A stretch of 64,000 nucleotides of DNA from Pseudonocardiaceae bacterium. Its GTDB lineage: Bacteria > Actinomycetota > Actinomycetes > Mycobacteriales > Pseudonocardiaceae. The stretch covers positions 9,145 to 73,144 of the forward strand of contig DATNDR010000086.1 in NCBI GenBank assembly GCA_035606945.1. Reading direction: 5' to 3'. A program made the position numbers and the translations under genes. Every line of letters starts with the position of its first letter. Position 1 is the first letter of the stretch. A model generated the notes under the pieces. That model ran no database searches and had not been told where the DNA came from. It was given only the letters and a program-made list of their open reading frames with translations. This document shows positions 1-64,000 of this stretch, one piece after another.

Positions 1-200
1 TCCAGGAAGCACCGGGGGTCCGAACCGGCCAGCGCGACGTCGAGCACGATCGCGGCCAGGGTGCGCGCCCGGGCCGCGTCCAGCACGTCCGGGACGGCGT
101 CCAGGATCCGGGTTTCGAATCCGGTGGACCGTAACGCCTGCAAGACCCGGCTCGTTGTCTGGCGCAAGGGCACCATCAACAGGACCGGATGTCTTAGCAC
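1..200 (-). CDS. response-regulator receiver-like protein, N-terminal part (gene runs off window start)
   Basis: Reverse complement from GTG at 200 reads VLRHPVLLMVPLRQTTSRVLQALRSTGFETRILDAVPDVLDAARARTLAAIVLDVALAGSDP and stays open to position 1. The beta-alpha-beta pattern and IVLDVALAG resemble a CheY-like receiver, but the usual N-terminal acidic pair is missing. Confidence 0.3.
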   Translation of the reverse strand, partial: MLRHPVLLMVPLRQTTSRVLQALRSTGFETRILDAVPDVLDAARARTLAAIVLDVALAGSDPRCFL

Positions 201-462
201 CGTCGATCGTTGATCAATTTGCATCGGCGGCAAGACTAGCTGGGTGGCGGTAACCGATCGATGTCCGGCAGGCTGACTGGTCGGATCCATCGGGTTACCG
301 GTTTACGTTGAGTGCCTTGCCCGCCAAATGGCGTAATGGATCTCGCCATTAGGCGTAGTCGGTGGTCGTTCGTCGCGCTACAGAGTCGGGTGGGCGACCA
401 CGAGCCGGTAACGCTCTCAGGTTGCGCCGGCGGGGTACCCAGTTCTCCATACCGTTCGTGGC

Positions 463-1824
463 GTGCGACGCCAGCTGGAACGAATCCTGTGGGCCACGGC
501 CTTCCTCGCCGTGCTGCTCGGTCCTGCGCTGCTGGCACCCGTGCTGCACGGTGGTTCGTCACCAGCTCAGCCGGCCAGGGACGGCTCATCGCTGCTGTCC
601 CAGCTGTCGGTGGGGATGGGCCTGCTCGCCACCTCGATGCTGGTCTGCGCGGTGGTGCTGCCGTCTCGGGTGCGCTCGCTGACCCGCACCTTCGGCATTG
701 ACGGTGTGCTGGCCATCCACCGCTTCGTCGGGCTGGCCGTCACCCTGCTGGTCGGCTTGCACATCGTGCTGGTGGTGGTCGCCAAACCCGCCAACGTGGC
801 GCTGTTCGACCTCATGCATGCGCCCAATCGCGCTCGCGCCGCGGTGGGCGCGACCGTGGCGCTGGGTGCGCTGATCGCGCTGACGGTGCTGCGCAGGAGA
901 CTGCGGCACCGTTACGAGGTGTGGCGGTGGGCGCATCTGGCGCTGGCCGGTACCGCGCTGGTGCTCAGTGCACTGCACATCTGGTGGCTCAACCATCTGG
1001 TACGGGACGCCTCGATGCGGGCCCTGTTCACCGTGCTGGCGCTGGGGGTGTTGGCGGTACTGGGATACCGGTGGCTGTGGATGCCGGTCTTCGGGGCCGG
1101 TCGCGCGTACGTGGTCCGTGAGATCCGCCCGGAATCCAGCACGGTGAGCACCCTGGTGCTGGAGCCGCGGCGCAGCCGTACCCGGCGTGGTTACCGAGCC
1201 CTCGAATTCGCCCCCGGGCAGTTCGCCTGGCTGCGCCTGTCCCCGTCGGTCCGGTCGGAGGAGCACCCGTTCACCATCGCCTCCAGCGCTCATCTGGGCC
1301 TGTGGACGGAGTTCACGATCCGGCACAGTGGCGATTTCACCAGCCAACTCCGGCTGTTGCGGCCGGGTAGCCCGGTGTGGGTCGACGGTCCGCACGGCGC
1401 GTTCACTCTCGACCTGCGGCGCACCACCGGCCTGGTGATGATCGCCGGCGGGGTGGGCATCACCCCGATGATGAGCATGCTGCGGACGCTGGCGCATCGA
1501 CGCGATCGGCGTCCGCACCGGCTGCTGGTGATCGCCTCGAGTATCGAGGAGCTGCTATTCCGGAGTGAGATCAGGCAGCTTCAGCAACGGCTGGACCTCA
1601 CTGTCGTCGAAGTGCTCCGGCGGCCGCCACCGAGCTGGACCGGCCCGTCCGGCCGCGTCGACGAGAACCTGCTCACCGAACTGCTGCCCGGCAAGTTCCG
1701 GCGCGACCAGCTCGACTACTTCCTCTGCGGGCCGCCCGCGATGGTCGACGACGTGCTCACCGTGCTCGACGGGCTGGAGGTCCCGCAGCCGCGCATCCAC
1801 ACCGAACAGTTCGACTTCGTCTAA
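463..1824 (+). CDS. ferric-reductase-like transmembrane / FAD- and NAD(P)-binding oxidoreductase
   Basis: 453-aa ORF with a hydrophobic multi-TM N-terminal half. It then carries HPFTIAS (FAD site), GGVGITPMMSML (NAD(P) site) and LCGPPAMV, typical of FNR-fold ferric reductase-like proteins. Confidence 0.8.
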   Translation: MRRQLERILWATAFLAVLLGPALLAPVLHGGSSPAQPARDGSSLLSQLSVGMGLLATSMLVCAVVLPSRVRSLTRTFGIDGVLAIHRFVGLAVTLLVGLHIVLVVVAKPANVALFDLMHAPNRARAAVGATVALGALIALTVLRRRLRHRYEVWRWAHLALAGTALVLSALHIWWLNHLVRDASMRALFTVLALGVLAVLGYRWLWMPVFGAGRAYVVREIRPESSTVSTLVLEPRRSRTRRGYRALEFAPGQFAWLRLSPSVRSEEHPFTIASSAHLGLWTEFTIRHSGDFTSQLRLLRPGSPVWVDGPHGAFTLDLRRTTGLVMIAGGVGITPMMSMLRTLAHRRDRRPHRLLVIASSIEELLFRSEIRQLQQRLDLTVVEVLRRPPPSWTGPSGRVDENLLTELLPGKFRRDQLDYFLCGPPAMVDDVLTVLDGLEVPQPRIHTEQFDFV

Positions 1825-1881
1825 TCCCCTGCCTGACCTGAGAACCCCGGCTAACCACACTCGCGGAGAAAGGTTCCTGCT

Positions 1882-2766
1882 TTGCGCCCCCCGGTACCCC
1901 GATTCGTCCGATGGACCGTCGCCCTGGCGGTGCTCGCCGCGCTGACTCTCGCCGTGTTCCAGTACTGGGGGACCTCGCAATACCCGATCGCCATCGCTCC
2001 TCGCGGCCAAGCCGAAGTCCAGGACGCCAATTGGCTGCCCACCCGGTGGGGTCCGCTGGGGCCCGCCGATCGGGATCTGCTCGTCATGATCCGACAGGCT
2101 GGACTGTGCGGTGGATCGAGCGGCCAACAGGCTCAGAAACAGGGCAGCAACCCGCAGGTGCGCACCGTCGCCAAGCGACTTTCGGTTGACTACGGCGACC
2201 TCGACAAGCAGGTACGCGCGGTCGCGGGCAAGCTGGGTGTGCCGCTGCCCGACCAGCCGACCGTGCAGCAGCAGAGCTGGCTGAACGAGCTGTCCGGGCA
2301 GTCTGGCCCGAAGTACGACCGCATGTTCGCCCAACACCTGCGGGTCACCGATGGTGAGGTGCTGCCGGCCATCACCGCAGTGCGGGCCGGCACTCGGAAT
2401 GAGCTGATGCGATCGTTCGCCGCCAACGCCGCGGCACTGGTCAACCGGCACATGGAAGCCATCGAGCGCACCGGGCTGGTCGACTATTCCAAACTGCCCG
2501 CACCGCCGGCAGATGTCGCGCCCGCTGGCCCGCCACCGGCTATCGACCAGGTGGTCAACCTCACCCCGATTCGCGCCACGGCCGGAAACAACGCGAGCGC
2601 GATGATCGCAGCACTGGTCTCGGTTGCGGGAGTGCTGATCGCGCTCGGTGTGCTCGGCAGTACCGGCCGACGGGTCCGGCAGCCTGCCGGAGCGCAGCAC
2701 CGCAGCGCCCCACGGGGCTTCCCCGACCGGCCGGCGCCGCGCCGCCGCGCCGCGCATCGCTGGTGA
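1882..2766 (+). CDS. DUF4142-like secreted/membrane-anchored protein
   Basis: N-terminal signal/TM segment (WTVALAVLAALTLAV). Two helical repeats resemble DUF4142 (DRMFAQHLRVTDGEVL, NELMRSFAANAAALVNRHMEAI). C-terminal hydrophobic segment followed by an Arg/Pro tail. Confidence 0.55.
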   Translation: MRPPVPRFVRWTVALAVLAALTLAVFQYWGTSQYPIAIAPRGQAEVQDANWLPTRWGPLGPADRDLLVMIRQAGLCGGSSGQQAQKQGSNPQVRTVAKRLSVDYGDLDKQVRAVAGKLGVPLPDQPTVQQQSWLNELSGQSGPKYDRMFAQHLRVTDGEVLPAITAVRAGTRNELMRSFAANAAALVNRHMEAIERTGLVDYSKLPAPPADVAPAGPPPAIDQVVNLTPIRATAGNNASAMIAALVSVAGVLIALGVLGSTGRRVRQPAGAQHRSAPRGFPDRPAPRRRAAHRW

Positions 2767-2782
2767 CGAGACCCCGCGAGTA

Positions 2783-3109
2783 TCAGCGCGGTGGGTTGGG
2801 GACGGGACGGCCGAACAGGGCGAGCAGTGCTTCTCGATCGTCGTTGGCAGCGGCGCGATTGCGCCGGGTGTGCCCGCAGCCGACGCACCGCTGCACCACG
2901 ACGATCTCGCCGCCTTCCCACAGTGCTCCGACCGGCTCCATCGCTGCGCCACAGTCGGCGGCCCGGTCGCCTGGGTGAACGTCGACGTGGCGCGACCACA
3001 GGCATCGTGGGCAATGGTTGGTGTAACCGCTGCCGCGCACCCATGTTCCGCACCGCAGGCAGCGGAAGTCCTCCTTGCGACGGGTGAACGAGGGCGGTTG
3101 CGTCATCAC
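2783..3109 (-). CDS. RNHCP domain-containing protein (Cys-rich zinc-ribbon-like)
   Basis: 108-aa ORF with FRCLRCG, TNHCPRCLWSRHVD and CVGCGH motifs characteristic of the RNHCP family. Confidence 0.7.
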   Translation of the reverse strand: MMTQPPSFTRRKEDFRCLRCGTWVRGSGYTNHCPRCLWSRHVDVHPGDRAADCGAAMEPVGALWEGGEIVVVQRCVGCGHTRRNRAAANDDREALLALFGRPVPNPPR

Positions 3110-3213
3110 CCGCCAGCATTACACCCGCGCCCAGCCAACCCGGCGTTACGCTGGGTACGTTCACCCGAGCAGGACGATACGGGGGACGCACGCAAGACTT
3201 GAAAGGTCTGATC

Positions 3214-3678
3214 ATGAGGCAGGTGGTACGGGCTACCACTGAGGACAGGCGGGTTTGGGTGGTCCGGAGCCGGATCAGCTGGACTCGCCCGGCGCTGGCA
3301 GACCAATTCGAGCACGACCTGGCCGCCGGTTACGTGTCCGGCATCGCGATGTTCGGCGTCCTCGCAGTGCTGACGCTGTTCGTGGTGTTCTGGACTCCCA
3401 CCGATGTGGTCATACCAGCGTGGTTCGTCCTGCTGCTGTTGCTGCTATTGCTGCTGATGCCGGTGTTGTGGGCGCTGCAGCGACCGTGGATCATCACAGC
3501 GGACACGCCCGACCCGCCCGAGACCGAGGGTGAGCACTGGGAGGGCATCGTGCGGGGCATGGTGCCGGCCCGCGATGAGCTGTATCGGATCGTCCATGAC
3601 CTCGAGGTGAAGGGCTATCCCAACGAACCCCATGGGCCGCTGACGCGGATTGTGTCGCCGGCATCGCTTCGCGACTAG
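3214..3678 (+). CDS. hypothetical two-TM membrane protein
   Basis: ATG at 3214 inside the 3199 ORF. Two hydrophobic helices, including a poly-Leu run (WFVLLLLLLLLLMPVLWAL), and coding-like GC3. No recognisable domain. Confidence 0.5.
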   Translation: MRQVVRATTEDRRVWVVRSRISWTRPALADQFEHDLAAGYVSGIAMFGVLAVLTLFVVFWTPTDVVIPAWFVLLLLLLLLLMPVLWALQRPWIITADTPDPPETEGEHWEGIVRGMVPARDELYRIVHDLEVKGYPNEPHGPLTRIVSPASLRD

Positions 3679-3723
3679 CGAACTCCGAGCTCGGTATGCC
3701 AGATCTGGGTAACACTGGAAGGC

Positions 3724-4587
3724 ATGCCTGAACTGCCGGAGGTCGAGGCGCTGGCGCATCACTTGCGAGAGCATGCCGTCGGCGCCACCGTGACGCGGGT
3801 AGACGTCGCCTCTCTCACGGTGCTCAAGACGGTGCAGCCGGCCGTCAGTGCGCTGCACCAGCGGGTGGTGACGGGAGCGGACAGGCGCGGCAAGTTCCTC
3901 GCGCTGTACACCGACGGACCCGCGTTGGTCATGCATCTGGCGCGCGCCGGCTGGCTGCGCTGGTCGGATTCGCTGGTCCCGGCGGCGCCGCGCCCAGGCA
4001 AGGGGCCGATCGCGCTGCGGGTGCACCTGGATAATGGAGCGGGTTTCGACCTCACCGAGGCGGGCACTCAGAAGCGGCTCGCGGTATACGTGCTGGCCGA
4101 CACGGCCGGCGTGGCGCAGCTACCGGGCATCCGCCGGCTCGGTCCGGATGCTCTGGCGCTGTCCCGGGAGCAGCTCGCCGAGGTGCTGCGCGGGCGCACC
4201 GAGCGACTCAAGACGGTGCTGACCGACCAGACGGTGATCGCCGGGGTCGGCAACGCCTATTCCGACGAGATACTGCACGCCGCGCGGCTATCGCCCTACG
4301 CGACCGCCGGCCGGCTGCCCGACGATGCCCAAGACCGGCTGCACGAGGCTCTGCAGCGAGTGCTACGCGATGCGGTAGCCCGCTGCGTCGGCCAGGACGC
4401 CGCCCGGCTCAAGGCTGAGAAGCGGGCCGGTCTGGCCGTGCACGCCCGCGCCGGTCTGCCGTGCCCGGTCTGTGGTGACACCGTGCGCGCGGTGTCGTTC
4501 GCAGACCGCTCGTTCGAGTACTGCCCGACCTGCCAAACCGGCGGGAAGCCCCTCGCCGACCGCAGGCTGTCCCGGCTGATCCGCTGA
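3724..4587 (+). CDS. Fpg/Nei family DNA glycosylase / AP lyase (Fpg2-like)
   Basis: Starts MPELPEVEAL (catalytic Pro2/Glu3), has the H2TH region (GVGNAYSDEILH) and a C-terminal zinc finger CPVCG...CPTC. Confidence 0.85.
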   Translation: MPELPEVEALAHHLREHAVGATVTRVDVASLTVLKTVQPAVSALHQRVVTGADRRGKFLALYTDGPALVMHLARAGWLRWSDSLVPAAPRPGKGPIALRVHLDNGAGFDLTEAGTQKRLAVYVLADTAGVAQLPGIRRLGPDALALSREQLAEVLRGRTERLKTVLTDQTVIAGVGNAYSDEILHAARLSPYATAGRLPDDAQDRLHEALQRVLRDAVARCVGQDAARLKAEKRAGLAVHARAGLPCPVCGDTVRAVSFADRSFEYCPTCQTGGKPLADRRLSRLIR

Positions 4588-4809
4588 CTGCCGGCAGGTG
4601 CGCCATCGGGGTGAAGGTCAACCAATTCACCCCTGCTGCGGTGGCGCGCGTGGCCCATCGGGAGTTCGCTAACCCCTGTGGTTCGGTTCCTGTCACCAAT
4701 TCGCTCCGCGGAATCCGCGCCTCGACGCAGGGCCCCCGTAGAGCAAACGACTCCCGCTACTGATGTTTTCACCGCTTCCTGGTGCTGCTCGGTAGGTACC
4801 ACCTGGACG

Positions 4810-5217
4810 ATGGAGCTGCGGTCAGCCGACGACGCGGCGCTGGGCCGTCCGGTGGAATGGATCTGCTCCGGCGTGCCGACCGAGCAGCCGGCTCCGGATC
4901 GTCAGACCGCCGCCCTACTCGGCGAGCGTGGCCTGTTGCTGTTCCCGGTCAGTCCGGTCAGCGCGGTCGACTCCCCGCCCCGCAGCCGAAGCCGCCGGTT
5001 GGTCGGCTATGTCACGCGCAATCGCGAGGTATTCCGGCTGGCGATGATGCTGCGCGACGTGGTGGACGCCGGCCGCGACCACCCCATGGTGGTCGCCGCC
5101 CGATGGGTCCAGGCCGGCTACCCGGCCGACACGGCGGCACGCTGGGTCATCTCTGGTGTGCACTGGCCGAAAGTGGCTCAGAGCATCTCCCGAACGTCCA
5201 GCCGGGTGCCGAGCTGA
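4810..5217 (+). CDS. hypothetical protein
   Basis: ORF with coding-like composition from ATG 4810 (MELRSADDAALG...). No recognisable motif and the start is uncertain. Confidence 0.3.
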   Translation: MELRSADDAALGRPVEWICSGVPTEQPAPDRQTAALLGERGLLLFPVSPVSAVDSPPRSRSRRLVGYVTRNREVFRLAMMLRDVVDAGRDHPMVVAARWVQAGYPADTAARWVISGVHWPKVAQSISRTSSRVPS

Positions 5218-5322
5218 GAACACGTGCACAAAAGCACGAGCATCCATGAGTCCGTTGGCGAGCATGCGCGCGGACGGCGAGGCGACGTTGTCAGCTGACA
5301 GTGCGCCCGCAAGTATGTTCTC

Positions 5323-6564
5323 GTGACTCTGTTCGACTGGGGAGTGGCAGCACTCGCCCTGGTTATCGGTGCTGCGCTCGCCGGTTTGCTGAACTGGGCG
5401 CGCAGCAGGCGGCAGTTCGGTACCGATGCCGACCGGGCCATCTACAACGCGCTGATCACCATGGCGCAGGCCTCACCGCCGCTGCGAGACGGGTTGCTGG
5501 CCTCCTCGGCGACGGCTGCGGCGCCGCACCTGCGAGCCCTGTTGAATTGCTCGGCTGTCGCCTTGACCAACGATGAAAGCGTGATGCTGGCCTGGGACGG
5601 GGAATCTCAGCATCACGCCGAATGGGTCGCCGAAGCCGCCCTGGAGGCCTTGAGTACCGGCCGCCAGCAGGTCCGCGACCAGCGCGAGATGGACTGCGGG
5701 CGGGCCGACTGCCCGATTCGGGCGGTGATCGTCTCCCCGCTGGAGGTCGACGGCGGGGTGGTCGGGACCTTCGGCGTGGTCAGCGAGCGACCTGCAGCGG
5801 CCGGCGTGATGCGGGCCACCGCCGAGGTCGCCCGTTACGTCTCCAGCCAGCTCGAACTGGCCGAGCTCGACGAGTCCCGGTCCCGGCTGGCCCACGCCGA
5901 GGTACGGGCGCTGCGCGCACAGATCTCACCGCACTTCATCTACAACGCGCTGACCACTATCTCGTCCTGCGTGCGCACCGACCCGGAGGAGGCCCGTGAG
6001 CTGCTCATGGAGTTCGCCGAGTTCACCCGGTACTCCTTCCGCGCCACCGGGGAGTTCACCACGCTGGCCGAGGAACTCAACAACATCGACCGGTACCTGA
6101 TCCTGGAGAAGGCCCGGTTCGGGGAACGCCTGCAGGTCAAACTGCAGATCGCCCCTGAGGTGCTCCCGGTGGTGCTGCCGTTCCTGGCGCTACAACCGCT
6201 GGTGGAGAACGCGGTCCGGCACGGGCTGGCGGGCAAACCCGGTGGCGGCACCGTCTCGGTGGTGGCCGAGGACGCCGGATCGGACTGCGTGATCAGCGTC
6301 AACGACGACGGCATCGGGATGGATCCGGAACGGTTACGCGACGAGATGACCGATTCCCACCTCACCGGCGCCCATGTCGGCCTGGGCAACGTGCACGACC
6401 GGCTGCGCGGGGCCTTCGGCGACGAGTGCGGGCTGGTCGTCGAAACCGCGCCGGGCTTGGGCACCAAGGTCAGCATGAGGGTGCCCAAGTTCAGCCGCGG
6501 AGTACGCGCCCTCGCGCCGCCGACGCCGAACCCGTCGCGAACTCAACCTCCAGTCAGTGCATAG
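5323..6564 (+). CDS. sensor histidine kinase, LytS/YehU-type (His_kinase + HATPase_c)
   Basis: GTG start and an N-terminal TM helix. It has the LytS-type phosphoacceptor box AQISPHFIYNALTTI and the ATPase boxes LQPLVENAVRHG, DDGIGMD and GLGNVHDRL. Confidence 0.85.
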   Translation: MTLFDWGVAALALVIGAALAGLLNWARSRRQFGTDADRAIYNALITMAQASPPLRDGLLASSATAAAPHLRALLNCSAVALTNDESVMLAWDGESQHHAEWVAEAALEALSTGRQQVRDQREMDCGRADCPIRAVIVSPLEVDGGVVGTFGVVSERPAAAGVMRATAEVARYVSSQLELAELDESRSRLAHAEVRALRAQISPHFIYNALTTISSCVRTDPEEARELLMEFAEFTRYSFRATGEFTTLAEELNNIDRYLILEKARFGERLQVKLQIAPEVLPVVLPFLALQPLVENAVRHGLAGKPGGGTVSVVAEDAGSDCVISVNDDGIGMDPERLRDEMTDSHLTGAHVGLGNVHDRLRGAFGDECGLVVETAPGLGTKVSMRVPKFSRGVRALAPPTPNPSRTQPPVSA

Positions 6565-6621
6565 CTTGGCTCTGGTGACCAGATGCGACGATCTGGCAGC
6601 ACATCTCCGTAGGCTGGCCAG

Positions 6622-7455
6622 ATGGACGTCAAGGAGCTGACCTCGCGGCTTCCGTTGCCGGGCAGCCAACGGGAGCGCGGCCCAGTGGTGGCGGTGGTCA
6701 AGCTGCACGGGCTGATCACGCCGACACCGGGCCCGCTGGTCCGTGGAGTGATCAACCTGGCCGGCCTCGATCCGGTGCTGACGCGGGCCTTCGGTTACGA
6801 ACGGTTGCGGGCGGTGGCATTGTCGATCAACTCGCCGGGTGGCACGCCGACCCAGTCCGCACTGGTGGCGGATCGGATCCGCGGTCTCGCCGACCAGAAG
6901 CGGGTACCGGTGCTGGCGTTTTGCGAGGACGTCGCGGCATCCGGTGGTTACTGGCTGGCGTGCGCCGCCGATGAGATCATTGCCCACCCGACCTCGGTGG
7001 TGGGGTCCATCGGGGTGGTCAGCCGGGGATTCGGGCTGCACGGCCTGCTGGAGCGCTTCGGGGTGGAGCGGCGGCTATATACCGCGGGAGCCAACAAGGC
7101 CCGGTTGGACCCATTCTTGCCCGAGCAAGAAGATGACGTGATCTGGCTGCACGGCATGCAGGCCGAGCTGCACGAGATGTTCCGCGAGTGGGTCTGCGCG
7201 CGCCGCGGCAACCTGCTGGCCACTGATCAACAGGACCTGTTCACCGGCGAGGTGTGGACCGGTCGCCGGGCCGTCGAGCTAGGCCTGGTCGATCGGCTGG
7301 GCACGATGCGCGGGGAGATCACCAAGCGCTATCCCGAGGCGGAGATCGTGACCGTAGAAGGACGCCGGCCGTTGCTGGCCCGTCTGGGTCTGGCTCCCGC
7401 TGCGTTGCTCGAAGCGCTCGAACACCGCGCCGCCTGGTCCCGCTTCGGCCTGTAG
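6622..7455 (+). CDS. S49 family peptidase (SppA/SohB-like)
   Basis: 277 aa with SINSPGGTPTQS and AASGGYWLACAADEI (nucleophile Ser context), plus SIGVV, typical of ClpP-fold S49 peptidases. Confidence 0.75.
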   Translation: MDVKELTSRLPLPGSQRERGPVVAVVKLHGLITPTPGPLVRGVINLAGLDPVLTRAFGYERLRAVALSINSPGGTPTQSALVADRIRGLADQKRVPVLAFCEDVAASGGYWLACAADEIIAHPTSVVGSIGVVSRGFGLHGLLERFGVERRLYTAGANKARLDPFLPEQEDDVIWLHGMQAELHEMFREWVCARRGNLLATDQQDLFTGEVWTGRRAVELGLVDRLGTMRGEITKRYPEAEIVTVEGRRPLLARLGLAPAALLEALEHRAAWSRFGL

Positions 7456-7787
7456 CCCCATTGCCGTGGACGATGCCAACAACGCACGATGCCGGCCTCA
7501 TCCCACACCCGCTGCGACCGCATCTGGCAGCTGAAGGGGCACAGCCCCACAGCTCCTTTCTGGGCCCTCAGGACGCGCTGGAAACGGTGCTGCGGGTGCA
7601 ACGGCGGCAGCTCGGCGTGGGACGCCTGCGCTTCGGCACGGAGCTGGCCGCGAACTCGGCGACAGTAAGGTCAACCAGGCGCACACGGATCGGCCGTCGA
7701 CAGCGATACTGGTCAGGTGCAGGGTTGACGGTCCAGGGATGATTGTTGGGGGATTTGCCGGGGCAGCGCGCGGCGGAGAGGCGGTCA

Positions 7788-8603
7788 ATGAGCGGCAACG
7801 ACGACAACCCCGGGCTTGTCGTGCTCGCCGTGGACGACGAGCCAGGCCCCATGGCCATGCTGTTGGAAGTGTTGGAAGGCGAGCCGCGCATCGGCACCAT
7901 CCTGACGGCCACCAACGCCACCGAGGCGCTGACGATCCTGCGGCCGGACAGTCGCAGCGCCAACGGCACCCCGCTACCGCGCGTCGATGTGGTGTTTCTG
8001 GACATCCGGATGCCTGGGCTGGACGGTCTGGAACTGGCCCGGGTACTCGCCACTATCCCCAACCCGCCGGCGGTGGTGTTCGCCACCGCCTACGACGAGA
8101 ACGCCCTCGACGCCTTCGAGATCGGCGCGGCCGACTACCTGATGAAGCCGGTGAGCCGGGAGCGCCTGGCCAACACGATGCGGCGGATCGTCGCCTCCCG
8201 GCGCGACGCGGCCGCTCCGGGACCCGAGCAGGCCGCTGAGGATGAGGTCATCCCGGTCGAACTCGCGGGTACCACCAAGCTGGTGCCGCGCTCGTCGGTG
8301 CGCTGGGTGGAGGCCCACGGGGACTACGCGCGGCTGCACACCGGTGACGGCGCCAGCCACCTGGTCCGTATCCCGCTGTCCCAGCTGGAGGATCGCTGGT
8401 CCGACGCCGGGTTCGTGCGCATTCACCGGTCCTTCCTGGTCGCCCTGCCGCTGGTCACCGAGTTGCGCATGTCGGCGTCGGGCTATGTCGTCCGAGTCGG
8501 CAACGGCGACGACGCCACTGAACTACCGGTCAGCCGTCGGCACACCCGCGAGCTCAAGGACCGGTTGGTGCGGGCAGCCAAACAGGGCTGGACGTCGCGA
8601 TGA
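7788..8603 (+). CDS. LytR/AlgR family response regulator (receiver + LytTR DNA-binding domain)
   Basis: ATG 7788 (MSGNDDNPGLVVLAVDDEP), phospho-acceptor context VVFLDIRMPGLDG. C-terminal LytTR motifs are VRWVEAHGDYARLHT and FVRIHRSFLV. Confidence 0.85.
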   Translation: MSGNDDNPGLVVLAVDDEPGPMAMLLEVLEGEPRIGTILTATNATEALTILRPDSRSANGTPLPRVDVVFLDIRMPGLDGLELARVLATIPNPPAVVFATAYDENALDAFEIGAADYLMKPVSRERLANTMRRIVASRRDAAAPGPEQAAEDEVIPVELAGTTKLVPRSSVRWVEAHGDYARLHTGDGASHLVRIPLSQLEDRWSDAGFVRIHRSFLVALPLVTELRMSASGYVVRVGNGDDATELPVSRRHTRELKDRLVRAAKQGWTSR

Positions 8604-8627
8604 GTGTCACGATTTGAGGCTTGCCGG

Positions 8628-9128
8628 ATGACCCTCGGGGGCATGAGCGACGATGCGACCGGCCAGGACAGTGACCCGTGGGCGGCGCTGGTCAAGGCGG
8701 CCGAGGACGCGGCAGCCCAGGAGCGGGCAGCGCAGGACAGCACTGTCTACCCGATCGCCGGTCGGACCAAGGCCGGCAAGCGGGAACGGATCGTGCTGGC
8801 CAAGCGGCGCAACAGCCGGCGGGTGGTGCGCACCCTTGCGGAGTTGGAGGACCAGACCAGCGTCGGTGAGGTCCTGGTCCGCCAGCTGGTCCGGGTACAG
8901 CTGATGCTGTCGGTCCGGCTGATGCTGCTGACCGTGGTCGTGCTCGGCGCCATCCCGGTCGCGTTCCTGTTGGTACCGTCGCTGGGCACAACCACCATCT
9001 TCGGCTTGCGCCTGCCATGGCTGCTGCTCGGCCTCGCGGTCTACCCGTTCTTCGTCGTGGTGGCCTGGTCTTACAACCGCGGCGCCGAGCGTAACGAGCA
9101 GGATTTCGCCGAGATGGTCGAGAACTGA
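8628..9128 (+). CDS. DUF485-like two-TM membrane protein (putative symporter accessory subunit)
   Basis: Hydrophilic N-terminus, then two TM helices and a YNRGAERNEQDF tail resembling YjcH/DUF485. It lies directly upstream of an SSS transporter. The start is ambiguous (GTG 8604, ATG 8628, ATG 8643). Confidence 0.45.
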   Translation: MTLGGMSDDATGQDSDPWAALVKAAEDAAAQERAAQDSTVYPIAGRTKAGKRERIVLAKRRNSRRVVRTLAELEDQTSVGEVLVRQLVRVQLMLSVRLMLLTVVVLGAIPVAFLLVPSLGTTTIFGLRLPWLLLGLAVYPFFVVVAWSYNRGAERNEQDFAEMVEN

Positions 9129-9136
9129 GCGTCAGA

Positions 9137-10939
9137 GTGCCCGAGCTGGCTGCATTCATCGTGACCATCGCTGCGATGGTCGTGGTTGCCGCGGTCACCA
9201 TGGTTGCCGGCCTTTACGGGGCCAAGGCACGAGCAACCTCGAATTTCCTGGAGGCCGCCCGGACACTGGGCCCGCGCTGGAACGCCGCGGCAATCTCCGG
9301 GCAGTACCTGTCCGCGGCGTCGTTCCTCGGGGTCGCCGGGCTGGTGCTCAAGGGTGGGGTCGACGCGCTGTGGTACCCGCTCGGGTTCACCGCGGGTTAT
9401 CTGGCGTTGCTGCTGTTCGTGGCAGCGCCGCTGCGCCGCTCCGGCGCCTACACGCTGCCCGACTTCGCCGAGGTGCGGTTGGGCTCAGAACGGCTGCGCC
9501 GGATCTGCACCGCCTTCGTGATCATCGTCGGCTGGCTCTACCTGGTGCCGCAGCTGCAAGGCGCCGGGCTCACCCTGCAGGAGGTGGCGAACCAGCCGAA
9601 ATGGGTCGGCGCGGCGGTGGTCATGGTGATCGTGACGTTCAACATCTACACGGGGTGGATGCGCTCGATCACCATCGTGCAGGCGTTCCAGTACTGGATC
9701 AAGCTGACCGCGCTGGCCATCCCGGTGTTCGTACTACTGATCCACTACGCCGGGGATCATCAAACGGCGCGCAGCTCGCTCGGTGCCCCGCAACCCGCCT
9801 TCCCGGTTGGCAGAGACATCAATCCGGATCGCAACATCGTGCTCAAAGTCACCGAGCCGACGCGGGTCACGGTAGACGGCAAACAAGACGACCAGCCCAC
9901 GCACGGGCCGGTCGTCTGGCCACCCGGCGAGCACAAGGTGGGCAAAGGCACCACCGTGCACTTCGACGCGGGCAGCCGGATACCGGTGACCAGCGATGCC
10001 GCCGCCGACTACAGCGCCTGGCTGCGACCGATGGGCGCCGGCAAACACCCGCTACTGGCCACCTACTCGCTCATCGTCGCGCTGTTGCTGGGCACCATGG
10101 GCCTGCCCCATATCCTGGGCCGCTACTACACCGATCCCGACGGGACGGCGGCACGCCGCACCACGCTCCTGGTACTGGCGCTGCTGGGGATCTTCTACCT
10201 GTTCCCGATCGTGTCCGGCTGGCTTGCTCGACTGTACGTTCCTCGACTGCTGGCCGAGGGCAACACCGACGCCGCGCTGCTGGACCTGCCCGGTGCGGCG
10301 CTGGGCATCCACACCGTGCCGGGGCTGCTGCTCGGCGGGTTGATCGCGGCCGGGGCGTTCGCCGCGTTCGTCTCCGCCGCCACCGGGCTGGTGCTCAGCG
10401 TTGCCGGGGTGCTGTCCACCGACGTACTACCCGGCCGGCTGCGCGGCTTCCGGGCGGCCACGATAGCTGCCTGGTCGGTCCCGCTGGCATTCATGCTCGC
10501 GGTCTCGTCGCTGGACCTGGCCCAAGGCGTCGGGCTGGCCTTCGCGGTGGCCGCCTCGTCGTTCTGCCCGCTGCTGGTGTTGGGCATCTGGTGGCGGGGG
10601 TTGACCGACGCCGGCGCGGCGGCCGGCATCCTGCTGGGCGGCGGCCTGGCGTTCGCCGCGGTGCTGCCGGCCGCAGCCGGCGTGCTGCCGCCCGACTGGC
10701 AGGCCCTGCTGGCGCAGCCCGCCGTGTTCACGGTGCCGCTGGCATTTCTGACCATGGTGGTGGTGAGCCGGCGAACCAGCGACCGGGTTCCGGCGGACGT
10801 CTCGCGTATCTTGCTGCGGCTGCACGCACCGGATCGGTTGGGATTGTCCGAGGACCGGGACTCTGGCCAGCTTCCCGGCCGGCCCGGGATGGCCGCGGCG
10901 GCGCTGCCCCGGATGCGCGGTGGTCGTCACCGCCGGTAG
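9137..10939 (+). CDS. solute:sodium symporter (SSS) family transporter
   Basis: 600 aa and multi-TM. SSS signature region is ISGQYLSAASFLGVAGLVL...GFTAGYLALLLFVAAPLRRSGAYTLPDF. It contains an ~100-aa hydrophilic insert between helices (HYAGDHQTARSS...AWLRPMGAGKH). Confidence 0.8.
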   Translation: MPELAAFIVTIAAMVVVAAVTMVAGLYGAKARATSNFLEAARTLGPRWNAAAISGQYLSAASFLGVAGLVLKGGVDALWYPLGFTAGYLALLLFVAAPLRRSGAYTLPDFAEVRLGSERLRRICTAFVIIVGWLYLVPQLQGAGLTLQEVANQPKWVGAAVVMVIVTFNIYTGWMRSITIVQAFQYWIKLTALAIPVFVLLIHYAGDHQTARSSLGAPQPAFPVGRDINPDRNIVLKVTEPTRVTVDGKQDDQPTHGPVVWPPGEHKVGKGTTVHFDAGSRIPVTSDAAADYSAWLRPMGAGKHPLLATYSLIVALLLGTMGLPHILGRYYTDPDGTAARRTTLLVLALLGIFYLFPIVSGWLARLYVPRLLAEGNTDAALLDLPGAALGIHTVPGLLLGGLIAAGAFAAFVSAATGLVLSVAGVLSTDVLPGRLRGFRAATIAAWSVPLAFMLAVSSLDLAQGVGLAFAVAASSFCPLLVLGIWWRGLTDAGAAAGILLGGGLAFAAVLPAAAGVLPPDWQALLAQPAVFTVPLAFLTMVVVSRRTSDRVPADVSRILLRLHAPDRLGLSEDRDSGQLPGRPGMAAAALPRMRGGRHRR

Positions 10940-11169
10940 ACGCAAACCACACTGGCCACATGCGTCGCGTCCGGGACGGGAGACCAACCCGTCGTCGATG
11001 ACAGTCAGTAACTGCTTTGACCGGTGTCACCTTCCGGTGCACGGTCGTCAACGGCGAGCTACTAGGGTGTCGGCGGTCTTGGCGACGCACCTTGCACCCG
11101 CTCGGTCGTCTTGTCCACCAGACACGCCGGTTAAGCCGGCGATTACGTCACCGCTGTGGAGGTGTCTGC

Positions 11170-11523
11170 GTGAGCACCACCGAGCCTGCCGGCGCTATCG
11201 GCACCGGGCGCCCAACAGATCCCTGGACCGCCGCCCATGCCAGCGCGGAGTTCGCCGGCCTGCGCATGCGGCTCCGTGGATTCGTCTTCCCGATGACCGC
11301 GTTCTTCCTGTCCTGGTATTTCCTGTATGTCCTGCTCGCGGCATTCGCGCCGCATTTCATGGCCATCAAGGTCGTCGGCAACATCAATATCGGGTTGATC
11401 TTCGGTCTGCTGCAGTTCGTCTCCACGTTCGCGATCACGACGATCTATGTGCGATTCGCCAACCGATACCTCGACCCGGTCAGCACCCGGATCCGCGAGC
11501 AGGTCGAAGGGGGTGCCTGGTGA
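11170..11523 (+). CDS. DUF485 (YjcH-like) membrane protein
   Basis: GTG 11170, two TM helices (FPMTAFFLSWYFLYVLLAAF and IGLIFGLLQFVSTFAITTIYVRFAN). Its stop overlaps the next gene's start (GTGA). This matches the E. coli yjcH-actP arrangement. Confidence 0.75.
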   Translation: MSTTEPAGAIGTGRPTDPWTAAHASAEFAGLRMRLRGFVFPMTAFFLSWYFLYVLLAAFAPHFMAIKVVGNINIGLIFGLLQFVSTFAITTIYVRFANRYLDPVSTRIREQVEGGAW

Positions 11524-14321
11524 CCACAGCGTTAGTAGCGCTAGCCCAGGACACCGTCGGCCGGCCGCTGCTCAACGGCGGCATCTTCCTGTTCTTCGTG
11601 CTGGTCACCCTGGTCATCGTGTTCCGCGCGGCACGCCGCACCCGTACCGCCGCGGACTACTACGCCGCGGGCCGGACGTTCACCGGCCCGCAGAACGGGA
11701 TCGCCATCTCCGGCGACTACTTGTCCGCGGCGTCGTTTCTGGGCATCGCCGGTGCGATCGCGGTATTCGGCTACGACGGTTTCCTCTACTCGATCGGCTT
11801 TCTGGTCGCCTGGCTGGTAGCCCTGCTGCTGGTCGCCGAGCTGCTGCGCAACACCGGCAAGTTCACCATGGGCGACGTGCTCAGCTACCGGATGCGCCGC
11901 AGCCCGGTTCGCGCGGCCGCAGCGGTATCGACCTTGGTGGTGTCGCTGTTCTACCTGCTGGCCCAGATGGCCGGCGCCGGTGGTCTGGTCGCGCTGCTGC
12001 TCGACGTCAAGAGCACTTCGGGCCAGGCGCTGGTGGTCGCGGTGGTCGGGCTGTTGATGATCTTCTATGTGCTGGTCGGGGGGATGCGCGGCACCACCTG
12101 GGTGCAGATCGCCAAGGCCGCGTTACTGATCATCGGTGCAGGCATGCTGACCGCCTGGGCGCTGGGCGCCTTCGGACTCAACCTGTCCGCCATGCTGGGC
12201 GAGGCGGCGGCCCGCTCGTCCCACGGGCAGGCCGTGCTCGCTCCGGGTCTGCAATACGGCAAGAGCACCACAACCAAGATTGACTTCGTGTCATTGGGGC
12301 TGGCCCTGGTGCTGGGCACTGCGGGCCTGCCGCACATCCTGATGCGCTTCTACACGGTGCCCTCTGCCAAAGAGGCCCGCCGTACGGTGGTCTGGGCGAT
12401 CTGGCTGATCGGCGTGTTCTACCTGTTCTCCCTGGTGATCGGCTACGCCGCGGCGGCCATGGTGGACGGCGGTCCAGCGCGGATCGCCGCGATGCCCGGC
12501 GGGGAGAACTCCGCGGCGCCACTGCTGGCGTATCAGCTCGGCGGTGAGATTTTCCTAGGCTTCATCTCAGCGGTGGCCTTCGCCACCATCCTCGCGGTGG
12601 TGGCCGGCCTGACGATCACTGCGTCGGCGTCGTTCGCGCACGACGTCTACGCCAACGTGATCAAGCGAGGCAACCTGGATGCGGACAGCGAGGTGCGGGT
12701 CGCCCGCATCACCGCATGCGCCATCGGCGCCCTGGCGGTGCTCGGTGGCATCGCTGCGCTGGGCCAGAACGTCGCCTTCCTGGTGGCACTGGCCTTCGCG
12801 GTGGCGGCCTCGGCGAACCTGCCGACTATCCTTTATTCGCTGTTCTGGAAGCGGTTCAACACCACCGGCGTGCTGTGGAGCATGTACGGCGGCTTGATCA
12901 GCTGCGTTTTGTTGATTTTCTTCTCGCCGGCCGTGTCGGGCACCCCGAAGTCGATGTTCCCCAATGTCGACTTCGCGATCTTCCCGCTGAAAAACCCGGC
13001 CCTGGTCTCGGTACCGTTGGCGTTCCTGCTCGGTTATGTCGCCACGGTGCTCAGTCCGAAAGACAGCGCGGACGAGGTCCGTTACGCCGAGATGGAGGTG
13101 CGCGCGCTGACCGGTGCCGGCGCCGAGCGGTCCACCTCCCAGCCAACTCCTCCCCCGGCTCCCCAGCCGCGCCTGCCACAACCCCGGCCGGTGCCCAAAC
13201 CGGTAGGCAGTGATTTCCCCGAACCGACTGTGATACCTGAGATACCGGCCCAGCGCGGGACGAACCGGCGACCGGTCGTCATCGCCGCCGGCGTGCTCAC
13301 CGGTGTGATCATTCTCGCGGTGTCCATCTCCGTGAACCGGGTACTGGCCACGGCACCATCCGAGGCCGCCAAGCCGGCCCAACCGCAACCCGCGGCGGAC
13401 ATCGGACCGGAGGTGGCGATACCTGCACTCGGGCCCACCGTCCAGGTCGGCAAGACTCCCGGCTTCGTCGCGATCTCTCCCAACGGCCGGCAGGCCTACG
13501 TCGCCAACCGCAACGCCCAGGTCGTCACCGTGGTGGACACCGCGGTCAACCAGGTGACCGCTACCATCCCGATCACGGCCGGCCCACCCCAGTTCCTCGC
13601 CTTCGCGCCGGACGGCCGCACGCTCTACGTCACCATCTACAACGACGCGCGAACCGTGCATGTGGTCGACGTGCTCGACACCGCGACGAACACGGTGGTC
13701 GGAACCATCCCGCAACAAGCCCGCCCGTACCTGCCGGCGGTCACCCGCGATGGCAAGCGCCTGTTCATCCCCAACCACGACATCGGTTCGGTGTCGGTGG
13801 TCTCCACCGACACCAACACGGTGATCGCCCAGGTGCCCGTCGCACCCAACCCGCACTCGGTCGCGTTCTCGCGGGACGGCAGCCGGGCTTACACGGCCAA
13901 CCACGAGTCCAACGTGGTGTCAGTGATCGACACCACCACCCTCGAGGTATTGGCGACCATCCCGGTCGGGAGAAGTCCGCACAGCATCGCGGTGCATCCC
14001 AACCTGCCGCTGGTCGCCATCGTCAACTACGACGGCGCCTCTGTGTCGATGATCGACGGCATCACGAACAGGGCGCTGGCGACCATCCCGGTCGGGACTC
14101 ACCCGCAAGACATCGCGTGGGCCCCGGACGGCCGGTTCGCCTACGTGGTCAACGAGGGCACCAACACGGTGTCGGTGATCGATGTCCGGACCAACCGGGT
14201 CACCGCGACCATTCCCACCGGAATCCAGCCGACCAGCATTGCGGTGCTGCCCAACGGTCGCCAGGCATATGTCAGCAACGTCACGGCCGGAACGCTCACC
14301 GTTCTGGACCTCACTGGCTGA
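11520..14321 (+). CDS. cation/acetate symporter ActP-like, fused in frame to Pro-rich linker, TM helix and seven-bladed YVTN beta-propeller
   Basis: GTG 11520 overlaps the DUF485 stop. Residues ~1-535 are ActP-like (ISGDYLSAASFLGIAGAIAVFGYDGFLYSIGF, GLPHILMRFYTV). Then come PTPPPAPQPRLPQPRPVPKP, the TM helix VVIAAGVLTGVIILAVSISV, and 7 repeats of ~42 aa ending ATIP/GTIP/AQVP. There is no stop codon anywhere in between. The supplied ORF start at 10920 is rejected. Confidence 0.75.
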   Translation: MTTALVALAQDTVGRPLLNGGIFLFFVLVTLVIVFRAARRTRTAADYYAAGRTFTGPQNGIAISGDYLSAASFLGIAGAIAVFGYDGFLYSIGFLVAWLVALLLVAELLRNTGKFTMGDVLSYRMRRSPVRAAAAVSTLVVSLFYLLAQMAGAGGLVALLLDVKSTSGQALVVAVVGLLMIFYVLVGGMRGTTWVQIAKAALLIIGAGMLTAWALGAFGLNLSAMLGEAAARSSHGQAVLAPGLQYGKSTTTKIDFVSLGLALVLGTAGLPHILMRFYTVPSAKEARRTVVWAIWLIGVFYLFSLVIGYAAAAMVDGGPARIAAMPGGENSAAPLLAYQLGGEIFLGFISAVAFATILAVVAGLTITASASFAHDVYANVIKRGNLDADSEVRVARITACAIGALAVLGGIAALGQNVAFLVALAFAVAASANLPTILYSLFWKRFNTTGVLWSMYGGLISCVLLIFFSPAVSGTPKSMFPNVDFAIFPLKNPALVSVPLAFLLGYVATVLSPKDSADEVRYAEMEVRALTGAGAERSTSQPTPPPAPQPRLPQPRPVPKPVGSDFPEPTVIPEIPAQRGTNRRPVVIAAGVLTGVIILAVSISVNRVLATAPSEAAKPAQPQPAADIGPEVAIPALGPTVQVGKTPGFVAISPNGRQAYVANRNAQVVTVVDTAVNQVTATIPITAGPPQFLAFAPDGRTLYVTIYNDARTVHVVDVLDTATNTVVGTIPQQARPYLPAVTRDGKRLFIPNHDIGSVSVVSTDTNTVIAQVPVAPNPHSVAFSRDGSRAYTANHESNVVSVIDTTTLEVLATIPVGRSPHSIAVHPNLPLVAIVNYDGASVSMIDGITNRALATIPVGTHPQDIAWAPDGRFAYVVNEGTNTVSVIDVRTNRVTATIPTGIQPTSIAVLPNGRQAYVSNVTAGTLTVLDLTG

Positions 14322-14364
14322 GCTACCCCACCATTCGCCATCAGCTGTGGCACGATTGGCGGCT

Positions 14365-14703
14365 ATGAGCCCCGCAGTGCCAGCTTGCCTGGTCGCCGAA
14401 CTGCCTGCGGACGCCGTACTGCTCGACGTCCGGGAGAACGACGAGTGGGCCGCCGGGCACGCCCCGGCGGCCGTGCACGTGCCGATGGGGCAGGTGACGC
14501 AGCGGCTCGATGAGATCGCCGCCGCGCTGCCCGATCGCCCGGTCCGGGTCGTGTGCCGCTCCGGAGCGCGCTCAGCCCGGGTCACTGCCTATCTCCGGCA
14601 GTCCGGCTGGGACGCGGTGAACGTCGACGGCGGCATGCGCGCGTGGGCTGCCGCCGGCCGCCCGATGGTCACCGACTCAAATGCCGCACCCCGCGTCATC
14701 TAG
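14365..14703 (+). CDS. rhodanese-like single-domain sulfurtransferase
   Basis: ATG 14365, LLDVRENDEWAAGHAP and the active-site loop CRSGARS. Confidence 0.8.
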   Translation: MSPAVPACLVAELPADAVLLDVRENDEWAAGHAPAAVHVPMGQVTQRLDEIAAALPDRPVRVVCRSGARSARVTAYLRQSGWDAVNVDGGMRAWAAAGRPMVTDSNAAPRVI

Positions 14704-14737
14704 CCCCTCCAGCGGGCGCTCCGCCGTTTCCCAAGGG

Positions 14738-15454
14738 ATGGAAACGGGTCGAATAACTCCGCTGAGCCCGCTGAACGTGGACAAGATGCGGGGACTGGCC
14801 GCGGTGGCGGTGCCGTTGTTGGGATTGACGGCGCTGCTGGTGGTGGTGACCGGGGGGGCCGAGACGTGGCGGTATGCGTTACTGCTGGACAGCCGCTTCG
14901 ACGCGGTCCCGGCCGGGCCATTGCACGCCAGCGACGCGCTGGTGGTCACCGGCGGGGTGGTGTCGCTGCTGTCCTCGGTGCTGGCCGGGGCGGTCACCCT
15001 GGGATGGCTGGTGCACGCCAGTACGGCGGCGGCCCAGGCCGCTGCGGTCGCCCGGCCCCGGCCGAGCTGGCAGCTGATCGCCGGGGTGCTGGTGCCGGGG
15101 ATCAACCTGGTGCTGCCCGGCGCAGTGCTCGCCGAGTTGGAGCATGCGGCGCTCGGCCATGATCCGGCCCGCCGGCCGCGTCCGTCATCGCTGGTTCTCG
15201 TTTGGTGGGCGGTGTGGTCGGTCGGGCTGCTGCTGGCCGGAATCACCCTGCTGTGGAACCTGCGCGACGGGGTGCAGGCCCGCGCTGATGGCGTACTGCT
15301 GCACGTGGCCACCGACCTGTGCGCCGGGATCGTCGCGGTCGCCACGATCGTCGTGGTGCGGCGGCTGACCCGGCTGCTCAGCCCGGCGCAACTGGTCGGC
15401 GCTCGCCGGATGATGGTGGTGCGCGTACCCGGTGGTTCCCGATTGAGCGGATGA
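14738..15454 (+). CDS. DUF4328-like membrane protein
   Basis: Several TM helices with a WWAVWSVGLLLAG-type segment, consistent with DUF4328. The start is uncertain (14681, 14738 or later). Confidence 0.5.
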   Translation: METGRITPLSPLNVDKMRGLAAVAVPLLGLTALLVVVTGGAETWRYALLLDSRFDAVPAGPLHASDALVVTGGVVSLLSSVLAGAVTLGWLVHASTAAAQAAAVARPRPSWQLIAGVLVPGINLVLPGAVLAELEHAALGHDPARRPRPSSLVLVWWAVWSVGLLLAGITLLWNLRDGVQARADGVLLHVATDLCAGIVAVATIVVVRRLTRLLSPAQLVGARRMMVVRVPGGSRLSG

Positions 15455-16257
15455 GTCGCATGCGCTGGTCGGTCCCGCGGGTGGTGGCGCACCGGGGGGC
15501 GTCGGCGGAGGCGGCCGAACACACCCTGCCCGCCTACGTGCTCGCTCTCGAGCAGGGCGCTGACGGCCTGGAGTGTGACGTCCGGATGACCCGCGATGGG
15601 CACCTGGTGTGTATCCATGACAGCCGGATCGACCGCACGTCCACCGGACGCGGCCCGGTCAGCGCGTACGACCTGGCGATGCTGGCCGCGTACGACTTCG
15701 GCGGGTGGCGCGACGACCTGAACACTGATGGCGCGACCGCTGGCCTGGTGCGGCCACGTGTTGGTGTGCTCACCCTGGCACAGCTGCTCGGTCTTCTCGC
15801 GGACTGGCCGGACCCGGTGCAGCTGTTCATCGAGACCAAACATCCGGCGTCGCAGGGCGGGTTGGTCGAGGCCACCTTGGTGACTCTGCTCACCGAGCAC
15901 GGTCTGGCCGCCCCGAAATCGCGGCACGATTCCCCGGTAGTGATCATGTCGTTCTCGGCCAAGGCGTTGCGGCGGGTCCGCGCCGCAGCGCCGCAGCTGC
16001 CCACCGTGGCGTTGCTGCCCACGTTGGGCGGTGTTCGCTCCGGCGAGCTGCCTCCCTGGGCGGACATCGCCGGACCCCGCTTCGGTGCGCTGCAGGCCGA
16101 TCCCGGCTTCGTGCTGAGGGCTGCGGCGCACGGGCATCCGATCTACTGCTGGACCATCGACGAGCCCGACGAGGTGGCACTGTGCGCCGAACTCGGCGTC
16201 GCCTACCTGGCGACCAATCGGCCAGGAGCCGCTGTGCGGCAGCTGAGCGGGTCCTGA
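15451..16257 (+). CDS. glycerophosphodiester phosphodiesterase (GlpQ/UgpQ family)
   Basis: ATG 15451 overlaps the upstream stop (ATGA). It has VVAHRGASAEAAEHTLPAY, LECDVRMTRDGHLVCIHD and FIETKHP motifs. Confidence 0.85.
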   Translation: MSRMRWSVPRVVAHRGASAEAAEHTLPAYVLALEQGADGLECDVRMTRDGHLVCIHDSRIDRTSTGRGPVSAYDLAMLAAYDFGGWRDDLNTDGATAGLVRPRVGVLTLAQLLGLLADWPDPVQLFIETKHPASQGGLVEATLVTLLTEHGLAAPKSRHDSPVVIMSFSAKALRRVRAAAPQLPTVALLPTLGGVRSGELPPWADIAGPRFGALQADPGFVLRAAAHGHPIYCWTIDEPDEVALCAELGVAYLATNRPGAAVRQLSGS

Positions 16258-16279
16258 GCGGACGCGATAGCGTCCACCC

Positions 16280-17230
16280 GTGACAAAAACCAAGAACCGC
16301 CCTTCGACGCACGGCTCCGCCGGTCAGATCAATCCTCGCCAGGCCTGCCCGTGCGGATCGGGCAAGAGGTACAAGGCCTGCCATGGTGATCCTGGTGGCA
16401 CCCGGGACGTCATCGTCAGTCGCCCGTTCGAAGGGCTCGCCGCCGAGCGCCAGCTGATCGCATTACGCGAGTTCGTGCCCTCGGCGACCGCGCCGTTACC
16501 GCTGGCGCAGCCGGGCGATCGGGACGTCACACTGGCCTCGTTGCTGCCGGGGGCGGCGGCCGGGGTCGTGCGTCCGGACGGCACGGCGCTGGTCGCCATG
16601 CAGGTGCTGACCCGTTCCGGGGACCTGTCGCGGGATGTCGGGCGGGCGGTGCGCTGGGCGCAGAGCGCAACGCCCGGCTCCGTGCTACCGGTGACCGATA
16701 CCACGGCCGACGGCGAGCAGGTCCGGCTCCAGGATCTGCTGCGCCCGGACGCCGTTCTCGAGATCACCATGTATCCCGACTTCGCCTGGTGGGTGCCCGG
16801 CGAGTCCCCCACCGGTGACGCGGCAGCCGCGTTGAAGCAGGCGAACGAGGCGATCATGCCGACCGAGCCGGTCACCGGAACGGGGGTTGAGGTGGCCTAC
16901 TGGACCGATGCCGGGGAGAAGGCGCATCTGCGATGGATCCGCCAGGAACCCGAAGAGCAGCTACTCGCCGCGCTGGCCCGGCTGGCCGCGCGCGAAGAGC
17001 TGGACCTAGGTGCGGGTTCCCGCTTCGCCGGCTCGTTTCGCGCCCACGGGGTGCTGGTCCCGGTGTGGGACTTGGACCGCGAGCAGCATGCCCGCGAATG
17101 GACAACCCCCGCGGAGTCCTTCGCCCAGCGCCTCACCCAGGCTCTTTCCTCACTGCCCAGCACCCCCCTCACCGACCCCGAACGCCGCGCCCTGCGCGCC
17201 CTGCACAGCCGCCAGCTCACCCTGCGCTGA
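16280..17230 (+). CDS. SEC-C motif / DUF5926 family protein
   Basis: N-terminal CPCGSGKRYKACHG SEC-C metal-binding motif, followed by a ~280-aa conserved actinobacterial domain. Confidence 0.7.
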   Translation: MTKTKNRPSTHGSAGQINPRQACPCGSGKRYKACHGDPGGTRDVIVSRPFEGLAAERQLIALREFVPSATAPLPLAQPGDRDVTLASLLPGAAAGVVRPDGTALVAMQVLTRSGDLSRDVGRAVRWAQSATPGSVLPVTDTTADGEQVRLQDLLRPDAVLEITMYPDFAWWVPGESPTGDAAAALKQANEAIMPTEPVTGTGVEVAYWTDAGEKAHLRWIRQEPEEQLLAALARLAAREELDLGAGSRFAGSFRAHGVLVPVWDLDREQHAREWTTPAESFAQRLTQALSSLPSTPLTDPERRALRALHSRQLTLR

Positions 17231-17240
17231 CCCACCCCTC

Positions 17241-17270
17241 CACCCCGATATGTCTCCATATCGGGGTTAG
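17241..17270. repeat. single-arm copy of the palindromic 'CCCCGATATGTCTCCAT' element
   Basis: CACCCCGATATGTCTCCATATCGGGGTTAG. It folds as CCCCGATAT / ATATCGGGG with loop GTCTCC, lies between convergent genes and overlaps the stop of the CPBP gene. Confidence 0.8.
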
Positions 17271-18088
17271 GGGAGCCAGCTGAGGTGGCCGTGGAGGAGG
17301 GCGTAGCCGACGAAGGCGGCGACGTCGATGAGGGAGTGGGCGGTGATGAGGGGGTAGAGGCGGTGGGTGCGTTGCCAGCTGCGGCCGAAGACCAGGCCCA
17401 TCACCAGGTTGCCTACGAACCCGCCGAAACCCTGGTAGAGGTGGTAGCTACCGCGCAGGGCCGCGCTGGCCAGTAGGGCGGTGCCCTCGCCCGATCCCAG
17501 CTGGCGTAACCGCGTGATCAGGTATCCGACCACGAGGACTTCCTCGGCCAGCGCGTTGGCCACCGCCGCGCCAACCAGCACCGGGACCCGCCACCAGGTG
17601 TCGCCCAACGCCGACGGCAGCACGGTGAGGTTCAGGCCGGCGGCTCGGGCCAGCAGGTACAGCCCCAACCCTGGCCCGCCGATCAGTGCCGCAAGAACGG
17701 CACCCAACCCGATGTCCCGCGCCGCCGGTCGGCGGTACAGACCGATGGTGCGCAGGCCGATGCCACTGCGCCACAGCAGGTAACCGCCCAGACCGGCCCA
17801 CGCCAGCAGTTGGATCATCCCGGCGAGCTGGTAGAACAAGTCGAGCAGCGCAACCTTGCGCACCGGCGCATTGATCGCCACCGACTGACCGGCCAGCGAA
17901 CCCGGGGCGAGCAACGCGTCCACCAGCGCCAGCAGGCTCCGCAACCCCGACAGCCCCAGCGTCACCGCCAGGACCAGGACAACCTCGACGACCAGAGCAC
18001 GACGTTGCCCGGGGTCCGTGACGACCGTAGGCTGCGCCGGACGCGGGAGGGCCAGCCAGCTTCGCAACCCCACCCCGCGCGCGTTCAC
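17267..18088 (-). CDS. CPBP family intramembrane glutamic endopeptidase (CAAX protease-like)
   Basis: GTG at 18088 chosen (VNARGVGLRSW...). Multi-TM, with the EEVLVVGYL (EExxxR-type) motif and the later SYHLYQG / GLVFG histidine motif region. The N-terminal extension of the supplied ORF overlaps the divergent gene. Confidence 0.7.
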   Translation of the reverse strand: MNARGVGLRSWLALPRPAQPTVVTDPGQRRALVVEVVLVLAVTLGLSGLRSLLALVDALLAPGSLAGQSVAINAPVRKVALLDLFYQLAGMIQLLAWAGLGGYLLWRSGIGLRTIGLYRRPAARDIGLGAVLAALIGGPGLGLYLLARAAGLNLTVLPSALGDTWWRVPVLVGAAVANALAEEVLVVGYLITRLRQLGSGEGTALLASAALRGSYHLYQGFGGFVGNLVMGLVFGRSWQRTHRLYPLITAHSLIDVAAFVGYALLHGHLSWLP

Positions 18089-18173
18089 GTCCCCGACGCT
18101 ATCCGCCGCGCCGCGGTCGAGCCTTGGCGACCGCAGCGCGCTCGGCCAGTGGCGCCCCGCGTATCGTGGGCTC

Positions 18174-18551
18174 GTGTGGCGCTTCGTGCTGGCCCGGCGA
18201 TGGTGGGTCGGGCACGTGCTGGTCGTGTTGTGCTGTGGCCTGTTCGTCCGGTTGGGCCGCTGGCAGTGGGATCGGGCGCAGTCACCCACCGGCGGCTGGC
18301 AGAACCTCGGCTACTCGTTGCAATGGCCGCTGTTCGCGGTCGTGCTAGTGGCAGCCTGGATCCGGTTTCTGTGGCTGGAGCGGCATGCGCAAGCCCAGGT
18401 TCGCAGCGATGAGCCCAGCCCTGCACCGGATTTCACTGCACCGGTTCCCCGGCGTCCAGACCACCGACCGATCCCGGAGGACGATCCCGACGATGAGCTC
18501 GCCACGTACAACGCCTTCCTCGCCCGGCTCGCTGAACAGGACCGGCAGTAG
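18174..18551 (+). CDS. hypothetical membrane protein
   Basis: GTG 18174 (VWRFVLARRWWVGHVLVVLCCGLFVRLGRWQW), two TM helices and an acidic C-terminal tail. No named domain recognised. Confidence 0.5.
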   Translation: MWRFVLARRWWVGHVLVVLCCGLFVRLGRWQWDRAQSPTGGWQNLGYSLQWPLFAVVLVAAWIRFLWLERHAQAQVRSDEPSPAPDFTAPVPRRPDHRPIPEDDPDDELATYNAFLARLAEQDRQ

Positions 18552-18870
18552 CACCGACCGGGTCACGGCCCGGTTGCTCGGGTACCGGATCATGGCGTAC
18601 GCCACCGGCGTGATGCTGCTCGTGTTGACCAGCTCCGTGGTGCTGCATTACGGGTTCGGAAACCAGCAGCTATGGTGGAGCGGACCCGTGCACGGCTTTC
18701 TCTACATGGGTTACCTCGTGGCCACGGTAGTGCTGGGCACGTCGGTGCGGTGGCGGCCGGTGCGGATGGTGCTGGTCGCGCTCGCGGGCACTATTCCGTT
18801 CATGTCGTTCGTCGCCGAGCGCAGCGTCACTCGTGAGGTGCGCGGGGAGCTTTCGGCCTCGTCGAAGTAG
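18493..18870 (+). CDS. DUF3817-like integral membrane protein
   Basis: RLLGYRIMAYATGVMLLVL...VHGFLYMGYLV...GTIPFMSFVAE is the pattern typical of DUF3817. The start is uncertain (ATG 18493 overlaps the upstream gene by 59 nt). Confidence 0.55.
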   Translation: MSSPRTTPSSPGSLNRTGSSTDRVTARLLGYRIMAYATGVMLLVLTSSVVLHYGFGNQQLWWSGPVHGFLYMGYLVATVVLGTSVRWRPVRMVLVALAGTIPFMSFVAERSVTREVRGELSASSK

Positions 18871-18937
18871 CCGGTTGGAGTAAGAGCCGGCAAAGAAGTG
18901 GTGAGCCCTGACCGGCCCCGGAGGGAGCCCAGCTAAG

Positions 18938-19846
18938 GTGCCTCAGGTGTCGACGGTGCTGGATCTGCATCCCCCCTGCCCTCCGGGTGTGCCACCCTTG
19001 CTGGCGCGTCTGGTCGATGATGCGGCGTTGTTCCCGCCGTCACGCGCGAACGTGGTCGATACCGTCAAGGCGCACCTCGCTGCCCGGCGCGCGCCGCACG
19101 CCGGCGTGGTCGGTTTTCTGAACTGCCCGATTTCCCGGCTCGGTGCACTGGTCGGTGCGTTGCGCAAGGCCCGTCCGGTGCGGCCGGTGGCGTTGTCGCT
19201 GGTTGCCGATACCGGCCTGGGTGGCCTGCCCAAGGCCATCTCCACCGCGCTGGACAACCCGAAGCTGCTGGATCTGCGAATGATCGAGGTGCCGGCACCC
19301 TCCGACGTGGATGCCAACTGGCTGGTCCAGCTCACTGAATTCGTACCGGACGATGTGGTCCGGGTGGTGGAGCCACGCCGTGGCCGGCCGGAGTGGTTGA
19401 CGGGCGTGCGCCGGGTAGCCGAGGTCGGCTGCTGGCCCAAGCTGCGGTGCGGCGGAACGTCGGTGGAGTCGTTCCCCAGCATCGAGGAGGTGGCCGATTT
19501 CCTGGCCGTCACGACCAACGCCGGCGCCCCGTTCAAGGCGACCGCCGGGCTACGCCACGCGGTCCGCCATCATGATCCGGCTACCGGGCTGACCCACCAC
19601 GGGCTGCTCAACATGCTCGTCGGGACCGCCCACGCGGTATCCGGGAGCAACGCCCAGGAGGCCCTGCGGTGCACCGACGCCGCCGCGCTGGCCGCTGAGG
19701 CCGCCGCCTTCTCTGCGGAGACCGCGCGAAGTGTCCGTGAGGTGTTCGCCTGCTTCGGGTCGGTGTCGCTGGCCGATCCGGTGACCGAACTGGTCCGGCT
19801 GGGACTGCTGCCCAGCCCCGAGCACCGCCGCGCGTCCCAGGCTTGA
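18938..19846 (+). CDS. conserved hypothetical protein
   Basis: 302-aa ORF with coding-like composition. Its position upstream of pheA resembles the Rv3839-Rv3838c neighbourhood as I recall it. No motif recognised. Confidence 0.5.
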   Translation: MPQVSTVLDLHPPCPPGVPPLLARLVDDAALFPPSRANVVDTVKAHLAARRAPHAGVVGFLNCPISRLGALVGALRKARPVRPVALSLVADTGLGGLPKAISTALDNPKLLDLRMIEVPAPSDVDANWLVQLTEFVPDDVVRVVEPRRGRPEWLTGVRRVAEVGCWPKLRCGGTSVESFPSIEEVADFLAVTTNAGAPFKATAGLRHAVRHHDPATGLTHHGLLNMLVGTAHAVSGSNAQEALRCTDAAALAAEAAAFSAETARSVREVFACFGSVSLADPVTELVRLGLLPSPEHRRASQA

Positions 19847-19918
19847 CCCCCACTGCTCGGCGTGTCGCTGTCTGATGCACGGTGTGTCAGCGTTTCGTGT
19901 ACCTAATAGGCTCGCTGG

Positions 19919-20821
19919 ATGACCGTCACCACGTATCTCGGGCCCGCAGGAACCTTCGCCGAACAGGCGGCCCGTTTACTGGTGCCTGGGGAACAGCTGC
20001 GTTCGGCGGCGTCGGTGCACGCGGCGATCGCGGCGCTGCGGGCGCGTCAGGCCGACGCGGCGTGCGTGCCGGTGGAGAACTCGGTGGAAGGATCGGTGCC
20101 GGCCACCCTCGACGCGATGGTCGAAGGTGAGCCGGTGCTGGCGGTCGCCGAGGCCGTGCTGCCGGTCCAGTTCAGCGTGCTGGTCCGGCCCGGTACCGAC
20201 GCGGCGGACGTGCGCACCGTGGCGACCCATCCGCACGCCGCGGCGCAGGTGCGGTGTTGGCTGGGTACACACTTGCCGGACGCGACCACGATGCTGACCG
20301 ACTCCACGTCCGCGGCGGCGGTCGCGGTGCTCGAGGCTCGGGCCGACGCCGCGGTGTGCGCCCCGGTCGCGCTGGCCCACTACCCGCTGGCCGAGCTGGC
20401 CAGCGGGGTGCACGACAAAGCCGATGCCAAGACCCGTTTCCTGCTGTTGCGCCGCCCCGGCATGCTGCCGCCGCCCACCGGCGCAGATCGCACGTCGCTG
20501 GTCGCGGTATCCGCCGACCGGCCCGGAGCGCTGCTGGAGGTGCTCGCCGAGTTCGCCTTGCGCGGGATCAACCTGACCCGGATCGAGTCCCGGCCGATGA
20601 AGGCCAAACTGGGTGAATACCAGTTCTTCCTGGACTGTGAGGGTCACGTGGCCGAGGACGCGGTCGGCGACGCGCTGGCCGAGCTGCATCGTCGGTGCGC
20701 CTGGGTACGCTTCCTCGGCTCGTACCCTCGAGTCGGGGTACCCCGCCCCGGTCCGGACCCGGTCGGGTTCTCCGCCGCCCGGCACTGGCTCAGCGCGGTA
20801 CGCGCCGGCCGCAGTGCCTAA
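19919..20821 (+). CDS. pheA: prephenate dehydratase
   Basis: MTVTTYLGPAGTFAEQAA N-terminus, PDT catalytic domain, and a C-terminal ACT domain (TSLVAVSADRPGALLEVLAEFALRGINLTRIESRP). Confidence 0.9.
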   Translation: MTVTTYLGPAGTFAEQAARLLVPGEQLRSAASVHAAIAALRARQADAACVPVENSVEGSVPATLDAMVEGEPVLAVAEAVLPVQFSVLVRPGTDAADVRTVATHPHAAAQVRCWLGTHLPDATTMLTDSTSAAAVAVLEARADAAVCAPVALAHYPLAELASGVHDKADAKTRFLLLRRPGMLPPPTGADRTSLVAVSADRPGALLEVLAEFALRGINLTRIESRPMKAKLGEYQFFLDCEGHVAEDAVGDALAELHRRCAWVRFLGSYPRVGVPRPGPDPVGFSAARHWLSAVRAGRSA

Positions 20822-20920
20822 CCCCCGGTTGGCGTGTCTTCAAGTACCGCCAACACCTACGGCGCAGGTCTCCAACAGCTACCAACCCCGCCGGCCGCCA
20901 GCGCCGACCGAAGCGGCATC

Positions 20921-21541
20921 ATGACCGACTCCCTCCGGCTGGTGCTGGTTCGGCACGGACAGACCACGGCTAACGCCGAAGGCATCCTGGACACCCGCCC
21001 GCCGGGGCAGCCGTTGACCGAGGAGGGCCACCGGCAAGCCGGCGAGCTGGCGCAGCGACTGGCCGGTGAACCGGTGGTGGCCGTCTATGCCAGCCAGGCG
21101 TTGCGCGCTCAACAGACCGCGCGCCCGGTGGCGATCCGGCACGGCCTGGCGGCACCAGAAATCCTCGCCGGGGTGCACGAGGTGTTCATCGGGGACCTAG
21201 AGGGGCGCCGGACACCGGAGGCGCATCGCGTCCTGCACGAGCTCTATCACGCCTGGCACTCCGGTGACCTGGAGGCGGCCCGCCCCGGTGGAGAGTCGGG
21301 TAAGCAGGTGCTCGATCGTTACCTCGCCGACGTCGCGGCGATCCGCTCGGCGCATCGGCACGGTACCGCGGTGCTGGTCAGCCACGGTGCCGCGATCCGG
21401 CTGGCAGTGGTCGCACTGGCAGCCAATATCGACGGCGCCTTCGCAGAACCGCGCTACCTAGCTAATGCGGCGACGGTGTTGCTGGAGGCGGACGAGGCCG
21501 GCTGGCGGTGCCTACGCTGGGACGATATCGACCTCGGTTAG
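20921..21541 (+). CDS. histidine phosphatase (phosphoglycerate mutase) family protein
   Basis: ATG 20921, RLVLVRHGQTTANAEG (RHG catalytic motif) and later VLVSHGAAIR. Confidence 0.85.
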   Translation: MTDSLRLVLVRHGQTTANAEGILDTRPPGQPLTEEGHRQAGELAQRLAGEPVVAVYASQALRAQQTARPVAIRHGLAAPEILAGVHEVFIGDLEGRRTPEAHRVLHELYHAWHSGDLEAARPGGESGKQVLDRYLADVAAIRSAHRHGTAVLVSHGAAIRLAVVALAANIDGAFAEPRYLANAATVLLEADEAGWRCLRWDDIDLG

Positions 21542-21703
21542 CCCGGCGGGGTGGCCGATCACGCTGACTGACGGCTTAGGTAGGCGTCTGGCGCGGCGGG
21601 TCGCTGAGTTGGCGGGCGCACCCGCCGGCCCTTGCGGCACGCTGTGGTCGGCGACAGCGCAGCGTTGACCGCCACAGATCCGCCGCCACCGCCGTCTCGG
21701 GTA

Positions 21704-22078
21704 TTACCGGTACCGGAAACCGTCGAGGAAGCGGCGGAACAAGCCACCTTCGGGTGCCAACGCCGGACGGGGCGCCGGCGTGGTGCGCAACTGGCGCGCG
21801 ATCGGCTGGTCGTAGTCGGTCCTGGCAATGGCGTCCACGACCTGGGACTCATCAAAGCCTTCTGAGCCTTCGATTACGGGAACGAAGCCGACGAGGACAC
21901 CGTCGCGCATCACTTGCGCTTCGAGACTCGCCGTGCCGTCGGTGTCCCACAGCGCCTCGCGCCCGTCGGGAAGCGACACCCGCACGCCACTGGAGTACTC
22001 ACCAGGCCTTACCAGGTGTGCGTCCACACCGCGCTCGCGCAGCGCGTCGACAACCCGACGGGCCCTATTCTCGTCCAT
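21704..22078 (-). CDS. conserved hypothetical protein
   Basis: 124-aa ORF (MDENRARRVVDALRERGVDAHLV...) with coding-like codon bias. No motif recognised. Confidence 0.5.
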   Translation of the reverse strand: MDENRARRVVDALRERGVDAHLVRPGEYSSGVRVSLPDGREALWDTDGTASLEAQVMRDGVLVGFVPVIEGSEGFDESQVVDAIARTDYDQPIARQLRTTPAPRPALAPEGGLFRRFLDGFRYR

Positions 22079-22223
22079 CCCCGAAACTTACCTTTGACCG
22101 CATTCAGCAGGCGGTCAGCCCGCTGAATGCGGCGGGTGCGCGAGTAGGGCGCCCTGAGCGTCGACGATGAGTACTGGCCTAAGATCCGCGGCTGGAATGC
22201 AGATCGGAGCAGAGGAGACAGCC

Positions 22224-22724
22224 GTGACGGCGATACAGGACCTGGTGGAGCGCAACTCATTCCGCGCAGGTACCGGCCCTGGCCCCATGGCGTCTGTCCC
22301 CAGCCTGCACATCGCGGTGGTGGCCTGCATGGACGCCCGGCTCGACCCGGTTCAGCTGCTCGGCCTGCGGCCCGGTGAGGCGCACGTGATCCGCAATGCG
22401 GGCGGCGCCGTCACCGATGACGTCGTGCGCTCGCTGGCGGTCAGCCAGCGCAAGCTGGGCACCACCGAGGTGATGCTGTTGCACCACACCAAATGCGGCA
22501 TGGCGACATTCACCGACTCCGACTTCTGGGCCGAACTTCAAGACGCTACCGGCCTGCGGCCGACCTGGGCGGTGGAGACCTTCAGCGATGCCGAAGCCGA
22601 CGTTCGCCAGTCCATGGAACGGGTGCGGCGCAGCCCGTTTTTGGCGAATTCCACGGCGGTGCGTGGTTTCGTCGTCGACATCGACACCGGCGATCTCACC
22701 GAGGTCTCCGCGCTGCAACCGTGA
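22224..22724 (+). CDS. beta-class carbonic anhydrase (Rv1284/CanA-like)
   Basis: GTG 22224 is preceded by GGAGA. HIAVVACMDARLD, EAHVIRNAGG and LLHHTKCGM supply the Cys-Asp-Arg...His-x-x-Cys zinc ligands of beta-CAs. Confidence 0.85.
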   Translation: MTAIQDLVERNSFRAGTGPGPMASVPSLHIAVVACMDARLDPVQLLGLRPGEAHVIRNAGGAVTDDVVRSLAVSQRKLGTTEVMLLHHTKCGMATFTDSDFWAELQDATGLRPTWAVETFSDAEADVRQSMERVRRSPFLANSTAVRGFVVDIDTGDLTEVSALQP

Positions 22725-23602
22725 ACGCCGCCCAACTGATCGCCTGGTTCGACGCCGAGGCACGGGATCTGCCGTGGCGCGCGCCTGGCACCACGCCGTG
22801 GGGTGTACTGGTCAGCGAGGTGATGCTGCAACAGACTCCGGTGCATCGCGTCGCTGGAGTCTGGACCGAGTGGATGACCCGCTGGCCCGCTCCCTCGAGC
22901 TTGGCCGCCGAGACAGCCGGCACGGTGGTCCGCGCGTGGGGAAAGTTGGGCTATCCGCGCCGGGCGCTGCGGTTGCATGCCGCTGCCACCGCCATCGCCG
23001 CCCAGCACGACGACGTGGTCCCCGCTGAGGTTGACGTGCTGCTCGCGCTGCCAGGGATCGGCGCTTACACCGCCCGTGCTGTAGCAGCGTTCGGCTACGG
23101 CCACCGCGTGCCGGTGGTGGACACCAATGTGCGCCGGGTGATGGCCCGCGCCATGCACGGCCAGGCGGATTCCGGTCCGCCGTCGACCTCCCGGGATCTG
23201 TCTGACGTGGATAGCGTGCTGCCCGGCACGCGAGCGGCCCGGTTCTGCGCCGCGTTGATGGAGCTCGGCGCGGTAGTCTGCACTGCCCGCCAGCCGCGCT
23301 GCGCGGCGTGCCCGCTGGCCGGTGAGTGCGCCTGGGTACGCGCCGGCCGGCCTCCCGGCACAGTCGCCGCCCGATCGGCGCAGCGCTACGCGGGCACCGA
23401 TCGTCAGGTGCGCGGGCTGTTGCTCGACGTTCTGCGCGCCGCTGCCGATCCGGTTGCCCGGGCTCAGCTGGATGCAGTCTGGCGCGACGCGTCGCAGCGT
23501 GACCGGTGTCTGGGCTCGTTACTGATCGATGGCCTGGTGCAGCAGACCCACGACGGCCGCTTCGCCCTACCCGGTGAAGCGCCCACTCCTGTCACCCCGT
23601 AA
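22721..23602 (+). CDS. mutY: A/G-specific adenine DNA glycosylase
   Basis: GTG 22721 overlaps the upstream stop (GTGA). It has DLPWR, VSEVMLQQTPV, the HhH region LPGIGAYTA, catalytic VDTNVRRV and the 4Fe-4S cluster CTARQPRCAACPLAGEC. Confidence 0.9.
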   Translation: MNAAQLIAWFDAEARDLPWRAPGTTPWGVLVSEVMLQQTPVHRVAGVWTEWMTRWPAPSSLAAETAGTVVRAWGKLGYPRRALRLHAAATAIAAQHDDVVPAEVDVLLALPGIGAYTARAVAAFGYGHRVPVVDTNVRRVMARAMHGQADSGPPSTSRDLSDVDSVLPGTRAARFCAALMELGAVVCTARQPRCAACPLAGECAWVRAGRPPGTVAARSAQRYAGTDRQVRGLLLDVLRAAADPVARAQLDAVWRDASQRDRCLGSLLIDGLVQQTHDGRFALPGEAPTPVTP

Positions 23603-23603
23603 T

Positions 23604-23667
23604 CCCGTTATGGAGACATATCGGGGGTTCTCGGGCCCCCGACAGCCCGATATGTCTCCATAACGGG
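23604..23667. repeat. paired (inverted) copy of the palindromic 'CCCGATATGTCTCCAT' element
   Basis: The arm CCCGTTATGGAGACATATCGGGGG (23604-23627) is followed by an 18-nt spacer. The reverse-complementary arm CCCGATATGTCTCCATAACGGG occupies 23646-23667. The element lies between mutY and the mhuD-like gene. Confidence 0.9.
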
Positions 23668-23688
23668 TAGGGGTCGTAGGCTGGCGGC

Positions 23689-24018
23689 ATGGCCGTCGTG
23701 AAGATCAACGCAATTGAGGTGCCGGAAGGCGCCGGCCCGGAGTTGGAACGCCGGTTCGCGGCCCGGCACGGATCGGTGACCTCTGCCCCAGGCTTCCTCA
23801 GCTTCGAATTGCTACGCCCGGTGGCCGGGGACCATCGATATTTCGTCTACTCGCGGTGGGAGACCGAGGAGGACTTCCAAGCCTGGCGCAACGGCCCGGC
23901 GATGGAGGCGCACACCGAGGGCCGCGCGAAGCCGATATCCACCGGCGCCTCACTGCTGGAGTTCGAAGTCGCGCTGTCTGCCGAGGCGTCGACGAGCACG
24001 GCGCCAGGCACCCCATAA
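23689..24018 (+). CDS. mhuD: heme-degrading monooxygenase (MhuD/IsdG family, ABM domain)
   Basis: MAVVKINAIEVPEGAGPELERRFA...FQAWRNGPAMEAH...GASLLEFEV is closely similar to my recollection of M. tuberculosis MhuD (Rv3592). Confidence 0.8.
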   Translation: MAVVKINAIEVPEGAGPELERRFAARHGSVTSAPGFLSFELLRPVAGDHRYFVYSRWETEEDFQAWRNGPAMEAHTEGRAKPISTGASLLEFEVALSAEASTSTAPGTP

Positions 24019-24079
24019 CCACCACTGCACAATCACAATCCCCGAACTGGCCACCTAGGCCGATGCCGGTGATTACTCG

Positions 24080-24890
24080 ATGGAGGTGGTGTGGGATCAA
24101 TGCTGCGCAGCGGCGTTGGGCGTTGGATTTGAAACAGCCGCGCGGCATGAGGTACGAAGCTTGTCCGGCGGGGAGCAGAAGCGATTGGCGCTGGAGGCCC
24201 TGCTGCGTGGTCCTGATGAAGTGCTGCTGCTCGACGAATCCGACAACTACCTGGACGTGCCGGGCAAGGTGTGGTTGGAGCAAGCGCTGCTGGACTCACC
24301 CAAGACCGTGCTGCTGGTTTCCCACGACCGCGAACTGCTCGCCCGTGCCGTCGACCGCATCATCACCGTCGAACTGGGCGGCGCTGGAAACACCGCATGG
24401 ATCCATGGCGGCTCGTTCGCGGCTACCAGCAGGCGCGCGCGAATCGGTTTGCTCGTCTGGACGAGCTGCGCCGCCGTTGGGATGAGGAGCACGCCAAGCT
24501 CAAGGCCCTGCTGCTGATGTACAAGCAGAAGGCCGCCTACAACGACGGCAGGCAGCGATCCGGAGCTCGAGCATCGGCCGGCGCATAACGTGACTGTCGC
24601 GCCAGTGGCCCATACCGGCAGGGCCCGGCTCGGCGCTCGAGTTCGTCCAGGTTGGTTCGTGCAGACCCACGACCATCCGGAGCTGGCTGGACGCACGCTG
24701 CTGGAGATCCTGCACCGGGGCGATGAGCACCGGCCCGGTGCGCCCAAGAGGTGGCGAGCCGGACGCTCGATCGCTACGAACTGGCCTCCTGCGCCCAGCA
24801 GTCCTTCGACACGCTGTCTGGAGGCCAGCAAGCCCGCTTCCAGATCCTGTTGCTGGAACTGTCCGGAGCTAACCTGCTCCTGCTTGATGC
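24080..24890 (+). pseudogene. ABC-F type ATPase pseudogene (5'-truncated, frameshifted, internally deleted, 3'-truncated)
   Basis: Frame A reads LSGGEQKRLALEALLRGPDEVLLLDESDNYLD...VSHDRELL. A shift near 24420 gives LDELRRRWDEEHAKLKALLLMYKQKAAYNDG. The third frame reads GWFVQTHDHPELAGRTLLEILHRGD, then LSGGQQARFQILLLELSGANLLLLD, ending abruptly. No Walker A is present in either half. Confidence 0.85.
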
Positions 24891-24894
24891 GGTT

Positions 24895-24944
24895 GTCGCG
24901 TACACCGGGCCGCGACACGGTGTACACCGAGGCGCGACACGCGC
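24895..24944. repeat. GCGCGACAC-type degenerate tandem repeat (copy A)
   Basis: GTCGCGTACACCGGGCC GCGACACGGTGTACACCGAG GCGCGACACGCGC. The core matches 32534-32589 at 25 of 29 positions by hand alignment. Confidence 0.7.
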
Positions 24945-24946
24945 AT

Positions 24947-24984
24947 AAAAGGGGCCCCGGTCCGGAAGGATCGGGGCCCCTTTT
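24947..24984. terminator. bidirectional intrinsic terminator downstream of clpC1
   Basis: AAAAGGGGCCCCG (24947-24959), 12-nt loop, CGGGGCCCCTTTT (24972-24984). This is a perfect 13-bp stem flanked by A/T runs, 3 nt after the clpC1 stop. Confidence 0.85.
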
Positions 24985-24986
24985 GC

Positions 24987-27515
<2,529 letters not shown>

Positions 27516-27812
27516 TGTGCACTCCTGACTGCCGCGCTACCCCGCGCGACCGGTACTGGGTCAGACAGTCCGTGCCGTCACTGTAGCTGCCAGACGGCCT
27601 TGCTCGCTGCTGAACTGCTACCCGAACTCTTCGTGCAACGCCATCTCGCTGGTCAGGATTCCGAGGGGTCGGGGCTGTCCGCTCTGGGTGAAACTCAACT
27701 CTGTTGGGTGGTACCCGTGTACCCCCTGTGCGCTGGGGTAATCCGACTGCTAGGTTTGCTCGACATTAGGTAAGGCAACCCTGCATGAATCGGTAGCAGA
27801 CGAGGAGCGGCT

Positions 27813-28763
27813 GTGCTGCACGCGGCGGTGCCACACAAGCAGTCGGCGGAAGTGGTGGACCCCCATCGCGCGCATCCGCTGACCGCGTCGGTGGCGGCGG
27901 TGGACCGTGCGGTCAGACTGCTGTCCTTTCGGGTCATCGGTGATTCCCGGCTGCCCGCTGGTCCTCAGGTGCCGCCTGATCCCCTGGTCGCGGATTGGAT
28001 CGAGTGCGACCAGGCGTTGTGCGATCCCGCCTTTTTCACGCGGTGGCGGGCGAAGGTCGCGCGATGGCTGACCGAACAGCACGCGGTGCCGGCACAGGCT
28101 TCGGTCCCGGAGAAGACCACCGGCGGCTATGTACTGCAGTGGTATCTGGTCGTCCCTACCTATATCGGCGCGCTGCTGTTTCACTCCGCCCGGCGAGTGC
28201 CCACGCTGGCGCCGCAGCAGCTGCGTTTCCGGCTCGGTTCAGCGGCGCTGCGGGAGGTAGCACTGCGCCCGGGACGGTTCTGGTGCCTACCCGGTGATCC
28301 CGAAGCCGGGCACCCCGACGCCGTACCAGTACCCGACGAGGCGGCGTTAGCCACGGTATTGCGTGATCAGGTGATCGCGCACGCCAGCCGCTTTCTGTTC
28401 GTCTACGGCAGCCAGGTGCGTTTCGGGCGCCGCACCAGATGGGCAACCGTGACCGATGTGCTGGATAGTGGGCTGCTCCTCGCGGGGCGCGCATTCGGGT
28501 CACCGCAGGCCGGTGCGTCAGATGCGCGTTTAGTGCTCGGTGCTGGGGACACGCCCGGCCGTCATCCCCCCTATAAACCTCTGACTTCCGCGTCGACAAT
28601 CTGCGAACTGGTCGACGATCGCGGGCGCACCCACTGGACCCGCCGGCGCGGTTCCTGCTGCTTCCTCTACGCACTACCTGGCATCGAGCGGCCATGCGCC
28701 AGCTGCCCGCGGCTCGCCGCCGTCGATCGGGCTCACATTTACGGCACGCTCGACCAGGCATGA
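27813..28763 (+). CDS. (2Fe-2S)-binding ferric-siderophore reductase, FhuF-like
   Basis: 316-aa ORF whose C-terminus carries SCCFLYALPGIERPCASCP, the C-C-x10-C-x2-C motif of FhuF-type proteins. The start is uncertain. Confidence 0.6.
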   Translation: MLHAAVPHKQSAEVVDPHRAHPLTASVAAVDRAVRLLSFRVIGDSRLPAGPQVPPDPLVADWIECDQALCDPAFFTRWRAKVARWLTEQHAVPAQASVPEKTTGGYVLQWYLVVPTYIGALLFHSARRVPTLAPQQLRFRLGSAALREVALRPGRFWCLPGDPEAGHPDAVPVPDEAALATVLRDQVIAHASRFLFVYGSQVRFGRRTRWATVTDVLDSGLLLAGRAFGSPQAGASDARLVLGAGDTPGRHPPYKPLTSASTICELVDDRGRTHWTRRRGSCCFLYALPGIERPCASCPRLAAVDRAHIYGTLDQA

Positions 28764-28791
28764 ACGGCGCATAGCCTTTATCTTCACATCT

Positions 28792-29760
28792 GTGCAACCC
28801 GAGCCGGCGAGTCACTCTGCGGCCGATCGCCGTTTGCCGGCAGTGGTGGTCAACCCGAGTCACCTCGCCGACCCGACGGCGCTGCGGATTCGTATTGGCC
28901 GAGTTTGTGACGAGTTGGGGTGGGCACCACCGCTGTGGCTGGAGACCACCGTCGAGGACCCGGGTTGTGGCCAGACCCGAATGGCACTGTCCGCCGGTGC
29001 CGATGTGGTACTCGCCTGCGGGGGAGACGGCACGGTCCGGCACGTCGCGCAAGTGCTGGCGGGATCGGGCACCGCGATGGGTTTGCTACCCACCGGCACC
29101 GCGAATCTGCTGGCGCGCAACCTGGCGATGGCGACTCCGGACATGGTCAAAGCCACCCGGATCGCATTGTCCGGGAACAACCGTGCAATCGACGTCGGAC
29201 GCGTACTCATCGACGATCGGGATGAGGAACAGGTCTTTCTGGTGATGGCCGGGGTAGGTTTCGATGCGGCAATCATGGCCGGTGCCCCGCATGACTTGAA
29301 GGCCCGGCTGGGCTCGCTGGCGTATTTCGTCTCAGGATTTCGCGCGCTGAGCGCACCAAGGGCGCCGATCACCCTTGCCGTGGACGGGCGGGTTGAGCCG
29401 TCCCGCCGAGTTCGCACGGTAGTAGTGGGAAACTGCGGCAGGCTTCTCGGTGGCCTGGTGTTGCTGCCCGCAGCCCGAGTCGACGACGGGCTGCTGGATG
29501 TCGTGTCCATCGGTCCGAGAAGCATCCGCGGATGGCTGGCGGTGACTGCCCGGGTGGTCAGTCGCCGCCGCCATGGTCACCGGATTGTGCAGCACTGGCA
29601 GGGCCACACCGTCATCATCAGCGCAGAGTCTGCCCAGCAGGCTCAACTTGACGGCGATCCAATCGGGGAAGTTTGTGCCTTACGAATGCGCATCGACCGT
29701 GGCGCCCTGTTGATACGCGTCCCAGCGGTGCCGGCTCGCGGAACACACCATCGGGCTTAG
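28792..29760 (+). CDS. diacylglycerol/lipid kinase family protein (DAGK catalytic domain)
   Basis: VVLACGGDGTVRHVAQVL and GLLPTGTANLLARNL motifs. Confidence 0.8.
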   Translation: MQPEPASHSAADRRLPAVVVNPSHLADPTALRIRIGRVCDELGWAPPLWLETTVEDPGCGQTRMALSAGADVVLACGGDGTVRHVAQVLAGSGTAMGLLPTGTANLLARNLAMATPDMVKATRIALSGNNRAIDVGRVLIDDRDEEQVFLVMAGVGFDAAIMAGAPHDLKARLGSLAYFVSGFRALSAPRAPITLAVDGRVEPSRRVRTVVVGNCGRLLGGLVLLPAARVDDGLLDVVSIGPRSIRGWLAVTARVVSRRRHGHRIVQHWQGHTVIISAESAQQAQLDGDPIGEVCALRMRIDRGALLIRVPAVPARGTHHRA

Positions 29761-29863
29761 CTGTCGCAAGCGCATGAACCGGGAGCCGGCCCGGCACGTT
29801 TACTGTGATGCGGGTAACACTGCCCGTGGAGTGTTCGTGCTTCGACTCCAGGGAGGCGTTGAA

Positions 29864-30367
29864 ATGGTGAGCCTGATGAAAGGTTTTGCAGGCAAGCCTG
29901 CGCATGCGCCGCTGACCGATGTCGGTATCGGTGCCTACACCGCCGGCGTTGCGATGCTCGTGGCGGGTGCGGCCGGATTTCAGCAGGCCGCGATGGCCAC
30001 CGCTTCGGTGATCACGATCGGCATCGGTCTTATCGCCGCCATCCCGACGATCATTACCGGCCTCGTGGACCTGTTCGGTATCCCCGCGGATGCGCCCGCG
30101 CGAACCCTGGGCTGGTGGCACCTGACGCTGATGTCCAGCGCCACCGGCATGTTCGCCGGGACGTTCAGGTTGCAGTTAGCCGGATACTCCGACGGAAAGA
30201 TCATCTCGTCGGCGCTGATCCTCGGCGTCATCTCCTGGGTATTGCTGTTAGCCGGTGGCTATCTCGGTGGTGCACTCACCTTCGTCTATGGAGTACGGGT
30301 CCTTAAGCGGCCCCGAGCGCCGATGGCTGATGCGCTCATTCCTGGTCGCGCCGACCATAGTGACTGA
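29864..30367 (+). CDS. DUF2231-like membrane protein
   Basis: ATG 29864 is preceded by GGGAGG. There are four predicted TM helices, and the N-terminal KPAHAPLTDVGIGAY resembles the DUF2231 HP-x-H-P motif region. Confidence 0.5.
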   Translation: MVSLMKGFAGKPAHAPLTDVGIGAYTAGVAMLVAGAAGFQQAAMATASVITIGIGLIAAIPTIITGLVDLFGIPADAPARTLGWWHLTLMSSATGMFAGTFRLQLAGYSDGKIISSALILGVISWVLLLAGGYLGGALTFVYGVRVLKRPRAPMADALIPGRADHSD

Positions 30368-30380
30368 TCCATGTACAATA

Positions 30381-30413
30381 CACCGGTGCCGTCCTCCCCG
30401 GACGGCACCGGTG
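30381..30413. terminator. strong hairpin between convergent DUF2231-like gene and lsr2 (bidirectional terminator candidate)
   Basis: CACCGGTGCCGTCC (30381-30394), loop TCCCC, GGACGGCACCGGTG (30400-30413). The 14-bp stem is perfect. Confidence 0.7.
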
Positions 30414-30424
30414 GCCTACTGACC

Positions 30425-30775
30425 TTAGTTTCCCTTGTGGTAAGCATCCAATACCTCAGCCGGGATACGTCCACGGTCTGAGACGTTGAAACCGTTCTTA
30501 CGGGCCCACTCGCGGATCGCCGCGTTCTGCTCACGGTCTACCGATGCCCGACCACCGCTACTCGCGCGGCGGGCCGGACCACCTGCGGCCTTGCGGCGCC
30601 CGCCCGCCTTCCGAGCGTTGCTGACATAGTCAGCCAGCGAGTCACGCAGCTTCCCCGCGTTACCCGCCGACAGATCAATCTCGTAAGACACGCCGTCGAT
30701 ACCAAACTCAACGGTCTCTTCGGCAGTACCTCCGTCGAGGTCATCGACCAAGGTTACGGTGACCTTCTGCGCCAT
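30425..30775 (-). CDS. lsr2: nucleoid-associated protein Lsr2
   Basis: ATG 30775: [36 protein letters not shown]...[30 protein letters not shown]. This shows the canonical Lsr2 N-terminal dimerisation domain and C-terminal AT-hook-like RGR DNA-binding domain. Confidence 0.95.
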
Positions 30776-30847
30776 GCGCGTCGTCCTCCCTCGGGGACGT
30801 AGTGGAGGGAGCCATCGCACGACGACTCCACAACGACAACGAGCAGG

Positions 30848-31725
30848 TTAGCCCATTTCCCTACAGAATGCGAAATCAACCCACCCATTGTGGTCGTACC
30901 AGCGGAAACACTGATGGTGTCTCGGATACACGAACCGGTGAGCGACATCAGCAGCCGGTCCATCCCCATTCCCAGCGGCCACTGTCGCGGCATTCCATAC
31001 TCCATCGCAGTCGTCAAGTCCTCGTCCAGTGGCATCACCGGTCACGGTGAGCGCGACTTGCGCCTCGAAACGTTCTCGTTGCACCACCGGGGTCAACCAG
31101 CTGGAGAGTAGGCAGTGACCGACTCAACGGATAGGATCTGGAGATCCCATTTCTCGACCAGACCTGCGCCGCTGCGGTGCCGCCGAGTCGGCGGACAGGT
31201 GTCCACCTGGATGTCCTTCGAAGGGCGGGCCGTATAGATCGAACACCACGAGGTGCTCGAACAACTCTTCTGCCGGCTTTACCGACTAGCCAGTCGGGAT
31301 GCACTGTGATGTGCGTGGTAGAGCAACTCGTCATGACGCGTCGCGGACTGATCTGTTCGCCGAGCGACTTCTGCGCCATCCCATGGGAGTCGGTGCGAGC
31401 CTCCAGCGATGCACCCCCATACATGGTCTGCCGGATCGGTGTCTCAACGTCGATGGACTCGAATGCGGCAACTCCCCGATCGAACGCATCAGTGCGCGTC
31501 CTGGCAGTGCGCCGGGCCGCATCGCCGACGATCAGATTGCGATAACGGTTGACCACCCAGGGTTTCCTCGGCCAGTTCCTCGGTGTGCGGTCGGAAGTGG
31601 ACGTAACGCTTTTGCGGCCGCACGCCATTCTCGACACTTGTACCGACAACCTCCGGTCGAACGAATTGGTGGTCACGGTGGGCAACCTCGTGGTCTGCGG
31701 TAGCCGTCGCGTCGCACCGCTACCG
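30848..31725 (-). pseudogene. lysS: lysyl-tRNA synthetase (class II) pseudogene
   Basis: LysS-like segments lie in three different frames on the minus strand. They read NRYRNLIVGDAARRTARTR...FESIDVETPIRQTMYGGAS; GLVEKWDLQILSVESVTAYSPAG*; TPVVQRERFEAQ; and [14 protein letters not shown]...[13 protein letters not shown]. The remnant is only ~0.88 kb against ~1.5 kb expected, and the N-terminal part is missing. It sits in the syntenic lsr2-lysS position. Confidence 0.85.
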
Positions 31726-31732
31726 TCTGTCC

Positions 31733-32521
31733 GTGGATGAGATGCACGCCCGGCGGGCGCGCTGTTTCGGATCCGTGGCGGCCAGCTACGCCAAGCACCG
31801 GCCGGATTACCCGGAACAGGCGGTGACGTGGGCGTTGGGCTCGGTACCGGACAGTGCGCGGGTACTCGATCTCGCTGCGGGCACTGGCAAGCTCACTGAG
31901 GCGATGCTGCGGTGTGGAATACCCGCGGCGGCAGTACTGGCCGTCGAACCAGACGACCGCATGCGCACGCAACTGTCCGCCCTGCTACCCACGGTCACGG
32001 TCCGCTTCGGGACGGCGGAGGAGATTCCGGCCGACGATGGGGCGCTGCACGCGGTCCTCGTCGGACAGGCGTTTCACTGGTTCGACCCCGACCGGGCGCT
32101 CGGCGAGATTACCCGCGTGCTGCGACCAGGGGGTGTACTGGCCGCGCTCGGCAACACCGAGGACGACTCGGTGGACTGGGTGGCCGAGCTGGCTGCGGCG
32201 GCACAGGCGCAGCGATCGGCCGGCATGGCCGGACGTGGCTTCGCCGACCTGCCCGAGCACCCGGCGTTCAGCGACCCGCAGCTGCGCGAATTTCGCTGGC
32301 GCTGGCCGCGCACCATCGACTCACTGCTGGACACCGTGTCGACCCATTCATGGGCCGTCACCACCTCACCCGATCAACGGGCCGCTACCTTCGCAGCGCT
32401 TCGCCGCTTCCTCGAAACGCATCCCAGCACCCGCGACGGCAGCTTCGAGCTCCCGATGCAGACACTGGTGCTCCGCACCACCCGCCGCGCCTGGAGCTGC
32501 TGGCGGCCGGGAGGGGCATGA
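31733..32521 (+). CDS. class I SAM-dependent methyltransferase
   Basis: VLDLAAGTGKLTEAM (motif I), LHAVLVGQAFHWF, LRPGGVLAAL. Confidence 0.8.
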   Translation: MDEMHARRARCFGSVAASYAKHRPDYPEQAVTWALGSVPDSARVLDLAAGTGKLTEAMLRCGIPAAAVLAVEPDDRMRTQLSALLPTVTVRFGTAEEIPADDGALHAVLVGQAFHWFDPDRALGEITRVLRPGGVLAALGNTEDDSVDWVAELAAAAQAQRSAGMAGRGFADLPEHPAFSDPQLREFRWRWPRTIDSLLDTVSTHSWAVTTSPDQRAATFAALRRFLETHPSTRDGSFELPMQTLVLRTTRRAWSCWRPGGA

Positions 32522-32533
32522 TTCGCCGCCCGG

Positions 32534-32589
32534 GGGCGACACGGTGCGCACCAGGGCGCGACACACCGGGCATGGAGGCGCGACACGCC
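32534..32589. repeat. GCGCGACAC-type degenerate tandem repeat (copy B)
   Basis: GGGCGACACGGTGCGCACCAGG GCGCGACACACCGGGCATGGAG GCGCGACACGCC, between the convergent methyltransferase and coaX genes. It is related to 24895-24944. Confidence 0.7.
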
Positions 32590-32601
32590 AGGGGGGTGGG
32601 G

Positions 32602-33390
32602 TCAGGAGGTGATGTTGCGGGCGAAGACCATCCGCAGGCCGCGCAGCGTCAGGTGGGGGGCGTGGTGGGTGATGGTGTGCGACTCGGCGATCAGCAGTGG
32701 GGCCAGCCCGCCGGTGGCGACGACCACCACGTCGCGCTCGGCTCCCGGAGCCAGCTCCGCGGCGATCCGCCGGACCAGCCCGTCGACCTGCCCGGCGAAG
32801 CCGTACAGCAAGCCGGATTGCAGGGCTTCCACAGTGTTCTTGCCGATCACCGACCGTGGTCGGATGAGCTGCACCTTCACCAGTTGAGCAGCCCTGGTCG
32901 CGAGCGCATCGATGGAGATCTCGATGCCCGGCGCCAGCGCCCCGCCGAGAAACTCGCCACGCGCGCTGACCACGTCGAAGTTGGTGGAGGTGCCGAAGTC
33001 GACCACGATCGCCGGGCCGCCGTAGAGGGTGTAGGCGGCCAGCGTGTTGACGATCCGGTCCGCGCCGACCTCGCGCGGGTTGTCGCAGAGCAACGGCACC
33101 CCGGTGCGCACCCCGGGCTCCACGATGACCCGGGGCAGCTGCGACCAGTACCGGTCCACCATCACGCGCAGCTCGCGCAGCACCGCGGGGACGGTGGACA
33201 GCGCCGCCACACCAGTGATCTTGTCGGAGAATTCGCCGAGCAGGCCGCGGAAGCTCAGCGCCATCTCGTCGGCGGTCATTCTGGCGTCGGTTCGCATCCG
33301 CCAGTCGTGCAGCAGGGCGGCCTCTTTGCCGGTTCCATCGAACAAGCCGAGGGAGATGTTGGTATTGCCGATGTCTACGGTGAGCAGCAC
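32602..33390 (-). CDS. coaX: type III pantothenate kinase
   Basis: GTG 33390: [17 protein letters not shown], with [12 protein letters not shown] and ATGGLAP motifs. Syntenic with Rv3600c. Confidence 0.92.
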
Positions 33391-33773
33391 TCGGGTGCCC
33401 CCATCGCCGCGTCAGTGCCCTGGTGCACGATCCGGTTGTCGGCGTCGACGAACACCACCCGGGGCCGGTAGTGCCGGGATTCCGCGTCGTCCATCGTGCC
33501 GTAGGCGATGAGGATCACCAGATCGCCGGGCGCCACCAGATGCGCGGCGGCACCGTTGATCCCGATCACGCCGCTGGACCGGGCACCGGGGATGACGTAG
33601 GTCTCCAGCCGCGCTCCGTTGGTGACATCCACGATCGCGACCCGTTCGCCGGCGAGCAGGTCGGCGGCGTCCATCAGGTCTTCGTCCACCGTCACCGACC
33701 CCACGTAGTGCAGTTCCGAGTGCGTGACGGTAGCCCGGTGGATCTTGGACTTCAGCATCGTCCGGAACATCAT
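33375..33773 (-). CDS. panD: aspartate 1-decarboxylase
   Basis: [37 protein letters not shown], including the G-S self-cleavage site (VGS). Confidence 0.95.
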
Positions 33774-34639
33774 GAGCCTCCCATCTGCACGCAGACGTTG
33801 TCGATCAACCGGGTGCCCCCGACGGTGGCGGCGACCAGCAGCCGGGCCGGTCCCCGCTGCGGAGCGGGACCGAGTTCGGGACCGCGCAGCGCCAGGTAGT
33901 CCAGCACGACGGCAGGCTGCGCGGACAGCACCTTCCGGGCTGCGGCGAGCACCGCCTCGGGACCGTGCCGGCCGGCCCGCGCCCCAGCTGACAGCGCCGC
34001 CGGCAGCGTCGCGGCTGCGGCCCGCGCCGCGCTATCCAGATGAACGTTGCGAGACGACATCGCAAGCCCGTCAGCGTCGCGCACGGTGGGCAGCCCGACC
34101 ACCTGCACTCCCATCCGCAGGTCGGCCACCATCCGCTGGATGAGCACCAGCTGCTGGTAGTCCTTCTCGCCGAACAACGCGCAGTCCGGGCCGACGATCC
34201 CGAACAGCTTGGCCACCACCGTGAGCACCCCGACGAAGTGACCGGGCCGGCTGGCGCCTTCCAGCTCGGTACCCAGCGCCCCGGGCGCCACGGTGGTGCC
34301 CGACCCGGGCGGGTACATCGCCTCGGCGGAAGGCGCGAAGACCAGCTCCACACCTTCGGCCCGGCACACGGCGAAATCCGCATCGAGCTGGCGGGGGTAG
34401 CGGTCGAGATCATCACGCGCATCGAACTGGAGAGGATTGACGAAGATCGATACGACCACGATTGCGTCCGCGGCGCCCGGCGCGCGCGGGACGGCGTGCG
34501 CGGCTCGGATCAGCGAGCGGTGGCCGGCGTGCAGGGCTCCCATCGTCGGAACCAGGATGACTGGGCGGCCGGCTCGGCGTGCTGCCCGGGTGACCGACGC
34601 CGTCTCGGCGGGGTCCTCGCAGACGGTGGCGGTCGTCAC
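33770..34639 (-). CDS. panC: pantoate--beta-alanine ligase
   Basis: GTG 34639 overlaps the upstream stop (GTGA). It has [22 protein letters not shown] and FGEKDYQQ motifs. The longer supplied ORF (to 35065) overlaps the upstream gene in another frame. Confidence 0.92.
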
Positions 34640-35580
34640 CGGGGCTCCTGCAGGGTCTCCCGGATCTGGGTTGCGGCCGCAGGCGCCAGCAACCCGGCCG
34701 CCTCGGCCCGGTCGGCGGTGCGGCCGGCCTGCGTGCGGTACGGGTCGAGCAGCTCCGGAGCGGACTCCGCCAGCACCCGTAGGTGCAGCCGGACCGTGTC
34801 GAGGTCGCCGCGGGCCACCGGGCCGGTCAGGGCGCGGTCGCCGTGGCGCAGCGTGTTGTCCAGCGCGGCTTCCAGCAGCGGCCCCAGCAGCCGTTCGGCG
34901 GGCACCACACCGGCGTGTTTCAGGGTGTCCACCGCATCGCGCACCAGGGTGGCCAGGTGGTTGGCGCCGTGGGCGAGTGCTGCGTGGTAGAGCGGTCTGG
35001 CCTCGGACGGCACCCGTACCGGCTCGGCGCCCATCTCCAACACCAGCGCTTCGCCGACGCTCCAACCGGTCTCGTCGGCCACCGTGACGCCGACGCAGGC
35101 CCCGGCCAGCCGTGCGACGTCCTCCACGCGCCCGGTGAAGGTCATCACGGGATGCAGCGCCAGCGGCAGCACCCCGTGCTCGATCGCCGGTGCCAGCACG
35201 TCCACCCCGCGTGCGCCGCTGGTGTGCACCACGATCTGGCCGGCCCGGAACGCCCCAGTCGCGGCGAGCCCGGCTACCAGATCCACCAGCACGTCGTCGG
35301 GGACGGCGAGCAGGACGAGGTCACCACGGCGGACGACATCATCGGGGGCCAGCACCGGAGCCTCGGGGAGCAGGTCTGCGGCCCGGCGCAGCGATGCCCG
35401 GGATACCGCGCTGACGCCGACCACCACGTGCCCGGCACCGGACAGCGCGGCTCCCAGCACCGCTCCCACCCGGCCGGCGGAAACCACACCGACGGCGAGC
35501 CGGGCTGGACGGTCGGTCACGCCGCTGGGCGCAGCTGTACGGGACCGCGGCTTCCGTGGCGTCTGTGGCGTCGGAGCCAT
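34636..35580 (-). CDS. Rossmann-like / DUF2520 domain protein (Rv3603c-like)
   Basis: ATG 35580, GVVSAGRVGAVLGAALSGAGHVV dinucleotide-binding fold, and a conserved position between the PrsW-like gene and panC. Confidence 0.7.
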   Translation of the reverse strand: MAPTPQTPRKPRSRTAAPSGVTDRPARLAVGVVSAGRVGAVLGAALSGAGHVVVGVSAVSRASLRRAADLLPEAPVLAPDDVVRRGDLVLLAVPDDVLVDLVAGLAATGAFRAGQIVVHTSGARGVDVLAPAIEHGVLPLALHPVMTFTGRVEDVARLAGACVGVTVADETGWSVGEALVLEMGAEPVRVPSEARPLYHAALAHGANHLATLVRDAVDTLKHAGVVPAERLLGPLLEAALDNTLRHGDRALTGPVARGDLDTVRLHLRVLAESAPELLDPYRTQAGRTADRAEAAGLLAPAAATQIRETLQEPR

Positions 35581-35638
35581 CGCCGTGCCTCCCAACGTTC
35601 CAGTCCCACGCTGGCCGTGGGTACCGGACTGCCGCAGA

Positions 35639-36820
35639 TTAACCCCGCTCGTGGTCGGAGCGCCGCTTTGGGTGAGCAGCTTCACCTTGGGTGGCCTGCG
35701 GGGGGCTTACCGCGCGGTCTCGGGCGGCCTGCAGGTCGGCCAGTGCCTCGTGATGCCAGCGCCGGGTGTCGGGGCTGGCCGTGCCGCGCTGCACGCGGTC
35801 GGACAGGAACGCCAGCTCGTTGACCGCATTCTGATACTCCTGCACTGCACCGGCGGCACCGTCTCCGGAACGCCGGCGTACCTCGGCGCGCCATCCCCGC
35901 CGGCCGACCTGGCTGGCCAGCAGCGGGACCTCGGTGGGCGCGATCCAGCCGGCCCTGGCGAACCCCGGCAACGCCGCGGAGATCATCAGCTGCTCCCGGC
36001 GGCGTTGCCGGACCACCAGCGCGATCAGCGCGCCGAACAGCGGAACCATGATCACCCCGTAGACGGCCGGCAGGTAGCCCAGACCCGCCGAGGCGTTCCA
36101 CAGCGCGTGCAGCCCGACGGCGCCGAGATACCCGGCCACGACAGCGCCGCCACGGTGCACCAGCACCCCGCCGGCCAGGTTGCGCCGCCGGGCTACCAGG
36201 CCCACGGCGATCCCGGTGAGTGCGGTGAACACCGGATGCGCGAACGGTGACAGCACTCCCCGCAGCAGGAAGACATCGGCCACGCTGCCGCTGATGGCGA
36301 AAGCGCGCCCGAAGTAGAGGATGTTCTCGGTGAACGCGAAGCCCGCGGCGACCAGACCCGCGTAGACGACCCCGTCCACCAGCCCGTCGATCTCACGGCG
36401 CCGCACGCACAGCAGGCCGACCAGGAAGGCGCCCTTGAGTGCCTCCTCGACGATCGGAGCGGAGATCACCGCCGCGACGGCATCACCACCGCCGGTACCG
36501 AACCGATGCTCAGCGAACCCGGTCGCGGCGTCGTTGATCAGGGCTGCGCCGAGCACCGAGATTCCGGCACCCCACAGGAACGCGGCGAGCAGCAGCTTCG
36601 GTGGCTCCGGCTCCCAGCGATCCACCCACAGGAACGCGGCCACCACCGGCAGCACCGGAAACACCGCCGTCATCGTGCCGACCAGCACGGCAGAGCCGCC
36701 GATGGTGACGCTGATCAGACCGAGCGCGATGAGAACCGGGACGGCCAGCGCGATCAGCCCGAGCGCTGCCGGCAGTGCTGTCCGGTGATGTGTCACGGCC
36801 GGGGAGCCTATGCCCTCCAT
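35639..36820 (-). CDS. PrsW family intramembrane metalloprotease (Rv3604c-like)
   Basis: Multi-TM, with the APIVEEALKG (E-E-x-x-K) and GLHALWN motifs of the PrsW family, and a long Arg/Ala-rich cytoplasmic tail. Confidence 0.75.
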   Translation of the reverse strand: MEGIGSPAVTHHRTALPAALGLIALAVPVLIALGLISVTIGGSAVLVGTMTAVFPVLPVVAAFLWVDRWEPEPPKLLLAAFLWGAGISVLGAALINDAATGFAEHRFGTGGGDAVAAVISAPIVEEALKGAFLVGLLCVRRREIDGLVDGVVYAGLVAAGFAFTENILYFGRAFAISGSVADVFLLRGVLSPFAHPVFTALTGIAVGLVARRRNLAGGVLVHRGGAVVAGYLGAVGLHALWNASAGLGYLPAVYGVIMVPLFGALIALVVRQRRREQLMISAALPGFARAGWIAPTEVPLLASQVGRRGWRAEVRRRSGDGAAGAVQEYQNAVNELAFLSDRVQRGTASPDTRRWHHEALADLQAARDRAVSPPQATQGEAAHPKRRSDHERG

Positions 36821-36933
36821 ACTTCTGGAATGGCACTGAGCATCAACAGTGACCAGATCGACATGAATGCGACTGCGGCGCCCGATGCCGTTGCCGACCT
36901 GGGCCGGGTCCGGTCGGCGCCGTCGGCTGATCC

Positions 36934-37398
36934 CTATGTTTCCGGCCCCTGCGATTCATTGGGATCGTCCGGGGTGCGGCAGCAATGTTCCAGCCACAGT
37001 GCGGCTGCGACCAGCGCAGCGGCGCACACCGCCCCGATCGATGCGGTGATGGTGTCTGACGCCGCCGAGGCCAGTTCAGAGCGCAACGGCAGCACGTAGG
37101 CGAGCACGCCCAACCATGCTCCCCCGGTGATGGCGCCGGCCAGCGAGGAGGCCTTGGCCACCACGACGGCCTTCGCTGCGGTGAGTGCCTGCACCGGCCG
37201 GCTGCCCGGACGTTGCCGGATCCGGGCCCGCAGCGTATTGCCCAACACTCCCTCGGCGATCGCGAAGACGAGCAGCGTGGTGCCGGCCGGCTGCGGCAAC
37301 GTCGGCACCACACCGTAGGACAGCTGCAGCACCAGGTTCACCAGCACACCCGCAATGACCGCGGCCGCGATCAGGTCTCGCGCTCGGGTGAACGTCAC
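36934..37398 (-). CDS. DUF3180 membrane protein (Rv3605c-like)
   Basis: GTG 37398 overlaps the folK stop (GTGA). Four hydrophobic helices, in the conserved position downstream of folK. Confidence 0.7.
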   Translation of the reverse strand: MTFTRARDLIAAAVIAGVLVNLVLQLSYGVVPTLPQPAGTTLLVFAIAEGVLGNTLRARIRQRPGSRPVQALTAAKAVVVAKASSLAGAITGGAWLGVLAYVLPLRSELASAASDTITASIGAVCAAALVAAALWLEHCCRTPDDPNESQGPET

Positions 37399-37907
37399 GG
37401 TGACCGCAACCTCAGGTCGTCGCGGCGCTGCACACCTCGTCTGTCCTCGGCGGGCAGCGCGGCGACCAGGTCGGCTACCGCGCCATGGCCGGCGAGCACC
37501 GCGTCGGGGGCCACTTCCAGCCACGGCACCAGCACGAAGGCGCGCTTGTGGGCGCGCGGATGCGGCAGGGTCAACCGCGGGTCGTCCCGGCGGGTCTGCT
37601 CCACGTCGATCACGTCGACGTCCAGCGTGCGCGGGCCCCACCGCAACGTGCGGGTGCGCTGCGCGGCGGCTTCGCAGAGCTGCCCGCGGCGTAGCCACTC
37701 CTGGGCATCCGCGCCCGGGTCGTCGACCAGCAGCACGGCGTTGAGGAACTCATCCTGCGGCACTGCGCCCTCCACGGCGCCCCATGGCACAGTCTCGTAC
37801 ACCGCCGACACTGCCCGGACCACCTCCCCCAACTGGGCGACACATCCGCGTAGGTACCCCAGCCGGTCCCCCACGTTGGACCCGATCGACAGTACCGCCG
37901 TACTCAC
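37395..37907 (-). CDS. folK: 2-amino-4-hydroxy-6-hydroxymethyldihydropteridine pyrophosphokinase
   Basis: GTG 37907 is preceded by GGAGG. VLSIGSNVGDR, YETVPWG, GPRTLDVDVI and LPHPRAHKRAFVLVPW motifs. Confidence 0.9.
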   Translation of the reverse strand: MSTAVLSIGSNVGDRLGYLRGCVAQLGEVVRAVSAVYETVPWGAVEGAVPQDEFLNAVLLVDDPGADAQEWLRRGQLCEAAAQRTRTLRWGPRTLDVDVIDVEQTRRDDPRLTLPHPRAHKRAFVLVPWLEVAPDAVLAGHGAVADLVAALPAEDRRGVQRRDDLRLRSP

Positions 37908-37932
37908 CCCAGACCTCCGACCGACAGGGGCC

Positions 37933-38295
37933 TCATGAACGCTTCCGGCACAGGGTGACCGAGACATCGGTGAACGGTTGGGACAGGGGGGCATGGGGTT
38001 TATGGACGGTGATCTCGACGGCGTGCACGCGCTGATCGGTCAGGATCTCGGTGGCGATGCGCCCGGCGACGGTCTCGATCAGGTTGCAGGGATCTCCTCC
38101 CACAATGTCGGCGGCCCGCTGAGCCAGCGCGCCGTAGTCCAGCGTCGCGGACAGCTCGTCGGTGGCCGCGGCGGGCTCCAGGTCCAGCCAGACCGTCGCG
38201 TCGACGAAAAACTCCTGCCCGTCGCGCCGCTCGAAGTCGTGCACCCCGTGCCGGCCGTGCACCCGCAGCCCGGTGAGCGTGATCCGGTCGCTCAC
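37933..38295 (-). CDS. folB: dihydroneopterin aldolase
   Basis: GTG 38295 overlaps the folP stop. VSDRITLTGLRVHGRHGVHDFERRDGQEF...LDYGAL...LIETVA. Confidence 0.9.
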   Translation of the reverse strand: MSDRITLTGLRVHGRHGVHDFERRDGQEFFVDATVWLDLEPAAATDELSATLDYGALAQRAADIVGGDPCNLIETVAGRIATEILTDQRVHAVEITVHKPHAPLSQPFTDVSVTLCRKRS

Positions 38296-39161
38296 GGCGT
38301 GTCCCTGCCGCGGCCGGCAGGCTTGACGGCACCGAGGCGCCAGGCCGCGGCCACCGCGATGGCGTCCCGCGAGGCCGCCACATCGTGCACCCGGACTCCC
38401 CAGGCGCCGGCCGCGGCAGCCAGCGCGGACACTGCGGCGGTGGCGGTGTCCCGACCGTCGCAAGGCCGCGCCTGGCCGTCGTCACCGGCCAGCAAAGTGC
38501 CCAGGAATCGCTTGCGCGACGCCCCCACCAGTATCGGAAACCCCAGTTCGGTCAGCACGTCGAGGTGGCCCAGCAGGGCCCAGTTGTGCGCGGCCTTCTT
38601 GGCGAAGCCAAGCCCGGGATCGAGCACCAGCGCACCCGGATCCACTCCGGCGAGCACCGCAGCGTCCACCTGGGCCACCAGTTCGGCGCGCACCTCGGTG
38701 ACGACATCGGCATAGTGCGCCAGGTGGTCCATGGTCGCGCTGTGCCCGCGCCAGTGCATGAGGATCCACGGAACCCGGCACCGGGCCATCGTCGACGCCA
38801 TCGCGGGATCGGCCAGGCCGCCCGAGACGTCGTTGACGATGATTGCGCCGGCCTCCAGGGCGGCCTCGGCGACCGCCGCGCGGGTGGTGTCCACGCTGCA
38901 GAGCAGGCCACTGGCGGCCAGCTCACGGATCACCGGCACCACCCGGGCGATCTCGGTGGGTGCATCGACGCGACGGGCCCCCGGGCGGGTGGACTCGCCC
39001 CCGACGTCGATCAGGTCAGCGCCCTGGGCGCGCAGCGCCAGGCCGTGCGCCACTGCATCGTCGCGGTCGAGGTAGCGCCCACCATCGCTGAACGAGTCCG
39101 GAGTGACGTTGATGATGCCGATCACCACGCAGCGACCGGGATCGGGGATTGCGGGGTGCAC
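38292..39161 (-). CDS. folP: dihydropteroate synthase
   Basis: VIGIINVTPDSFSDGG, DVGGESTRPGA, VNDVSGG, LVGASRKRF. Confidence 0.93.
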   Translation of the reverse strand: MHPAIPDPGRCVVIGIINVTPDSFSDGGRYLDRDDAVAHGLALRAQGADLIDVGGESTRPGARRVDAPTEIARVVPVIRELAASGLLCSVDTTRAAVAEAALEAGAIIVNDVSGGLADPAMASTMARCRVPWILMHWRGHSATMDHLAHYADVVTEVRAELVAQVDAAVLAGVDPGALVLDPGLGFAKKAAHNWALLGHLDVLTELGFPILVGASRKRFLGTLLAGDDGQARPCDGRDTATAAVSALAAAAGAWGVRVHDVAASRDAIAVAAAWRLGAVKPAGRGRDTP

Positions 39162-39164
39162 CGG

Positions 39165-39776
39165 TCACCTCCGCATCATCAGCTCCAGCACCTCGCCGCG
39201 GGACGAGGCACTGGTCTTGAACAGTCCCCGGACCGCCGAGGTGGTGGTGGTCGAGCCGGGCTTGCGGACGCCGCGCATCGCCATGCACAGGTGCTCGGCT
39301 TCGATCACCACGATCACCCCCCGCGGTTCCAGCCGGCGCACCAGCGCGTCGGCGACCTGCGAGGTGAGCCGTTCCTGCACTTGTGGACGCCGGGCATACA
39401 GATCGACCAGCCGGACCAGCTTCGACAACCCGGTGATCCGACCCGCCGCGTTAGGGATGTAGCCGACGTGCGCCATGCCGTGAAACGGCACCAGGTGGTG
39501 CTCGCACTGGCTGTACATCGGGATGTCCCGGACCAGCACGAGCTCGTCGTGGCCCTCGTCGAAGGTCCGCTCCAGCACCGTGTCGGGGTCGAGGAACAGC
39601 CCGGCGAACATCTCCTGGTACGCCCGCGCGACCCGGGCCGGAGTTTCCCGCAACCCTTCCCGGTCCGGGTCCTCCCCGCACGCGATCAGCAGCTCCCGCA
39701 CCGCCGCCTCGGCCCGGATCCGGTCGAACACCCGGTGCGGCCCGACGTCCGGGTCCGAGTTGACGGTGCTGGTCAT
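39165..39776 (-). CDS. folE: GTP cyclohydrolase I
   Basis: ATG 39776, [38 protein letters not shown]. The upstream part of the supplied ORF overlaps the ftsH 3' end. Confidence 0.93.
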
Positions 39777-39856
39777 GGCCGGTCTCCGTGCGCTGGGAGC
39801 CCCACGCGCGGGATGTTCAATTGCGGGTTCAGCCGACTGGTGTCCAATTCGCCGGC

Positions 39857-42166
<2,310 letters not shown>

Positions 42167-42445
42167 TCGGCTACGGCCCTCGGTGGCCTCGACCCTCCTG
42201 AGCTACGTGCGCTGGACTGTTAAACGGTGCTGGCAGACCGTCGCAGGACAGCAGAGCACTCCCGTCGCCCCCACCCTACCCGGCAGCCCGGGTTGTCGGT
42301 TGGTGGATGATGACCCGGAGTTGACGCTGCGCCAGCGGCGTAAACCTTCTCCATGTCCGGTGCCCCATACCGGTGCCACCAGCCGGCCTAGCAGCGCCCA
42401 ACAACGTTCCTCCGGCATACACCACGGGCAGCTTCGCGGTAACCG

Positions 42446-43072
42446 CTAATCGGCGTAGATCTCTGGTGCCAGGGTGCCGATGTAGGGAAGATCACGGTAG
42501 CGCTCGCCGTAATCCAAACCGTAGCCGACGACGAACTCCTGGGGGATGTCGAAGCCGATGTAGCGCACCGGAACGTCGATCTGGATCGCGTCCGGCTTGC
42601 GCAACAGCGTGCACACCTCCAAAGTGGCCGGTCGGCGGGTCATCAGGTTGCGCAGCAGCCAGGACAGCGTCAGCCCCGAGTCGATGATGTCCTCCACCAC
42701 GAGCACGTGGCGCCCGGCGATGTCGCGATCGAGATCCTTGAGGATGCGGACCACCCCCGAGGACGAGGTCGACGAGCCGTATGACGACACCGCCATGAAT
42801 TCCAGCTGGACCGGGATGGGCAAGGCCCGGGCGAAGTCGGTCATGAACATCACCGCGCCCTTGAGCACGCCCACGAGCAGCAGATCACCATTGCTGTGTC
42901 CAGCTTGGTAATCGGCGGCTACCTGCTGCGCGAGCTCCCTGATGCGGCACCGGATCTGCCCTTCGGTAACCAGCACCGACGCGATCTCCCCCGCATACAG
43001 CGCCGTCCCATCACGCCCCGTCCCATCCCCTGCCGCCCCACCCCGGGCCGTCCCATCCCGACATGGAGACAT
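42446..43072 (-). CDS. hpt: hypoxanthine-guanine phosphoribosyltransferase
   Basis: [21 protein letters not shown] and [17 protein letters not shown] (PRPP loop), ending [11 protein letters not shown] 43072 gives 208 aa, similar in length to M. tuberculosis Hpt. This ATG lies inside the palindromic element. Confidence 0.85.
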
Positions 43073-43121
43073 ATCGGGGTTTTGAGCGGGTCGATCACCC
43101 CGATATGTCTCCATGTCGGGG
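43057..43121. repeat. paired (inverted) copy of the palindromic 'CCCGATATGTCTCCAT' element
   Basis: Arm CCCGACATGGAGACATATCGGGG (43057-43079), 18-nt spacer, arm CCCCGATATGTCTCCATGTCGGGG (43098-43121). A further GGAGACAT lies at 43141-43148, within the last tilS codons. Confidence 0.9.
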
Positions 43122-43136
43122 TTGCGGGGGGGATTG

Positions 43137-44069
43137 TCAGGAGACATGCAGTCTGCCCTGGGTGCGCGAGAGGTCGAGGGTGCCTGGTAGGCGCAGCGGG
43201 CCCTGGCCCGACCAGCGGCCGATGAGGTCATCGGCCGCACGCAGGTGAGCGTCGGTCAGCTCGGTCACCCCCGCGTCGAGCAGCCAGCGCCGCAAGACAC
43301 GGCGGCGCAGTGCGGCCGGTTGGGTGGAAAGCGCCGCGACGTCCAGTTCGGCACCGCGGCGGGCAGCCGCGAGCAACTCGCCGGCCTGCCCGTCGAGCAC
43401 GTCGAGGTCCTCCCGCAGCTGCTGAGCTGTGCGCGCCAGGGCTTGGGCCACCCCGCCGGCCAGCACATCTTCCAGCAACGGCAGCACCTCGGTGCGCAAC
43501 CGGACCCGCCGGAAGCGGGGGTCGGCGTTCTGCGGGTCACTCCACGGCTTCAGGCTTAATGCGGCACAGGCCGCGACGGTGACGGCCCGGCGAATCCCGA
43601 GCAGTGGCCGACCCCACGGCCAGTCGAGCTCCCGCATGCCCGCCACCGACCGGGGTCCCGATCCTCGGCCCAGCCCGAGCAACACCGTCTCAGCCTGGTC
43701 GTCCATGGTATGGCCGAGCAGCACCAGCGCCCCGGGCGGTGCGGAATCGCGCAACGCCTGGTAGCGGGCTCGGCGGGCGGCTGCCTCCAGCCCTCCAGAA
43801 CCGGCGGCGGCGTCCACGGTGACGGGCAGCACCTGCACCGCCGGGTAGCCCAGCTGCCGTAACTGCGCGCCGGTGGTCTGCGCCACCTGCGCCGAGCACG
43901 GCTGCAGCTGATGGTCGATAACCAGGCCGTGCACCGGCAGACCCAGCGCAGCGGCGCAATGCACGGTCGCGGCGGCCAGTGCCAGCGAGTCAGGACCACC
44001 GGAGCACGCCACGGCGACTGCGCCCCCGACCTCGTGGCCGACCAGAAACCGGCGGACCGCGGTACGCAC
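43137..44069 (-). CDS. tilS: tRNA(Ile)-lysidine synthetase
   Basis: GTG 44069 chosen, giving 310 aa. It has the P-loop [12 protein letters not shown] and [13 protein letters not shown]. The supplied ORF (to 44615) overlaps the upstream gene. Confidence 0.85.
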
Positions 44070-44098
44070 CTGGTTGACCGCCGGGTGACAGTGCGGTC

Positions 44099-45178
44099 TC
44101 AGGGAGCGATGCGATACAGCCAGGCCGCCGGATCGGCGATCTCCGGGCGGGTGGGCAGCGTTTCCGGTGAGGTCCACACTGTATTGAACCGGTCCATGCC
44201 CACAGCATCCACCACGTACCGGGTGAACGCGGCGCCCTCGGCGTACTGGCGCAGCTTGGCATCGATGCCCAGCACCGCGCGCAGCACTCGCTCGGCGAGC
44301 GTGCCGCCCTGGCGGCGGGCGGTGAACCGCTGCCGGATCAACCGCACCGAAGGCACCACTGCCGGTCCGACCGCGTCCATCACATGGTCGGCGTGCCCCT
44401 CCAGCAGGGTGGCCAGCGAGATGAGCCGGTCCAGCGTCGCGCGCTGCTCGGGGTTTTGCAACAAGGTCAGCATGCCCAGCGCGTCCGATGCCTCGCCCCG
44501 CCGGGCGCCGCGCAGCGCCGCGGGCAGCCGGCTCACCATCTTGGCCAGGGTTTCCGGGTCTTCGGTGGCCGCCATGAACGACCGCACCTGGGTGGCGAAA
44601 TGCTCGCGCAGCCACGGTACGGCGTTGAACTGAAGCCGGTGAGTGGCCTCATGCAGGCAGACCCACATCTGAAACTCATCAGCCGGGACGTCCAGCGTCT
44701 GGCCGACAGTGACGATGTTGGGGGCCACCAGGATCAACCGCCCCGGGTCTTCGGACGGCCCGCCGAAGGGGTCGTACTGGCCGAGCACTCGCGACGCCAG
44801 GAACGCCAGCGCGACGCCCACCTGCACGCCCGCGGTGGTGGACAGCATGCGGCGGGCCCGTCCATCCGGGATTCGGTAGTCGGCGAGCAGCCGGCACAGC
44901 CCCTCGGTGGCCGCATCCACCCACCCGGGCCGGTCCACGACCTCGGCGGCCGGTGGCGCCTTGCCGTCGTCGAGCCCGGTCAGCTCCCGCACGTGCGTCT
45001 CGGCAGTGATCGACAGCACGCGGAGTCGTCGCACCGTCGCCGCCGCCTTCTCATGCGGTACTGCAGGACCGGCCGGCAGCAGCCGTTGCGCGGTGACCGC
45101 CGCTACCGCCCAGTCAATGGGGGCACCGGCTGGACCGGTCCTGGGTGCCTGAGGTGTATCGAGCGCGGGTTGTCCCAT
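44099..45178 (-). CDS. zinc-dependent metalloprotease (DUF2342, Rv3626c-like)
   Basis: 359 aa with HEATHRLQF (HExxH), in the conserved position between dacB and tilS. Confidence 0.75.
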   Translation of the reverse strand: MGQPALDTPQAPRTGPAGAPIDWAVAAVTAQRLLPAGPAVPHEKAAATVRRLRVLSITAETHVRELTGLDDGKAPPAAEVVDRPGWVDAATEGLCRLLADYRIPDGRARRMLSTTAGVQVGVALAFLASRVLGQYDPFGGPSEDPGRLILVAPNIVTVGQTLDVPADEFQMWVCLHEATHRLQFNAVPWLREHFATQVRSFMAATEDPETLAKMVSRLPAALRGARRGEASDALGMLTLLQNPEQRATLDRLISLATLLEGHADHVMDAVGPAVVPSVRLIRQRFTARRQGGTLAERVLRAVLGIDAKLRQYAEGAAFTRYVVDAVGMDRFNTVWTSPETLPTRPEIADPAAWLYRIAP

Positions 45179-45197
45179 ACCACGACGGTAACGCGGC

Positions 45198-46715
45198 TTA
45201 ATGACAGCCGCATGACCTCAATTCGGCTGCCAGTGCGTCCAACCGCGGCCGCACCAGGGCCGGGTTGGGGCCATTGGAGAGCAAAGCGAAGACCAACATC
45301 CTGCCGTCGGTGTCCAAAACCGTGCCGGCGAGGCTATTGACGCCGGTCAGAGTGCCGGTCTTGGCTCGAACCCAGCCTCGGCCTCGCGCGGAGGCGCCAG
45401 AAGAGTCACGGTAGCGGTCAGCCAGGGTGCCGCTGCCACCGGCGACCGGAAGCCCCACCAGTAGTGGTCGTAGCGCTGCGGTCGGCGGCTGGTTCACCCC
45501 ATCGGTTGGCTGATTGCCGGCTCCGCTGGCGGTTGTCTGACTGCCGGGTCCCCCGGCGGTGGCGGCGGGCTGGTCCGGCGCGGCGGCTGTGCCCAGCAGT
45601 GCGGTGAGCAACGTCGCCGGGACGGCATCGCTGGTGGACAGGCCGCTGCCGTCGACCAGGGTGGCCCCGTTGACGTCGAAACCGTGGCGCCGCAGCACGG
45701 TGAGCACTGCCTGCGACGCCCCGGCGAACGATGGCTGCGCTCCGGTCTTGCGGGCCACCTCCCTGGCGAGCGTCTCGGCGAGCACGTTGTCCGATTGCCG
45801 CAGGGCGGTGGCGACCAGGTCCTGCACCGTCGGGGACGACACGTCGCCGAGCACCGCGGCACCGGGTGCGGCGCTGCCGAGCGTGACGGTGTCCGGGTCG
45901 GCACCCAGCCGGCGGGCCAACTCGGCCGCCGCGGCGGTCGCGGGTTTCGCAGCTCGCGGCGAGATGTCCTGTTGGGGATCCGCGCGGCCGCCGTCGAGCA
46001 TCACCGGCTCGATCGGTGCGATGTATCCGCCTGCCACGTCGGCCGGCAGCCAGCTCGGCGCCAGCGCGTCGCCGGTGTAGCGGCTGACATCGACCAGCAC
46101 GCGGCGGATCGGACCCGGCACCGCCGCCCGGACCTGGCTGACCAGGTCATCCAGCCGGGCCGCGCCCGGGTATCCGGTCTCGGTGCCCTGAGCCGCACCC
46201 GACAGTGTCGGGTCACCGCCGCCGCGCAACACCACGGTGGCGGGGTCCGGCCCGGCCAGCACGGTGGTGTGGAACCGTTGCTGGTGGTCCAGCGTGAGCA
46301 GCGCGGCCGACGCGGTGAGCAGCTTGGCGGTCGATCCGGGAACCAGTGCATCGGCCGGGTGCCGCTGCCAGAGCACAGCACCGGTCGCAGGGTCGACTAC
46401 CTGCCCGGACAGCGAGCCCAGCCCACCGGCCGCGACCAGCGGGTCGAGGACGGCACCAACGCCCGCAGGGGTCGGCGCCGGGCCGTCGGCGGTGACCGGG
46501 CGTAGCGCCGGATGCGGCACCACCGGCGCGGGTGGCGCCACGGCCGACGCTGCCGCCGACACCGCGGCCAGCCGTTGGGTCAACGCGGTGACGCCGAAGC
46601 CCACGCCGAGCCCGGCCGCTACCGCGATCAGCAGGACGGCAGCGACGACGGGGACCATGGCGACCCGCTTGCCGTATCGGCCCAGCACGTGCCACCAGCC
46701 ACCGAGTCCGCGCAT
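45198..46715 (-). CDS. dacB: D-alanyl-D-alanine carboxypeptidase/endopeptidase (PBP4, DacB)
   Basis: N-terminal TM/signal segment, then the GSTAKLLT (SxxK), QSDN (SxN) and AKTGTL (KTG) motifs. Confidence 0.88.
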   Translation of the reverse strand: MRGLGGWWHVLGRYGKRVAMVPVVAAVLLIAVAAGLGVGFGVTALTQRLAAVSAAASAVAPPAPVVPHPALRPVTADGPAPTPAGVGAVLDPLVAAGGLGSLSGQVVDPATGAVLWQRHPADALVPGSTAKLLTASAALLTLDHQQRFHTTVLAGPDPATVVLRGGGDPTLSGAAQGTETGYPGAARLDDLVSQVRAAVPGPIRRVLVDVSRYTGDALAPSWLPADVAGGYIAPIEPVMLDGGRADPQQDISPRAAKPATAAAAELARRLGADPDTVTLGSAAPGAAVLGDVSSPTVQDLVATALRQSDNVLAETLAREVARKTGAQPSFAGASQAVLTVLRRHGFDVNGATLVDGSGLSTSDAVPATLLTALLGTAAAPDQPAATAGGPGSQTTASGAGNQPTDGVNQPPTAALRPLLVGLPVAGGSGTLADRYRDSSGASARGRGWVRAKTGTLTGVNSLAGTVLDTDGRMLVFALLSNGPNPALVRPRLDALAAELRSCGCH

Positions 46716-46877
46716 CGCTGCCGTTCCTACCCCACCCCACCGTGCCCTCCGCGCCCGGGGCGAACTCGGTGACAGGACGGTTGATCAACCACTGCGCGAG
46801 GAGGGCGGGCAGTCCACACTGGGCGTGGGGGCGCTCGCAGAACGCGGTGGTGGTCGTGGAAGGGAAGGGGAGGGCGT

Positions 46878-47399
46878 GTGGAGTTCGATGTGACGGTTGA
46901 GATCCCGCAGGGGCAGCGCAACAAGTACGAGATGGACCACCGGACCGGTCGCATCCGGCTGGACCGTACGCTGTTCACGGCCACCCAGTACCCCGCTGAC
47001 TACGGCTTCATCGAGGACAGCCTCGGTGAGGACGGTGATCCGCTGGACGCGCTGGTGTTGGTGCAGGAGCCCACCTTTCCGGGCTGCCTGATCTGCTGCC
47101 GGGCGATCGGGATGTTCCGGATGCGCGATGAGAAGGGTGGCGACGACAAGGTGCTCTGCGTGCCCACCGCGGAACCGCGGATGGCGCATCTACAAGACAT
47201 CGACGACGTCGACGAGTTCTACAAGCTCGAGATCCAGCATTTCTTTCAGGTGTACAAGGCGCTGGAGCCCGGCAAGAACGTGGCGGGCGCGCACTGGGTG
47301 GGCCGCGCCGAGGCCGAACAGGAGATTCGCAACTCCTGGCAACGGGCCCGCGGCGCCGACGAGCTCAGCGGTGAGTTGAGATCTGACCCTGGGCCCTGA
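46878..47399 (+). CDS. ppa: inorganic pyrophosphatase
   Basis: GTG start. [47 protein letters not shown]. Confidence 0.95.
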
Positions 47400-47880
47400 C
47401 TGCGTCCTTGGTCAGGTCCGGTCGATCACACCAGTTCGCCTCGTAACCGGCGGTGAAACGGTCGATCAAGTCGGCGAACTGCTCACGTTCAGCGTGCTCC
47501 CAGGGTTCGATGATGGCCGCGATCCGTGCATTGCGGCGTTGCCGGGCCCGTTCCAGCAGTGCCGTGCCCGCATCGGTGATGGCCAGCAGGGAGGCGCGTC
47601 CGTCACCTGGATCGGCCCGTCGCTCGACCAATCCCACACCGACGAGATGAGCGGCCTGCCTGCTCACTGTGGAGGGATCGGAGTGCACCGCAGCGGCGAG
47701 CCCGGTGACTCGTGACGGCCCGCCGCAGGCGAGCGTATGGAGCAGCATGAACGACGGCCGATCGAGGTCATCGCCACGCACCACCGCGGCACGCTCGATG
47801 AGACGGATCAGCCGGGCTAGCCCGGTGCCGATCCGGCTGGACACCATCAGATCGTCGGTCACCGACGGGGAACCAGGCAT
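47365..47880 (-). CDS. MarR family transcriptional regulator
   Basis: ATG 47880. Winged-HTH region [42 protein letters not shown]. Its 3' end overlaps the ppa 3' end by 35 nt (convergent). Confidence 0.8.
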
Positions 47881-48079
47881 CGAATCACCTTCACTGCATG
47901 CCCCACACAAGTATCTTTATGCAATCAATCCTTCACTCATTTCGGAGGAGCGGCAAGGAGGTTCACCAGTAATGCTGACCCGCGGACGGGGGCATGCAGT
48001 GACCACAGTGCTACGCGAGGTGGCAGGCATGAAGAAAGCCGGCCTGTCCGTGCCAGGCCGGCTTCGCTTCACGGCGTAC

Positions 48080-48232
48080 CTAGCGCACGGCGCGACCGCG
48101 GATCGCGCCGAACACGCCGGTGGCGACGAACAGCACCAAGCCCACGATCGCCAGCCACAACAAGGCCTTGATGGTGAACCCGATGATGACCAACGCCACC
48201 CACAACACCAGCAAACCGATGATCAAACCCAT
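48080..48232 (-). CDS. small hydrophobic membrane protein (50 aa)
   Basis: ATG 48232 is preceded by GGTGGAG. MGLIIGLLVLWVALVIIGFTIKALLWLAIVGLVLFVATGVFGAIRGRAVR forms two TM helices. Confidence 0.4.
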   Translation of the reverse strand: MGLIIGLLVLWVALVIIGFTIKALLWLAIVGLVLFVATGVFGAIRGRAVR

Positions 48233-48404
48233 GACTCCACCATCCTTTGCCAGATGCCTCCCGTAGTCGGGAGTTACTGGCACAGGAGTTCCCGACATTG
48301 ATCGATCTCAAACCCGACCAATCGGGCGTCGACGGTTGCCCCAGCCGTTAGAGGGGCGGTTGTGCGGGGTACCCCACGATCCCGCGCGCGCCCAGGAGGC
48401 ACCG

Positions 48405-49919
48405 ATGAGCACCGCACCGCTGACCACGTCTGACCCGGTGCGGAGTCTGATCCCGGCGCGGATCGACCGGTTGCCCTGGTCACCGTTCCACACCCGAATG
48501 GTGATCGCGCTAGGGGTGGCGTGGATCCTCGACGGCCTCGAGATCACAGTCGCAAGCGCCGTCGGAGCAATACTCAACAAGCCCGAGACGCTGAACCTGT
48601 CATCCACCGAAGTGGGGCTCATCGCGACGGTGTATCTGATCGGCGAGGTCGTCGGCGCGCTGGTATTCGGCCGGATGTCCGATAGGCTGGGCCGCCGCAA
48701 CCTATTTATGATCACGCTGGGCGTGTACCTCGTCGGTAGCGGTCTCACCGCGCTGACCTTGGGCAGCGGTACCGCCTGGATTGTCTTTCTGTACGTCACG
48801 CGATTCATTGCCGGAACCGGTATCGGTGGTGAATACGCCGCAATCAACTCGGCGATCGACGAGTTGATCCCGGCTCGCTACCGCGGGCGAGTCGACATTG
48901 CGGTCAACGGCACGTACTGGGCAGGCGCGATCCTCGGCACGCTCGGCACGTTCATCCTGCTCAACGAGCTGACGCCCAGCGTCGGCTGGCGGATCGGTTT
49001 TCTCATCGGACCGGTCCTGGGCCTGGTGATCCTGCTGGTGCGGCGCAACCTGCCGGAAAGCCCCCGATGGCAGATCATGAACGGCCGTGAGCAAGCCGCC
49101 GAGCAATCGATCTCCTACATCGAGCACGAGGTGGCGCAGTCCGGAAAAACGCTGCCCAAGGTCGACGAGAGCAAAGCGATCGACCTGCGGCCGGCCGACC
49201 AGATCGGCTATCTCGCACTCACCAGAGTGCTGTTCCGGGAGTACCCGAGCCGCGCGATACTGGGCGCATCCCTGATGGTCAGCCAGTCATTCCTGTACAA
49301 CGCGATCTTCTTTACCTACACGCTGGTACTCGAGAAGTTCTATGGCGTGCCGGCGACGTCGACGTCCATCTATCTCATCGCCTTCGCGGTGGGCAACTTG
49401 GCCGGGCCACTGACCATCGGCCGTTTCTTCGATACGATCGGCCGCAAGACCATGATCGCCGGCACGTACATCGGTTCCGGAATCCTGCTGGCCGTCAGCG
49501 CATGGCTGTTCAACGCGGGATTACTCACCGCGACGACCCAGACCATTTCCTGGTGCGTGATCTTCTTCTTCGCTTCGGCAGGCGCCAGTGCCGCATACCT
49601 CACCGTCAGCGAGATCTTTCCGCTGGAGGTTCGGGCGAAAGCGATCGCGGTGTTCTTCGCCATTGCGCAGTGCTTCGGTGCGGTGGGCCCGGTCGTCTAT
49701 GGCGCGCTCATCGGTGATGGTTCGCAACCGTTCAGGCTGTTCCTCGGATACCTGCTCGGCGCAGCCGTGATGATCGCCGGCGGGTTGGTCGCGGTGGTGT
49801 ACGGAGTGGCTGCTGAGGGCCGGTCGCTGGAGGACATTGCAGCGCCGCTGGCGGCGGCCAGCCGGGGACACGCAGGTTCCACCCGGGCCGAAGGTGTGGC
49901 ATCGCCGCTATCGACCTGA
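48405..49919 (+). CDS. MFS transporter (sugar-porter / metabolite:H+ symporter-like)
   Basis: ATG 48405 is preceded by AGGAGG. 12-TM pattern with GRMSDRLGRRN (motif A) and PESPRW. Confidence 0.85.
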   Translation: MSTAPLTTSDPVRSLIPARIDRLPWSPFHTRMVIALGVAWILDGLEITVASAVGAILNKPETLNLSSTEVGLIATVYLIGEVVGALVFGRMSDRLGRRNLFMITLGVYLVGSGLTALTLGSGTAWIVFLYVTRFIAGTGIGGEYAAINSAIDELIPARYRGRVDIAVNGTYWAGAILGTLGTFILLNELTPSVGWRIGFLIGPVLGLVILLVRRNLPESPRWQIMNGREQAAEQSISYIEHEVAQSGKTLPKVDESKAIDLRPADQIGYLALTRVLFREYPSRAILGASLMVSQSFLYNAIFFTYTLVLEKFYGVPATSTSIYLIAFAVGNLAGPLTIGRFFDTIGRKTMIAGTYIGSGILLAVSAWLFNAGLLTATTQTISWCVIFFFASAGASAAYLTVSEIFPLEVRAKAIAVFFAIAQCFGAVGPVVYGALIGDGSQPFRLFLGYLLGAAVMIAGGLVAVVYGVAAEGRSLEDIAAPLAAASRGHAGSTRAEGVASPLST

Positions 49920-49933
49920 TCGGCCGGTGGGAT

Positions 49934-50155
49934 TCAGATCAGCCACCACGCCAGCATCAACGCCATGACAGTGGCCACGATCACCAGAATCAGCACCCCA
50001 GAAAGCATTCGAGCCGGGTTCGACTCGCCATGTTGCACACCCAGACTACCGACGTCCAGATGCGCGGTGTCATTGCTGCCAGTCCGCGGGCGGGGGAAGC
50101 CCCGAGGGGCTTCATTGTCCTTGCGGCCCGACCCGGGGGTAAGGTGCGCCGTCAT
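49934..50155 (-). CDS. hypothetical small tail-anchored membrane protein
   Basis: ORF ending in one hydrophobic helix (MLSGVLILVIVATVMALMLAWWLI). No clear RBS, and the start is uncertain. Confidence 0.2.
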   Translation of the reverse strand: MTAHLTPGSGRKDNEAPRGFPRPRTGSNDTAHLDVGSLGVQHGESNPARMLSGVLILVIVATVMALMLAWWLI

Positions 50156-50293
50156 AGCGCTGACGCTACGACCCGAGTGGTTACTGCTTCGCCCGATCAA
50201 GGTTAGCCGGAGGTAAAAAATTCCCTGCGGGTTAACCCTTCCGGATGACAATCGTCATCCAGGCGCGGTCCTTACCATTCGGTGGTGCCCGCA

Positions 50294-52900
50294 ATGTGGC
50301 CGCTGACCGGTCGCGCCGAAGAGCTGAGGGTGATCAGCGGGCTGACCTGTCACCGCGACGGGCCGGCGGGCGTCGTGCTGGCTGGGGCGCCTGGAGTCGG
50401 TAAGACCCGGCTGGCCCGGGAGGCGCTCGCGTTAGCCAAAAAGCGCGGGGTGCTGACCCGGTGGGCGGTGGCGACGGCGTCGGCGCGGGCCCTGCCGTTA
50501 GGCGCGTTCGCGGCGACTCTGGGCGTGGTCGGCCCGGACCCGGCCCGGCTCGTGCGGCAGGCCGGCGATGCGCTGCTGGCCGGTGCCGGGAAAGCCGGCG
50601 TCGGCAGTGTCGTTATCGGAGTCGACGACGCGCACCTGCTCGATGAGCTGTCCGCGACCCTGGTCCACCAGCTGGTCCTGCGTCGGGCGGCGAGTCTGGT
50701 GCTCACCTTGCGCACCGGAGAGAGCGCGCCGGATGCGGTGACCGCGTTATGGAAGGACGGGCACCTGTCGCGGCTGGAGCTGCAGCCGCTGTCGCCCGAT
50801 GAGACCACCGACTTGCTGGAGGCAGCCCTGGGCGGCGCGATTGACTCCGTCACCGCCCGGCGGCTGTGGTCGATCACCCGCGGCAATGTGCTGTACCTGC
50901 GGCAGCTGGTCGACGGTGAGCTGGAGGCGGGCCGGTTACATCAGGCGGCGGGGGTGTGGTTGTGGTCGGGTACGCCGAAGTTGTCGCCGGGGCTGGTGGA
51001 TCTGCTCTCCGCGCGGATCGGCCAGTTACCCGACGCGGTGAAGGCAGTCGTCGAGGTGCTGGCTTTTGGTGAGCCGTTGGGTGTGCCGCTGCTGATGGCG
51101 CTGACTGATCCGGTAGCAGTCGAGCAAGCCGAGACGCAGGGTCTGGTCGAGGTGTATTCGGACCGGCGACGGCTGCAGGCGCGGCTGGCCCACCCGCTCT
51201 ACGGCGAGCTGCAACGGGCACAGATTGGCACCCTGCACGCGCGGCGATTGTGCGGGCGACTGGCCAGCGCGCTGGCCAGTACCGGTAGCCGCCGGGCCGG
51301 GGACACCCTGCGCCGCGCGCTGTTGACGATGGAGTCCGACCTGCCACCGGATCCGGCGTTGCTCACCAAGGCCGCGCACCGCGCGACGGAGCTGGGAGAC
51401 CTGGCGCTGGCCGAAAAACTTGCCCGGGCTGCGATAGCAGCCGATGGCGGTTTCGAGCCGCGGCTGCTGCTGGGCAATGCGCTGCACTGGTCTGGCCCGG
51501 CCCGTGCCGCCGAGGCGGAAGCCGAGCTTGCCGCGGTGGCCGCGGTGGCCCGTACCGACGCCGAGCGAGTTCAGGCTGCGATACCCCGGTCGGCCAACCT
51601 GGTCTTCGGTTTGAACCGCCCGACCGAGGCCAGGGCCATGCTCGACACCGTGATGAAGACCCTTTCTGATGACGTCGCCGCGCTGGAGCCCTTGGCGATG
51701 CGCTCGGTGTTCGACGCCTTCGGCGGCCGCACCGTCCAGGCGGCCGAAGGCGCCGCGGCGGTGCTGGCCCACCCGAACTGCCCCCCACCCGCAGCGCAGC
51801 TGGCGACGTGGGGTCTGGTCGCAGCCCGCGGCTCGCAGGGCCGCCTTGACGGGCTTGCCGAACGAGCGCAGTGGATCGATGCCCGCGCCGACGCGTTCGA
51901 GACCGGGCTGCACCAAGCGGCCATCATCGGGTCATCGTGGGTCCACGGGTTGGTGCTGGCCGGCCTGCTGGATGCCGCCGAGGAGGCCGCGCACCGCTAC
52001 CGCGAGCGCTGCCAGGGCGCCACCGGATTCGGGTATTCGACCATCAGCACCATGTGCGCGGTGGTGGCCCAGGCCCGCGGCCAGGTCCATACCGCGGCCC
52101 GGTGGTTCGGTCAGGCCCTTGCTGCCAGCCTGCCGACGTTCATGCTGCCAGTGGACCTGCCCGGCGCACTCGGAATGGCCGGCGACGCGAGCGGCGCCCA
52201 GCAGGCCTGGCAGCAGATGATTCCTGCTGCGCAGCATTCGGGGTTTGCCCACATCAAATCGGAACTACAGCTCGGCGGTGCGTGGGTGGCCGCCGCCGAG
52301 GGCAGCGTCAGTGAGGCCGCCGCGCTGTCCCGCCAAGCCGCGGACCTGGCCGTGTCACAACATCAGCCGGCCGTGGAGGTGGTCGCGTTGCACACCGCGG
52401 TCTGTTTCGGCGACCGCACGCTCGCCGACCGGCTCGCGGAACTGGCCAGCCAGGCAGACGGGCCCCGCGCACCGGCCGCGGCCGCCCACGCCGCCGCGCT
52501 GGCCGCCGCCGACGGCGCCGCGCTGCATGCCGCATCGGTGCAACTCGAGACGATGGGCGCCCTGCTGCTGGCCGCCGACGCCGCCGCCCAGGCCGCCACG
52601 GCGCACACCCGCCACGGTGAGCGGGGCTCGGCACACGCTGCCGCCAGCCGCGCGCGCCGGCTGGCGCAGGCCTGCGAGGGCGCGCGCACCCCCGCGTTGG
52701 CCGCGCTGGCCGTGCCGCTGCCACTCACCGTGCGCGAGCGCGAGATCGTCACCCTGGCCGCTGGCGGATTGTCCAACCGGCAGATCGCCGATCGGATGGT
52801 GGTATCGGTCCGTACTGTTGAGGGCCACCTCTACCGGGCCTGTGCCAAACTCGGCGTCTCCGACCGCAGCGGACTCGCCTCCGTAGTCCATGGCGACTGA
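50294..52900 (+). CDS. large ATP-binding LuxR-family (LAL/MalT-like) transcriptional regulator
   Basis: N-terminal P-loop GAPGVGKTRLAREAL, a long helical (TPR-like) middle region, and a C-terminal LuxR HTH (LTVREREIVTLAAGGLSNRQIADRMVVSVRTVEGHLYRACAKLGV). Confidence 0.88.
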   Translation: MWPLTGRAEELRVISGLTCHRDGPAGVVLAGAPGVGKTRLAREALALAKKRGVLTRWAVATASARALPLGAFAATLGVVGPDPARLVRQAGDALLAGAGKAGVGSVVIGVDDAHLLDELSATLVHQLVLRRAASLVLTLRTGESAPDAVTALWKDGHLSRLELQPLSPDETTDLLEAALGGAIDSVTARRLWSITRGNVLYLRQLVDGELEAGRLHQAAGVWLWSGTPKLSPGLVDLLSARIGQLPDAVKAVVEVLAFGEPLGVPLLMALTDPVAVEQAETQGLVEVYSDRRRLQARLAHPLYGELQRAQIGTLHARRLCGRLASALASTGSRRAGDTLRRALLTMESDLPPDPALLTKAAHRATELGDLALAEKLARAAIAADGGFEPRLLLGNALHWSGPARAAEAEAELAAVAAVARTDAERVQAAIPRSANLVFGLNRPTEARAMLDTVMKTLSDDVAALEPLAMRSVFDAFGGRTVQAAEGAAAVLAHPNCPPPAAQLATWGLVAARGSQGRLDGLAERAQWIDARADAFETGLHQAAIIGSSWVHGLVLAGLLDAAEEAAHRYRERCQGATGFGYSTISTMCAVVAQARGQVHTAARWFGQALAASLPTFMLPVDLPGALGMAGDASGAQQAWQQMIPAAQHSGFAHIKSELQLGGAWVAAAEGSVSEAAALSRQAADLAVSQHQPAVEVVALHTAVCFGDRTLADRLAELASQADGPRAPAAAAHAAALAAADGAALHAASVQLETMGALLLAADAAAQAATAHTRHGERGSAHAAASRARRLAQACEGARTPALAALAVPLPLTVREREIVTLAAGGLSNRQIADRMVVSVRTVEGHLYRACAKLGVSDRSGLASVVHGD

Positions 52901-53102
52901 ACGGGCGAAACGTTGACACCATGGTCATGCGCCTGACGGCGAGCAGCCATCCTGTCGAACTCGGTGACAAGACGGCTGCCCACAATCATCAAGATCGGCT
53001 GGATACGGGGCACGCCTTCGTCCGGTGGGCGGCGTCAGCGGGGCCGGCATTCACTGATCGGGGTCGCGACCACCGCCGACGGCCTACCGGGCTGTAACTG
53101 AT

Positions 53103-53303
53103 TCAGTGAAGGCCTAGGAAATTCCCATAGCGGGGACGTGGGTTGTAGCCGCAACCGTCGTTGTAGCAGTAGTAGCCATGGTCGTAGCGGCGGTAGTGGT
53201 AGCCGGTGGGGCGGTAGGGGCCATCGCCACCCCAGCCTTCGCAGCCACAATCAACGCCGTGTCCATACCCGCCACCCTGTGCGAAAATCTGTGCAATTCT
53301 CAT
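53103..53303 (-). CDS. small Gly/Tyr/Cys/His/Arg-rich protein (66 aa), function unknown
   Basis: ATG 53303 is preceded at 6 nt by GAAGGAG. The product is MRIAQIFAQGGGYGHGVDCGCEGWGGDGPYRPTGYHYRRYDHGYYCYNDGCGYNPRPRYGNFLGLH, with no signal peptide or TM. Confidence 0.55.
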   Translation of the reverse strand: MRIAQIFAQGGGYGHGVDCGCEGWGGDGPYRPTGYHYRRYDHGYYCYNDGCGYNPRPRYGNFLGLH

Positions 53304-53391
53304 GCCCGCTCCTTCGGGATAGGTAGCAGAGCAGGGACGCCAGTAATCCCGGACAAGCCTGTGCAGTGCGCATGCGGCTTCATGAAAGTGA

Positions 53392-53407
53392 GCGATCGAT
53401 CGATCGC
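53392..53407. promoter_or_regulatory. perfect 16-bp palindrome GCGATCGATCGATCGC (candidate operator)
   Basis: Seen directly. It lies ~90 bp upstream of the small G/Y/C-rich gene in a non-coding stretch. Confidence 0.3.
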
Positions 53408-53805
53408 ACTGTCAGGCTGGATGTGATCGAATCGTAATGTGCGCGCCGGAGACGTCATCTCACGGCATGGTGCGGGCAGTGCCCCCCGGTATCAACACCG
53501 GCAGCTCGTCGTCGCACAGTCAGCAATCCCCCCAGTTGTCCGACTGGCCTCCTTACTCAGCGTGGTCATATGCATCTCGAACGTAAGCGATACTCTCCGT
53601 GATTTCAACTATTACTTTGTGTATACATCTGCCTACAGTACGTGAGGAGTGCGACGTGGCCGTGGCCAAAGGTGCCCGACCAGACGGTACGGGTAGGTGA
53701 GGTCGTCTGGCCGGGCGGTTCCCGATCCGGACAGTGCGGTGGAGGAGGACTCGTCCGGCCGGGTAGCTGAAAGGAGAAGTCGTGGGTCGGCAGGCGCCGC
53801 GGTGA

Positions 53806-54249
53806 CTAGGCGGGTACGGGCATCAGTGCCCTCAGTGGCTCGTGATCAAGCAACGTCAGCTTGATCCAGCCGTGGCCGCAAGGTGTGATGCGGACCATGG
53901 GCACATCCATACCCGCGGCGATGCGGTGCGCTTCGGCTTCGAAGTCGTCCACCACCTGGCCGGGCAGCATTCGCACCAGCAGCGTCACCGGTGGGCCCGG
54001 ATCCACCGACTGCACCTGCGGGGCCACCATGACGGGTAGCCTCCCGGCGGTCACGGTGTGATGCGCGAGGTCCGTGTTGTCCATCGTGTCGTTCCACTGC
54101 CAGACCACCTCACTGGCCCACCGTGCCAACTCGTCAGCTTCTCGCCGACGCTGCAGCCAGCGCGGTGTCCACCGGGAACGGTGACGGCCCGACAGCTCGG
54201 CGTGCCGACCGACGGCCCTGGTACTCACACCGCTCGAAATGAGCGTCAT
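53806..54249 (-). CDS. FtsK/SpoIIIE-type conjugative-transfer protein, N-terminal-region-like fragment (no ATPase domain)
   Basis: 147-aa ORF. QVQSVDPGPPVTLLVRMLPGQVVDDFEAEAHRIAAGMDVPMVRITPCGHGWIKLTLL resembles the pre-ATPase region of actinomycete ICE/plasmid Tra (FtsK-like) proteins as I recall them. The P-loop part is absent. Confidence 0.3.
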   Translation of the reverse strand: MTLISSGVSTRAVGRHAELSGRHRSRWTPRWLQRRREADELARWASEVVWQWNDTMDNTDLAHHTVTAGRLPVMVAPQVQSVDPGPPVTLLVRMLPGQVVDDFEAEAHRIAAGMDVPMVRITPCGHGWIKLTLLDHEPLRALMPVPA

Positions 54250-54412
54250 GACAATTCCCTCCTCTATTCCGTTACCCTGGTGCGTTGTCGGGTTATGTCC
54301 ATCTAATGCAGTGGATACCCGTCAGGGATTGGTTCAAACGACTCGTCAACGATTCTTGACTGGGACGATACTTCGCGAGAACAAGCCACATCCGCGTTTC
54401 GCGTGCGGCCTG

Positions 54413-54802
54413 TCAGGGCGAGTTCTCCAAGGCTGCGGGCACGGTGTCGGCGAAACTGAACTGCTCTCGTAGGCCCGTCACGTCCAAGGCGCGATTGATC
54501 ATTCCTGAGTTGCACACCAATCGCAGGTGGTGACCTTCTCGCGCAGCGAGTTCATTAGCTTGGACGAGCACGGACAGACCGGCAGATCCCAAGAATTGCA
54601 CCCCATCGAGGTTCAGCACCACCAGGGGAGCAGCGGTCACCTGGGCGATCACGAACACGGCCAGCTCCGCGGCGGTCAGCGTATCGATCTCGCCTCCCAC
54701 GGTGACCACCCGAGCGTGGGGACCGTGCCCGGTCACCTGCAGATCCAGCACGTCGGAGCACAACGGACCTGCCCTGCCCAGGGTGCCCGGTAGTAGCGCC
54801 AT
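54413..54802 (-). CDS. STAS-domain anti-sigma-factor antagonist
   Basis: ATG 54802 is preceded by GGAAAGGAG. VTVGGEIDTLTAAEL...LNLDGVQFLGSAGLSVLV...LRLVC...RALDVTGL is the classic SpoIIAA/RsbV pattern, with the phosphorylatable Ser in GSAGL. Confidence 0.8.
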   Translation of the reverse strand: MALLPGTLGRAGPLCSDVLDLQVTGHGPHARVVTVGGEIDTLTAAELAVFVIAQVTAAPLVVLNLDGVQFLGSAGLSVLVQANELAAREGHHLRLVCNSGMINRALDVTGLREQFSFADTVPAALENSP

Positions 54803-55316
54803 CGCCGGCTCCTTTCCTGCCTCGGTGGCGCCCCAACGGCGACGCCAATCCTTCCCTGACGATCGGATCATGGTGACCCTGACCGTGACCGTGAGGTTGC
54901 TGAGAGTTACCCACCCTGTGCAAGCGCAAAACCTTCGCCTGCTTCGCAAGGCGTGGTCTGTGTTCGACGAGCGCGCGGCAAGCGCCAGCGCCTGTGCCCA
55001 TCAACGCCGTCGCATCGGCCCCATGAGCTCGGCAGCACGATGTCGACACCGAGGCGATCGACCTGCAGAAATTCGATCTTGGGCAACCGGCGGGATAGCG
55101 CATCAGTGCGACTCTCGCGGCGTTAGGAGCCAGCTCTTGTTGCGCCGCAGAGCGCTGAACGTACGGTCCAGTCCAGCCGGCGTGATCGTCGGCCTGACGT
55201 GCTCGCGTGTCATGTGAGTGCGCTTCACCTGGGGACAACAATCTCGGATTGGCTTACGATTGCCCAACGCAGCGCACTTCGCGAACCGATAACAGCAAAC
55301 ACGCTAGGAGCTGACC

Positions 55317-55457
55317 ATGACTGAATCCGAAAAGGGGCAGCACGACGAAGACTCGCAGACCGATGACGACACCGCGGAGGACGAGCGCATTAACGATCCG
55401 CTTACTAAAACCGATGTCAAGGCACCCCGTACTCCCTTCGGATCAGAGGATTCATAG
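55317..55457 (+). CDS. small acidic hydrophilic protein (46 aa), hypothetical
   Basis: ATG 55317 is preceded by AGGAG (6-nt spacer). The product is MTESEKGQHDEDSQTDDDTAEDERINDPLTKTDVKAPRTPFGSEDS. It is below the size cut-off of the supplied ORF track. Confidence 0.3.
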   Translation: MTESEKGQHDEDSQTDDDTAEDERINDPLTKTDVKAPRTPFGSEDS

Positions 55458-56195
55458 CTCAATTCACGAGGGTCGCGGCCACCGCGCTCATCGGCATTGC
55501 GAGTGCGCCGTGGCCAATGCCACGTAGTCAAGGAGGGCTGAACAGTCCTTGATCACAGTGATCATGCGTGCTTGACCGACCACTAACTTAGCGGCATCGA
55601 GCCGTGGCCTGGCCCTCACCGCGCGCGGGTTCACCGGTTCCGGCCTTCTGGGGTGCGCCGCGGGTTTGTGGGCAGTGGCGCATCCTGCTGGCGGCGATGG
55701 CGCGCATGCGCGGTTCAGCAGGATGCGCGCGTCCACAGTCGCGCTCCTCGCAGAGCAGGTAGGGAATCCCTACCTCCGGTAGGGGATTCTTCCTTTCTCA
55801 TTGGGGTGCGCGCTCCCGCGAGCTGCGCGGCGGAGGTCACCACGGAAAACACTGCCTCGCCCCTCACTACTCCACCCAACGACTCAGACGATGGCGGCGG
55901 GGTTCGTTCCTCGAAGGGCTTCAGTGCTTTGCCCAGCATTGTCTTGGCACTGCGCTACACACTGTCCTACGCGGACCCGGCTACCTACGCTGATTGGGCA
56001 GCGCTACACCGGTCGCGCGTATGGCGGCTGACTAAGCTAGGTAGTACCCCGCAAGGGTTACGTAGGATTACGGATTGCCACCCCGTGGAGGGCTAGGCAC
56101 TGTAGGTGATGGCCGGACCGGCGCTGCCCGCCGGTTCCGTGCCATACACACGCCTTCCGGGTAACTCTACATGTGACTGTTCTGGGGGAAATGTC

Positions 56196-56498
56196 ATGTT
56201 CGATGCGATCAGCGACGCCGAAATCGGCTGCTACGAGCCGGAATTGCTGCCCGCGCGCACCGTCTTGTCGATGCGTAGCGGCGGTATCCAGGGCGTTCTC
56301 GGCGATAACAACAGCGGCACGAGCGGCGGGTCCGGAAGCCACGGCGGCGCCAGCCACGCACATAATTTCAACCTGCTCTGGTGGCTAAACCAGCCCGGCA
56401 CGGCGAACCCGGACACTGCCGGTGCGGGCAGCACCGCCGCTGCCAACCACACCGCCGGAAGCGAGATCGGAAGCGGCGGCGCGGACGCGAACGGCTGA
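56196..56498 (+). CDS. 100-aa protein with acidic leader-like N-terminus and Gly/Ser/His/Asn/Ala-rich low-complexity body
   Basis: ATG 56196 is preceded by GGGGGA. The product starts MFDAISDAEIGCYEPELLPARTVLSMRSGG, then continues IQGVLGDNNSGTSGGSGSHGGASHAHNFNLLWWLNQPGTANPDTAGAGSTAAANHTAGSEIGSGGADANG. Confidence 0.45.
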   Translation: MFDAISDAEIGCYEPELLPARTVLSMRSGGIQGVLGDNNSGTSGGSGSHGGASHAHNFNLLWWLNQPGTANPDTAGAGSTAAANHTAGSEIGSGGADANG

Positions 56499-57094
56499 CC
56501 AAGTCGAGCAACCCGGGCACGGGTCTTGCCACCATGAAATGTCGGCAGTCGCTGGCGAGTTGTCATGACGTTCGCCGTGCCCGTCGCCGAAGGTGGCTGC
56601 ATCGTGCCCAACAGCCGTGGGTCCCGGGCCCAAACGTGGACGGGAATGCTGCGATCGCGGTGGAGCAGGACTACGTCGACCTGCTCTACCGCCATCTCGA
56701 CCAACGTTGCCAGTACACCGCGGCGCGCCTGGCTGAGGTGCTGCTGGCGACAGTGGACGTATCGGCTGACTTTTTGCTGCCTCCGATCAAGCCGGATGCC
56801 CGGATCGGAGGCCCCGTGTCGGCGCGCCAGCCTGAGGATCGCCTCGCGCCGCTCGCGCAGTTCGTCGAGCGAGGGTGGTGCGTGCCGAAGTTGTCAGCGC
56901 CAACTAACTCTCAGTGGTGGCTTTGGACCCGGCAGGTACTGGTGCGTGGTCGGGGAGTTACGGTCATGCCGTGGCGTTTCGGATAGCGCTAGATCGGCTT
57001 CGGGATGCTCGACGTTGCTGTATTTCACAGCTGTATGGCTGATCTGGGCGCACAACCCGACAGCGCAAGCCGCTGCCCTGCTGGTCCAGTCTGT

Positions 57095-57136
57095 CGAGGT
57101 GACGGGATTTGAACCCACGGCCTCTTCGTCCGAAGA
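57095..57136 (-). other. tRNA 3'-half-like fragment (long variable arm + T arm + acceptor 3' strand), possible att remnant
   Basis: The minus strand reads TCTTC-GGAC-GAAGA (variable-arm hairpin), GG, CC-GTGGG-TTCAAAT-CCCGT (T arm with 2 G-U pairs), CACCTCG. No matching 5' half or anticodon arm could be found. Confidence 0.35.
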
Positions 57137-57860
57137 AATGAAAGCACCGCGCTGGCCAGCGCGTTTCAGCGGGTTCGACCTGTTCAGACATCCCTCACGA
57201 TCCCGGAAGTCCGCCGTCATACGTGGTGATTGTCACGCAGTTCGTCACGCACGCCGCATACACGATGATCATAAGGTATACGGCAATTGCCGTGTGAATG
57301 GCACGCTCAGCCTGGTCCCCTTGGTGGCCTCTGCCGCACGGGGTGGTGGCAGTGCTCTCCAAACCGCGCCGCCCAGCAGGACAACCAGCACATCACCAGC
57401 ATCACGCTCCAGGTCAGGCGCGGAAGCCACCACAGGTGACAGCGCAGGTGACCGTGGCATCTTTGCCGAGCAAGGCCATCAATGACGGCGCGGGACCAGT
57501 CGATCAGTCCCCGAGCGCCCGGTCCGTCCAGATCGCCCATCATTTATCGGGTACCAGCCGACGCGACAACTCGTCAAGCACGACCGGGACCATGGCCGCA
57601 TCACCGCCCGGCTTTCGCCTTCGATGCCACGGACTGATCCACGAACTTGTCCAGGTCGCCTCGTATGAATGACCTATTCGGCACCCACAGGCTGAGCACC
57701 CCAATCACCGGGCCAGAGGAGCAGGCCGGCTTTTGGAATCCCACAGGATGACCAGTTCGGCACCCGCAAGCACGAAACGGCTCTGGTAACGTGGAACCCG
57801 CCACGCCGCACATGCCGAATCGACGGAATACTGCATTGTGTACAACCGGAAAGGCGAGCT

Positions 57861-58973
57861 CTATCGCGAGATCAGTTCAATAAAGCGATTTGCTATTGCT
57901 GTGCGTGTTATTGCGGTCTGACCACGTGCTAGGTGGAATAGAGCTTCGCCCATCAAGCGGCTCGCGGTGCTTCCTGTTATCATCGCCGTTGCACCGGATG
58001 CGGCTATACACGCTGTACCGGCTCGGCAGGTCAGCTCAAGTGCCGCAGCCCGTAATGCCTGCCGGTCGGCAAGACTTTTTTCCGATGTGAATTCGTCTGC
58101 CAGCCTATATGTTTGCTCCCGTAGTTGTGCGCCCTCGCTGGCCAAAGCCATGCCGAGGTCGTAGTACTTGGGGCCCGAGCGAGGGGCTGAGGCCACAAGG
58201 AAATCGGTTGCGGCGCGCAATGTCCCATAGATGCCGGGGTTGACATCGGCGCGATCATACTTATCCTGACGAAGCCACGCATCCCACGAAGTGCTGCCGA
58301 TTACTTGGTCGGGCGTCACTGCGACGTCGCGTAGCTCGACCGAGACGGTGCCGGTCGCGTTCATGCCCCATAATTCCTGCGGGCGAATTTCTCCGATACC
58401 GTTGTCGGTGCGGCAGGGTAGAAGCATCGATAGAACCTGGCCGTCCGGGGTTACCGCGGCCACCAAGAACACATCCGCTAGGAACCAGCCCGTCAGCCAG
58501 GGAAGGCGGCCGGACAGGCGCCATCCTAGCCGATCTGGGGTGGCGACTACAGCGGGCGATCCAGTGCGTCTCAGGTGGGAGGTTGCTTCGGCGCCGAATA
58601 CCTCGCCGTTTACCATAGCCTTGAGCCACTTATCGCGTAATTCTCGGTTGGCGCTAGCGGCGACTTCTTTAACCGGTTGGTGATGCTGATGTGAGACGAA
58701 CCAGGTGGAACCATCCGCTGCGGCCACTAGCTCGGCAACTTCCCGACGAACTTCCTCGTTGTTTAATGGACCTGCCGGTTGGTAGGTCATCAGCCCGAGG
58801 ACACCCGCGCGGCCAAGGGCTTCGAGGTGAGATCGAGGTACGCCGAACTTTGCGACGTGGTCAGCTTGCGGACGCAGCGTCTGATCAGCCAGCTCGGTCG
58901 TACGAGCGATCAGGACGTCCTCGAGCAGCCTAGGGGGCGTAGATAAAGCAGTTGTGGGCGCTGGGGACATCAC
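57861..58973 (-). CDS. acyl-CoA dehydrogenase-fold flavoprotein family member
   Basis: 370 aa. The overall three-domain ACAD pattern is an N-terminal helical part, a middle beta domain (GWRLSGRLPWLTGW...) and a C-terminal helical bundle (GATAMITGSTASRLMGEALFHL). It lies in low-GC DNA, and substrate and chemistry are unknown. Confidence 0.65.
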   Translation of the reverse strand: MMSPAPTTALSTPPRLLEDVLIARTTELADQTLRPQADHVAKFGVPRSHLEALGRAGVLGLMTYQPAGPLNNEEVRREVAELVAAADGSTWFVSHQHHQPVKEVAASANRELRDKWLKAMVNGEVFGAEATSHLRRTGSPAVVATPDRLGWRLSGRLPWLTGWFLADVFLVAAVTPDGQVLSMLLPCRTDNGIGEIRPQELWGMNATGTVSVELRDVAVTPDQVIGSTSWDAWLRQDKYDRADVNPGIYGTLRAATDFLVASAPRSGPKYYDLGMALASEGAQLREQTYRLADEFTSEKSLADRQALRAAALELTCRAGTACIAASGATAMITGSTASRLMGEALFHLARGQTAITRTAIANRFIELISR

Positions 58974-59695
58974 CGAGGAATTTGCTCGATTACACGGTTA
59001 TTTACCACGACAGCCGGGGGCGCAGAAGATGAGTCGGGTATTGCCGCAAGCTCACTGAATTTTTCTCCTAAGGGGCGAATAATGTGTTGCTCTACCTGGT
59101 AGTAACTAGTAAGTGTGGCGAGCGGTGCTCGCCGCATGTACCAGTGTCCATGTAAGTCGCAACCGATCTCGTTGCGTCGGAAGCCACCGGTGAGCCATCC
59201 TTCGGTCTCAGATTCGCAGGTACGCTCGATGCGGAAGTGATTGAAGATGGTGTTGGCAGTCGTGTGGACGCGTTCGTTCGGATCGCCCGGGCGTGGGATG
59301 GTGACGCCAAACCAACACTCCGGTTGGTCGGCATCGTTGACATACGCATCGTTGAAACCGAGCCATGGCCACACGAAGGCGATTAGTCGTGCCTGCGCGG
59401 TCGGGCAATCATCGATCGGCGTGCCGGCTGGTAGCCGGTCCGGATCAATGTAGAAACGACCCAGCCATGTCGGCAGCCATAGGTAGTAAGGATAGGAGCT
59501 ATCATCAGAAAGCAGGTAACTGTTAGCGTTGCTAGATAGTTCATTCCCTGCTATAGCGCGCAACCGAACGCCGTATTCGGCAATAGAAAGCCGAACGCTG
59601 ATTACCTCAAAGAAAGAGCGAATGTCGCGGAAATACTCCGACATATCACGGTAGGCATTTGTGACCGAGCCGAGCACGTGCGCCCTGAAGATCAT
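58970..59695 (-). CDS. hypothetical protein (241 aa), no recognisable domain
   Basis: Its stop overlaps the ACAD-like start (4-nt overlap). Trp/Tyr-rich (YPYYLWLPTWLGRFYIDPD, FVWPWLGFNDAY, CDLHGHWYM) with no TM. Codon usage matches its neighbours. Confidence 0.6.
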   Translation of the reverse strand: MIFRAHVLGSVTNAYRDMSEYFRDIRSFFEVISVRLSIAEYGVRLRAIAGNELSSNANSYLLSDDSSYPYYLWLPTWLGRFYIDPDRLPAGTPIDDCPTAQARLIAFVWPWLGFNDAYVNDADQPECWFGVTIPRPGDPNERVHTTANTIFNHFRIERTCESETEGWLTGGFRRNEIGCDLHGHWYMRRAPLATLTSYYQVEQHIIRPLGEKFSELAAIPDSSSAPPAVVVNNRVIEQIPR

Positions 59696-59729
59696 AACTT
59701 CTACCCCTCGCGACTTGCGGTTACAGCTT

Positions 59730-59750
59730 TATATGTGTCCGCAGCATATA
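59730..59750. promoter_or_regulatory. TATATG-N9-CATATA inverted repeat in divergent promoter region
   Basis: Seen in the 124-bp AT-rich spacer between the divergent 58970-59695 and 59820-61499 genes. Confidence 0.25.
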
Positions 59751-59819
59751 CTGACGCTATACAGTAAGTAAACAGCTGATGACCCAAAGGTGATGTGAAG
59801 TGATCTTCGAGGACGAGCC

Positions 59820-61499
59820 ATGGTAGACGCGGGAGGCGGCGGGATAGAGGTCGATGTGGCCGTCGTTGGCGCCGGCATCGGCGGATGTTATGTCAGTCTC
59901 CGCTTGCTGGAGGCTGTCCGTACTGGGCAGTTCCACACCACGACCCCATTGCGATCTTCCGCGCGTACCAGGCCGGTGACCGTAGCGCTGTTTGAGGTGT
60001 CCGACCGGATCGGTGGCCGGTTGCACTCGATCCAGCTACCCGGTGTTCCGGATGTATGGGCAGATTTGGGCGGTATGCGGTTTCACCGGCAGCTCCATCT
60101 AGTCTGCGACCTGATTCGCTACGTCGGATTTGAGCAGTTTATCACTTCATTCTTTTTTGACCGGCCCGAAAACCTTACTTATGTACGCGGGGTCCGCTTA
60201 CGACTGCACGAGCTGACCATCGCCGCATCGGACCGGCTTCCATACCGGCTGCGGCCGCAGGAGCGCGGACGCAACGGTGTTGGGCTTGGCTTTCTGGCTG
60301 CCGAGTCAGCACTACCGGGATTCTTTGCGTTGTATCGACGGCATCACGCCGCGCAGTCCCGATTCGATTGGTCCGAGGCAGATGCGGTCACTGCCGACTA
60401 TGCTCATGTCAGAGAAAGCGCTCGGGTAGCCGGACGCAGGCTGCTTGACCAGGAGTGGTCGGCGGTGCTGGAGCATACGCTGAGCGCGGAAGCGATGTGT
60501 TTGATTGAAGATACCGGCGGTTATGACTGCCGCCAATGGACGGGAAACGCGGCCAACTGGTTGGATTTATTATTTCATACCCCTCCGGATGTTGAGTATC
60601 TGCGGCTGTCTACGGGGTTTGAGTCGTTACCTCGTGCCGTGCATGCCCGTTTCCACGCCGGCGGCGGGCGCACCTTTCTACGTCATCGCCTACAGCGACT
60701 CGACCGGGCCAGACTTCGGGACGGCTCGGAAGGATATCGATTAACGTTTCAGCTTGCGGAAGTCGGGAGCGCCGGGAGATACACCACGGTTGAGGCTAAA
60801 GTCGTTCTGTTGGCTTTGCCGCATAACGCTTTGCGCTCGCTTGATTCGGATACCTTTATCTTCGCTTGCCCTATCGTCCGGGTCGCCTTGGACGCGGTCA
60901 AGGCTGTGCCCGCCTATAAGTTGTTCCTTGTCTATCCAGCACCCTGGTGGAAGCAGGTCGGCGTTAGCAGCGGACGGAGCACAACAGATTTACCGTTGCG
61001 TCAGTTGTGGTACTGGGGGACAGCGACCGAGAGCTACCGCACGGATCGACAGGCGATGCTGCTCGCGGCCTATCCAAGTGGATCGGCTGTGCGCTTGTGG
61101 GATAAGCACTTTCGCGATCGCGACCTTCATATGCCTGCGGCACTCGATGATTCTGCCGCTGTGCAAATAAGTGAGGTTCAACATGCTCATGCGATGGTTA
61201 TGCGACTGCATGGTGTGACGAGGGCGCCGCCACCGATTGCTGCCCGCTGGCAGGACTGGCCAAATCCCGATGGGGCTTGGCACGTTTGGCGGCCTGGATA
61301 CGATTCTCGACAGATCATTCCGCGTATCCGTCGGCCGTCGCGACGCGATGCGGTGTTTATCGTCAGTGATTGCTGGACCGGTGATCCCGGCTCGGTCAAT
61401 GGCACGCTGAGCTCGGCGGAGTCCGTACTGCAATACCATCTTGGCCTTACGTGGCCGGACTGGTTACGCCGAGATGGCACCTATCTGATTCCAACCTGA
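59820..61499 (+). CDS. FAD-dependent amine oxidase / L-amino-acid-oxidase-fold protein
   Basis: 559 aa. DVAVVGAGIGGCY (dinucleotide fold), EVSDRIGGRL, LGGMRF. The C-terminal FIVSDCW...GSVNGTLSSAESV resembles the flavin amine oxidase C-terminal FAD contact. Confidence 0.75.
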   Translation: MVDAGGGGIEVDVAVVGAGIGGCYVSLRLLEAVRTGQFHTTTPLRSSARTRPVTVALFEVSDRIGGRLHSIQLPGVPDVWADLGGMRFHRQLHLVCDLIRYVGFEQFITSFFFDRPENLTYVRGVRLRLHELTIAASDRLPYRLRPQERGRNGVGLGFLAAESALPGFFALYRRHHAAQSRFDWSEADAVTADYAHVRESARVAGRRLLDQEWSAVLEHTLSAEAMCLIEDTGGYDCRQWTGNAANWLDLLFHTPPDVEYLRLSTGFESLPRAVHARFHAGGGRTFLRHRLQRLDRARLRDGSEGYRLTFQLAEVGSAGRYTTVEAKVVLLALPHNALRSLDSDTFIFACPIVRVALDAVKAVPAYKLFLVYPAPWWKQVGVSSGRSTTDLPLRQLWYWGTATESYRTDRQAMLLAAYPSGSAVRLWDKHFRDRDLHMPAALDDSAAVQISEVQHAHAMVMRLHGVTRAPPPIAARWQDWPNPDGAWHVWRPGYDSRQIIPRIRRPSRRDAVFIVSDCWTGDPGSVNGTLSSAESVLQYHLGLTWPDWLRRDGTYLIPT

Positions 61500-61544
61500 C
61501 ATTCTACTTAGCTGCTGCCGACATGTTACGCGAAGGAGCAATCC

Positions 61545-62837
61545 GTGGCCGATCACGAAGACGTCGACTATCCAGTGCTTGATGAACGCAGCCTACCCGC
61601 GTACCTGGCTAGGATGCCTGAGGTCGCATCACGGCTCGGCGGCGCGCCCGCCGATTGGGTTGTCCAAGAGATCGGCGATGGTAATGTGAATTTTGTCTTC
61701 GCTGTGCGCGGTCCTGGGGGCGATGTCTGCGTTAAACAGGCACTACCCTACGTCCGGGCCGTCGGTGCAGAATGGCCGCTAACCCCTGAACGTACCTCTT
61801 TTGAATATCGCGCTCTGCTTGAGCATGGTCGATACGTCGCTGGCCGAGTTCCGAAGCCACTGCACTACGACCCGCACTTGCGGCTGCTGATCGTTGAATA
61901 TCTCGGTGGGCTCACCGTGATGCGCCATGGCCTCGTGGCCGGTGCCTGCTATCCGAATTTCGCCGAGCACATCGGCAGCTATTTAGCGCAGTCGTTGTTT
62001 TTTACCTCCGACCTCGCGCTGGCAGGACCCGACAAGCGGATATTGATGTCACTATTTCACACCAACACGGAGATGTGTCAGATCATGGAGGACATGGTCT
62101 TCACAGAACCTTACTGGGATCACCCACGTAACCGCTGCACCAGCCCACAGTTGGACGACGAGCGATACCAACTTCAGCGCGACAGCCGGCTTAAAATTGC
62201 CGTGGCCAGACTCAAGACCCAGTACCTGGCCAACGCCGAAGCGTTGATCCATGGTGATCTACACACCGGCTCTATCATGGTCTCTTTAGATGATACTCGA
62301 GTTATTGATCAGGAGTTCGCCTGCTACGGCCCAATGGGATTCGATGTGGGTACCTTGCTTGCACACCTCCTGATTAACTACTTTGCTCAGATTGGTCACG
62401 GTACACCCAAAGATCCGCGCAGCAAGCAACAAGAATGGCTCCTGGAGACCGTAGTCGAAGTGTGGACAAACTTCAGACTTCATTTTTGCGCATTCTGGGA
62501 GACCTCCGGCGCGGGCGACGCTTACCCTTCCTTGCTTTTCGCCGATCCCGTCGGGCAAACGGCTTTAGCGGAAGAACGAGAATCCTATCTGGATAGGTTG
62601 TTCATCGACACGCTTGGATTTTGCGGCGCGGAGATAATCCGCCGCATCTTTGGCTTCGCCCACACGGCCGATTTCGACACAATTACCGATCCTGATCGCC
62701 GCGCCTCCTGCGAACGCTCAGCAATACGAATGGCGCACCAGCTTTTAGTCGGACCCAGTCAATACCAGACCATTACAGCGGTCACCGTCGCCGCCCGAAA
62801 GTTCGGCGAGCAATTCGGTGGAGACTATAATAAGTAG
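61545..62837 (+). CDS. mtnK: S-methyl-5-thioribose kinase family protein
   Basis: GTG start, 430 aa. VQEIGDGNVNFVF, VKQALPYVRAVGAEWPLTPER, LIHGDLHTGSIMV, VIDQEFACYGPMGFDVG and GAEIIRRIFGFAH are collinear with MtnK as I recall it (B. subtilis type). Confidence 0.8.
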   Translation: MADHEDVDYPVLDERSLPAYLARMPEVASRLGGAPADWVVQEIGDGNVNFVFAVRGPGGDVCVKQALPYVRAVGAEWPLTPERTSFEYRALLEHGRYVAGRVPKPLHYDPHLRLLIVEYLGGLTVMRHGLVAGACYPNFAEHIGSYLAQSLFFTSDLALAGPDKRILMSLFHTNTEMCQIMEDMVFTEPYWDHPRNRCTSPQLDDERYQLQRDSRLKIAVARLKTQYLANAEALIHGDLHTGSIMVSLDDTRVIDQEFACYGPMGFDVGTLLAHLLINYFAQIGHGTPKDPRSKQQEWLLETVVEVWTNFRLHFCAFWETSGAGDAYPSLLFADPVGQTALAEERESYLDRLFIDTLGFCGAEIIRRIFGFAHTADFDTITDPDRRASCERSAIRMAHQLLVGPSQYQTITAVTVAARKFGEQFGGDYNK

Positions 62838-62906
62838 TCTTTTCCGCTTGCGGGCGGCGAGGGTGTTCCACGATTGACCACCGCCTCCAGTATGGAGAGA
62901 TTGCTC

Positions 62907-63728
62907 ATGCATATATTGTTGGGAACTAGCACAGCGGAAGCTGGACGCGATAATGAGGACTTTGTGATAGCGGCCCCGGGAGCGGCTGTCCTTCTTGACG
63001 GTTCCCAAACGGCGGTTGAGCGAGACCAAGGATGTTTTCACGGCGTGGTTTGGTACGTTCAGACACTTGGCACCATATTGATCACCGAAATCATTAGTGG
63101 ATCCACCTTGTTACCGAAAGCTCTTTCGACATCTATTCAACGTGTACGGTCCCTACATGAAACGACCTGTCAACTGGACTACGCTGGAAGTCCATCGTCG
63201 ACTGTCGTGGCTATGCGAGCGAGTGCCACCGACCTTGAATATCTGGTATTGGGAGACTCTACGTTAATGCTCGACTGTTTTGATAACAACCCGGAGGTCA
63301 TCAGCGACGATCGGGAAGCACGCGTTGGACGCCAGTACCGCGCCGCGATGGACAAAGTTCCAACCGCTAGCTTAGATCATAAAATAGCGCACCGTAAATA
63401 CGTCAAAGAACTTTATGCGCACCGCAACCGCCCTGGTGGTTATTGGATAGCCAGTGGAGATCCCCATGCGGCGACTGAAGCGGTCACGGGGGTAATTCCG
63501 GTCCATGGCCTTCGGGCTATAGCTTTACTCAGTGATGGTGCGTCTCGCCTTGTTGACCGGTTTCACTTAGCCACTTGGGCCGATCTCGCAAAGGTCTTAG
63601 AAGAGCACGGGCCAGGCGAACTAATCCAACGCGTACGCGCCGCTGAGGACGGCGACCCGATCGGGCAACGCTGGCCACGCACCAAAGTTCGTGATGACAT
63701 CACCGTCGCCTATCTACGTTTACGTTAG
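62907..63728 (+). CDS. PP2C-family protein phosphatase-like protein
   Basis: ATG 62907 is preceded by GGAGAG. GRDNEDFV, AVLLDGS, LGDSTLML, ALLSDGASRLV and RDDITVAYL match the PP2C/SpoIIE metal-binding Asp motifs. Confidence 0.7.
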   Translation: MHILLGTSTAEAGRDNEDFVIAAPGAAVLLDGSQTAVERDQGCFHGVVWYVQTLGTILITEIISGSTLLPKALSTSIQRVRSLHETTCQLDYAGSPSSTVVAMRASATDLEYLVLGDSTLMLDCFDNNPEVISDDREARVGRQYRAAMDKVPTASLDHKIAHRKYVKELYAHRNRPGGYWIASGDPHAATEAVTGVIPVHGLRAIALLSDGASRLVDRFHLATWADLAKVLEEHGPGELIQRVRAAEDGDPIGQRWPRTKVRDDITVAYLRLR

Positions 63729-63751
63729 TCCGATCGGGGGTCCGACGCGAC

Positions 63752-63895
63752 ATGGCTAGGCACGGCTACGCCACGTTCGCCGTGGACCGGCTCGGCACCG
63801 GCCAGAGCAGCAAGCCGCCCAGCGTCACATTGCTGAGCAGTGTCGAGGCGGCATCGATCCATCAGATCGTTGGCCACCTGCGCGCCGGCCGATAG
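63752..63895 (+). pseudogene. alpha/beta-hydrolase gene fragment
   Basis: High-GC DNA resumes here. MARHGYATFAVDRLGTGQSSKPPS... matches the region preceding the nucleophile elbow of alpha/beta hydrolases. An in-frame TAG after 47 codons follows, and both the N-terminus and the GxSxG part are missing. Confidence 0.4.
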
Positions 63896-64000
63896 GCGCG
63901 GGCGTCGCGACGCTGGAAGCAGCCGCTTACCAGGACCAATTGTCGATCCTCGGCTTCGGGCTGTTTCTGACATTCGGTGACGAGGGTCCCGCATCGGGTC

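What the first reader, a model, noticed from the sequence alone, without database searches (positions are those of the whole stretch)
13090..14321. ActP-type symporter fused in frame to a TM helix and a seven-bladed YVTN beta-propeller
From GTG 11520 the frame stays open for 933 codons. Residues ~1-535 form a complete ActP/SSS symporter, ending near YAEMEVRALTGAGAE. With no stop it continues into a Pro-rich linker (PTPPPAPQPRLPQPRPVPKP) and one hydrophobic helix (VVIAAGVLTGVIILAVSISV). Seven ~42-aa repeats follow, each with the pattern P..VA.SPDG..AYV.N......V.V.D......ATIP. A linker-TM-propeller layout is that of the extracytoplasmic half of receptor kinases such as M. tuberculosis PknD. It could therefore be a genuine transporter with a sensor/ligand-capture domain. 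Alternatively it is a deletion that joined actP to the 3' half of a receptor-type gene. I know of no characterised SSS transporter carrying a propeller.
Basis: partly seen in the sequence, partly recalled or inferred. Interest (0 to 1): 0.7.

Follow-up and report, generated by a model that had tools for sequence, protein, structure and literature searches.

The report
Carboxylate symporter with outside-facing beta-propeller
A pyruvate/acetate-type uptake transporter of uncultured soil actinobacteria has, as a conserved single gene, an extra membrane helix and a seven-bladed propeller that should sit outside the cell; the fusion is real and undescribed, but what the propeller does is unknown.

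Summary
GTG 11520 to TGA 14321 is one 933-codon ORF with five parts:
- a complete 13-helix MctC/ActP-type symporter (res 1-536);
- a disordered Pro-rich linker (537-585);
- a 14th helix (586-604);
- a short stalk (605-633);
- a seven-bladed YVTN propeller (634-933).

It is not an assembly artefact, a lost stop codon or an in-situ deletion. The fused ORF occurs in 33 protein clusters (75-100% identity) and in 7 species-level Pseudonocardiaceae MAGs. The propeller is under purifying selection (dN/dS 0.20), while the linker drifts (0.85) yet always stays in frame.

Unfused relatives (85-90% identical transporters) have the same gene order and no propeller gene within 8 kb. The difference is one discrete indel of about 1.15 kb. 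The cassette's closest paralogues (59-72% identical) follow Hsp70-like, kinase, caspase, TIR or ParA-like cytoplasmic domains.

Charge distribution puts the propeller outside the cell. Its function is inferred only. Most likely it is a tethered ligand- or envelope-binding module, with an invariant His-rich face, that localises or modulates the transporter.

The closest precedent is SiaF (an SSS transporter with an N-terminal NanM propeller). I rate this a new variant of a known kind, of moderate interest.

The parts
11017..11523 (+). DUF485 small membrane protein gene. It is the usual partner gene upstream of ActP/MctC, and its stop overlaps the symporter's start (GTGA).
   Evidence: Pfam PF04341, E 4.8e-33; sequence; same arrangement in L080 and L081.
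11520..13127 (+). MctC/ActP-type solute:cation symporter core, res 1-536, with 13 hydrophobic helices. It ends at the conserved '..EMEVRALTGAGAE'.
   Evidence: NF058657 at 849 bits against a cutoff of 670; PF00474 at E 5.6e-88. Hydropathy shows 13 segments. AF2 pLDDT about 85. dN/dS 0.14.
13128..13274 (+). Cytoplasmic Pro-rich, disordered linker, res 537-585, ending in the basic 'RGTNRRP' next to the membrane. The first 20-25 residues or so correspond to the C-terminal tail seen in unfused relatives. That correspondence is shown at DNA level for other fused lineages (L004, L006); for the window itself DNA homology to unfused tails stops about 5 nt past GAGAE.
   Evidence: pLDDT below 50. dN/dS about 0.85. 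Length differs between orthologues but is always in frame. It holds 10 K+R. Tail homology and breakpoints.
13275..13331 (+). Extra 14th transmembrane helix, res 586-604 (VVIAAGVLTGVIILAVSIS). Predicted orientation is N-in, C-out.
   Evidence: Hydropathy peak 2.57. AF2 predicts a helix at 585-609. Positive-inside count. dN/dS 0.41.
13332..13418 (+). Extracytoplasmic Pro/Ala-rich stalk, res 605-633, ending in the motif 'GPEVA-IPALG'. This motif is conserved in the fused orthologues and the nearest paralogues, and more loosely ('SVAxPxxG') across the whole set of 117.
   Evidence: Alignments with P0122 and P0125 and with the orthologues. dN/dS 0.26.
13419..14321 (+). Seven-bladed YVTN beta-propeller, res 634-933, plus the stop codon. 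Blades are at about res 640-683, 684-732, 733-774, 775-816, 817-858, 859-900 and 901-933. The N-terminal strand closes blade 7.
   Evidence: TIGR02276 at E 5e-57. PDB 1L0Q: phmmer E 1.3e-57; Foldseek E 6e-21, 40% identity, rmsd 1.5 A. AF2 pLDDT 97, pTM 0.93. Blade alignment. dN/dS 0.20.
13773..13985 (+). Candidate ligand- or metal-binding face. It consists of non-periodic polar residues on the B-C and D-A loops of blades 3-5: N752-H753-D754, N777-P-H779, N794-H795-E-S797-N798 and S819-P-H821-S822.
   Evidence: The four His are conserved in 83-87% of 117 paralogues. H753, H795 and H821 are invariant and H779 is 30 of 31 in the fused clusters. That they lie on one face is inferred from blade topology; no coordinates were available.
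5323..8603 (+). Upstream context: a LytS-type histidine kinase (5323-6564), an S49 peptidase (6622-7455) and a LytTR response regulator (7743-8603). These are the likely regulators of the carboxylate-uptake genes.
   Evidence: Pfam PF06580 with PF02518, PF01343, and PF00072 with PF04397. The same order is seen in L080 and L081.
8604..10939 (+). A second pair of genes: a small membrane protein (8604-9128, no Pfam hit) and a 600-aa SSS paralogue (9137-10939, about 29% identical to the MctC part).
14347..14703 (+). Rhodanese-domain gene, the conserved downstream neighbour. In unfused relatives it follows mctC directly.
   Evidence: PF00581, E 1.8e-16. Synteny. Candidate starts at 14347-14377.

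Best explanation
**What it is (shown).** This is a genuine fusion protein maintained by selection. A complete MctC-type monocarboxylate symporter has 13 helices, with its N-terminus outside and its C-terminus inside. It continues through a disordered cytoplasmic tether of roughly 50-80 residues into a 14th helix. That helix carries a short stalk and a seven-bladed YVTN propeller to the outer face of the membrane.

**Origin (shown).** The cassette comprises the juxtamembrane basic residues, the TM helix, the stalk, the propeller and its own stop codon. It was copied from a family of receptor-type paralogues and placed at the 3' end of mctC, once, in a lineage of uncultured soil Pseudonocardiaceae. 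In those paralogues the same cassette follows Hsp70-like, Ser/Thr-kinase, caspase, TIR or ParA/MinD-like cytoplasmic domains. The cassette was probably lost again in several sublineages.

**How it most likely works (inferred).**
- The symporter still takes up pyruvate, acetate or propionate-type acids, under the neighbouring LytS/LytTR two-component system.
- The propeller is a binding module, not an enzyme of the pathway. Through an invariant His-rich face it would bind the same extracellular or envelope ligand as its kinase-, Hsp70- and caspase-linked paralogues.
- It is joined only by flexible, fast-evolving tethers, and the transporter core shows no fusion-specific changes.
- Its most plausible effect is therefore to hold or cluster the transporter where that ligand is, or to modulate it loosely. 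Rigid allosteric gating seems less likely.
For: **The fusion is real**
- Single ORFs of 887-956 aa occur in 33 clusters at 75-100% identity, drawn from JGI, ENA, NCBI and Logan.
- Seven GTDB species representatives carry it.
- The identical 943-aa protein is found on 4 contigs read from independent assemblies.

**Selection**
- dN/dS is 0.14 for the transporter, 0.20 for the propeller and 0.26 for the stalk, against 0.85 for the linker.
- The linker has many indels, all in frame.
- There is no conserved internal start codon with a Shine-Dalgarno motif, and no promoter- or terminator-like site at the junction.

**Topology**
- Hydropathy gives 13 + 1 hydrophobic segments.
- K+R counts are 32 on one side and 10 on the other, with the 513-585 segment on the positive side.
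- A 13-TMD, N-out topology is reported for ActP, PutP and SiaT (PMC7918813, PMC8461474).

**Origin**
- Synteny is identical in fused and unfused loci, and no propeller gene lies within 8 kb of any unfused locus.
- The distance from GAGAE to the rhodanese LDVRE motif is 1288-1421 nt in fused loci and 106-196 nt in unfused ones.
- DNA breakpoints lie about 20 aa into the tail and about 46 nt past the propeller stop.
- The fused propellers form a single clade, apart from one paralogue (P0123) that nests inside it, and that clade sits within the Hsp70/caspase-linked paralogues.
- Paralogue architectures are documented.

**Binding face**
- H753, H779, H795 and H821 and their neighbours are conserved in 83-87% of 117 paralogues and are invariant or nearly so (30-31 of 31) in the fused clade.

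**Loose coupling**
- AF2 pLDDT is below 50 for res 527-627 and pTM is 0.58.
- No transporter column separates fused from nested unfused sequences.

**Transporter function and context**
- The NF058657 equivalog threshold is passed.
- A DUF485 partner gene and LytS/LytTR genes lie upstream.
Against: - No experiment bears on expression, topology, ligand or transport.
- The outside location rests on the positive-inside rule and on the family's published topology, not on a dedicated predictor or a reporter fusion.
- The clustering of the His residues on one face is deduced from strand order, because model coordinates could not be inspected.
- The single-gain, several-losses scenario rests on unbootstrapped NJ trees. 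One paralogue from another locus (P0123) nests inside the fused propeller clade.
- Repeated loss suggests the propeller is dispensable, so a weak or conditional role is possible.
- Cleavage after TM14, which would release the propeller, cannot be excluded.
Confidence: 0.55

Rival explanations
1. Substrate-capture or substrate-processing domain. On this reading the propeller binds or converts an extracellular compound and hands the product to the symporter beneath it. One example would be a lactonase that opens a lactone to a hydroxy-acid. This is the role proposed for the NanM propeller fused to SiaF sialic-acid symporters.
For: - There is a direct precedent for an SSS transporter with an extracytoplasmic propeller that acts on its substrate (PMC8461474).
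- Pfam's best propeller match is PF10282, 'Lactonase, 7-bladed beta-propeller' (E 3e-19).
- The conserved polar, His-rich face could be a catalytic or carboxylate-binding site.
- The short outer stalk (29 residues) would keep the propeller near the transporter's mouth.
Against: - The same face residues are conserved in paralogues attached to kinases, Hsp70-like ATPases, caspases and TIR domains. A role specific to a transport substrate therefore has nothing to explain it.
- Every match to a characterised family falls far below that family's cutoff. Examples are 6-phosphogluconolactonase at 34 bits against 370, and YncE at 89-94 against 400.
- The closest solved structure is a surface-layer propeller with no known catalysis.
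- The transporter core shows no fusion-specific change.
Confidence: 0.15
2. Ligand-gated transporter. On this reading, binding of a ligand to the propeller is transmitted through TM14 packing against the core and switches transport on or off. It would be a receptor-regulated symporter, the mirror image of the CbrA/CrbS transceptors.
For: - The cassette is the input half of receptor-type proteins, including Ser/Thr kinases.
- SSS family members with 14 helices exist, for example the SGLTs (PMC7918813).
- TM14 is more conserved than the linker: dN/dS 0.41 against 0.85, and 62% against 27% identity.
Against: - A tether of 49-80 residues, disordered and evolving almost neutrally, separates TM13 from TM14.
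- AF2 gives TM14 low confidence and does not fix it against the core.
- No co-varying or fusion-specific positions appear in the core.
- The cassette was apparently lost repeatedly without other change.
Confidence: 0.15
3. Artefact or pseudo-fusion. This covers a misassembly, a sequencing error that removed a stop codon, or two separately translated proteins that only look fused.
For: - Most of the evidence comes from metagenome assemblies.
- One fragment (P0121) even reads through into the next gene, which shows that such errors or events do occur.
- In-frame GTG codons exist in the linker of the window.
Against: - The fused ORF recurs in 33 diverged clusters and 7 species, and the transporter and propeller trees agree broadly on the grouping of the fused sequences.
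- The linker has many indels and all are in frame.
- The propeller is under purifying selection in this frame.
- No conserved start codon with a Shine-Dalgarno motif is present.
- No split orthologue was seen among the best 120 hits listed for the C-terminal half.
Confidence: 0.03
4. A tolerated, nearly functionless add-on. On this reading the cassette landed at the 3' end of mctC by chance and persists because it is harmless. The propeller would fold outside the cell without affecting the transporter.
For: - The cassette was apparently lost several times within the clade.
- The mctC-rhodanese gap also accepts other insertions, such as a P450 and TetR insert in L021.
- The transporter shows no adaptation to the cassette.
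Against: - Propeller dN/dS is 0.20, and the face residues are invariant or nearly so across lineages that differ by dS of about 0.5.
- The reading frame is kept through a linker that otherwise drifts freely.
Confidence: 0.1

Closest known systems
MctC of Corynebacterium glutamicum and ActP of E. coli (SSS family, TC 2.A.21; monocarboxylate/acetate symporters with a DUF485 partner gene)
   Same: - Res 13-539 pass the NCBIfam MctC equivalog threshold (849 bits against 670).
- The core has 13 helices.
- A DUF485 gene lies upstream with a 4-nt overlap.
- The conserved C-terminal '..AEMEVRALTG..' is present.
   Different: The characterised proteins end shortly after helix 13, at about 550 aa. This one continues for 397 more residues: a linker, a 14th helix and an extracytoplasmic propeller. 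ActP-specific models are not reached (TIGR02711 at 449 bits against 1099).
SiaF clade of SSS sialic-acid transporters fused to the NanM mutarotase propeller, plus the NanM-NanZ MFS fusions (PMC8461474)
   Same: An SSS secondary transporter is covalently joined to an extracytoplasmic beta-propeller. In the MFS version an extra helix is added to get the topology right.
   Different: - In SiaF the propeller is N-terminal with a leader peptide. It is six-bladed (Kelch/NanM type) and is an enzyme of the same pathway.
- Here it is C-terminal behind an added 14th helix. It is seven-bladed (YVTN type), has no known activity, and is shared with signalling-type proteins.
- The phyla differ (Bacteroidota, Planctomycetota and Verrucomicrobiota against Actinomycetota), and so does the substrate class.
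YVTN seven-bladed propeller of the Methanosarcina mazei surface-layer protein (PDB 1L0Q); TIGR02276 repeat family
   Same: It has the same repeat family and fold: phmmer E 1.3e-57; Foldseek 40% identity, rmsd 1.5 A over 275 columns; seven repeats of about 42 residues.
   Different: - 1L0Q is part of an archaeal S-layer protein with a PKD domain and is not membrane-tethered to a transporter.
- The His-rich loop residues conserved here are non-periodic and are not part of the repeated YVTN motif.
- That the 1L0Q repeats lack them is my reading of its sequence from memory.
Receptor-type Ser/Thr kinases with an extracellular propeller
   Same: The layout is the same: Pro-rich linker, basic residues, single TM helix, stalk, then an outside propeller. 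The Pseudonocardiaceae kinases carry a homologous cassette, 47-63% identical.
   Different: The cytoplasmic partner here is a polytopic transporter rather than a kinase, so there is no obvious signalling output. PknD's propeller is the six-bladed NHL type (own knowledge), not YVTN.
MSMEG_5308/Rv1057, the seven-bladed propeller that binds and stabilises the MmpL3-TtfA transport complex (PMC6593404; NCBIfam NF048007)
   Same: An actinobacterial seven-bladed propeller is physically associated with a membrane transporter. It acts as a scaffold or stabiliser rather than as an enzyme, and it localises to poles and septa.
   Different: That association is non-covalent and involves an RND-type lipid exporter. 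Sequence similarity is weak: 66-71 bits against a cutoff of 600.
SLC5-STAC sensor kinases CbrA and CrbS/MxtR (PMC7918813, PMC7096432)
   Same: An SSS domain with 13 helices is extended at its C-terminus by non-transport domains, linking transport with sensing. CrbS controls acetate uptake.
   Different: In those proteins the added domains (STAC, PAS, HisKA, HATPase) are cytoplasmic and give a signalling output. Here the added domain is extracytoplasmic and there is no STAC or kinase domain.

Membership tests
SSS family / MctC monocarboxylate symporter (NF058657, PF00474) | Sequence match above the curated equivalog threshold over the full transporter length | tested here: met
   NF058657 scores 849 bits against a cutoff of 670, covering res 13-539 and profile positions 2-525 of 527. 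PF00474 gives E 5.6e-88.
SSS family / MctC monocarboxylate symporter (NF058657, PF00474) | 13 transmembrane helices with the N-terminus outside and the C-terminus inside | tested here: met
   There are 13 hydrophobic segments in res 17-512. K+R counts are 32 against 10, consistent with N-out, C-in. The AF2 helices agree. The expected topology comes from PMC7918813 and PMC8461474. This is a prediction only.
SSS family / MctC monocarboxylate symporter (NF058657, PF00474) | DUF485 small membrane protein encoded immediately upstream | tested here: met
   PF04341 gives E 4.8e-33 for 11017-11523, with a 4-nt overlap.
SSS family / MctC monocarboxylate symporter (NF058657, PF00474) | Cation-coupled uptake of pyruvate, acetate or propionate | not testable with these tools
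   This needs uptake assays. The function is inferred from the equivalog match and from the review PMC7918813.
E. coli-type ActP (TIGR02711 equivalog) | Score above the ActP equivalog cutoff | tested here: not met
   TIGR02711 scores 449 bits against 1099, and NF006903 scores 539 against 750. The protein is of the MctC type rather than strictly ActP.
YVTN seven-bladed beta-propeller (TIGR02276 repeats; fold of PDB 1L0Q) | Tandem repeats of about 42 residues that match the YVTN repeat model | tested here: met
   TIGR02276 scores 179-190 bits against a cutoff of 27.85. Seven units align with each other.
YVTN seven-bladed beta-propeller (TIGR02276 repeats; fold of PDB 1L0Q) | A closed seven-bladed fold with four strands per blade | tested here: met
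   AF2 gives pLDDT 97 and pTM 0.93, with 27 regular strands plus one irregular strand. Foldseek against 1L0Q gives E 6e-21 and rmsd 1.5 A. This rests on a predicted model, not a solved structure.
Lactonase-type propellers (PF10282; 6-phosphogluconolactonase NF008258) | Match above the threshold of a characterised enzyme family, or a recognisable catalytic site | tested here: not met
   The PF10282 domain hit (69.8 bits) is a generic fold match. NF008258 scores 34-39 bits against 370, and NF050136 scores 24-28 against 500.
YncE / PQQ-catabolism-associated propellers (NF052280, TIGR03866) | Score above the family cutoff | tested here: not met
   NF052280 scores 89-94 bits against 400, and TIGR03866 scores 155-160 against 287.
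MmpL3/TtfA complex stabiliser (NF048007, MSMEG_5308/Rv1057) | Score above the equivalog cutoff | tested here: not met
   The score is 66-71 bits against 600. This family is a functional analogy only.
SiaF-type SSS-propeller fusions (PMC8461474) | An N-terminal NanM (six-bladed mutarotase) domain with a leader peptide, placed before a sialic-acid SSS transporter | tested here: not met
   The propeller here is C-terminal, seven-bladed and of the YVTN type. The transporter is of the MctC type. The concept is shared, but this is not a member of that family.
SLC5-STAC sensor kinases (CbrA/CrbS) | STAC domain plus histidine-kinase domains C-terminal to the SSS domain | tested here: not met
   No STAC, HisKA or HATPase match was found in the 933-aa protein.
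Receptor-type 'cytoplasmic domain - TM - YVTN propeller' paralogue family of Pseudonocardiaceae | A homologous cassette: basic juxtamembrane residues, one TM helix, a Pro/Ala stalk ending in 'GPEVAIPALG'-like residues, and a seven-bladed propeller with the conserved His-rich loops | tested here: met
   Identity is 59-72% to P0122-P0127, and the alignment runs through the TM helix and stalk. The residues are conserved. The fused propellers nest within this family.

The most novel reading that the evidence does not exclude
The TM-stalk-YVTN propeller is a portable extracellular receptor cassette of soil Pseudonocardiaceae, tuned to a single ligand through its invariant His-rich face. It normally drives kinases, Hsp70-like ATPases, caspases and TIR effectors. 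Here a nutrient symporter has captured it, making carboxylate uptake dependent on an outside cue, either through gating or through recruitment of the transporter to a particular envelope site. That would be a new class of receptor-coupled secondary transporter. It would also be a natural 'Rosetta stone' pointing to the ligand of a widespread orphan sensor family.
Probability: 0.2. Interest if true: 0.7.

Novelty: new variant of a known kind. Interest (0 to 1): 0.5.

Why it matters
Secondary transporters with covalently attached extracytoplasmic domains are rare. The one described SSS case (SiaF-NanM) joins an enzyme of the same pathway to the N-terminus.

This protein shows a different route. 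An added 14th helix exports a C-terminal binding propeller that is otherwise used by receptor-type signalling and death-effector proteins.

If the propeller controls where or when the symporter works, it would be an unusual way of regulating nutrient uptake in filamentous soil actinobacteria.

The fusion also offers an experimental handle, namely transport as a read-out, for finding the ligand of a large orphan family of extracellular YVTN sensor domains.

On the practical side, public annotation calls these proteins simply 'cation/acetate symporter ActP' and ignores 40% of the protein.

Tried and rejected
- **Stop-codon loss between neighbouring genes.** Rejected. tblastn with the C-terminal half finds no propeller within 8 kb of mctC in any of the 72 unfused loci, and synteny is otherwise identical.
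- **In-situ deletion joining mctC to a receptor gene.** Rejected for the same reason. In addition, the indel carries its own stop codon and about 20-45 nt of 3' flank.
- **Internal translation start or promoter.** No conserved ATG/GTG/TTG with a Shine-Dalgarno-like motif lies upstream of TM14 in the five fused sequences examined (the script failed on the sixth). No promoter-like or terminator-like site lies at the junction. This is weak negative evidence only.
- **A paralogous propeller elsewhere in the 64-kb window.** None found.
- **Fusion-specific residues in the transporter core, which would indicate a docking interface.** None at thresholds of >=85% against <=35%.
- **Other SSS-propeller architectures in 1.84 billion representatives.** None among the best 150 hits. 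The long hits are giant multi-propeller proteins, and the 700-1200-aa hits checked are Hsp70-, kinase-, TIR- or ParA-linked. The fused family itself did not appear as a separate representative, presumably because of how the 50% clustering assigned it.
- **PADLOC defence models.** Nothing for the fusion. Only generic kinase or caspase domain matches for the paralogues.
- **P0123, which nests in the fused propeller clade.** I checked whether it is a split orthologue. It lies in another locus, next to UbiD and PIN genes, so it is a paralogue.
- **Literature.** Searches for a C-terminal propeller on an SSS transporter found only SiaF and the MmpL3 accessory propeller. One search failed on syntax.
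- **3-D mapping of the conserved residues and domain-domain PAE.** Not possible, because model coordinates are not exposed.

Full report
**1. Observation**

The reading frame is open from 10920 to 14321 on the + strand. The likely start is GTG 11520. It overlaps the TGA of the upstream DUF485 gene (11017-11523) by four bases, and independent gene calls in homologous loci show the same overlap. The product is 933 residues long.

- Res 13-539 match the NCBIfam MctC equivalog NF058657 at 849 bits, above the cutoff of 670. Pfam SSF gives E 5.6e-88.
- After '..EMEVRALTGAGAE' (res 536, nt 13127) there is no stop codon.
- The repeats match the YVTN model TIGR02276 at E 1e-53 to 5e-57.

The only correction is that the in-frame codon begins at 13089, not 13090.

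**2. The fusion is real**

A search of 5.8 billion proteins found single ORFs of 887-956 aa with both domains in 33 clusters at 75-100% identity. They come from JGI, ENA, NCBI and Logan assemblies, and where they are named they are Pseudonocardiales MAGs annotated only as 'cation/acetate symporter'.

A scan of one genome per GTDB species found the fusion in seven species representatives (L001-L007). All are uncultured Pseudonocardiaceae or Actinomycetota MAGs. The 72 other loci, which include cultured Actinophytocola, Saccharopolyspora, Pseudonocardia and Amycolatopsis, are unfused. One fused protein (P0014) occurs with identical sequence on four contigs read from independent assemblies, with the whole neighbourhood conserved.

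Pairwise Nei-Gojobori estimates on the window plus six fused loci gave the following median dN/dS:

| Region | dN/dS |
|---|---|
| Transporter | 0.14 |
| Cytoplasmic linker | 0.85 |
| Helix 14 | 0.41 |
| Stalk | 0.26 |
| Propeller | 0.20 |

The linker therefore drifts almost neutrally. Its length also varies: the distance from GAGAE to 'GPEVAIPALG' is 88-109 residues. Yet every orthologue stays in frame. This is hard to explain unless read-through into the propeller is under selection. No conserved internal start codon with a Shine-Dalgarno-like motif was found, and no promoter- or terminator-like site lies at the junction.

**3. Origin**

Gene order is identical in fused and unfused genomes: small membrane protein, SSS paralogue, DUF485, mctC, rhodanese, DUF4328, (GDPD), SEC-C/DUF5926.

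- No unfused locus encodes a propeller within 8 kb.
- From the GAGAE motif to the rhodanese LDVRE motif is 1288-1421 nt in fused loci and 106-196 nt in unfused ones.
- At DNA level an unfused locus (L015) aligns with a fused one (L006) up to about 20 codons after GAGAE. It aligns again from about 46 nt after the propeller's stop codon. This defines a single indel of about 1.15 kb that includes its own stop.
- The first part of the linker is thus the old C-terminal tail of MctC. Unfused tails such as '..RRPPLNTTPTGRLTR' (P0040) resemble '..SRPPLDTMPTGTAG..' of fused P0025.

The cassette's nearest relatives are 59-72% identical, and the homology runs through the basic residues, the TM helix and the 'GPEVAIPALG' stalk. 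They are C-terminal parts of proteins with other cytoplasmic N-domains:

- Hsp70-like nucleotide-binding domains (the most common);
- Ser/Thr kinases;
- caspases;
- MinD/ParA-like ATPases;
- Hsp70 plus TIR;
- kinase plus Hsp70.

In an NJ tree the fused propellers form one clade nested among the Hsp70- and caspase-linked ones. One paralogue from another locus (P0123) falls inside that clade. In the transporter tree the fused sequences share a clade with some unfused ones interleaved.

The simplest reading is one acquisition followed by several losses, but the trees are unbootstrapped. The same intergenic site holds a P450/TetR insert in L021, so it appears to tolerate insertions.

The idea that the extra part derives from the 3' half of a receptor-type gene is supported.

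**4. Topology and structure**

Hydropathy analysis gives 13 segments in res 17-512 plus helix 14. Loops that follow odd-numbered helices, including the 513-585 linker, carry 32 K+R. The other side carries 10.

This fits the N-out, C-in topology of 13 helices reported for ActP, PutP and SiaT (PMC7918813; PMC8461474). It places the propeller outside the membrane.

- AlphaFold2 on the full length gives about 85 pLDDT for the transporter and 97-98 for the propeller. Res 527-627 score below 50, a helix is predicted at 585-609, and pTM is 0.58. The domain arrangement is thus undefined.
- The propeller modelled alone gives pLDDT 97 and pTM 0.93, with 27 regular strands plus one irregular strand, which makes seven blades.
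- The closest solved structure is the YVTN propeller of the Methanosarcina mazei S-layer protein, 1L0Q. phmmer gives E 1.3e-57. Foldseek gives E 6e-21, 40% identity and rmsd 1.5 A.
- All matches to characterised propeller families are far below their cutoffs. This applies to YncE, the PQQ-associated propellers, hydrazine synthase beta, 6-phosphogluconolactonase and the MmpL3 stabiliser.

**5. Clues to function**

*Conserved face.* Beyond the periodic structural motif, a set of polar residues is conserved in 83-87% of 117 paralogues. These are N752-H753-D754, N777-P-H779, N794-H795-E-S797-N798 and S819-P-H821-S822. In the 31 fused clusters H753, H795 and H821 are invariant, and H779 is present in 30 of 31. 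By strand order they lie on B-C and D-A loops of blades 3-5, which is one face of the propeller. It suggests a binding site shared by the whole paralogue family, not one specific to the transporter.

*No adaptation in the core.* No column of the transporter core distinguishes fused from nested unfused sequences. Taken with the floppy tethers, this argues against a tight docking or gating interface.

*Genomic context.* The locus is a carboxylate-uptake unit. A LytS-type histidine kinase, an S49 peptidase and a LytTR regulator lie upstream and are conserved in L080 and L081.

*Best explanation.* I take the protein to be a working MctC-type symporter that carries a tethered extracytoplasmic binding module. 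Most probably the module anchors or clusters the transporter at the site of an envelope or extracellular ligand, or modulates it loosely.

- That the fusion is genuine and the propeller faces outward I hold at about 0.9.
- The specific functional reading I hold at about 0.35-0.4.
- The combined figure given for the best explanation is 0.55.

The rivals are a NanM-like substrate-capture or processing role, true ligand gating, a tolerated near-neutral add-on, and an artefact. Each is weighed in its own section.

**6. Comparison with known systems**

- The closest precedent is the SiaF clade, in which SSS sialic-acid transporters carry an N-terminal periplasmic NanM six-bladed propeller. Related NanM-MFS fusions gained an extra helix (PMC8461474). 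The present protein shares the concept. It differs in which end is fused, in the added helix, in propeller family, in substrate class and in phylum.
- It also resembles the receptor kinases with outside propellers. Homologous YVTN-kinases are in fact among its paralogues.
- The MSMEG_5308/Rv1057 propeller stabilises the MmpL3 complex non-covalently (PMC6593404). The resemblance is functional only.
- The SLC5-STAC sensor kinases extend an SSS domain with cytoplasmic signalling domains (PMC7918813).

I found no description of a C-terminal helix-plus-YVTN extension on an SSS transporter. No other such architecture appeared among the best 150 hits in 1.84 billion representatives.

**7. Verdict**

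This is a real, conserved and previously undescribed domain architecture, and a new variant of a known kind (secondary transporters with fused extracytoplasmic domains). Interest is moderate, at 0.5.

- In its favour: the anatomy and origin are clear, and the link to a promiscuous receptor cassette is intriguing.
- Against: the function is entirely inferred, and repeated loss suggests an accessory role.

Noticed in passing
P0121 (JGI contig of 3941 nt); corresponds to window 14319-14360: In one fragment the propeller ORF has no stop codon and reads straight into the downstream rhodanese ('..LTILELTG RQPSARWLGLAAMNYPVPAC..'). This is either a sequencing error or a rare triple fusion.
   Followed up: no
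L021 9650-12450: In this unfused relative the same mctC-rhodanese gap holds a 3-kb insert on the opposite strand. It carries a cytochrome P450, a TetR regulator and a 190-aa ORF. The site seems to accept insertions.
   Followed up: partly
window 9137-10939 (res ~215-300 of the 600-aa SSS paralogue): The upstream SSS paralogue has an extra segment of about 70-90 residues in the loop after its sixth helix ('..PVGRDINPDRNIVLKVTEPTRVTVDGKQDD..'). The segment is absent from the homologues in L012 and L017.
   Followed up: no
window 5323-8603; L080 1-3200: An S49 (SppA-like) peptidase gene sits between the LytS-type histidine kinase and its LytTR response regulator. This placement is conserved in other genomes.
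   Followed up: no
P0332, P0333, P0126, P0134, P0136, P0286 (paralogues, not in the window): The same TM-stalk-YVTN cassette follows Hsp70-like plus TIR, kinase plus Hsp70-like, caspase, and MinD/ParA-like domains. This looks like a family of receptor-type proteins with death- or immunity-style effectors and an extracellular propeller. The PADLOC models gave only generic kinase or caspase domain matches for them.
   Followed up: partly
P0241-P0257 and similar (representative library): Some giant proteins of 2000-5000 aa contain up to 15 matched YVTN propeller stretches, 32-43% identical to this propeller.
   Followed up: no
window 8604-9128: The small membrane protein upstream of the first SSS gene occupies the position of a DUF485 partner but gives no Pfam hit. 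It is conserved in all related loci.
   Followed up: no
L083 (P0123, JGI contig of 2549 nt): A 475-aa TM-propeller protein groups inside the MctC-fused propeller clade in the NJ tree, yet it lies next to UbiD and PIN genes rather than mctC. It could be close to the donor, or it could be a secondary copy of the cassette.
   Followed up: partly

Follow-up and report, generated by a model that had tools for sequence, protein, structure and literature searches.

A decayed class II lysyl-tRNA synthetase gene beside lsr2, and an intact class I enzyme elsewhere in the genome, in an uncultured soil actinomycete

To our knowledge, lysyl-tRNA synthetase (LysRS) is the only aminoacyl-tRNA synthetase that is found in two unrelated structural classes. 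The patchy distribution of these classes is attributed to lateral transfer and subsequent loss, and a transient stage with two enzymes is deduced from phylogeny. A class I enzyme can reportedly serve a bacterium as its sole LysRS, since Jester et al., in PNAS, are said to have replaced lysS of Bacillus subtilis with a class I LysRS, and resistance to lysine analogues was reportedly observed as well. Shaul, Nussinov and Pupko (2006; PMC1475646) described the displacement of class II by class I LysRS through lateral transfer in Streptomyces, spirochaetes and alpha-proteobacteria; they inferred the path phylogenetically, the Streptomyces ancestor included, with a two-enzyme transition stage, and suggested that the newcomer gave an advantage against LysRS inhibitors. 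In Bacillus cereus, lysK and lysS coexist, and the class I LysRS is controlled by a T-box (PMC2916919).

We analyzed a window of 64,000 nucleotides (G000:C122:9145-73144; positions given below without a contig are those of the window) from an uncultured soil actinomycete represented by a metagenome-assembled genome, G000, of 4.74 Mb in 137 contigs, with an estimated completeness of 100% and an estimated contamination of 4%. The locus resembles the lsr2-lysS locus of Mycobacterium tuberculosis (Rv3597c-Rv3598c) in its order clpC, lsr2, lysS, coaX, panD, panC, and the intact orthologues in the genus are, as in M. tuberculosis, ordinary class II LysRSs of about 500 amino acids with OB and catalytic domains. 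M. tuberculosis also has lysX (Rv1640c), whereas in G000 lysS is a pseudogene and no lysX-type fusion was found. Nor is the organism a Mycobacterium; its genus consists of uncultured soil actinomycetes labelled 'Pseudonocardiaceae bacterium'. We consider it highly probable that the segment at 30885-31676 represents what is left of the native class II lysS, a gene that became dispensable and died after lysK, the gene of a class I LysRS, entered the lineage.

This history shares with the cases described by Shaul and colleagues (PMC1475646) a class II background, the acquisition of a class I enzyme, the loss of the class II enzyme, and an intermediate with both. It also differs from them. The discarded gene is still visible here as a dated pseudogene, whereas pseudogenes are not mentioned in that study; the lysK insertion site has an empty counterpart in sister species; and all stages (class II only, both enzymes, class I with a pseudogene, and class I with lysS fully deleted) occur in one genus, in which class I is represented by at least four lineages. 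Displacement of a class II LysRS by a non-orthologous class I enzyme is a known kind of event, and it is unusually well preserved and recurrent here. No earlier report of a lysS pseudogene left by class I displacement was found in the literature searched. What is new is a datable pseudogene, an identifiable insertion site of the replacement, and the presence of all stages and several independent replacements in one genus.

An intact lsr2 gene (30425-30775, minus strand; 116 amino acids, PF11774 and PF23359), the downstream neighbor of lysS, served as the synteny anchor. Three plus-strand genes have been inserted between it and clpC (24987-27515, minus strand). On its other side, a stretch of about 0.9 kb holds no credible open reading frame and leads to a class I SAM-dependent methyltransferase gene (31733-32521, plus strand; PF08241 and PF13649) that diverges from lysS, with coaX, panD and panC beyond. 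The preliminary description of this DNA had pointed out that the remnant abuts the methyltransferase gene. The abutment is real, but it is ancestral, since relatives with an intact lysS have the methyltransferase gene in the same divergent position.

That description had also placed a heavily decayed syntenic lysS at 30848-31725 (about 0.88 kb). Alignment of the DNA with the intact syntenic lysS genes of two sister species, G009 and G068, confirmed this heavy decay of the syntenic class II gene into a pseudogene and put its boundaries slightly inside that interval, at 30885-31676 on the minus strand. Only 792 of 1,500 ancestral nucleotides are left, and 18 indel events, 13 of them frameshifting, separate the remnant from the intact orthologues. 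The in-frame deletions measure 369, 159, 129, 24 and 6 bp. The largest (junction at 31655-31665, minus strand) removed codons 6-128 and with them the OB-fold anticodon-binding domain, in agreement with the earlier claim that the N-terminal anticodon-binding part is lost. The 159-bp and 24-bp deletions (junctions at 31401-31413, minus strand) took out motif 2 (...RPF...FRNEG...) of the class II catalytic core, and the 129-bp deletion (junction at 31368-31376, minus strand) took out codons about 288-330. The ancestral GTG start region is still present at about 31676, while the stop codon at about 30885 has mutated from TGA to TGG.

Over 785 aligned nucleotides, the remnant is 79-80% identical in DNA to the intact G009 and G068 genes, and at aligned codons it is 72% identical in amino acids to G009 LysS. 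This DNA identity, together with the same position in the locus, marks it as a pseudogene of the family rather than a functional member, and both its synteny (the interval between lsr2 and the methyltransferase gene) and its sequence place its descent in the class II LysRS family. The LysS-like peptides that had been noticed in three minus-strand frames with intervening stops were all recovered when we translated 30776-31780: VEKWDLQILSVESVTAYSPAG, which ends at a stop, and a 32-residue peptide lie in one minus-strand frame, and VVQRERFEAQVAL lies in another. Likewise, tblastn gave matches in three frames with stops between them. The codon-aligned conceptual translation matched PF00152 (E 1.1e-15) in its C-terminal third only, and the motif 3 region (GMGMDRLL) and the last third are the sole parts that still match this domain. 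No PF01336 (OB fold) match was found in the conceptual translation, whereas intact G009 LysS has this domain at residues 64-141. The best match to TIGR00499 (lysS_bact) at the locus scored 34.3 bits against an equivalog cut-off of 427.6 bits, spanned model positions 389-487 and contained two TGA codons. Class II motifs 1-3 in one open frame were not found in the remnant, with motif 2 deleted and the reading frame shifted 13 times.

The remnant had further been described as AT-enriched relative to its flanks, and its GC content is indeed 0.58-0.62 compared with 0.66-0.72 in the flanks. The proposal that this enrichment is a sign of old decay was rejected, because intact lysS in sister species has an equal GC content (0.606-0.617, against 0.610 for the remnant and 0.672 for the genome); the low value is a trait of the gene itself. 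That the decay is old nevertheless holds on other grounds. Of 61 genomes from this genus that were searched at the DNA level, most yielded the lsr2 locus. In G009 and G068, a class II lysS of 499 codons with PF01336 and PF00152, scoring above the TIGR00499 cut-off, lies between lsr2 and the same divergent methyltransferase gene. The closest relatives of G000, namely G008 and G011 (locus DNA 92% and 86% identical, ValRS 93%, compared with 84% for the locus and 87% for valS in G009), also carry decayed lysS copies. Three single-base frameshifts are common to G000, G008 and G011, three further lesions are common to G000 and G008, and each of the three remnants has private deletions.

Divergence between the three pairs of remnants is about equal at codon positions 1, 2 and 3 (0.14/0.17/0.18, 0.22/0.21/0.21 and 0.24/0.26/0.28), whereas the intact G009 and G068 genes differ by 0.06/0.05/0.33. 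Over all sites, the remnants differ by 0.17-0.29, which is about equal to the divergence at four-fold sites of valS in the same genomes (0.20-0.23). The shared frameshifts and the equal divergence at all codon positions indicate that lysS was already dead in the ancestor of G000, G008 and G011. These comparisons show the pseudogene to have evolved neutrally since before these three lineages split; the inactivation came after the split from the G009/G068 lineage. In G011, the remnant is broken about 140 nucleotides from the contig start (G011:C169:1-140) by unrelated sequence of lower GC content at the contig end, possibly where an inserted repeat or IS begins and interrupted the assembly.

Since LysRS is essential, the preliminary description had argued that a second functional copy or a functional replacement must exist. 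[quoted passage not shown] Specifically, no other class II LysRS or lysX-type fusion was found in the G000 assembly with the TIGR00499 profile or with tblastn using queries of both class II types present in the genus, the syntenic (S) type and a second (P) type. Apart from the remnant, the TIGR00499 matches were AspRS (C120) and a frameshifted archaeal-type Asp/AsnRS-like gene (C94), both below the cut-off as LysRS, and tblastn with both types hit the remnant, AspRS and the same broken gene. The remnant is also not a duplicated partial copy beside an intact lysS, as none was found adjacent to it or elsewhere in the assembly. It is extremely improbable that another class II enzyme, whether the P-type paralogue or an MprF fusion of the lysX type, supplies lysyl-tRNA in G000 in place of a class I enzyme: the P type is the only LysRS detected in about 13 members of the genus and LysX-like fusions occur in a few, but neither was found in G000 by tblastn with P-type and S-type queries.

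The class I gene, lysK (C93:17587-19254, minus strand), is intact and encodes 555 amino acids. The protein scored 315.1 bits against TIGR00467 (lysS_arch; cut-off 147.55) over residues 25-544 and 342.7 bits against PF01921 (cut-off 27), and it aligned at full length (residues 8-539, E 3.2e-82) to the class I LysRS of Pyrococcus horikoshii, 1IRX_A. In this alignment, its HLGN falls on HVGN (HxGN) and its KMSSSAG on KMSGSKG (KMSxS), and a CxxC...CxC cluster is present. Divergence at the three codon positions (0.03/0.03/0.13-0.18) corresponds to purifying selection. In four genomes (G000, G008, G011 and G059), lysK is the sole LysRS. G000 encodes tRNA-Lys(CUU) and tRNA-Lys(UUU), and the former has the same sequence (100% identity) in genomes of the genus with class I only, class II only or both. 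From this identity across LysRS states, we conclude that the tRNA remained unchanged during the synthetase swap; co-evolution of tRNA-Lys with the synthetase class was rejected for the same reason.

Two side observations concern these genes. The archaeal-type Asp/AsnRS-like class II paralogue of G000 (C94:43471-44443, outside the window) is interrupted at the contig end by a frameshift and a TGA. It is intact (438-447 amino acids) in G011, G013 and G019, and the main AspRS of G000 (C120, 600 amino acids) is intact as well; the C94 gene looks like a second decayed synthetase paralogue in G000. Separately, the 3' half of tRNA-Lys(CUU) is repeated as a perfect 45-nucleotide copy at C40:89827-89871 (outside the window), 6 kb downstream of the tRNA gene (C40:83805-83880), and similar half-copies occur in G003, G008, G016, G017, G055, G057 and G062. 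Such 3' half-copies typically mark the integration of an element into a tRNA gene.

In G000, lysK is carried on about 1.87 kb of DNA (C93 about 17467-19335) with valS on one side and a WXG100-like gene on the other, and G008, G011 and G059 have it at the same site, directly upstream of valS. In G009 and G068, the nearest species that retain lysS, the site is empty. Because their valS flank continues directly into the sequence that follows lysK in G000, this stretch is a clean presence/absence difference. We infer that lysK was gained at the valS site rather than lost from G009 and G068, on the basis of the cassette boundaries, the gene contexts and the gene tree rather than a rooted species tree; the number of independent events in the genus is judged on the same basis. 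No target-site duplications or terminal repeats were seen at the ends of the lysK cassette. Just after the lysK stop codon lies a palindrome (C93:17516-17573; GTGAACTCGACnCCAGCGAC ... GTCGCTGGnGTCGAGTTCAC) with 20-nucleotide arms and an 18-nucleotide spacer, which is a member of a REP-like family dispersed through the G000 genome in at least 20 paired copies. We had considered this hairpin as a member of the window's palindromic family with ATGGAGACATATCGGGG arms, and rejected this because it is part of a different dispersed family.

A rival explanation is an artifact of assembly or binning. An intact lysS might have been left unassembled or unbinned, the frameshifts might be sequencing errors, and the contig that carries lysK might be a contaminant; G000 is a metagenome-assembled genome in 137 pieces with some estimated contamination, and a LysRS gene can be missing from a bin that is 97% complete, as G073 shows (see below). 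We nevertheless judge an artifact of this kind to be very unlikely. The five multi-codon deletions and 13 frameshifts include several that are common to three independently assembled genomes, and this recurrence of the same lesions disfavors sequencing error, as does the neutral codon-position divergence of the remnant, which errors would not produce. G000, G008, G011 and G059 all lack a class II LysRS, and in all of them lysK sits at one and the same site beside valS. On either side of lysK, the sequence is 84-93% identical to DNA of sister species, and because the flanks on C93 and the contig of the window show the same affinities to the same sister genomes, mis-binning of C93 is disfavored as well.

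Displacement of lysS by lysK remains the reading that we prefer, and it would have proceeded in three steps, in an order that we reconstruct. The lineage would first have gained lysK, then passed through a stage with both enzymes, as still exists in six other species of the genus, and selection on lysS would then have relaxed, with decay of the gene to follow. LysK alone would now charge both tRNA-Lys species. It may have been favored at first because lysine analogues, or natural inhibitors of the class II enzyme, did not affect it, as proposed in general terms by Shaul and colleagues (PMC1475646). The replacement of Jester et al. 2003 was a laboratory construct, whereas G000 would represent a natural event with a class I enzyme as sole LysRS; the analogue resistance of that construct is only hypothesized as a selective driver here.

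Across the genus, we sampled 77 genomes, all of them metagenome-assembled. An intact syntenic lysS was found in about 28 of the 77, and an aligned decayed or deleted lysS in 14 (G000, G008, G011, G017, G042, G054, G056, G057, G065, G073, G074, G076, G016 and G018); about 10 more genomes lack a syntenic lysS by indirect evidence. A class I LysRS, a second class II paralogue, or both were present in 13 of the 14 genomes with aligned decayed or deleted loci. The exception is G073 (97% complete), which has a short decayed lysS beside lsr2 (C89:12000-12940). Searches of its whole genome yielded neither a class I LysRS at E below 1e-20 nor a class II LysRS at E below 1e-30; an assembly gap is the probable cause.

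The syntenic lysS and a class I gene occur together in six genomes (G002, G004, G045, G047, G050 and G052), and nine genomes have class I only, among them G059, from which the lsr2 locus was not recovered. Class II only was found in G009, G068 and G005, class I with a lysS remnant in G000, G008, G011, G017, G057 and G065, and class I with a fully deleted lysS in G016. The P-type class II LysRS shares 42% identity with the syntenic type, from which it also differs at the N-terminus, and its scores of 490-502 bits against TIGR00499 exceed the cut-off; the genomes in which it is the only LysRS detected have a decayed or missing syntenic lysS. Because the deletion patterns differ between clades, decay happened several times. 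The features of non-orthologous displacement are all present in the genus: an analogue exists, the original is dead, relatives keep the original, and intermediates with both enzymes occur.

Individual genomes add further detail. In G018, a syntenic lysS fragment of about 70 amino acids remains beside lsr2 (C3 about 137700-138400), its P-type copy (C4:81365-82501) lacks the N-terminus and contains an in-frame TAG, and a class I gene of the K3 lineage (see below) is present. Both class II genes of G018 are pseudogenes, and this species probably relies on its K3 class I LysRS. In G021, the P-type gene adjoins a class I gene of the K2 lineage (C475:17918-21014).

The class I tree resolved four lineages in the genus. 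K1, to which G000 lysK belongs, forms a clade confined to the genus (support 98) and close to Nocardia sequences; K2 (G047, G021, G045 and G002) groups with Solirubrobacterales; K3 (G016 and G018) lies inside the Streptomyces/Micromonosporaceae type; and K4 (G074 and G057) is 28% identical to K1. Homologues of lysK within K1 that are 77-95% identical occur in G076, G052, G065, G023, G004 and G050, each in a different gene context. They share only the open reading frame and a leader of about 80 bp, in which a TAnnnT box and a GGAGG site precede the GTG start. The K1 site of G065 is empty in G000 (C8:91857-91947), and the G065 cassette, like that of G000, ends at a long palindrome. Third-position divergence of K1 between G000 and G052 or G076 is 0.19-0.20, compared with 0.37-0.40 for native lysS between the corresponding clades and 0.18 for K1 between G000 and G008. 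These values suggest that K1 spread within the genus, although a different codon bias could contribute to the low divergence.

A broader reading of these patterns can be offered tentatively, and we regard it as possible but on balance doubtful. According to it, a class I LysRS entered the genus at least four times (K1-K4) and the native lysS decayed independently after each arrival, in a recurrent and ongoing switching of class. K1, the commonest of the lineages, would be a self-contained mobile unit, made up of the open reading frame and its short leader, that occupies a different intergenic site in almost every species, with clean empty sites in relatives and a synonymous divergence below that of native genes for the clades compared. 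The driver would be selection in soil by lysine analogues or by natural products that inhibit class II LysRS, and lysK would have served first as a resistance gene and later as a housekeeping gene.

The gene next to lysK has a history of its own. Across 29 genomes whose valS loci were compared, the identity of ValRS to that of G000 steps down within the genus (93, 87, 84, 65-61, 56-53 and 44-40%), unlike that of syntenic LysS, which stays at 83-90% between the same genomes. This suggests that valS itself may have been replaced in some lineages and not been vertically inherited throughout. Given this stepwise fall from 93% to 40%, ValRS was dropped as a genus-wide species marker, and valS was used as a marker within the close clade only.

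Another explanation concerns why part of the remnant survives and is compatible with the displacement of lysS by lysK. The 3' part could have been kept because it contains promoter or leader sequence of lsr2 and is under selection for lsr2 expression. The leader between the old lysS stop and the lsr2 start (30776-30884, minus strand; about 110 nucleotides) is 96-99% identical across species, whereas the neighboring sequence differs by 15-25%, which suggests that it is a regulatory region under strong constraint. By sliding identity, the last 80 nucleotides or so of lysS are 85-91% identical compared with 0.75-0.83 further upstream, and in many members of the genus with a decayed lysS the surviving piece is the 3' end beside lsr2. 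However, this end of lysS also encodes the best-conserved portion of the protein (motif 3), and G016 has an intact lsr2 without any remnant. In addition, no sigma-70-like promoter or terminator was found in a scan of 30380-31800, and Rfam returned nothing credible in the remnant locus, as was the case upstream of lysK (no T-box or other riboswitch). We think it unlikely that control of lsr2 preserved part of the remnant.

Decay of lysS after the arrival of lysK, the reading that we favor, gives G000 a class II background with an additional, laterally acquired class I gene, as in B. cereus, and six members of the genus still keep both enzymes. The two systems differ in that the Rfam search upstream of G000 lysK revealed no T-box or other element of the kind that controls the B. 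cereus gene. Because the class II gene of G000 is dead, its lysK would be a housekeeping enzyme and not an accessory one as in B. cereus.

Taken together, the locus provides direct physical evidence for the path of transfer followed by loss, with a dated pseudogene, an insertion site, and sister species at each stage. The identity of tRNA-Lys across LysRS states means that the swap did not need a change in the tRNA. For annotation, a missing lysS in Mycobacteriales-like metagenome-assembled genomes need not indicate incompleteness. If K1 is truly a mobile cassette whose spread was driven by inhibitors, this genus would be a tractable system for studying why and how an essential translation enzyme is replaced.

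Follow-up and report, generated by a model that had tools for sequence, protein, structure and literature searches.

What is a compact, low-G+C block of five genes doing in the genome of a soil-dwelling Pseudonocardiaceae bacterium, and do its genes belong together at all? A first-pass annotation of the 64,000 nucleotides analysed here (the window) had proposed a horizontally acquired island marked by an abrupt change in composition. The discontinuity was borne out. G+C is 57.1% over positions 57861-63728, compared with 68.5% for positions 1-53000, 62.9% for 53001-57860 and 63.7% for the 5.7 kb past the window, and the 5.9-kb stretch of lowest G+C in the whole 64 kb, about 3.5 standard deviations under the mean, begins at 57801. 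GC3 ranges from 52 to 62% across the five genes but from 74 to 91% across ten others, and the three 60-mers originally counted by hand (27, 28 and 51 G+C) were exact. The change is sharp on the right, as described, but stepwise on the left, because the DNA from 53 to 57.8 kb is already intermediate.

Comparison with metagenome contigs L100-L102 by blastn gave one 5,966-bp alignment that contains all five genes at 89% nucleotide identity. Homology ends at both borders and the flanking DNA is unrelated, so that both junctions are fixed and the block moves as a unit. This 5,965-bp cassette (57771..63735, 57% G+C) moves between genomes as a single piece, and the five genes are a genuine enzyme cassette spread by horizontal transfer. 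In G+C and GC3 it stands out as foreign from each of its two hosts, that of the window and that of the second copy, and a large serine recombinase adjoins it on one of the matching contigs.

The left junction, at approximately 57771 when cassette copies are compared, does not coincide with the tRNA-like sequence at 57095 first suggested. That fragment exists (57092..57130, minus strand) and comprises the variable arm, T-arm and acceptor strand of a tRNA 3' end, but the conserved cassette begins only about 640 bp further on, so the fragment is not part of the transferable unit. Neither ARAGORN nor Rfam called it; one exact copy is present in the window and in L001, and it is 85% identical to unannotated att-like sites on Streptomyces plasmids. 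Two plus-strand copies of a 22-nt direct repeat (within 57647..57768) lie at 57668-57689 and 57747-57768, the second abutting the left junction, and a third lies beyond the window (extended coordinates 64349-64370); the extended 44-nt match of this repeat scores 41, against 21 ± 2.8 for 200 shuffles. On the right, the truncated alpha/beta-hydrolase gene proposed as the edge is a putative 47-codon remnant (63752..63895, plus strand) just outside the junction, with a weak match to Abhydrolase_1 (E 0.013, profile positions 24-47 of 245). The arrangement in two divergent units was confirmed, with a 4-nt overlap between the minus-strand genes, gaps of 45 nt (oxidase to kinase) and 69 nt (kinase to the phosphatase ATG), and a 124-bp spacer (59696..59819, 47.6% G+C) that holds the palindrome TATATG-N9-CATATA. 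Promoter and terminator scans of this spacer gave chance-level results.

The co-location of these genes elsewhere was examined in 42 species genomes (42 loci) from five bacterial phyla. The oxidase gene adjoins that of a small orphan protein in 38 of the 42 loci, in Actinomycetota, Myxococcota, Acidobacteriota and Bacteroidota, with four gene orders and unrelated flanks. A methylthioribose (MTR)-type kinase accompanies this pair in 25 of the 38 oxidase-bearing loci, whereas nine Streptomyces loci and Chitinophaga carry the oxidase and orphan only, indicating that the core works without kinase or oxygenase. The conserved core is the oxidase and the ~240-aa orphan, and the kinase and oxygenase are frequent accessories; the five genes thus form one block in this sub-variant, as had been claimed, but only the pair is universal. 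The phosphatase gene, absent from all 42 genome loci and present in the cassette copies of L100-L103, is specific to this sub-variant.

The orphan (241 aa; 58970..59695, minus strand), the partner of the oxidase, merits its name, with no match in Pfam, NCBIfam, PHROGs or PADLOC. It has 52 homologues at 43-99% identity, and a set of 1.84 billion proteins contained just 37 cluster representatives of it. Its AF2 model is confident (pLDDT 85.5, pTM 0.82) and a Foldseek search with it against PDB and BFVD returned nothing under E 0.03; the orphan represents a new family. In P0053 it is fused to an EcKL kinase, and the fusion gene comes directly after an oxidase gene.

The oxidase (559 aa; 59820..61499, plus strand; PF01593 Amino_oxidase, E 4e-29) is a cytoplasmic FAD enzyme of the L-amino-acid-oxidase type. 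Its nearest solved structures are those of L-arginine oxidase (AROD; 8t8a/8jt7, E 8e-56) and L-lysine oxidase (LysOx; 7eih, E 4e-42). The GGMR arginine, which binds the substrate alpha-carboxylate in related L-amino-acid oxidases, is retained in 40 of 41 orthologues. At the positions matching AROD Q350 / LysOx E383 and AROD E493, which serve to recognise the basic side chain in the arginine and lysine oxidases, the orthologues have aliphatic Val, Ile or Leu (39-41 of 41). An E493A mutant of AROD gained activity on Phe, Leu and Met (PMC11694665).

The kinase (430 aa; 61545..62837, plus strand) had been labelled MtnK-type, which names the family correctly but is too modest. It scores 463 bits against the NCBIfam equivalog for MTR kinase (TIGR01767, cutoff 275), 361 bits against the Arabidopsis enzyme (2pyw) and 257 bits against B. 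subtilis MtnK, and has all five MTR-kinase motifs (GDGNVN, W-loop, HGD, IDQEF and E-x-x-RR), which were read against PMC2194712. At the level of sequence it passes every test for a methylthioribose kinase. Among the loci, the APH-fold kinase that goes with the core is nearly always of this true MTR-kinase type, the EcKL fusion being the one exception. The phosphatase that follows (273 aa, or 284 aa from a TTG at 62874; 62907..63728, plus strand) is of PP2C (PPM) type; its PP2C_2 match, at 19.7-19.9 bits, is below the 24-bit cutoff, and most of its more than 1,500 homologues carry PF13672 and are named PP2C-domain proteins.

The gene after the orphan encodes an ACAD-fold flavoprotein (370 aa; 57861..58973, minus strand) that matches Pfam Acyl-CoA_dh_N at 25.3 bits (cutoff 22.9). 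Its best NCBIfam matches, SfnB and DszC, are far below cutoff and its PDB matches are acyl-CoA dehydrogenases and DszC; it is probably an oxygenase or dehydrogenase. Three unrelated families occupy this slot: ACAD-fold proteins (SfnB/DszC-like) in 14 loci, FMOs (ArsO/trimethylamine-monooxygenase-like) in four and AurF-type diiron proteins in three.

As had been anticipated, no match to a characterised pathway or defence system was found in Pfam, NCBIfam, PADLOC, PHROGs or targeted literature searches. We consider the block likely to be a cassette for small-molecule metabolism that spreads horizontally, rather than a defence system or a chance juxtaposition. The importers that adjoin the module in some loci (an amino-acid permease, MFS, an Opp-type ABC system and a TonB-dependent receptor) count in favour of this. 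The best explanation overall, which we regard as about evenly balanced between right and wrong, is a mobile small-molecule processing cassette with the following mechanism. The oxidase would act on a non-basic L-amino acid, probably hydrophobic or thioether-bearing, and turn its alpha-amino group into an imino or keto acid. The orphan would bind or transform the substrate or product of the oxidase and physically work with the kinase, which would phosphorylate a 5-thio-substituted ribose at its anomeric hydroxyl, this ribose being either methylthioribose freed in the process or the ribosyl moiety of that same molecule. The oxygenase may oxidise a sulfur or nitrogen of the molecule and, in this sub-variant, the PP2C phosphatase may remove the phosphate or regulate the enzymes.

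The oxidase and kinase may act on one molecule. A SAM-cycle thioether or ribosyl amino acid is a possible substrate of the cassette, and a concrete version, in which such a thioether (for example S-ribosylhomocysteine, SAM itself, or methylthioribose together with methionine) would be salvaged or catabolised, is put forward only tentatively. Several observations count against the best explanation, among them the Streptomyces and Chitinophaga loci that have the core alone. None of mtnA, mtnB, mtnC, mtnD, pfs or luxS was seen in any locus examined. Cyanobacterial homologues of the orphan (34-38% identity) occur alone or in tandem without the oxidase, and a divergent one is found in NRPS-like surroundings, where its neighbours are a thioesterase, a carrier protein and an adenylation enzyme. 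The single EcKL replacement implies that methylthioribose may not be the essential substrate of the kinase; AurF-type enzymes are known as N-, not S-oxygenases, so that an amine fits better than a thioether; and in myxobacteria the oxidase and kinase genes end an operon of sugar-activation genes, which points to glycosylation rather than catabolism.

The NRPS-like surroundings of that homologue would suit a mini biosynthetic cluster, which we think unlikely, though worth weighing. Here a small N-oxygenated, transiently phosphorylated metabolite derived from an amino acid (an antimetabolite or signal) would be made: the oxidase would generate a reactive imine, the orphan would capture it as VioB, NadA and ThiG do, the N-oxygenase would tailor it, and kinase and phosphatase would give a phosphorylated, self-protected intermediate. 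The interchangeable slot fits, as all three families include amine N-oxygenases (isobutylamine N-hydroxylase, CreE/FzmM and AurF/PvfB), as does the kinase-phosphatase pair in a single operon; however, the PP2C gene is missing from all 42 genome loci, and the kinase has every MTR-kinase ribose-binding motif, needless for a kinase of hydroxyls or hydroxylamines. Moreover, the loci share no conserved exporter, resistance gene or core synthase, and the module lies outside recognisable biosynthetic clusters, often by importers.

Less probable still, and in our view doubtful, is sugar activation, in which the MtnK-type enzyme, as an anomeric kinase, would supply a nucleotidylyltransferase and a glycosyltransferase with a 5-thio-pentose-1-phosphate. 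The product might be attached to a surface glycan or a metabolite, much as methylthioxylose caps the lipoarabinomannan of M. tuberculosis, where the cap also has a sulfoxide form. Myxobacteria, a Thermoanaerobaculia MAG and metagenome contig L099 (with TonB-dependent receptors) encode a 465-483-aa protein ahead of the orphan. Every one of its top 50 Foldseek matches is a sugar-1-phosphate nucleotidylyltransferase, but the E-values are weak (3e-3 to 0.2). GT9 glycosyltransferase genes adjoin the oxidase in two unrelated lineages, yet the two are not detectably related. The GT87 and DUF6311 membrane glycosyltransferase-like genes just past the cassette in the window are outside the transferred unit and were found beside the module in no other locus examined. 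Most actinomycete loci have no transferase, and the scheme leaves the L-amino-acid oxidase without a role.

An anti-phage or toxin-type system, with an H2O2-producing or metabolite-depleting oxidase as effector and the kinase and phosphatase as sensor and switch, is very improbable. Patchy horizontal spread, foreign composition, compact size, the neighbouring serine recombinase, transposases and att-like tRNA fragment, and a GmrSD gene near one cyanobacterial orphan homologue would all suit it, but neither PADLOC nor PHROGs gave a meaningful match for any of the five proteins, the genes nearby in complete genomes serve ordinary metabolism and the envelope and do not form defence islands, and swappable oxygenases with adjoining importers are typical of metabolism. 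Ordinary methionine salvage, with a housekeeping host MtnK beside unrelated genes, accounts for the kinase sequence but is equally improbable, since the kinase lies in foreign DNA, was transferred with the other four genes and is linked to the oxidase-orphan pair across phyla, with no other mtn gene in the loci examined.

The preferred reading, a mobile small-molecule cassette, can be set against known systems. Pairs of an oxidase and an imine-capturing partner include VioA/VioB, NadB/NadA and ThiO/ThiG. The cassette appears analogous in that a flavin amino-acid oxidase gene adjoins a dedicated, co-conserved partner; unlike VioB, NadA and ThiG, to which it has no detectable relation, the orphan belongs to a new family of its own. 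Like its best sequence matches, L-arginine oxidase of Pseudomonas sp. TPU 7192 (8T8A/8JT7) and L-lysine oxidase (7EIH/7EII), the oxidase has the GxGxxG motif for FAD, the arginine of GGMR and a C-terminal region that aligns as far as the end, but it lacks their basic side-chain recognition residues (AROD Gln350 and Glu493, LysOx Glu383). It always occurs with its partner protein, whereas the characterised arginine and lysine oxidases are not reported to need one.

The slot proteins score far below the equivalog cutoffs of their best named matches (SfnB 54.6 against 431, ArsO 128 against 425, AurF 201 against 620), and we class them as new subfamilies relative to SfnB/DszC, ArsO/trimethylamine monooxygenase and the AurF-type diiron N-oxygenases. 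The kinase has the conserved elements of MtnK/MTK of methionine salvage (TIGR01767; 2PYW, 2OLC): a GxGNxN G-loop, the tryptophan of the W-loop, the catalytic loop HGD, an IDxEF site for Mg, and an RR motif that has a Glu three residues upstream. It differs in being unlinked to other mtn genes, in travelling with an amino-acid oxidase on foreign, mobile DNA, and in being replaced in one lineage by an EcKL-family kinase fused to the orphan. Finally, the methylthioxylose (MTX) capping pathway (MtxS Rv0539, MtxT Rv0541c), whose biology is documented in PMC12088412 and PMC8780516, offers a possible parallel as an actinobacterial use of methylthioadenosine-derived 5-methylthio-pentose beyond methionine salvage. 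The GT87 neighbour lies outside the transferred unit, and this likeness may serve as a lead only.

The abrupt change of composition that the first-pass annotation had described from a few hand counts is confirmed by the computed profile. The block at 57861-63728 has a G+C content of 57.1%, compared with 68.5% for window positions 1-53000 and 62.9% for 53001-57860, and the 5.7 kb past the window end, read from an identical metagenome contig (L001), has 63.7%. The lowest-GC 5.9-kb stretch in the whole window starts at position 57801. Third-position G+C is shifted too (52-62% in the five genes of the block against 74-91% in ten comparison genes), and the three original 60-mer counts were all exact. 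The gene layout was also correctly described. On the minus strand the gene for a 241-aa protein, here called the orphan (58970-59695), is followed with a 4-nt overlap by that for a 370-aa ACAD-fold flavoprotein (57861-58973); on the plus strand the genes for a 559-aa FAD enzyme, the oxidase (59820-61499), a 430-aa kinase (61545-62837) and a 273-aa PP2C-like protein (62907-63728) are separated by gaps of 45 and 69 nt. At NCBI the two proteins in the centre are annotated as 'hypothetical protein' and 'FAD-dependent oxidoreductase'. The presence of ClpC and FtsH in the same window places the block in chromosomal DNA.

The spacer between the divergent units is 124 bp long, with 47.6% G+C, and contains the palindrome TATATG-N9-CATATA (59764-59784). 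A similar palindrome, AATATG-N5-CATATT, is found in the intergenic region of the Nocardiopsis tropica locus L031. The palindrome in the spacer may be an operator, with a pattern that is not kept in other genera; a conserved operator in the divergent promoter was rejected because the intergenic regions are alike within sub-clades only. Promoter and terminator scans gave matches at chance level.

The first-pass annotation had proposed that a relative lacking the block would define its junctions, but the contig recovered by a metagenome scan with the GT87 protein (L058) gave none; its GT87 and DUF6311 proteins are 73% and ~82% identical to those of the window region and nothing else is syntenic. 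The junctions were taken instead from four metagenome contigs (L100-L103) that carry an 83%-identical homologue of the PP2C-like protein. All five genes are present on these contigs in an arrangement identical to that of the window, and blastn gives a single alignment of 5,966 bp at 89% identity, covering window positions 57771-63735. Similarity to the L100-type copy stops within a few bases at each end, and the flanks are unrelated. On the ACAD side of the L100 copy, 530 bp from the cassette, lies a gene for a 667-aa large serine recombinase (Resolvase, Recombinase and Zn-ribbon domains), and on the PP2C side is an enoyl-CoA hydratase; the window has neither of these genes, and no recombinase. 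In the L100 host, too, the cassette has 52-60% G+C, against 64-73% for the host. The block is therefore one transferable unit with defined junctions. Of the edges originally placed at 57095 and 63751, the right is essentially correct and the left lies ~680 bp too far out, given that the alignment begins at 57771.

The tRNA-like 3' fragment that had been taken to mark the left edge does exist, as 39 nt of variable arm, T-arm and acceptor strand on the minus strand (57092-57130), but it is outside the conserved cassette and so does not define the island. ARAGORN and Rfam call no tRNA here, and neither the window nor the 5.7 kb beyond it contains the fragment a second time, which led us to discard a tRNA-bounded island. 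Unannotated att-like sites on four Streptomyces plasmids match it at 85% identity (compared region 3001-3068 of L055), and it has the appearance of an integrative element's old att site. On one plasmid, NZ_CP108804.1, the corresponding site adjoins a Doc/MazE7 toxin-antitoxin pair. The fragment is crossed by an ORF at 56565-57485 which, like those at 55653-56096 and 56106-56498, is an example from the ~2.9 kb that separate the STAS gene from the cassette (54950-57860) and in which no ORF has a Pfam match. This segment has the appearance of decayed or non-coding sequence, in a variable part of the window whose G+C is intermediate.

The 22-nt sequence GATGACCAGTTCGGCACCCGCA is directly repeated, at 57668-57689 and 57747-57768, the second copy touching the left junction. 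A third copy (64349-64370 in coordinates extended beyond the window end), within a longer match at 64328-64370 (L001 5326-5368, reverse strand), lies 614 bp past the right junction and just upstream of the GT87 gene. The three copies bracket a 6.6-kb segment made up of the cassette and ~600 bp of debris, to which belongs the truncated alpha/beta-hydrolase gene noted at the right edge, a 47-codon remnant. The extended 44-nt repeat match (57647-57689 in the window) scores 41 against 21 +/- 2.8 in shuffles, suggesting that cassette and debris were inserted into the region upstream of GT87. The repeat itself may have arisen by target duplication or may serve as a recombination site.

Homologues of the orphan number 52, at 43-99% identity, and only 37 cluster representatives were matched in a set of 1.84 billion proteins. 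A scan of 185,579 species genomes located 42 loci, in actinomycetes (Streptomyces, Embleya, Kitasatospora, Yinghuangia, Nocardiopsis, Saccharothrix, Actinosynnema and Planomonospora), two myxobacteria, two Acidobacteriota, Chitinophaga and four cyanobacteria. By tblastn with the window proteins, an oxidase orthologue stands beside the orphan in 38 of these loci, the four exceptions being cyanobacterial; the kinase is found in 25, the ACAD-fold protein in 14 and the PP2C protein in none of the 42. Co-occurrence of all five genes, set as a check in the earlier reading, thus holds for L100-L103, but the core conserved across the genome loci comprises fewer than five genes. The genes are divergent in actinomycetes, convergent in myxobacteria and Thermoanaerobaculia, and co-directional in Solibacter, Chitinophaga and one actinobacterial MAG; flanks are unrelated between lineages, and importers often adjoin the module. 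In most hosts the module matches its host in G+C content; a clearly lower value in the window, in Chitinophaga (by 12 points) and in two further hosts points to recent arrival there.

Several loci have features of their own. In Chitinophaga polysaccharea (L043, 11058-12266) the oxidase-orphan pair has 34.5% G+C against 46.5% in its flanks, and a Mutator-family transposase follows directly. In Embleya sp. NBC_00896 (NZ_CP108777.1) a copy of the four-gene module resides on a replicon of 3.1 Mb that is designated a plasmid. The cyanobacterial MAGs (L044-L047) lack the oxidase but have two or three orphan homologues of 34-38% identity, in tandem or close to each other, among SET-domain, sulfotransferase, TPR, RTX and GmrSD genes; the orphan family may thus have a second, oxidase-independent role. 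A 43%-identical homologue on a JGI 3300041966 contig (P0050) has an NRPS-like context, also without the oxidase, and is placed between a thioesterase and stand-alone genes for a carrier protein, an adenylation enzyme and an MFS protein.

The oxidase was rightly called a FAD amine oxidase (Pfam Amino_oxidase, E 4e-29, 102.8 bits against a cutoff of 19.8). The first Gly of its dinucleotide-binding GxGxxG motif is invariant in all 41 orthologues, and Arg87 of a GGMR motif is kept in 40 of them; this G(G/A)MR arginine we take, from the LAAO, VioA and TMO structures, to bind the substrate alpha-carboxylate. Its nearest relatives are L-arginine oxidase (AROD; 8T8A/8JT7) and L-lysine oxidase (LysOx; 7EIH), in which Gln350 and Glu493 of AROD and Glu383 of LysOx recognise the basic side chain (PMC11694665). 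At these positions the window oxidase has instead Val363 and Val489. The position of AROD Gln350/LysOx Glu383 is Val or Ile in 41/41 orthologues and that of AROD Glu493 is V/I/L/M/T in 40/41; the E493A mutant of AROD gained activity on Phe, Leu and Met (PMC11694665). Retention of the arginine together with these aliphatic replacements points, at the level of sequence, to an L-alpha-amino-acid oxidase or monooxygenase, and the replacements argue against an arginine or lysine oxidase. The protein would represent a new specificity class in the AROD/LysOx-like clade.

The orphan itself, previously listed as an unknown protein, has zero matches in domain searches. Neither Pfam scans of each of the 23 aligned members, at E-values up to 5, nor a profile search of PDB sequences found anything, and Foldseek searches of PDB and BFVD gave no match with E <0.03 or TM >0.25. 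The model is confident (pLDDT 85.5, pTM 0.82) and predicts a long helix at the N-terminus, an antiparallel sheet and a helix at the C-terminus; Trp, Tyr, Arg and Glu make up most of the invariant residues, among which there is no His. In one metagenomic lineage a 601-aa protein (P0053), encoded directly after an oxidase gene, fuses the orphan domain to an EcKL/APH kinase domain. This Rosetta-stone evidence suggests that the orphan works with an APH-fold kinase, and the fusion shows that the kinase type is replaceable. A second candidate fusion (P0042, 368 aa) was discarded, its extension being low-complexity read-through with no domain.

The kinase, as had been proposed, is of the MtnK type, with 463.4 bits to TIGR01767 (equivalog cutoff 275) and 361 bits to the Arabidopsis methylthioribose (MTR) kinase. 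MTR kinases are characterised by a G-loop GxGNxN, a W-loop Trp, an HGD catalytic loop, an (I)DxEF Mg motif and an RR pair with Glu or Lys three residues upstream (PMC2194712), and every one of these is present in the translation (GDGNVN, GAEWPL, IHGDLH, IDQEF and AEIIRR). The salvage genes mtnA, mtnB, mtnC/W/X, mtnD and mtnN are absent from the annotated neighbours in the window and the other loci examined.

Directly after the orphan, usually overlapping or a few bases apart, is an oxygenase gene of one of three unrelated types: the ACAD-fold type at 14 loci, an FMO-type monooxygenase at four (L010, L029, L034 and L054; best matches ArsO and trimethylamine monooxygenase) and an AurF-type diiron oxygenase at three (L026, L030 and L038). 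Judged by sequence, these appear to be new subfamilies. The ACAD call for the window protein stands on a weak Pfam N-domain match (25.3 bits against 22.9); its middle domain scores 15.4 against a cutoff of 33.3 and the C-terminal domain has no match in Pfam. An orthologue on contig L099 matches all four ACAD domains. The fold is thus supported, and either dehydrogenase or monooxygenase chemistry would be possible.

Assignment of the last protein to PP2C is partly upheld. The metal-binding motifs, sought as the PPM classes xxED, DGxx, GDS, SDG and DD/DN in the translation only, are present by eye (RDNEDF, LLDGSQ, LGDSTL, LSDGAS and RDDITV), but the Pfam PP2C_2 score of 19.7-19.9 bits is under the cutoff of 24. 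Most homologues at 50-98% identity carry PF13672 in a precomputed table, and the family, with >1,500 mostly actinomycete proteins, occurs independently of the module. Several Streptomyces and Nonomuraea records of the PP2C_2 family (e.g. P0187, P0208 and P0232) are named 'integrase', probably a propagated misannotation, although the name may hint that the family often rides integrative elements. A gene for a STAS-domain anti-sigma-factor antagonist (54413-54949, minus strand) is located 3 kb to the left of the cassette. Antagonists of this kind are common targets of PP2C phosphatases, but a functional link is unlikely here because the compositions differ and the STAS gene, unlike the PP2C gene, is not part of the transferred unit.

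Some loci have a further gene immediately upstream of the orphan, for an unannotated 465-483-aa protein, in myxobacteria (L053 6508-7905), a Thermoanaerobaculia MAG (L027 8536-9984) and L099 (8498-9949), a contig with TonB-dependent receptors. Its AF2 model (pLDDT 76) resembles sugar-1-phosphate nucleotidylyltransferases, to which all of the 50 best Foldseek matches belong, at weak E-values of 3e-3 to 0.2. Like the orphan, it constitutes an unannotated family. A paralogue is found elsewhere on the same myxobacterial contig, and there are relatives in Burkholderia. In L053 (8704-16690; a myxobacterium-like record of Comamonas sp. JC664/KCTC 72670) and L037, the oxidase and kinase end a packed operon of at least eight genes that include a HAD hydrolase, SIS isomerase, inositol-phosphatase-like protein, AAA_33 kinase, class-III aminotransferase and GT9 glycosyltransferase. 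This operon resembles a heptose or aminosugar pathway.

The oxidase-orphan pair, a ribose-1-kinase, a swappable oxygenase, adjoining importers and the lack of a defence signature argue for a small-molecule pathway over a defence or regulatory one. The cassette is best described as a mobile metabolic operon, a familiar kind of object, and the general reading of it as a mobile small-molecule metabolic cassette is probably correct. Among the hypotheses for its substrate, the one that accounts for the most features is a SAM-cycle compound, either an amino acid with a thioether or a 5-thioribosyl compound; candidates would be methionine with MTR, S-ribosylhomocysteine, or SAM, whose 2-oxo product would release methylthioadenosine. 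In its favour are the non-basic oxidase pocket, the sulfur-oxygenating relatives of two of the three oxygenase families and the tolerance of MTR kinase for bulky 5-substituents (PMC2194712). Against it are the AurF-type variant, which suggests N-oxygenation, the one EcKL replacement of the kinase, lineages in which the kinase is missing altogether, and the myxobacterial operon rich in sugar-activation genes. This counter-evidence makes the substrate-specific version doubtful while leaving the general one probable. Equally tentative is its extension to an undescribed SAM-cycle by-product pathway comprising oxidase, new-fold protein, MTR-type kinase and S- or N-oxygenase, with which bacteria that lack LuxS-type or classical salvage routes would remove or reuse a 5-thioribosyl amino acid (S-ribosylhomocysteine, for example) or SAM itself; the orphan would then dock onto APH-fold kinases, as a new enzyme or as a new fold that handles the substrate. 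A link of the cassette to the adjacent GT87 and DUF6311 genes and to the methylthioxylose pathway was rejected, as both genes are missing at every other locus and fall outside the unit that is transferred. Anti-phage defence has no PADLOC or PHROGs support (best PADLOC 2.0 E-values 0.028 and 0.052, with no system-level match).

If the metabolic reading is true, a compact and self-contained pathway is exchanged among bacteria of five phyla, it holds a protein family without annotation or detectable structural relative, and it employs a bona fide MTR kinase outside methionine salvage. With six kilobases and five soluble proteins expressible as they are, the cassette is tractable, and the natural swaps (three oxygenase families, two kinase families, a kinase-orphan fusion) point to the chemical steps that matter. 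Solving it would give a function to a new fold and could add a hitherto unseen branch to sulfur, SAM or amino-acid metabolism.

The view that the block matches no named system has held, since no characterised system has this gene combination and a literature search found no relevant paper on an oxidase with an MTR kinase. The ACAD-fold protein differs from the sulfur-oxygenating flavoenzymes SfnB and DszC, its best named matches, for which it scores far below cutoff (54.6 against 430.9 and 19.6 against 850, respectively). Compared with the MTR kinase of methionine salvage, the cassette kinase qualifies by its motifs and profile score but stands outside the pathway context, so that an actinomycete 'S-methyl-5-thioribose kinase' call alone is no indicator of methionine salvage.

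Follow-up and report, generated by a model that had tools for sequence, protein, structure and literature searches.

Methylthioribose (MTR) kinases (MtnK) carry a G-loop GXGNXN, an HGD motif with the catalytic Asp, a Mg-binding IDXEF motif, an RR pair with a Glu or Lys three residues upstream and a W-loop Trp, and they cap the 5-methylthio group with hydrophobic residues, V184/V370 in the Arabidopsis thaliana enzyme and L180/L345 in that of Bacillus subtilis (PMC2194712). In L-amino-acid oxidases (LAAOs) of basic amino acids, the basic side chain is contacted by E383 of AncLLysO and Q350 of PT-AROD (PMC11694665). Our literature search found no paper tying a methylthioribose kinase to an amino acid oxidase in a gene cluster, and such a link goes unmentioned in a review of methionine salvage (PMC6302742).

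We analysed a 64-kb stretch of DNA (the window) in which genes of these two families are neighbours, with an FAD-dependent oxidase gene followed on the same strand, after a 45-nt spacer, by an MtnK-family kinase gene (Table 1). The sequence-only reading that drew attention to the pair had placed both open reading frames (559 and 430 aa) correctly, and all the motifs that it quoted are found. It missed that the real unit is a module of two to four genes, whose core partner is the upstream 241-aa protein. We see about an even chance that the kinase is part of a compact, horizontally mobile metabolic module and not a stray methionine-salvage gene.

Table 1. Features of the module and its surroundings in the window
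Feature	Coordinates	Strand	Basis or remark
ACAD-fold flavoprotein, 370 aa, optional fourth gene	57861..58973	-	Acyl-CoA_dh_N, AF2 fold
241-aa protein	58970..59695	-	Near-invariant oxidase partner; without Pfam/NCBIfam match
Intergenic region	59696..59819		124 bp, divides two divergent transcription units
Cytoplasmic FAD-dependent L-amino-acid-oxidase-type enzyme, 559 aa	59820..61499	+	PF01593 103 bits, solved relatives
MtnK-family (5-substituted ribose 1-kinase) protein, oxidase-linked clade, 430 aa	61545..62837	+	TIGR01767, motifs, tree
PP2C-like protein, 284 aa	62874..63728	+	PF13672 19.7 bits, under cut-off 24; adjoins module

The kinase, which starts with GTG 6 nt downstream of a Shine-Dalgarno sequence (GAAGGAG), scores 463 bits against the NCBIfam MtnK equivalog TIGR01767 (cut-off 275) and is collinear with both solved MTR kinases, those of Arabidopsis (2PYW, 361 bits) and B. 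subtilis (2OLC, 257 bits), being about 45% identical to the proven plant enzyme. It also matches PF01636 (APH fold) and, weakly, an LxmK-like family (35.7 bits). Every MtnK motif is present (GDGNVN, IHGDLH, IDQEF, E-I-I-R-R and EWPL), and the catalytic and ribose-binding motifs are kept in 26/26 cassette kinases, with Gln as the middle DXE residue of the oxidase-linked enzymes. The cap residues of the window kinase are Met/Phe, still hydrophobic but bulkier; the first is Met in 25 of the 26 cassette kinases and the second is Phe in 19, otherwise Leu or Met, whereas the sister clade and most non-cassette homologues have Leu/Leu. As judged from these alignments, the oxidase-linked kinases have the full MtnK catalytic and ribose-binding apparatus with a predicted altered pocket for the 5-substituent. 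They are monophyletic (support 0.90, or 0.97 without the basal Solibacter sequence), with an actinobacterial subclade at support 1.0, and their sister clade adjoins sugar ABC transporters. Every member of the oxidase-linked clade is automatically annotated as "S-methyl-5-thioribose kinase". The proposal that the kinase had been recruited to another pathway finds support in its core idea, while the suggested amino-sugar or nucleoside-derived substrate lacks specific support because the active site is canonical at every catalytic and ribose-binding position.

The oxidase has an N-terminal FAD motif (VVGAGIGG) and matches PF01593 over residues 53-534. Among solved proteins, those closest to it are the L-arginine oxidase of Pseudomonas (8T8A/8JT7, 193 bits), an ancestral LAAO and the ancestral L-Lys oxidase (7EIH/7EII), and it aligns full-length to 8T8A and 7EIH. 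The Arg of the GGMR motif (R87), which we take to bind the substrate alpha-carboxylate, is kept in 35/36 cassette oxidases, and a conserved Lys (K367) in all 36; this Lys differs K-to-A between 7EIH and 7EII, the latter being a substrate complex in which it is mutated to Ala. We preferred LAAO to a reading as polyamine oxidase, which was dropped because every top-ranked solved relative is an L-amino-acid oxidase and because the Arg for the carboxylate is retained. At the site corresponding to E383/Q350, 34 of the 36 cassette oxidases have Val and two have Ile, so that the polar or acidic side-chain residue expected of an L-Lys or L-Arg oxidase occurs in none of them. The alignment thus points to an active site of LAAO type that is hydrophobic at the spot used by Lys and Arg oxidases to hold the basic side chain.

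Across a comparison set of 38 related loci from at least 11 genera and several phyla, the 241-aa gene and the oxidase gene are adjacent in 36, usually in divergent orientation. The kinase gene follows the oxidase gene in 25 loci of Actinomycetota, Myxococcota and Acidobacteriota with unrelated flanks, and the same cassette is found in Embleya and Streptomyces, again with unrelated flanks. Several further members of the kinase clade, and homologues of the 241-aa protein, lie on contigs of matching size. The conservation of the pair in three phyla and the monophyly of its kinases bear out the earlier pairing of the two genes, which is not due to chance, and a pair confined to one genome, the outcome that would have refuted the sequence-only reading, is clearly not what is seen; adjacency is evidence of shared selection or regulation, not of a common substrate. 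Ten Streptomyces loci have the oxidase and 241-aa pair without the kinase, which is therefore dispensable to the module core. When the kinase, the oxidase and the 241-aa protein are compared by their distance matrices, the correlation is r = 0.94-0.96, a mirror-tree result that is expected too for any genes of common history. In myxobacteria, the oxidase and kinase genes are the last of a densely packed operon that also encodes HldE-like, SIS, HAD, aminotransferase and GT9 proteins.

The 241-aa protein is the best conserved of the module, most homologues being 60-70% identical. Profile searches against Pfam, NCBIfam and PDB all came back empty, and its AF2 model (pLDDT 84, pTM 0.82) has no Foldseek match in the PDB at E <=0.001 (best TM 0.23), so that no fold could be assigned by either PDB route. 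The family is rare, with no more than 73 clusters in a set of 5.8 billion proteins, each of them labelled hypothetical, and its fold is confidently predicted but unmatched in the PDB. Cyanobacterial homologues, considered as a clue to the ancestral partner, are solitary genes flanked by aldo-keto reductase genes.

An ACAD-fold, AurF or FMO-like gene comes after the 241-aa gene in about 17 of the 38 loci. In the window this is an ACAD-fold gene, whose GTG start codon shares bases with the stop codon of the 241-aa gene (GTGA); such a gene occupies this position in about 13 other loci, an AurF-family gene in three loci of two genera (Kitasatospora and Planomonospora) and an FMO gene in one. The ACAD-fold protein has a Pfam Acyl-CoA_dh_N match of 25 bits, and its best family matches, SfnB (54.6 bits, cut-off 430.9) and DszC (19.6 bits, cut-off 850), are both below threshold; PDB profiles return DszC and glutaryl-CoA dehydrogenase at about 36 bits. 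Its AF2 model (pLDDT 87) reaches TM ~0.77 to ACADs, and structure search did not discriminate between oxygenase and dehydrogenase: it puts ordinary acyl-CoA dehydrogenases first, so an oxygenase label is tentative.

With respect to methionine salvage, the window holds no other such gene, as had been noted, and the rest of the genome does not supply the pathway either. Among the enzymes searched (MtnA, MtnB, MtnD, MtnN and MtnP), only MtnA is found (349 bits, contig C1), while MTAP (MtnP), MtnN, MtnB and MtnD all lack a match above cut-off, so that a canonical Yang cycle is not seen, nor is the full salvage route elsewhere in the genome that would have counted against the sequence-only reading. 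Weak mtnB-like and PNP-family matches lie on contigs C40, C19 and C31, and the genome's only other PNP-fold protein is an HpnG-like-IspH fusion. The MTA nucleosidase MtnN (TIGR01704) is above cut-off in 0/38 genomes, the window's own included, with weak matches of 30-56 bits in 20 genomes; MTA phosphorylase (MTAP) is present in 35/38. These absences are HMM calls on draft genomes after a first-pass filter, and divergent nucleosidases could therefore escape them. We observe mtnA above cut-off in the window's genome and in 18/25 other kinase-bearing genomes (missing or sub-threshold in the remaining seven), as well as in 10/10 kinase-less genomes, and MtnB and MtnD in 10/25 kinase-bearing against 4/10 kinase-less genomes. 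Whether a genome has MtnA, MtnB and MtnD bears no relation to whether it has the kinase, and the kinase clade is uncoupled from MtnN, MtnA, MtnB and MtnD. Since hosts lack a recognisable route to the kinase's textbook substrate, the kinase probably serves a pathway not yet described.

The cassette lies inside an island with a GC content of 0.55-0.60 against 0.67 for the genome, and neither the cassette nor any MtnK occurs in the 60 relatives searched (36 of the same genus and 24 of the same order). The module was acquired on this low-GC island. The sequence-only reading had remarked that M. tuberculosis-type mycobacteria lack mtnK, a remark in whose spirit the relatives searched agree, but had assumed a mycobacterial host, which is not borne out: the genome probably belongs to Pseudonocardiaceae and not to Mycobacterium, the annotation being Pseudonocardiaceae or Pseudonocardiales for proteins that share 90% or more identity with its MtnA. 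ARAGORN finds no tRNA at 50-64 kb of the window or in the next 20 kb downstream, and island borders based on tRNAs were dropped. Within the island, the 0.7-4 kb downstream of the cassette include genes for a GT87 and a DUF6311 (GT-C-like) protein. The adjoining PP2C-like gene was ruled out as a module member, being missing from all 38 related loci and found elsewhere only in L010, a contig of a near-identical strain. As for regulation, an Rfam search of positions 57000-64000 (E up to 1) gave no match, the divergent intergenic regions of 33 loci have no motif or operator in common, and promoter and terminator scans stayed at background level; a riboswitch or shared operator was thus dropped.

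The core of the module is the cytoplasmic LAAO-type flavoenzyme and the 240-aa protein (241 aa in the window); a dedicated MtnK-clade kinase is encoded directly downstream of the oxidase in most lineages, and the 240-aa gene is often followed by one for another redox enzyme, be it ACAD-fold, AurF diiron or FMO-like. In the pathway that we propose, the kinase would phosphorylate, at O1, a ribofuranose with a modified 5-position (MTR-like, 5-deoxy or 5-thioether). This sugar would not come from MTA in the host, but may be taken up from outside or may belong to a substrate also bearing the amino-acid group attacked by the oxidase. The oxidase would deaminate a neutral or thioether L-amino acid, and the optional oxygenase would oxidise an S or N heteroatom within the same metabolite family, the whole possibly being a scavenging or detoxifying pathway for an S- and N-containing by-product of SAM chemistry. 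A narrower version, which we hold to be improbable, is an unrecognised pathway for a metabolite with a free anomeric ribose OH, a thioether and an alpha-amino acid, with S-ribosyl-L-homocysteine or a close analogue as prototype. The anomeric OH would then be the target of the kinase, the amino acid that of the hydrophobic-pocketed LAAO and the heteroatom that of the putative oxygenase (ACAD-fold, FMO or AurF), while the 240-aa protein may either be a new enzyme or belong to the oxidase as an obligate subunit; if true, soil bacteria would have a LuxS- and SahH-independent route for SAM by-products.

It is conceivable, though on the whole unlikely, that the kinase is an ordinary MtnK, an MTR/5-deoxyribose kinase with which soil bacteria scavenge MTR or 5-deoxyribose excreted by neighbours into the MTR-1-P pool that MTAP also fills, with the oxidase merely co-regulated, for example in a nutrient-scavenging island. 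The equivalog score, the intact MTR-binding motifs and the identity to the plant enzyme all fit this, as do the transporters beside the sister clade, which would suit uptake of free MTR or 5-deoxyribose, and the mtnA gene of the window's genome and of 18 others. Furthermore, bacteria without MtnK excrete MTR (PMC6302742), and DrdK illustrates that family members take both MTR and 5-deoxyribose (PMC6079011). However, 7/25 kinase-bearing genomes have no bona fide MtnA for the product, the cassette has no linked transporter, and the clade is monophyletic, strictly oxidase-linked over several phyla and marked by its own pocket signature; the co-travel of the LAAO, the novel-fold protein and the putative oxygenase would also be left unexplained.

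By analogy, the kinase might instead activate a 5-modified pentose-1-phosphate as a building block for an envelope glycan or a small natural product, with oxidase and oxygenase tailoring donor or acceptor, a reading that we regard as rather improbable. M. tuberculosis lipoarabinomannan carries a methylthioxylose cap derived from MTR-1-P, and the mycobacterial MTX pathway reportedly starts from this compound (Angala et al., 2017, reference 49 of PMC10675199), offering an analogue; the GT87 and DUF6311 genes of the island and the make-up of the myxobacterial operon that ends in oxidase and kinase point the same way. Glycosyltransferases are nevertheless absent near the cassette in the examined Streptomyces, Embleya and Kitasatospora loci, the cassette and the GT87 gene of contig L010 have an IS fragment (rve_3) between them, and no nucleotidyltransferase or epimerase is conserved alongside the module. 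That the kinase acts on an antibiotic, an oxidase product or a protein, or that the adjacency is functionally meaningless, is highly improbable: the APH fold is common to many antibiotic and small-molecule kinases, and the LxmK-like match would agree with such a substrate, but conservation extends to the RR motif that binds ribose, to DXE-F and to the W-loop, the equivalog score is far over its cut-off and the adjacency is kept in 25 loci over several phyla.

Annotated as S-methyl-5-thioribose kinase, members of the clade would lead metabolic models to infer methionine salvage, whereas the partners of the clade are an amino-acid oxidase and a rare protein family whose fold is unmatched. Should the proposed module turn out to handle SAM-derived thioether or deoxy-pentose by-products by a new route, a further branch would join a pathway family that has already sprung several surprises, among them the DHAP shunt, the disposal of 5-deoxyribose and the anaerobic formation of ethylene, and an orphan fold would gain a function; with only two to four genes in the module, a heterologous-expression test is easy.

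Compared with known systems, the fourth gene resembles DszC/TdsC and SfnB in its ACAD fold, SfnB and DszC being its top matches, and AurF in that an AurF-family gene fills the same slot in Kitasatospora and Planomonospora; in contrast to DszC and SfnB, its scores are far under the family cut-offs, structure search does not part it from acyl-CoA dehydrogenases, and no flavin reductase partner was seen. DrdK and the DHAP shunt of ExPEC and R. rubrum (PMC6079011, PMC10986504) likewise use an MtnK-family kinase outside the classical Yang cycle, in a family that is promiscuous for the 5-substituent. Here, however, the isomerase (C1) and the only aldolase-like gene (C40, generic class II) are unlinked to the kinase, neither function is encoded near it, whether in the window or in those related loci for which gene tables exist, and seven cassette genomes lack a bona fide isomerase. 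The oxidase shares its full-length fold, FAD motif, GGMR Arg and Lys with PT-AROD (8T8A/8JT7) and the ancestral L-lysine alpha-oxidase (7EII), but is only about 30% identical to them, replaces the side-chain Glu/Gln by Val/Ile and is encoded next to the 241-aa partner, an arrangement undescribed for those enzymes. Finally, the kinase shares full-length collinearity, TIGR01767 and all motifs with MtnK (EC 2.7.1.100; B. subtilis 2OLC, A. thaliana 2PYW and Klebsiella), yet differs from it in its Met/Phe caps, in place of Leu/Leu or Val/Val, and in the DXE middle Gln; it belongs to a separate, LAAO-tied clade that is never clustered with mtnA, mtnB or mtnN, in hosts without MtnN above cut-off that mostly use MTAP.

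A sequence-only reading had placed an amine oxidase gene next to a gene for a kinase of the 5-methylthioribose (MTR) kinase (MtnK) family, and had proposed that the kinase was recruited to a different pathway; both open reading frames are found where it put them. They are separated by 45 nt, and a GAAGGAG Shine-Dalgarno sequence lies 6 nt upstream of the kinase GTG start. The kinase exceeds the 275-bit cut-off of the NCBIfam MtnK equivalog and aligns over its full length with both solved MTR kinases (Arabidopsis 2PYW, 361 bits; B. subtilis 2OLC, 257 bits). Upstream lie genes for a 241-aa protein and for a protein with an acyl-CoA dehydrogenase (ACAD) fold. A PP2C-like gene after the kinase was rejected as a member of the module, since it was found in none of 38 related loci (tblastn) and is specific to the island in the window.

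Features of the oxidase-kinase locus and of related loci; unprefixed positions are those of the window, C numbers are contigs of its genome, and L numbers are extracted loci
Feature	Position	Strand	Remarks
ACAD-fold gene	57861-58973	-	370 aa; start overlaps the stop of the 241-aa gene
241-aa ORF	58970-59695	-	upstream of the oxidase; no family match
LAAO-type oxidase	59820-61499	+	559 aa; Pfam Amino_oxidase, 103 bits
MtnK-family kinase	61545-62837	+	430 aa; TIGR01767, 463 bits
PP2C-like gene	62874-63728		36-nt gap after the kinase; Pfam 19.7, below the cut-off of 24
Lower-GC mosaic	C122:~62000-88000 (window ~53000-64000 and beyond)		~25 kb
Locus L004	C122:69003-89002		
mtnA	C1:9662-10714 (L005)		sole copy in the genome; 349 bits; alone between two citrate synthase genes
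HpnG-like/IspH fusion ORF	C31:123130-123531 and flanks (L054)		499 aa; TIGR03468, 54 bits; full IspH/LytB, 412 bits
~480-aa protein	L034:5459-6928; L031:5536-6984; equivalents in L040, L033		57-95% mutual identity
Myxobacterial operon	L050:1-10290		
Sister-clade kinases	L055:7001-8284; L056:7001-8299		Pelagibius; an ENA genome
Distant 241-aa homologues	L057/L058:8001-8690		35-40% identity

The nearest kinases outside the strain of the window, from Embleya and Streptomyces, share only 61% identity with it, and we observe there the same four genes in the same divergent layout within wholly different flanks (oxidase, 47 to 48% identity; 241-aa protein, 63 to 65%; ACAD-fold protein, 44 to 47%). 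With the 241-aa protein as a marker and one genome per species, 38 loci were collected from Actinomycetota (Streptomyces, Embleya, Kitasatospora, Yinghuangia, Nocardiopsis, Saccharothrix, Planomonospora, and two Actinomycetota MAGs), Corallococcus, Myxococcus (including a record labelled Comamonas), Thermoanaerobaculia, Ca. Solibacter, and one cyanobacterium. By tblastn, the oxidase adjoins the marker in 36 of the 38 loci, the two exceptions being the distant cyanobacterial locus and one truncated by a contig end. The kinase directly follows the oxidase in 25 loci and is truly missing from 10, nine of which are closely related Streptomyces loci with the core pair of oxidase and 241-aa protein only. 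Pairwise distances among the kinase, oxidase, and 241-aa protein are correlated (r = 0.94 to 0.96; 25 loci; Mantel P ~5e-4), showing that the three genes diverge in step, as is expected for any genes of common history and consistent with joint transfer.

The gene content around this core varies. The ACAD-fold gene is found in about 13 of the 38 loci (tblastn), and its slot after the marker is taken by an AurF-family diiron N-oxygenase in both Kitasatospora loci, and partially in Planomonospora, and by an FMO-like monooxygenase in one Embleya locus. In the myxobacterial and Thermoanaerobaculia loci, the 241-aa gene is directly preceded by a gene for a ~480-aa protein without a Pfam domain, of which no homologue was found in the genome of the window. 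In the myxobacterial locus L050, a densely packed operon of HldE-like (PfkB plus cytidylyltransferase), DAO, HAD, SIS, inositol-phosphatase-like, AAA_33 kinase, class III aminotransferase, and GT9 genes ends with the oxidase and the kinase.

At the locus itself, window GC drops from ~0.69 to 0.56-0.59 across 58 to 64 kb, within a mosaic of lower GC (0.55 to 0.64 versus 0.67 for the 4.74-Mb, 137-contig genome) that carries GT87, DUF6311 (GT-C-like), IS6/IS240-family transposase fragments, a PLP (PALP) enzyme, a 437-aa unknown, a PCMT-type methyltransferase, and, close to the contig end, a 510-aa large serine recombinase. Judged by proteins at least 90% identical to its MtnA, which are annotated as Pseudonocardiaceae or Pseudonocardiales, the genome probably belongs to the Pseudonocardiaceae and not to a mycobacterium. 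A search of 60 relatives (36 of the same genus, 24 of the same order) found neither the 241-aa gene nor any MtnK, so that the cassette is a recent horizontal acquisition.

In a FastTree phylogeny of 133 sequences (cassette kinases, their 120 best database matches, and the two solved enzymes), a single clade holds all oxidase-linked kinases (support 0.90, or 0.97 without a basal Solibacter sequence), with the actinobacterial subclade that includes the window's kinase supported at 1.0; several further clade members, on contigs whose lengths match those of contigs with 241-aa homologues, are probably linked as well. Next to each of two sister-clade kinase genes, a five-gene sugar ABC transporter is encoded in the divergent orientation, with neither mtnA nor mtnB nearby in these two loci, which suggests that both kinases act on MTR or 5-deoxyribose and are linked to uptake. 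All 26 cassette kinases, the window's own included, retain every functional element described for MTR kinases in PMC2194712, namely, the G-loop GXGNXN, the HGD-loop catalytic Asp, the Mg-binding IDXEF motif including the MTR-contacting Phe, the RR motif with its preceding Glu or Lys, and the W-loop Trp. The residue pair capping the 5-methylthio group (V184/V370 in Arabidopsis, L180/L345 in B. subtilis, Leu/Leu in the sister clade) consists in the cassette clade of Met plus a second residue that is Phe in most members and Leu or Met in some, and Gln stands in the middle of DXE in place of Pro or Ala. Because the motifs are intact but the cap and DXE residues differ, ribose-1-kinase chemistry appears to be preserved, with a 5-substituent pocket that bears a clade-specific signature of its own.

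The nearest solved relatives of the oxidase are all L-amino-acid oxidases (LAAOs): the Pseudomonas L-arginine oxidase 8T8A/8JT7 (PMC11694665), the ancestral L-lysine alpha-oxidase 7EIH/7EII, and an ancestral LAAO. Of 36 cassette oxidases, 35 retain the GGMR arginine, and every one has the Lys for which the 7EII substrate complex carries a mutation to Ala. The position contacting the basic side chain, Glu383 in AncLLysO and Gln350 in PT-AROD, is in contrast Val (34/36) or Ile (2/36), and this replacement points to an L-amino acid with a neutral or hydrophobic side chain as the likely substrate.

For the 241-aa protein, a confident AlphaFold model (pLDDT 84, pTM 0.82) found no PDB match at E <= 0.001 in Foldseek (best TM-score, 0.23). 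Among 5.8 billion proteins, its family forms only 73 clusters, each of them labelled hypothetical and lacking a Pfam domain. In filamentous cyanobacteria (Okeania and others), distant homologues occur singly, flanked by aldo-keto reductase genes, and neither oxidase nor kinase lies nearby in the two loci. The model of the ACAD-fold protein (pLDDT 87) superposes on acyl-CoA dehydrogenases (TM ~0.77), oxygenase and dehydrogenase not being separable by structure search, and its top sequence families, SfnB and DszC, both score far under their cut-offs. What we take to be the classical catalytic Glu position (MCAD C-terminal motif IYEGT) appears replaced within a conserved FHLVHGQT stretch.

We conclude from these observations that the kinase belongs to a mobile two- to four-gene module, whose core consists of an LAAO-type oxidase and a protein of unrecognised fold. 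We give about even weight to a functional coupling of the kinase to this module in a non-canonical pathway. That it is a plain scavenging MtnK, merely co-located with the oxidase, we hold to be rather unlikely. Besides its lone mtnA, the window's genome has no MTAP (MTA phosphorylase) or MtnD over cut-off, no MtnB (only a generic class II aldolase on contig C40), and no MtnN (MTA nucleosidase), its only PNP_UDP_1 proteins being a PunA-type purine nucleoside phosphorylase and the HpnG-like/IspH fusion; MTA deaminase plus PunA is one possible route around to the substrate of MtnA. Among the 38 genomes behind the related loci, many of them drafts and searched behind a first-pass filter, MTAP is over cut-off in 35 and MtnN in none (weak matches of 30 to 56 bits in 20). 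The 15 genomes with MtnB are also those with MtnD (10/25 kinase-bearing, 4/10 kinase-less). The mtnA gene is missing from six kinase-bearing genomes, sub-threshold in a seventh, and present in all 10 kinase-less ones. Where present, the full pathway forms a separate MTAP-centred cluster, as in Corallococcus, with mtnB, ARD, MTAP, mtnA, and aldolase on one contig away from the cassette. From this distribution, the hosts would form MTR-1-P by phosphorolysis, with no recognisable internal source of free MTR, and cassette-kinase presence is unrelated to that of the downstream pathway.

A role of the kinase in building glycans or specialised metabolites seems improbable to us. A non-sugar kinase function or meaningless adjacency is very hard to credit beside the conserved MTR kinase motifs and the recurrent gene order. 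The most likely activity of the kinase is still phosphorylation of a 5-modified ribofuranose at O1, in a setting outside the canonical route by which endogenous MTA is recycled. The recurring third or fourth enzyme would be drawn from three unrelated families known to oxygenate heteroatoms, and because of these families and the hydrophobic side-chain pocket of the oxidase, our most economical guess at the substrate family is a by-product of SAM chemistry with a thioether or amine group; that the pathway specifically handles S-ribosylhomocysteine-like conjugates is a long shot. Beyond family membership and gene linkage, we infer function throughout, and the module is readily testable experimentally.

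MtnK-family kinases have been described in Yang-cycle operons, drdK-drdI-drdA clusters, and the DHAP shunt (PMC6079011, PMC6302742, PMC10986504), and in our literature search no account tied them to an LAAO. The kinase comes from a known family, but its conserved LAAO context is new and its pocket signature distinct, and its constant companion has an uncharacterised fold.
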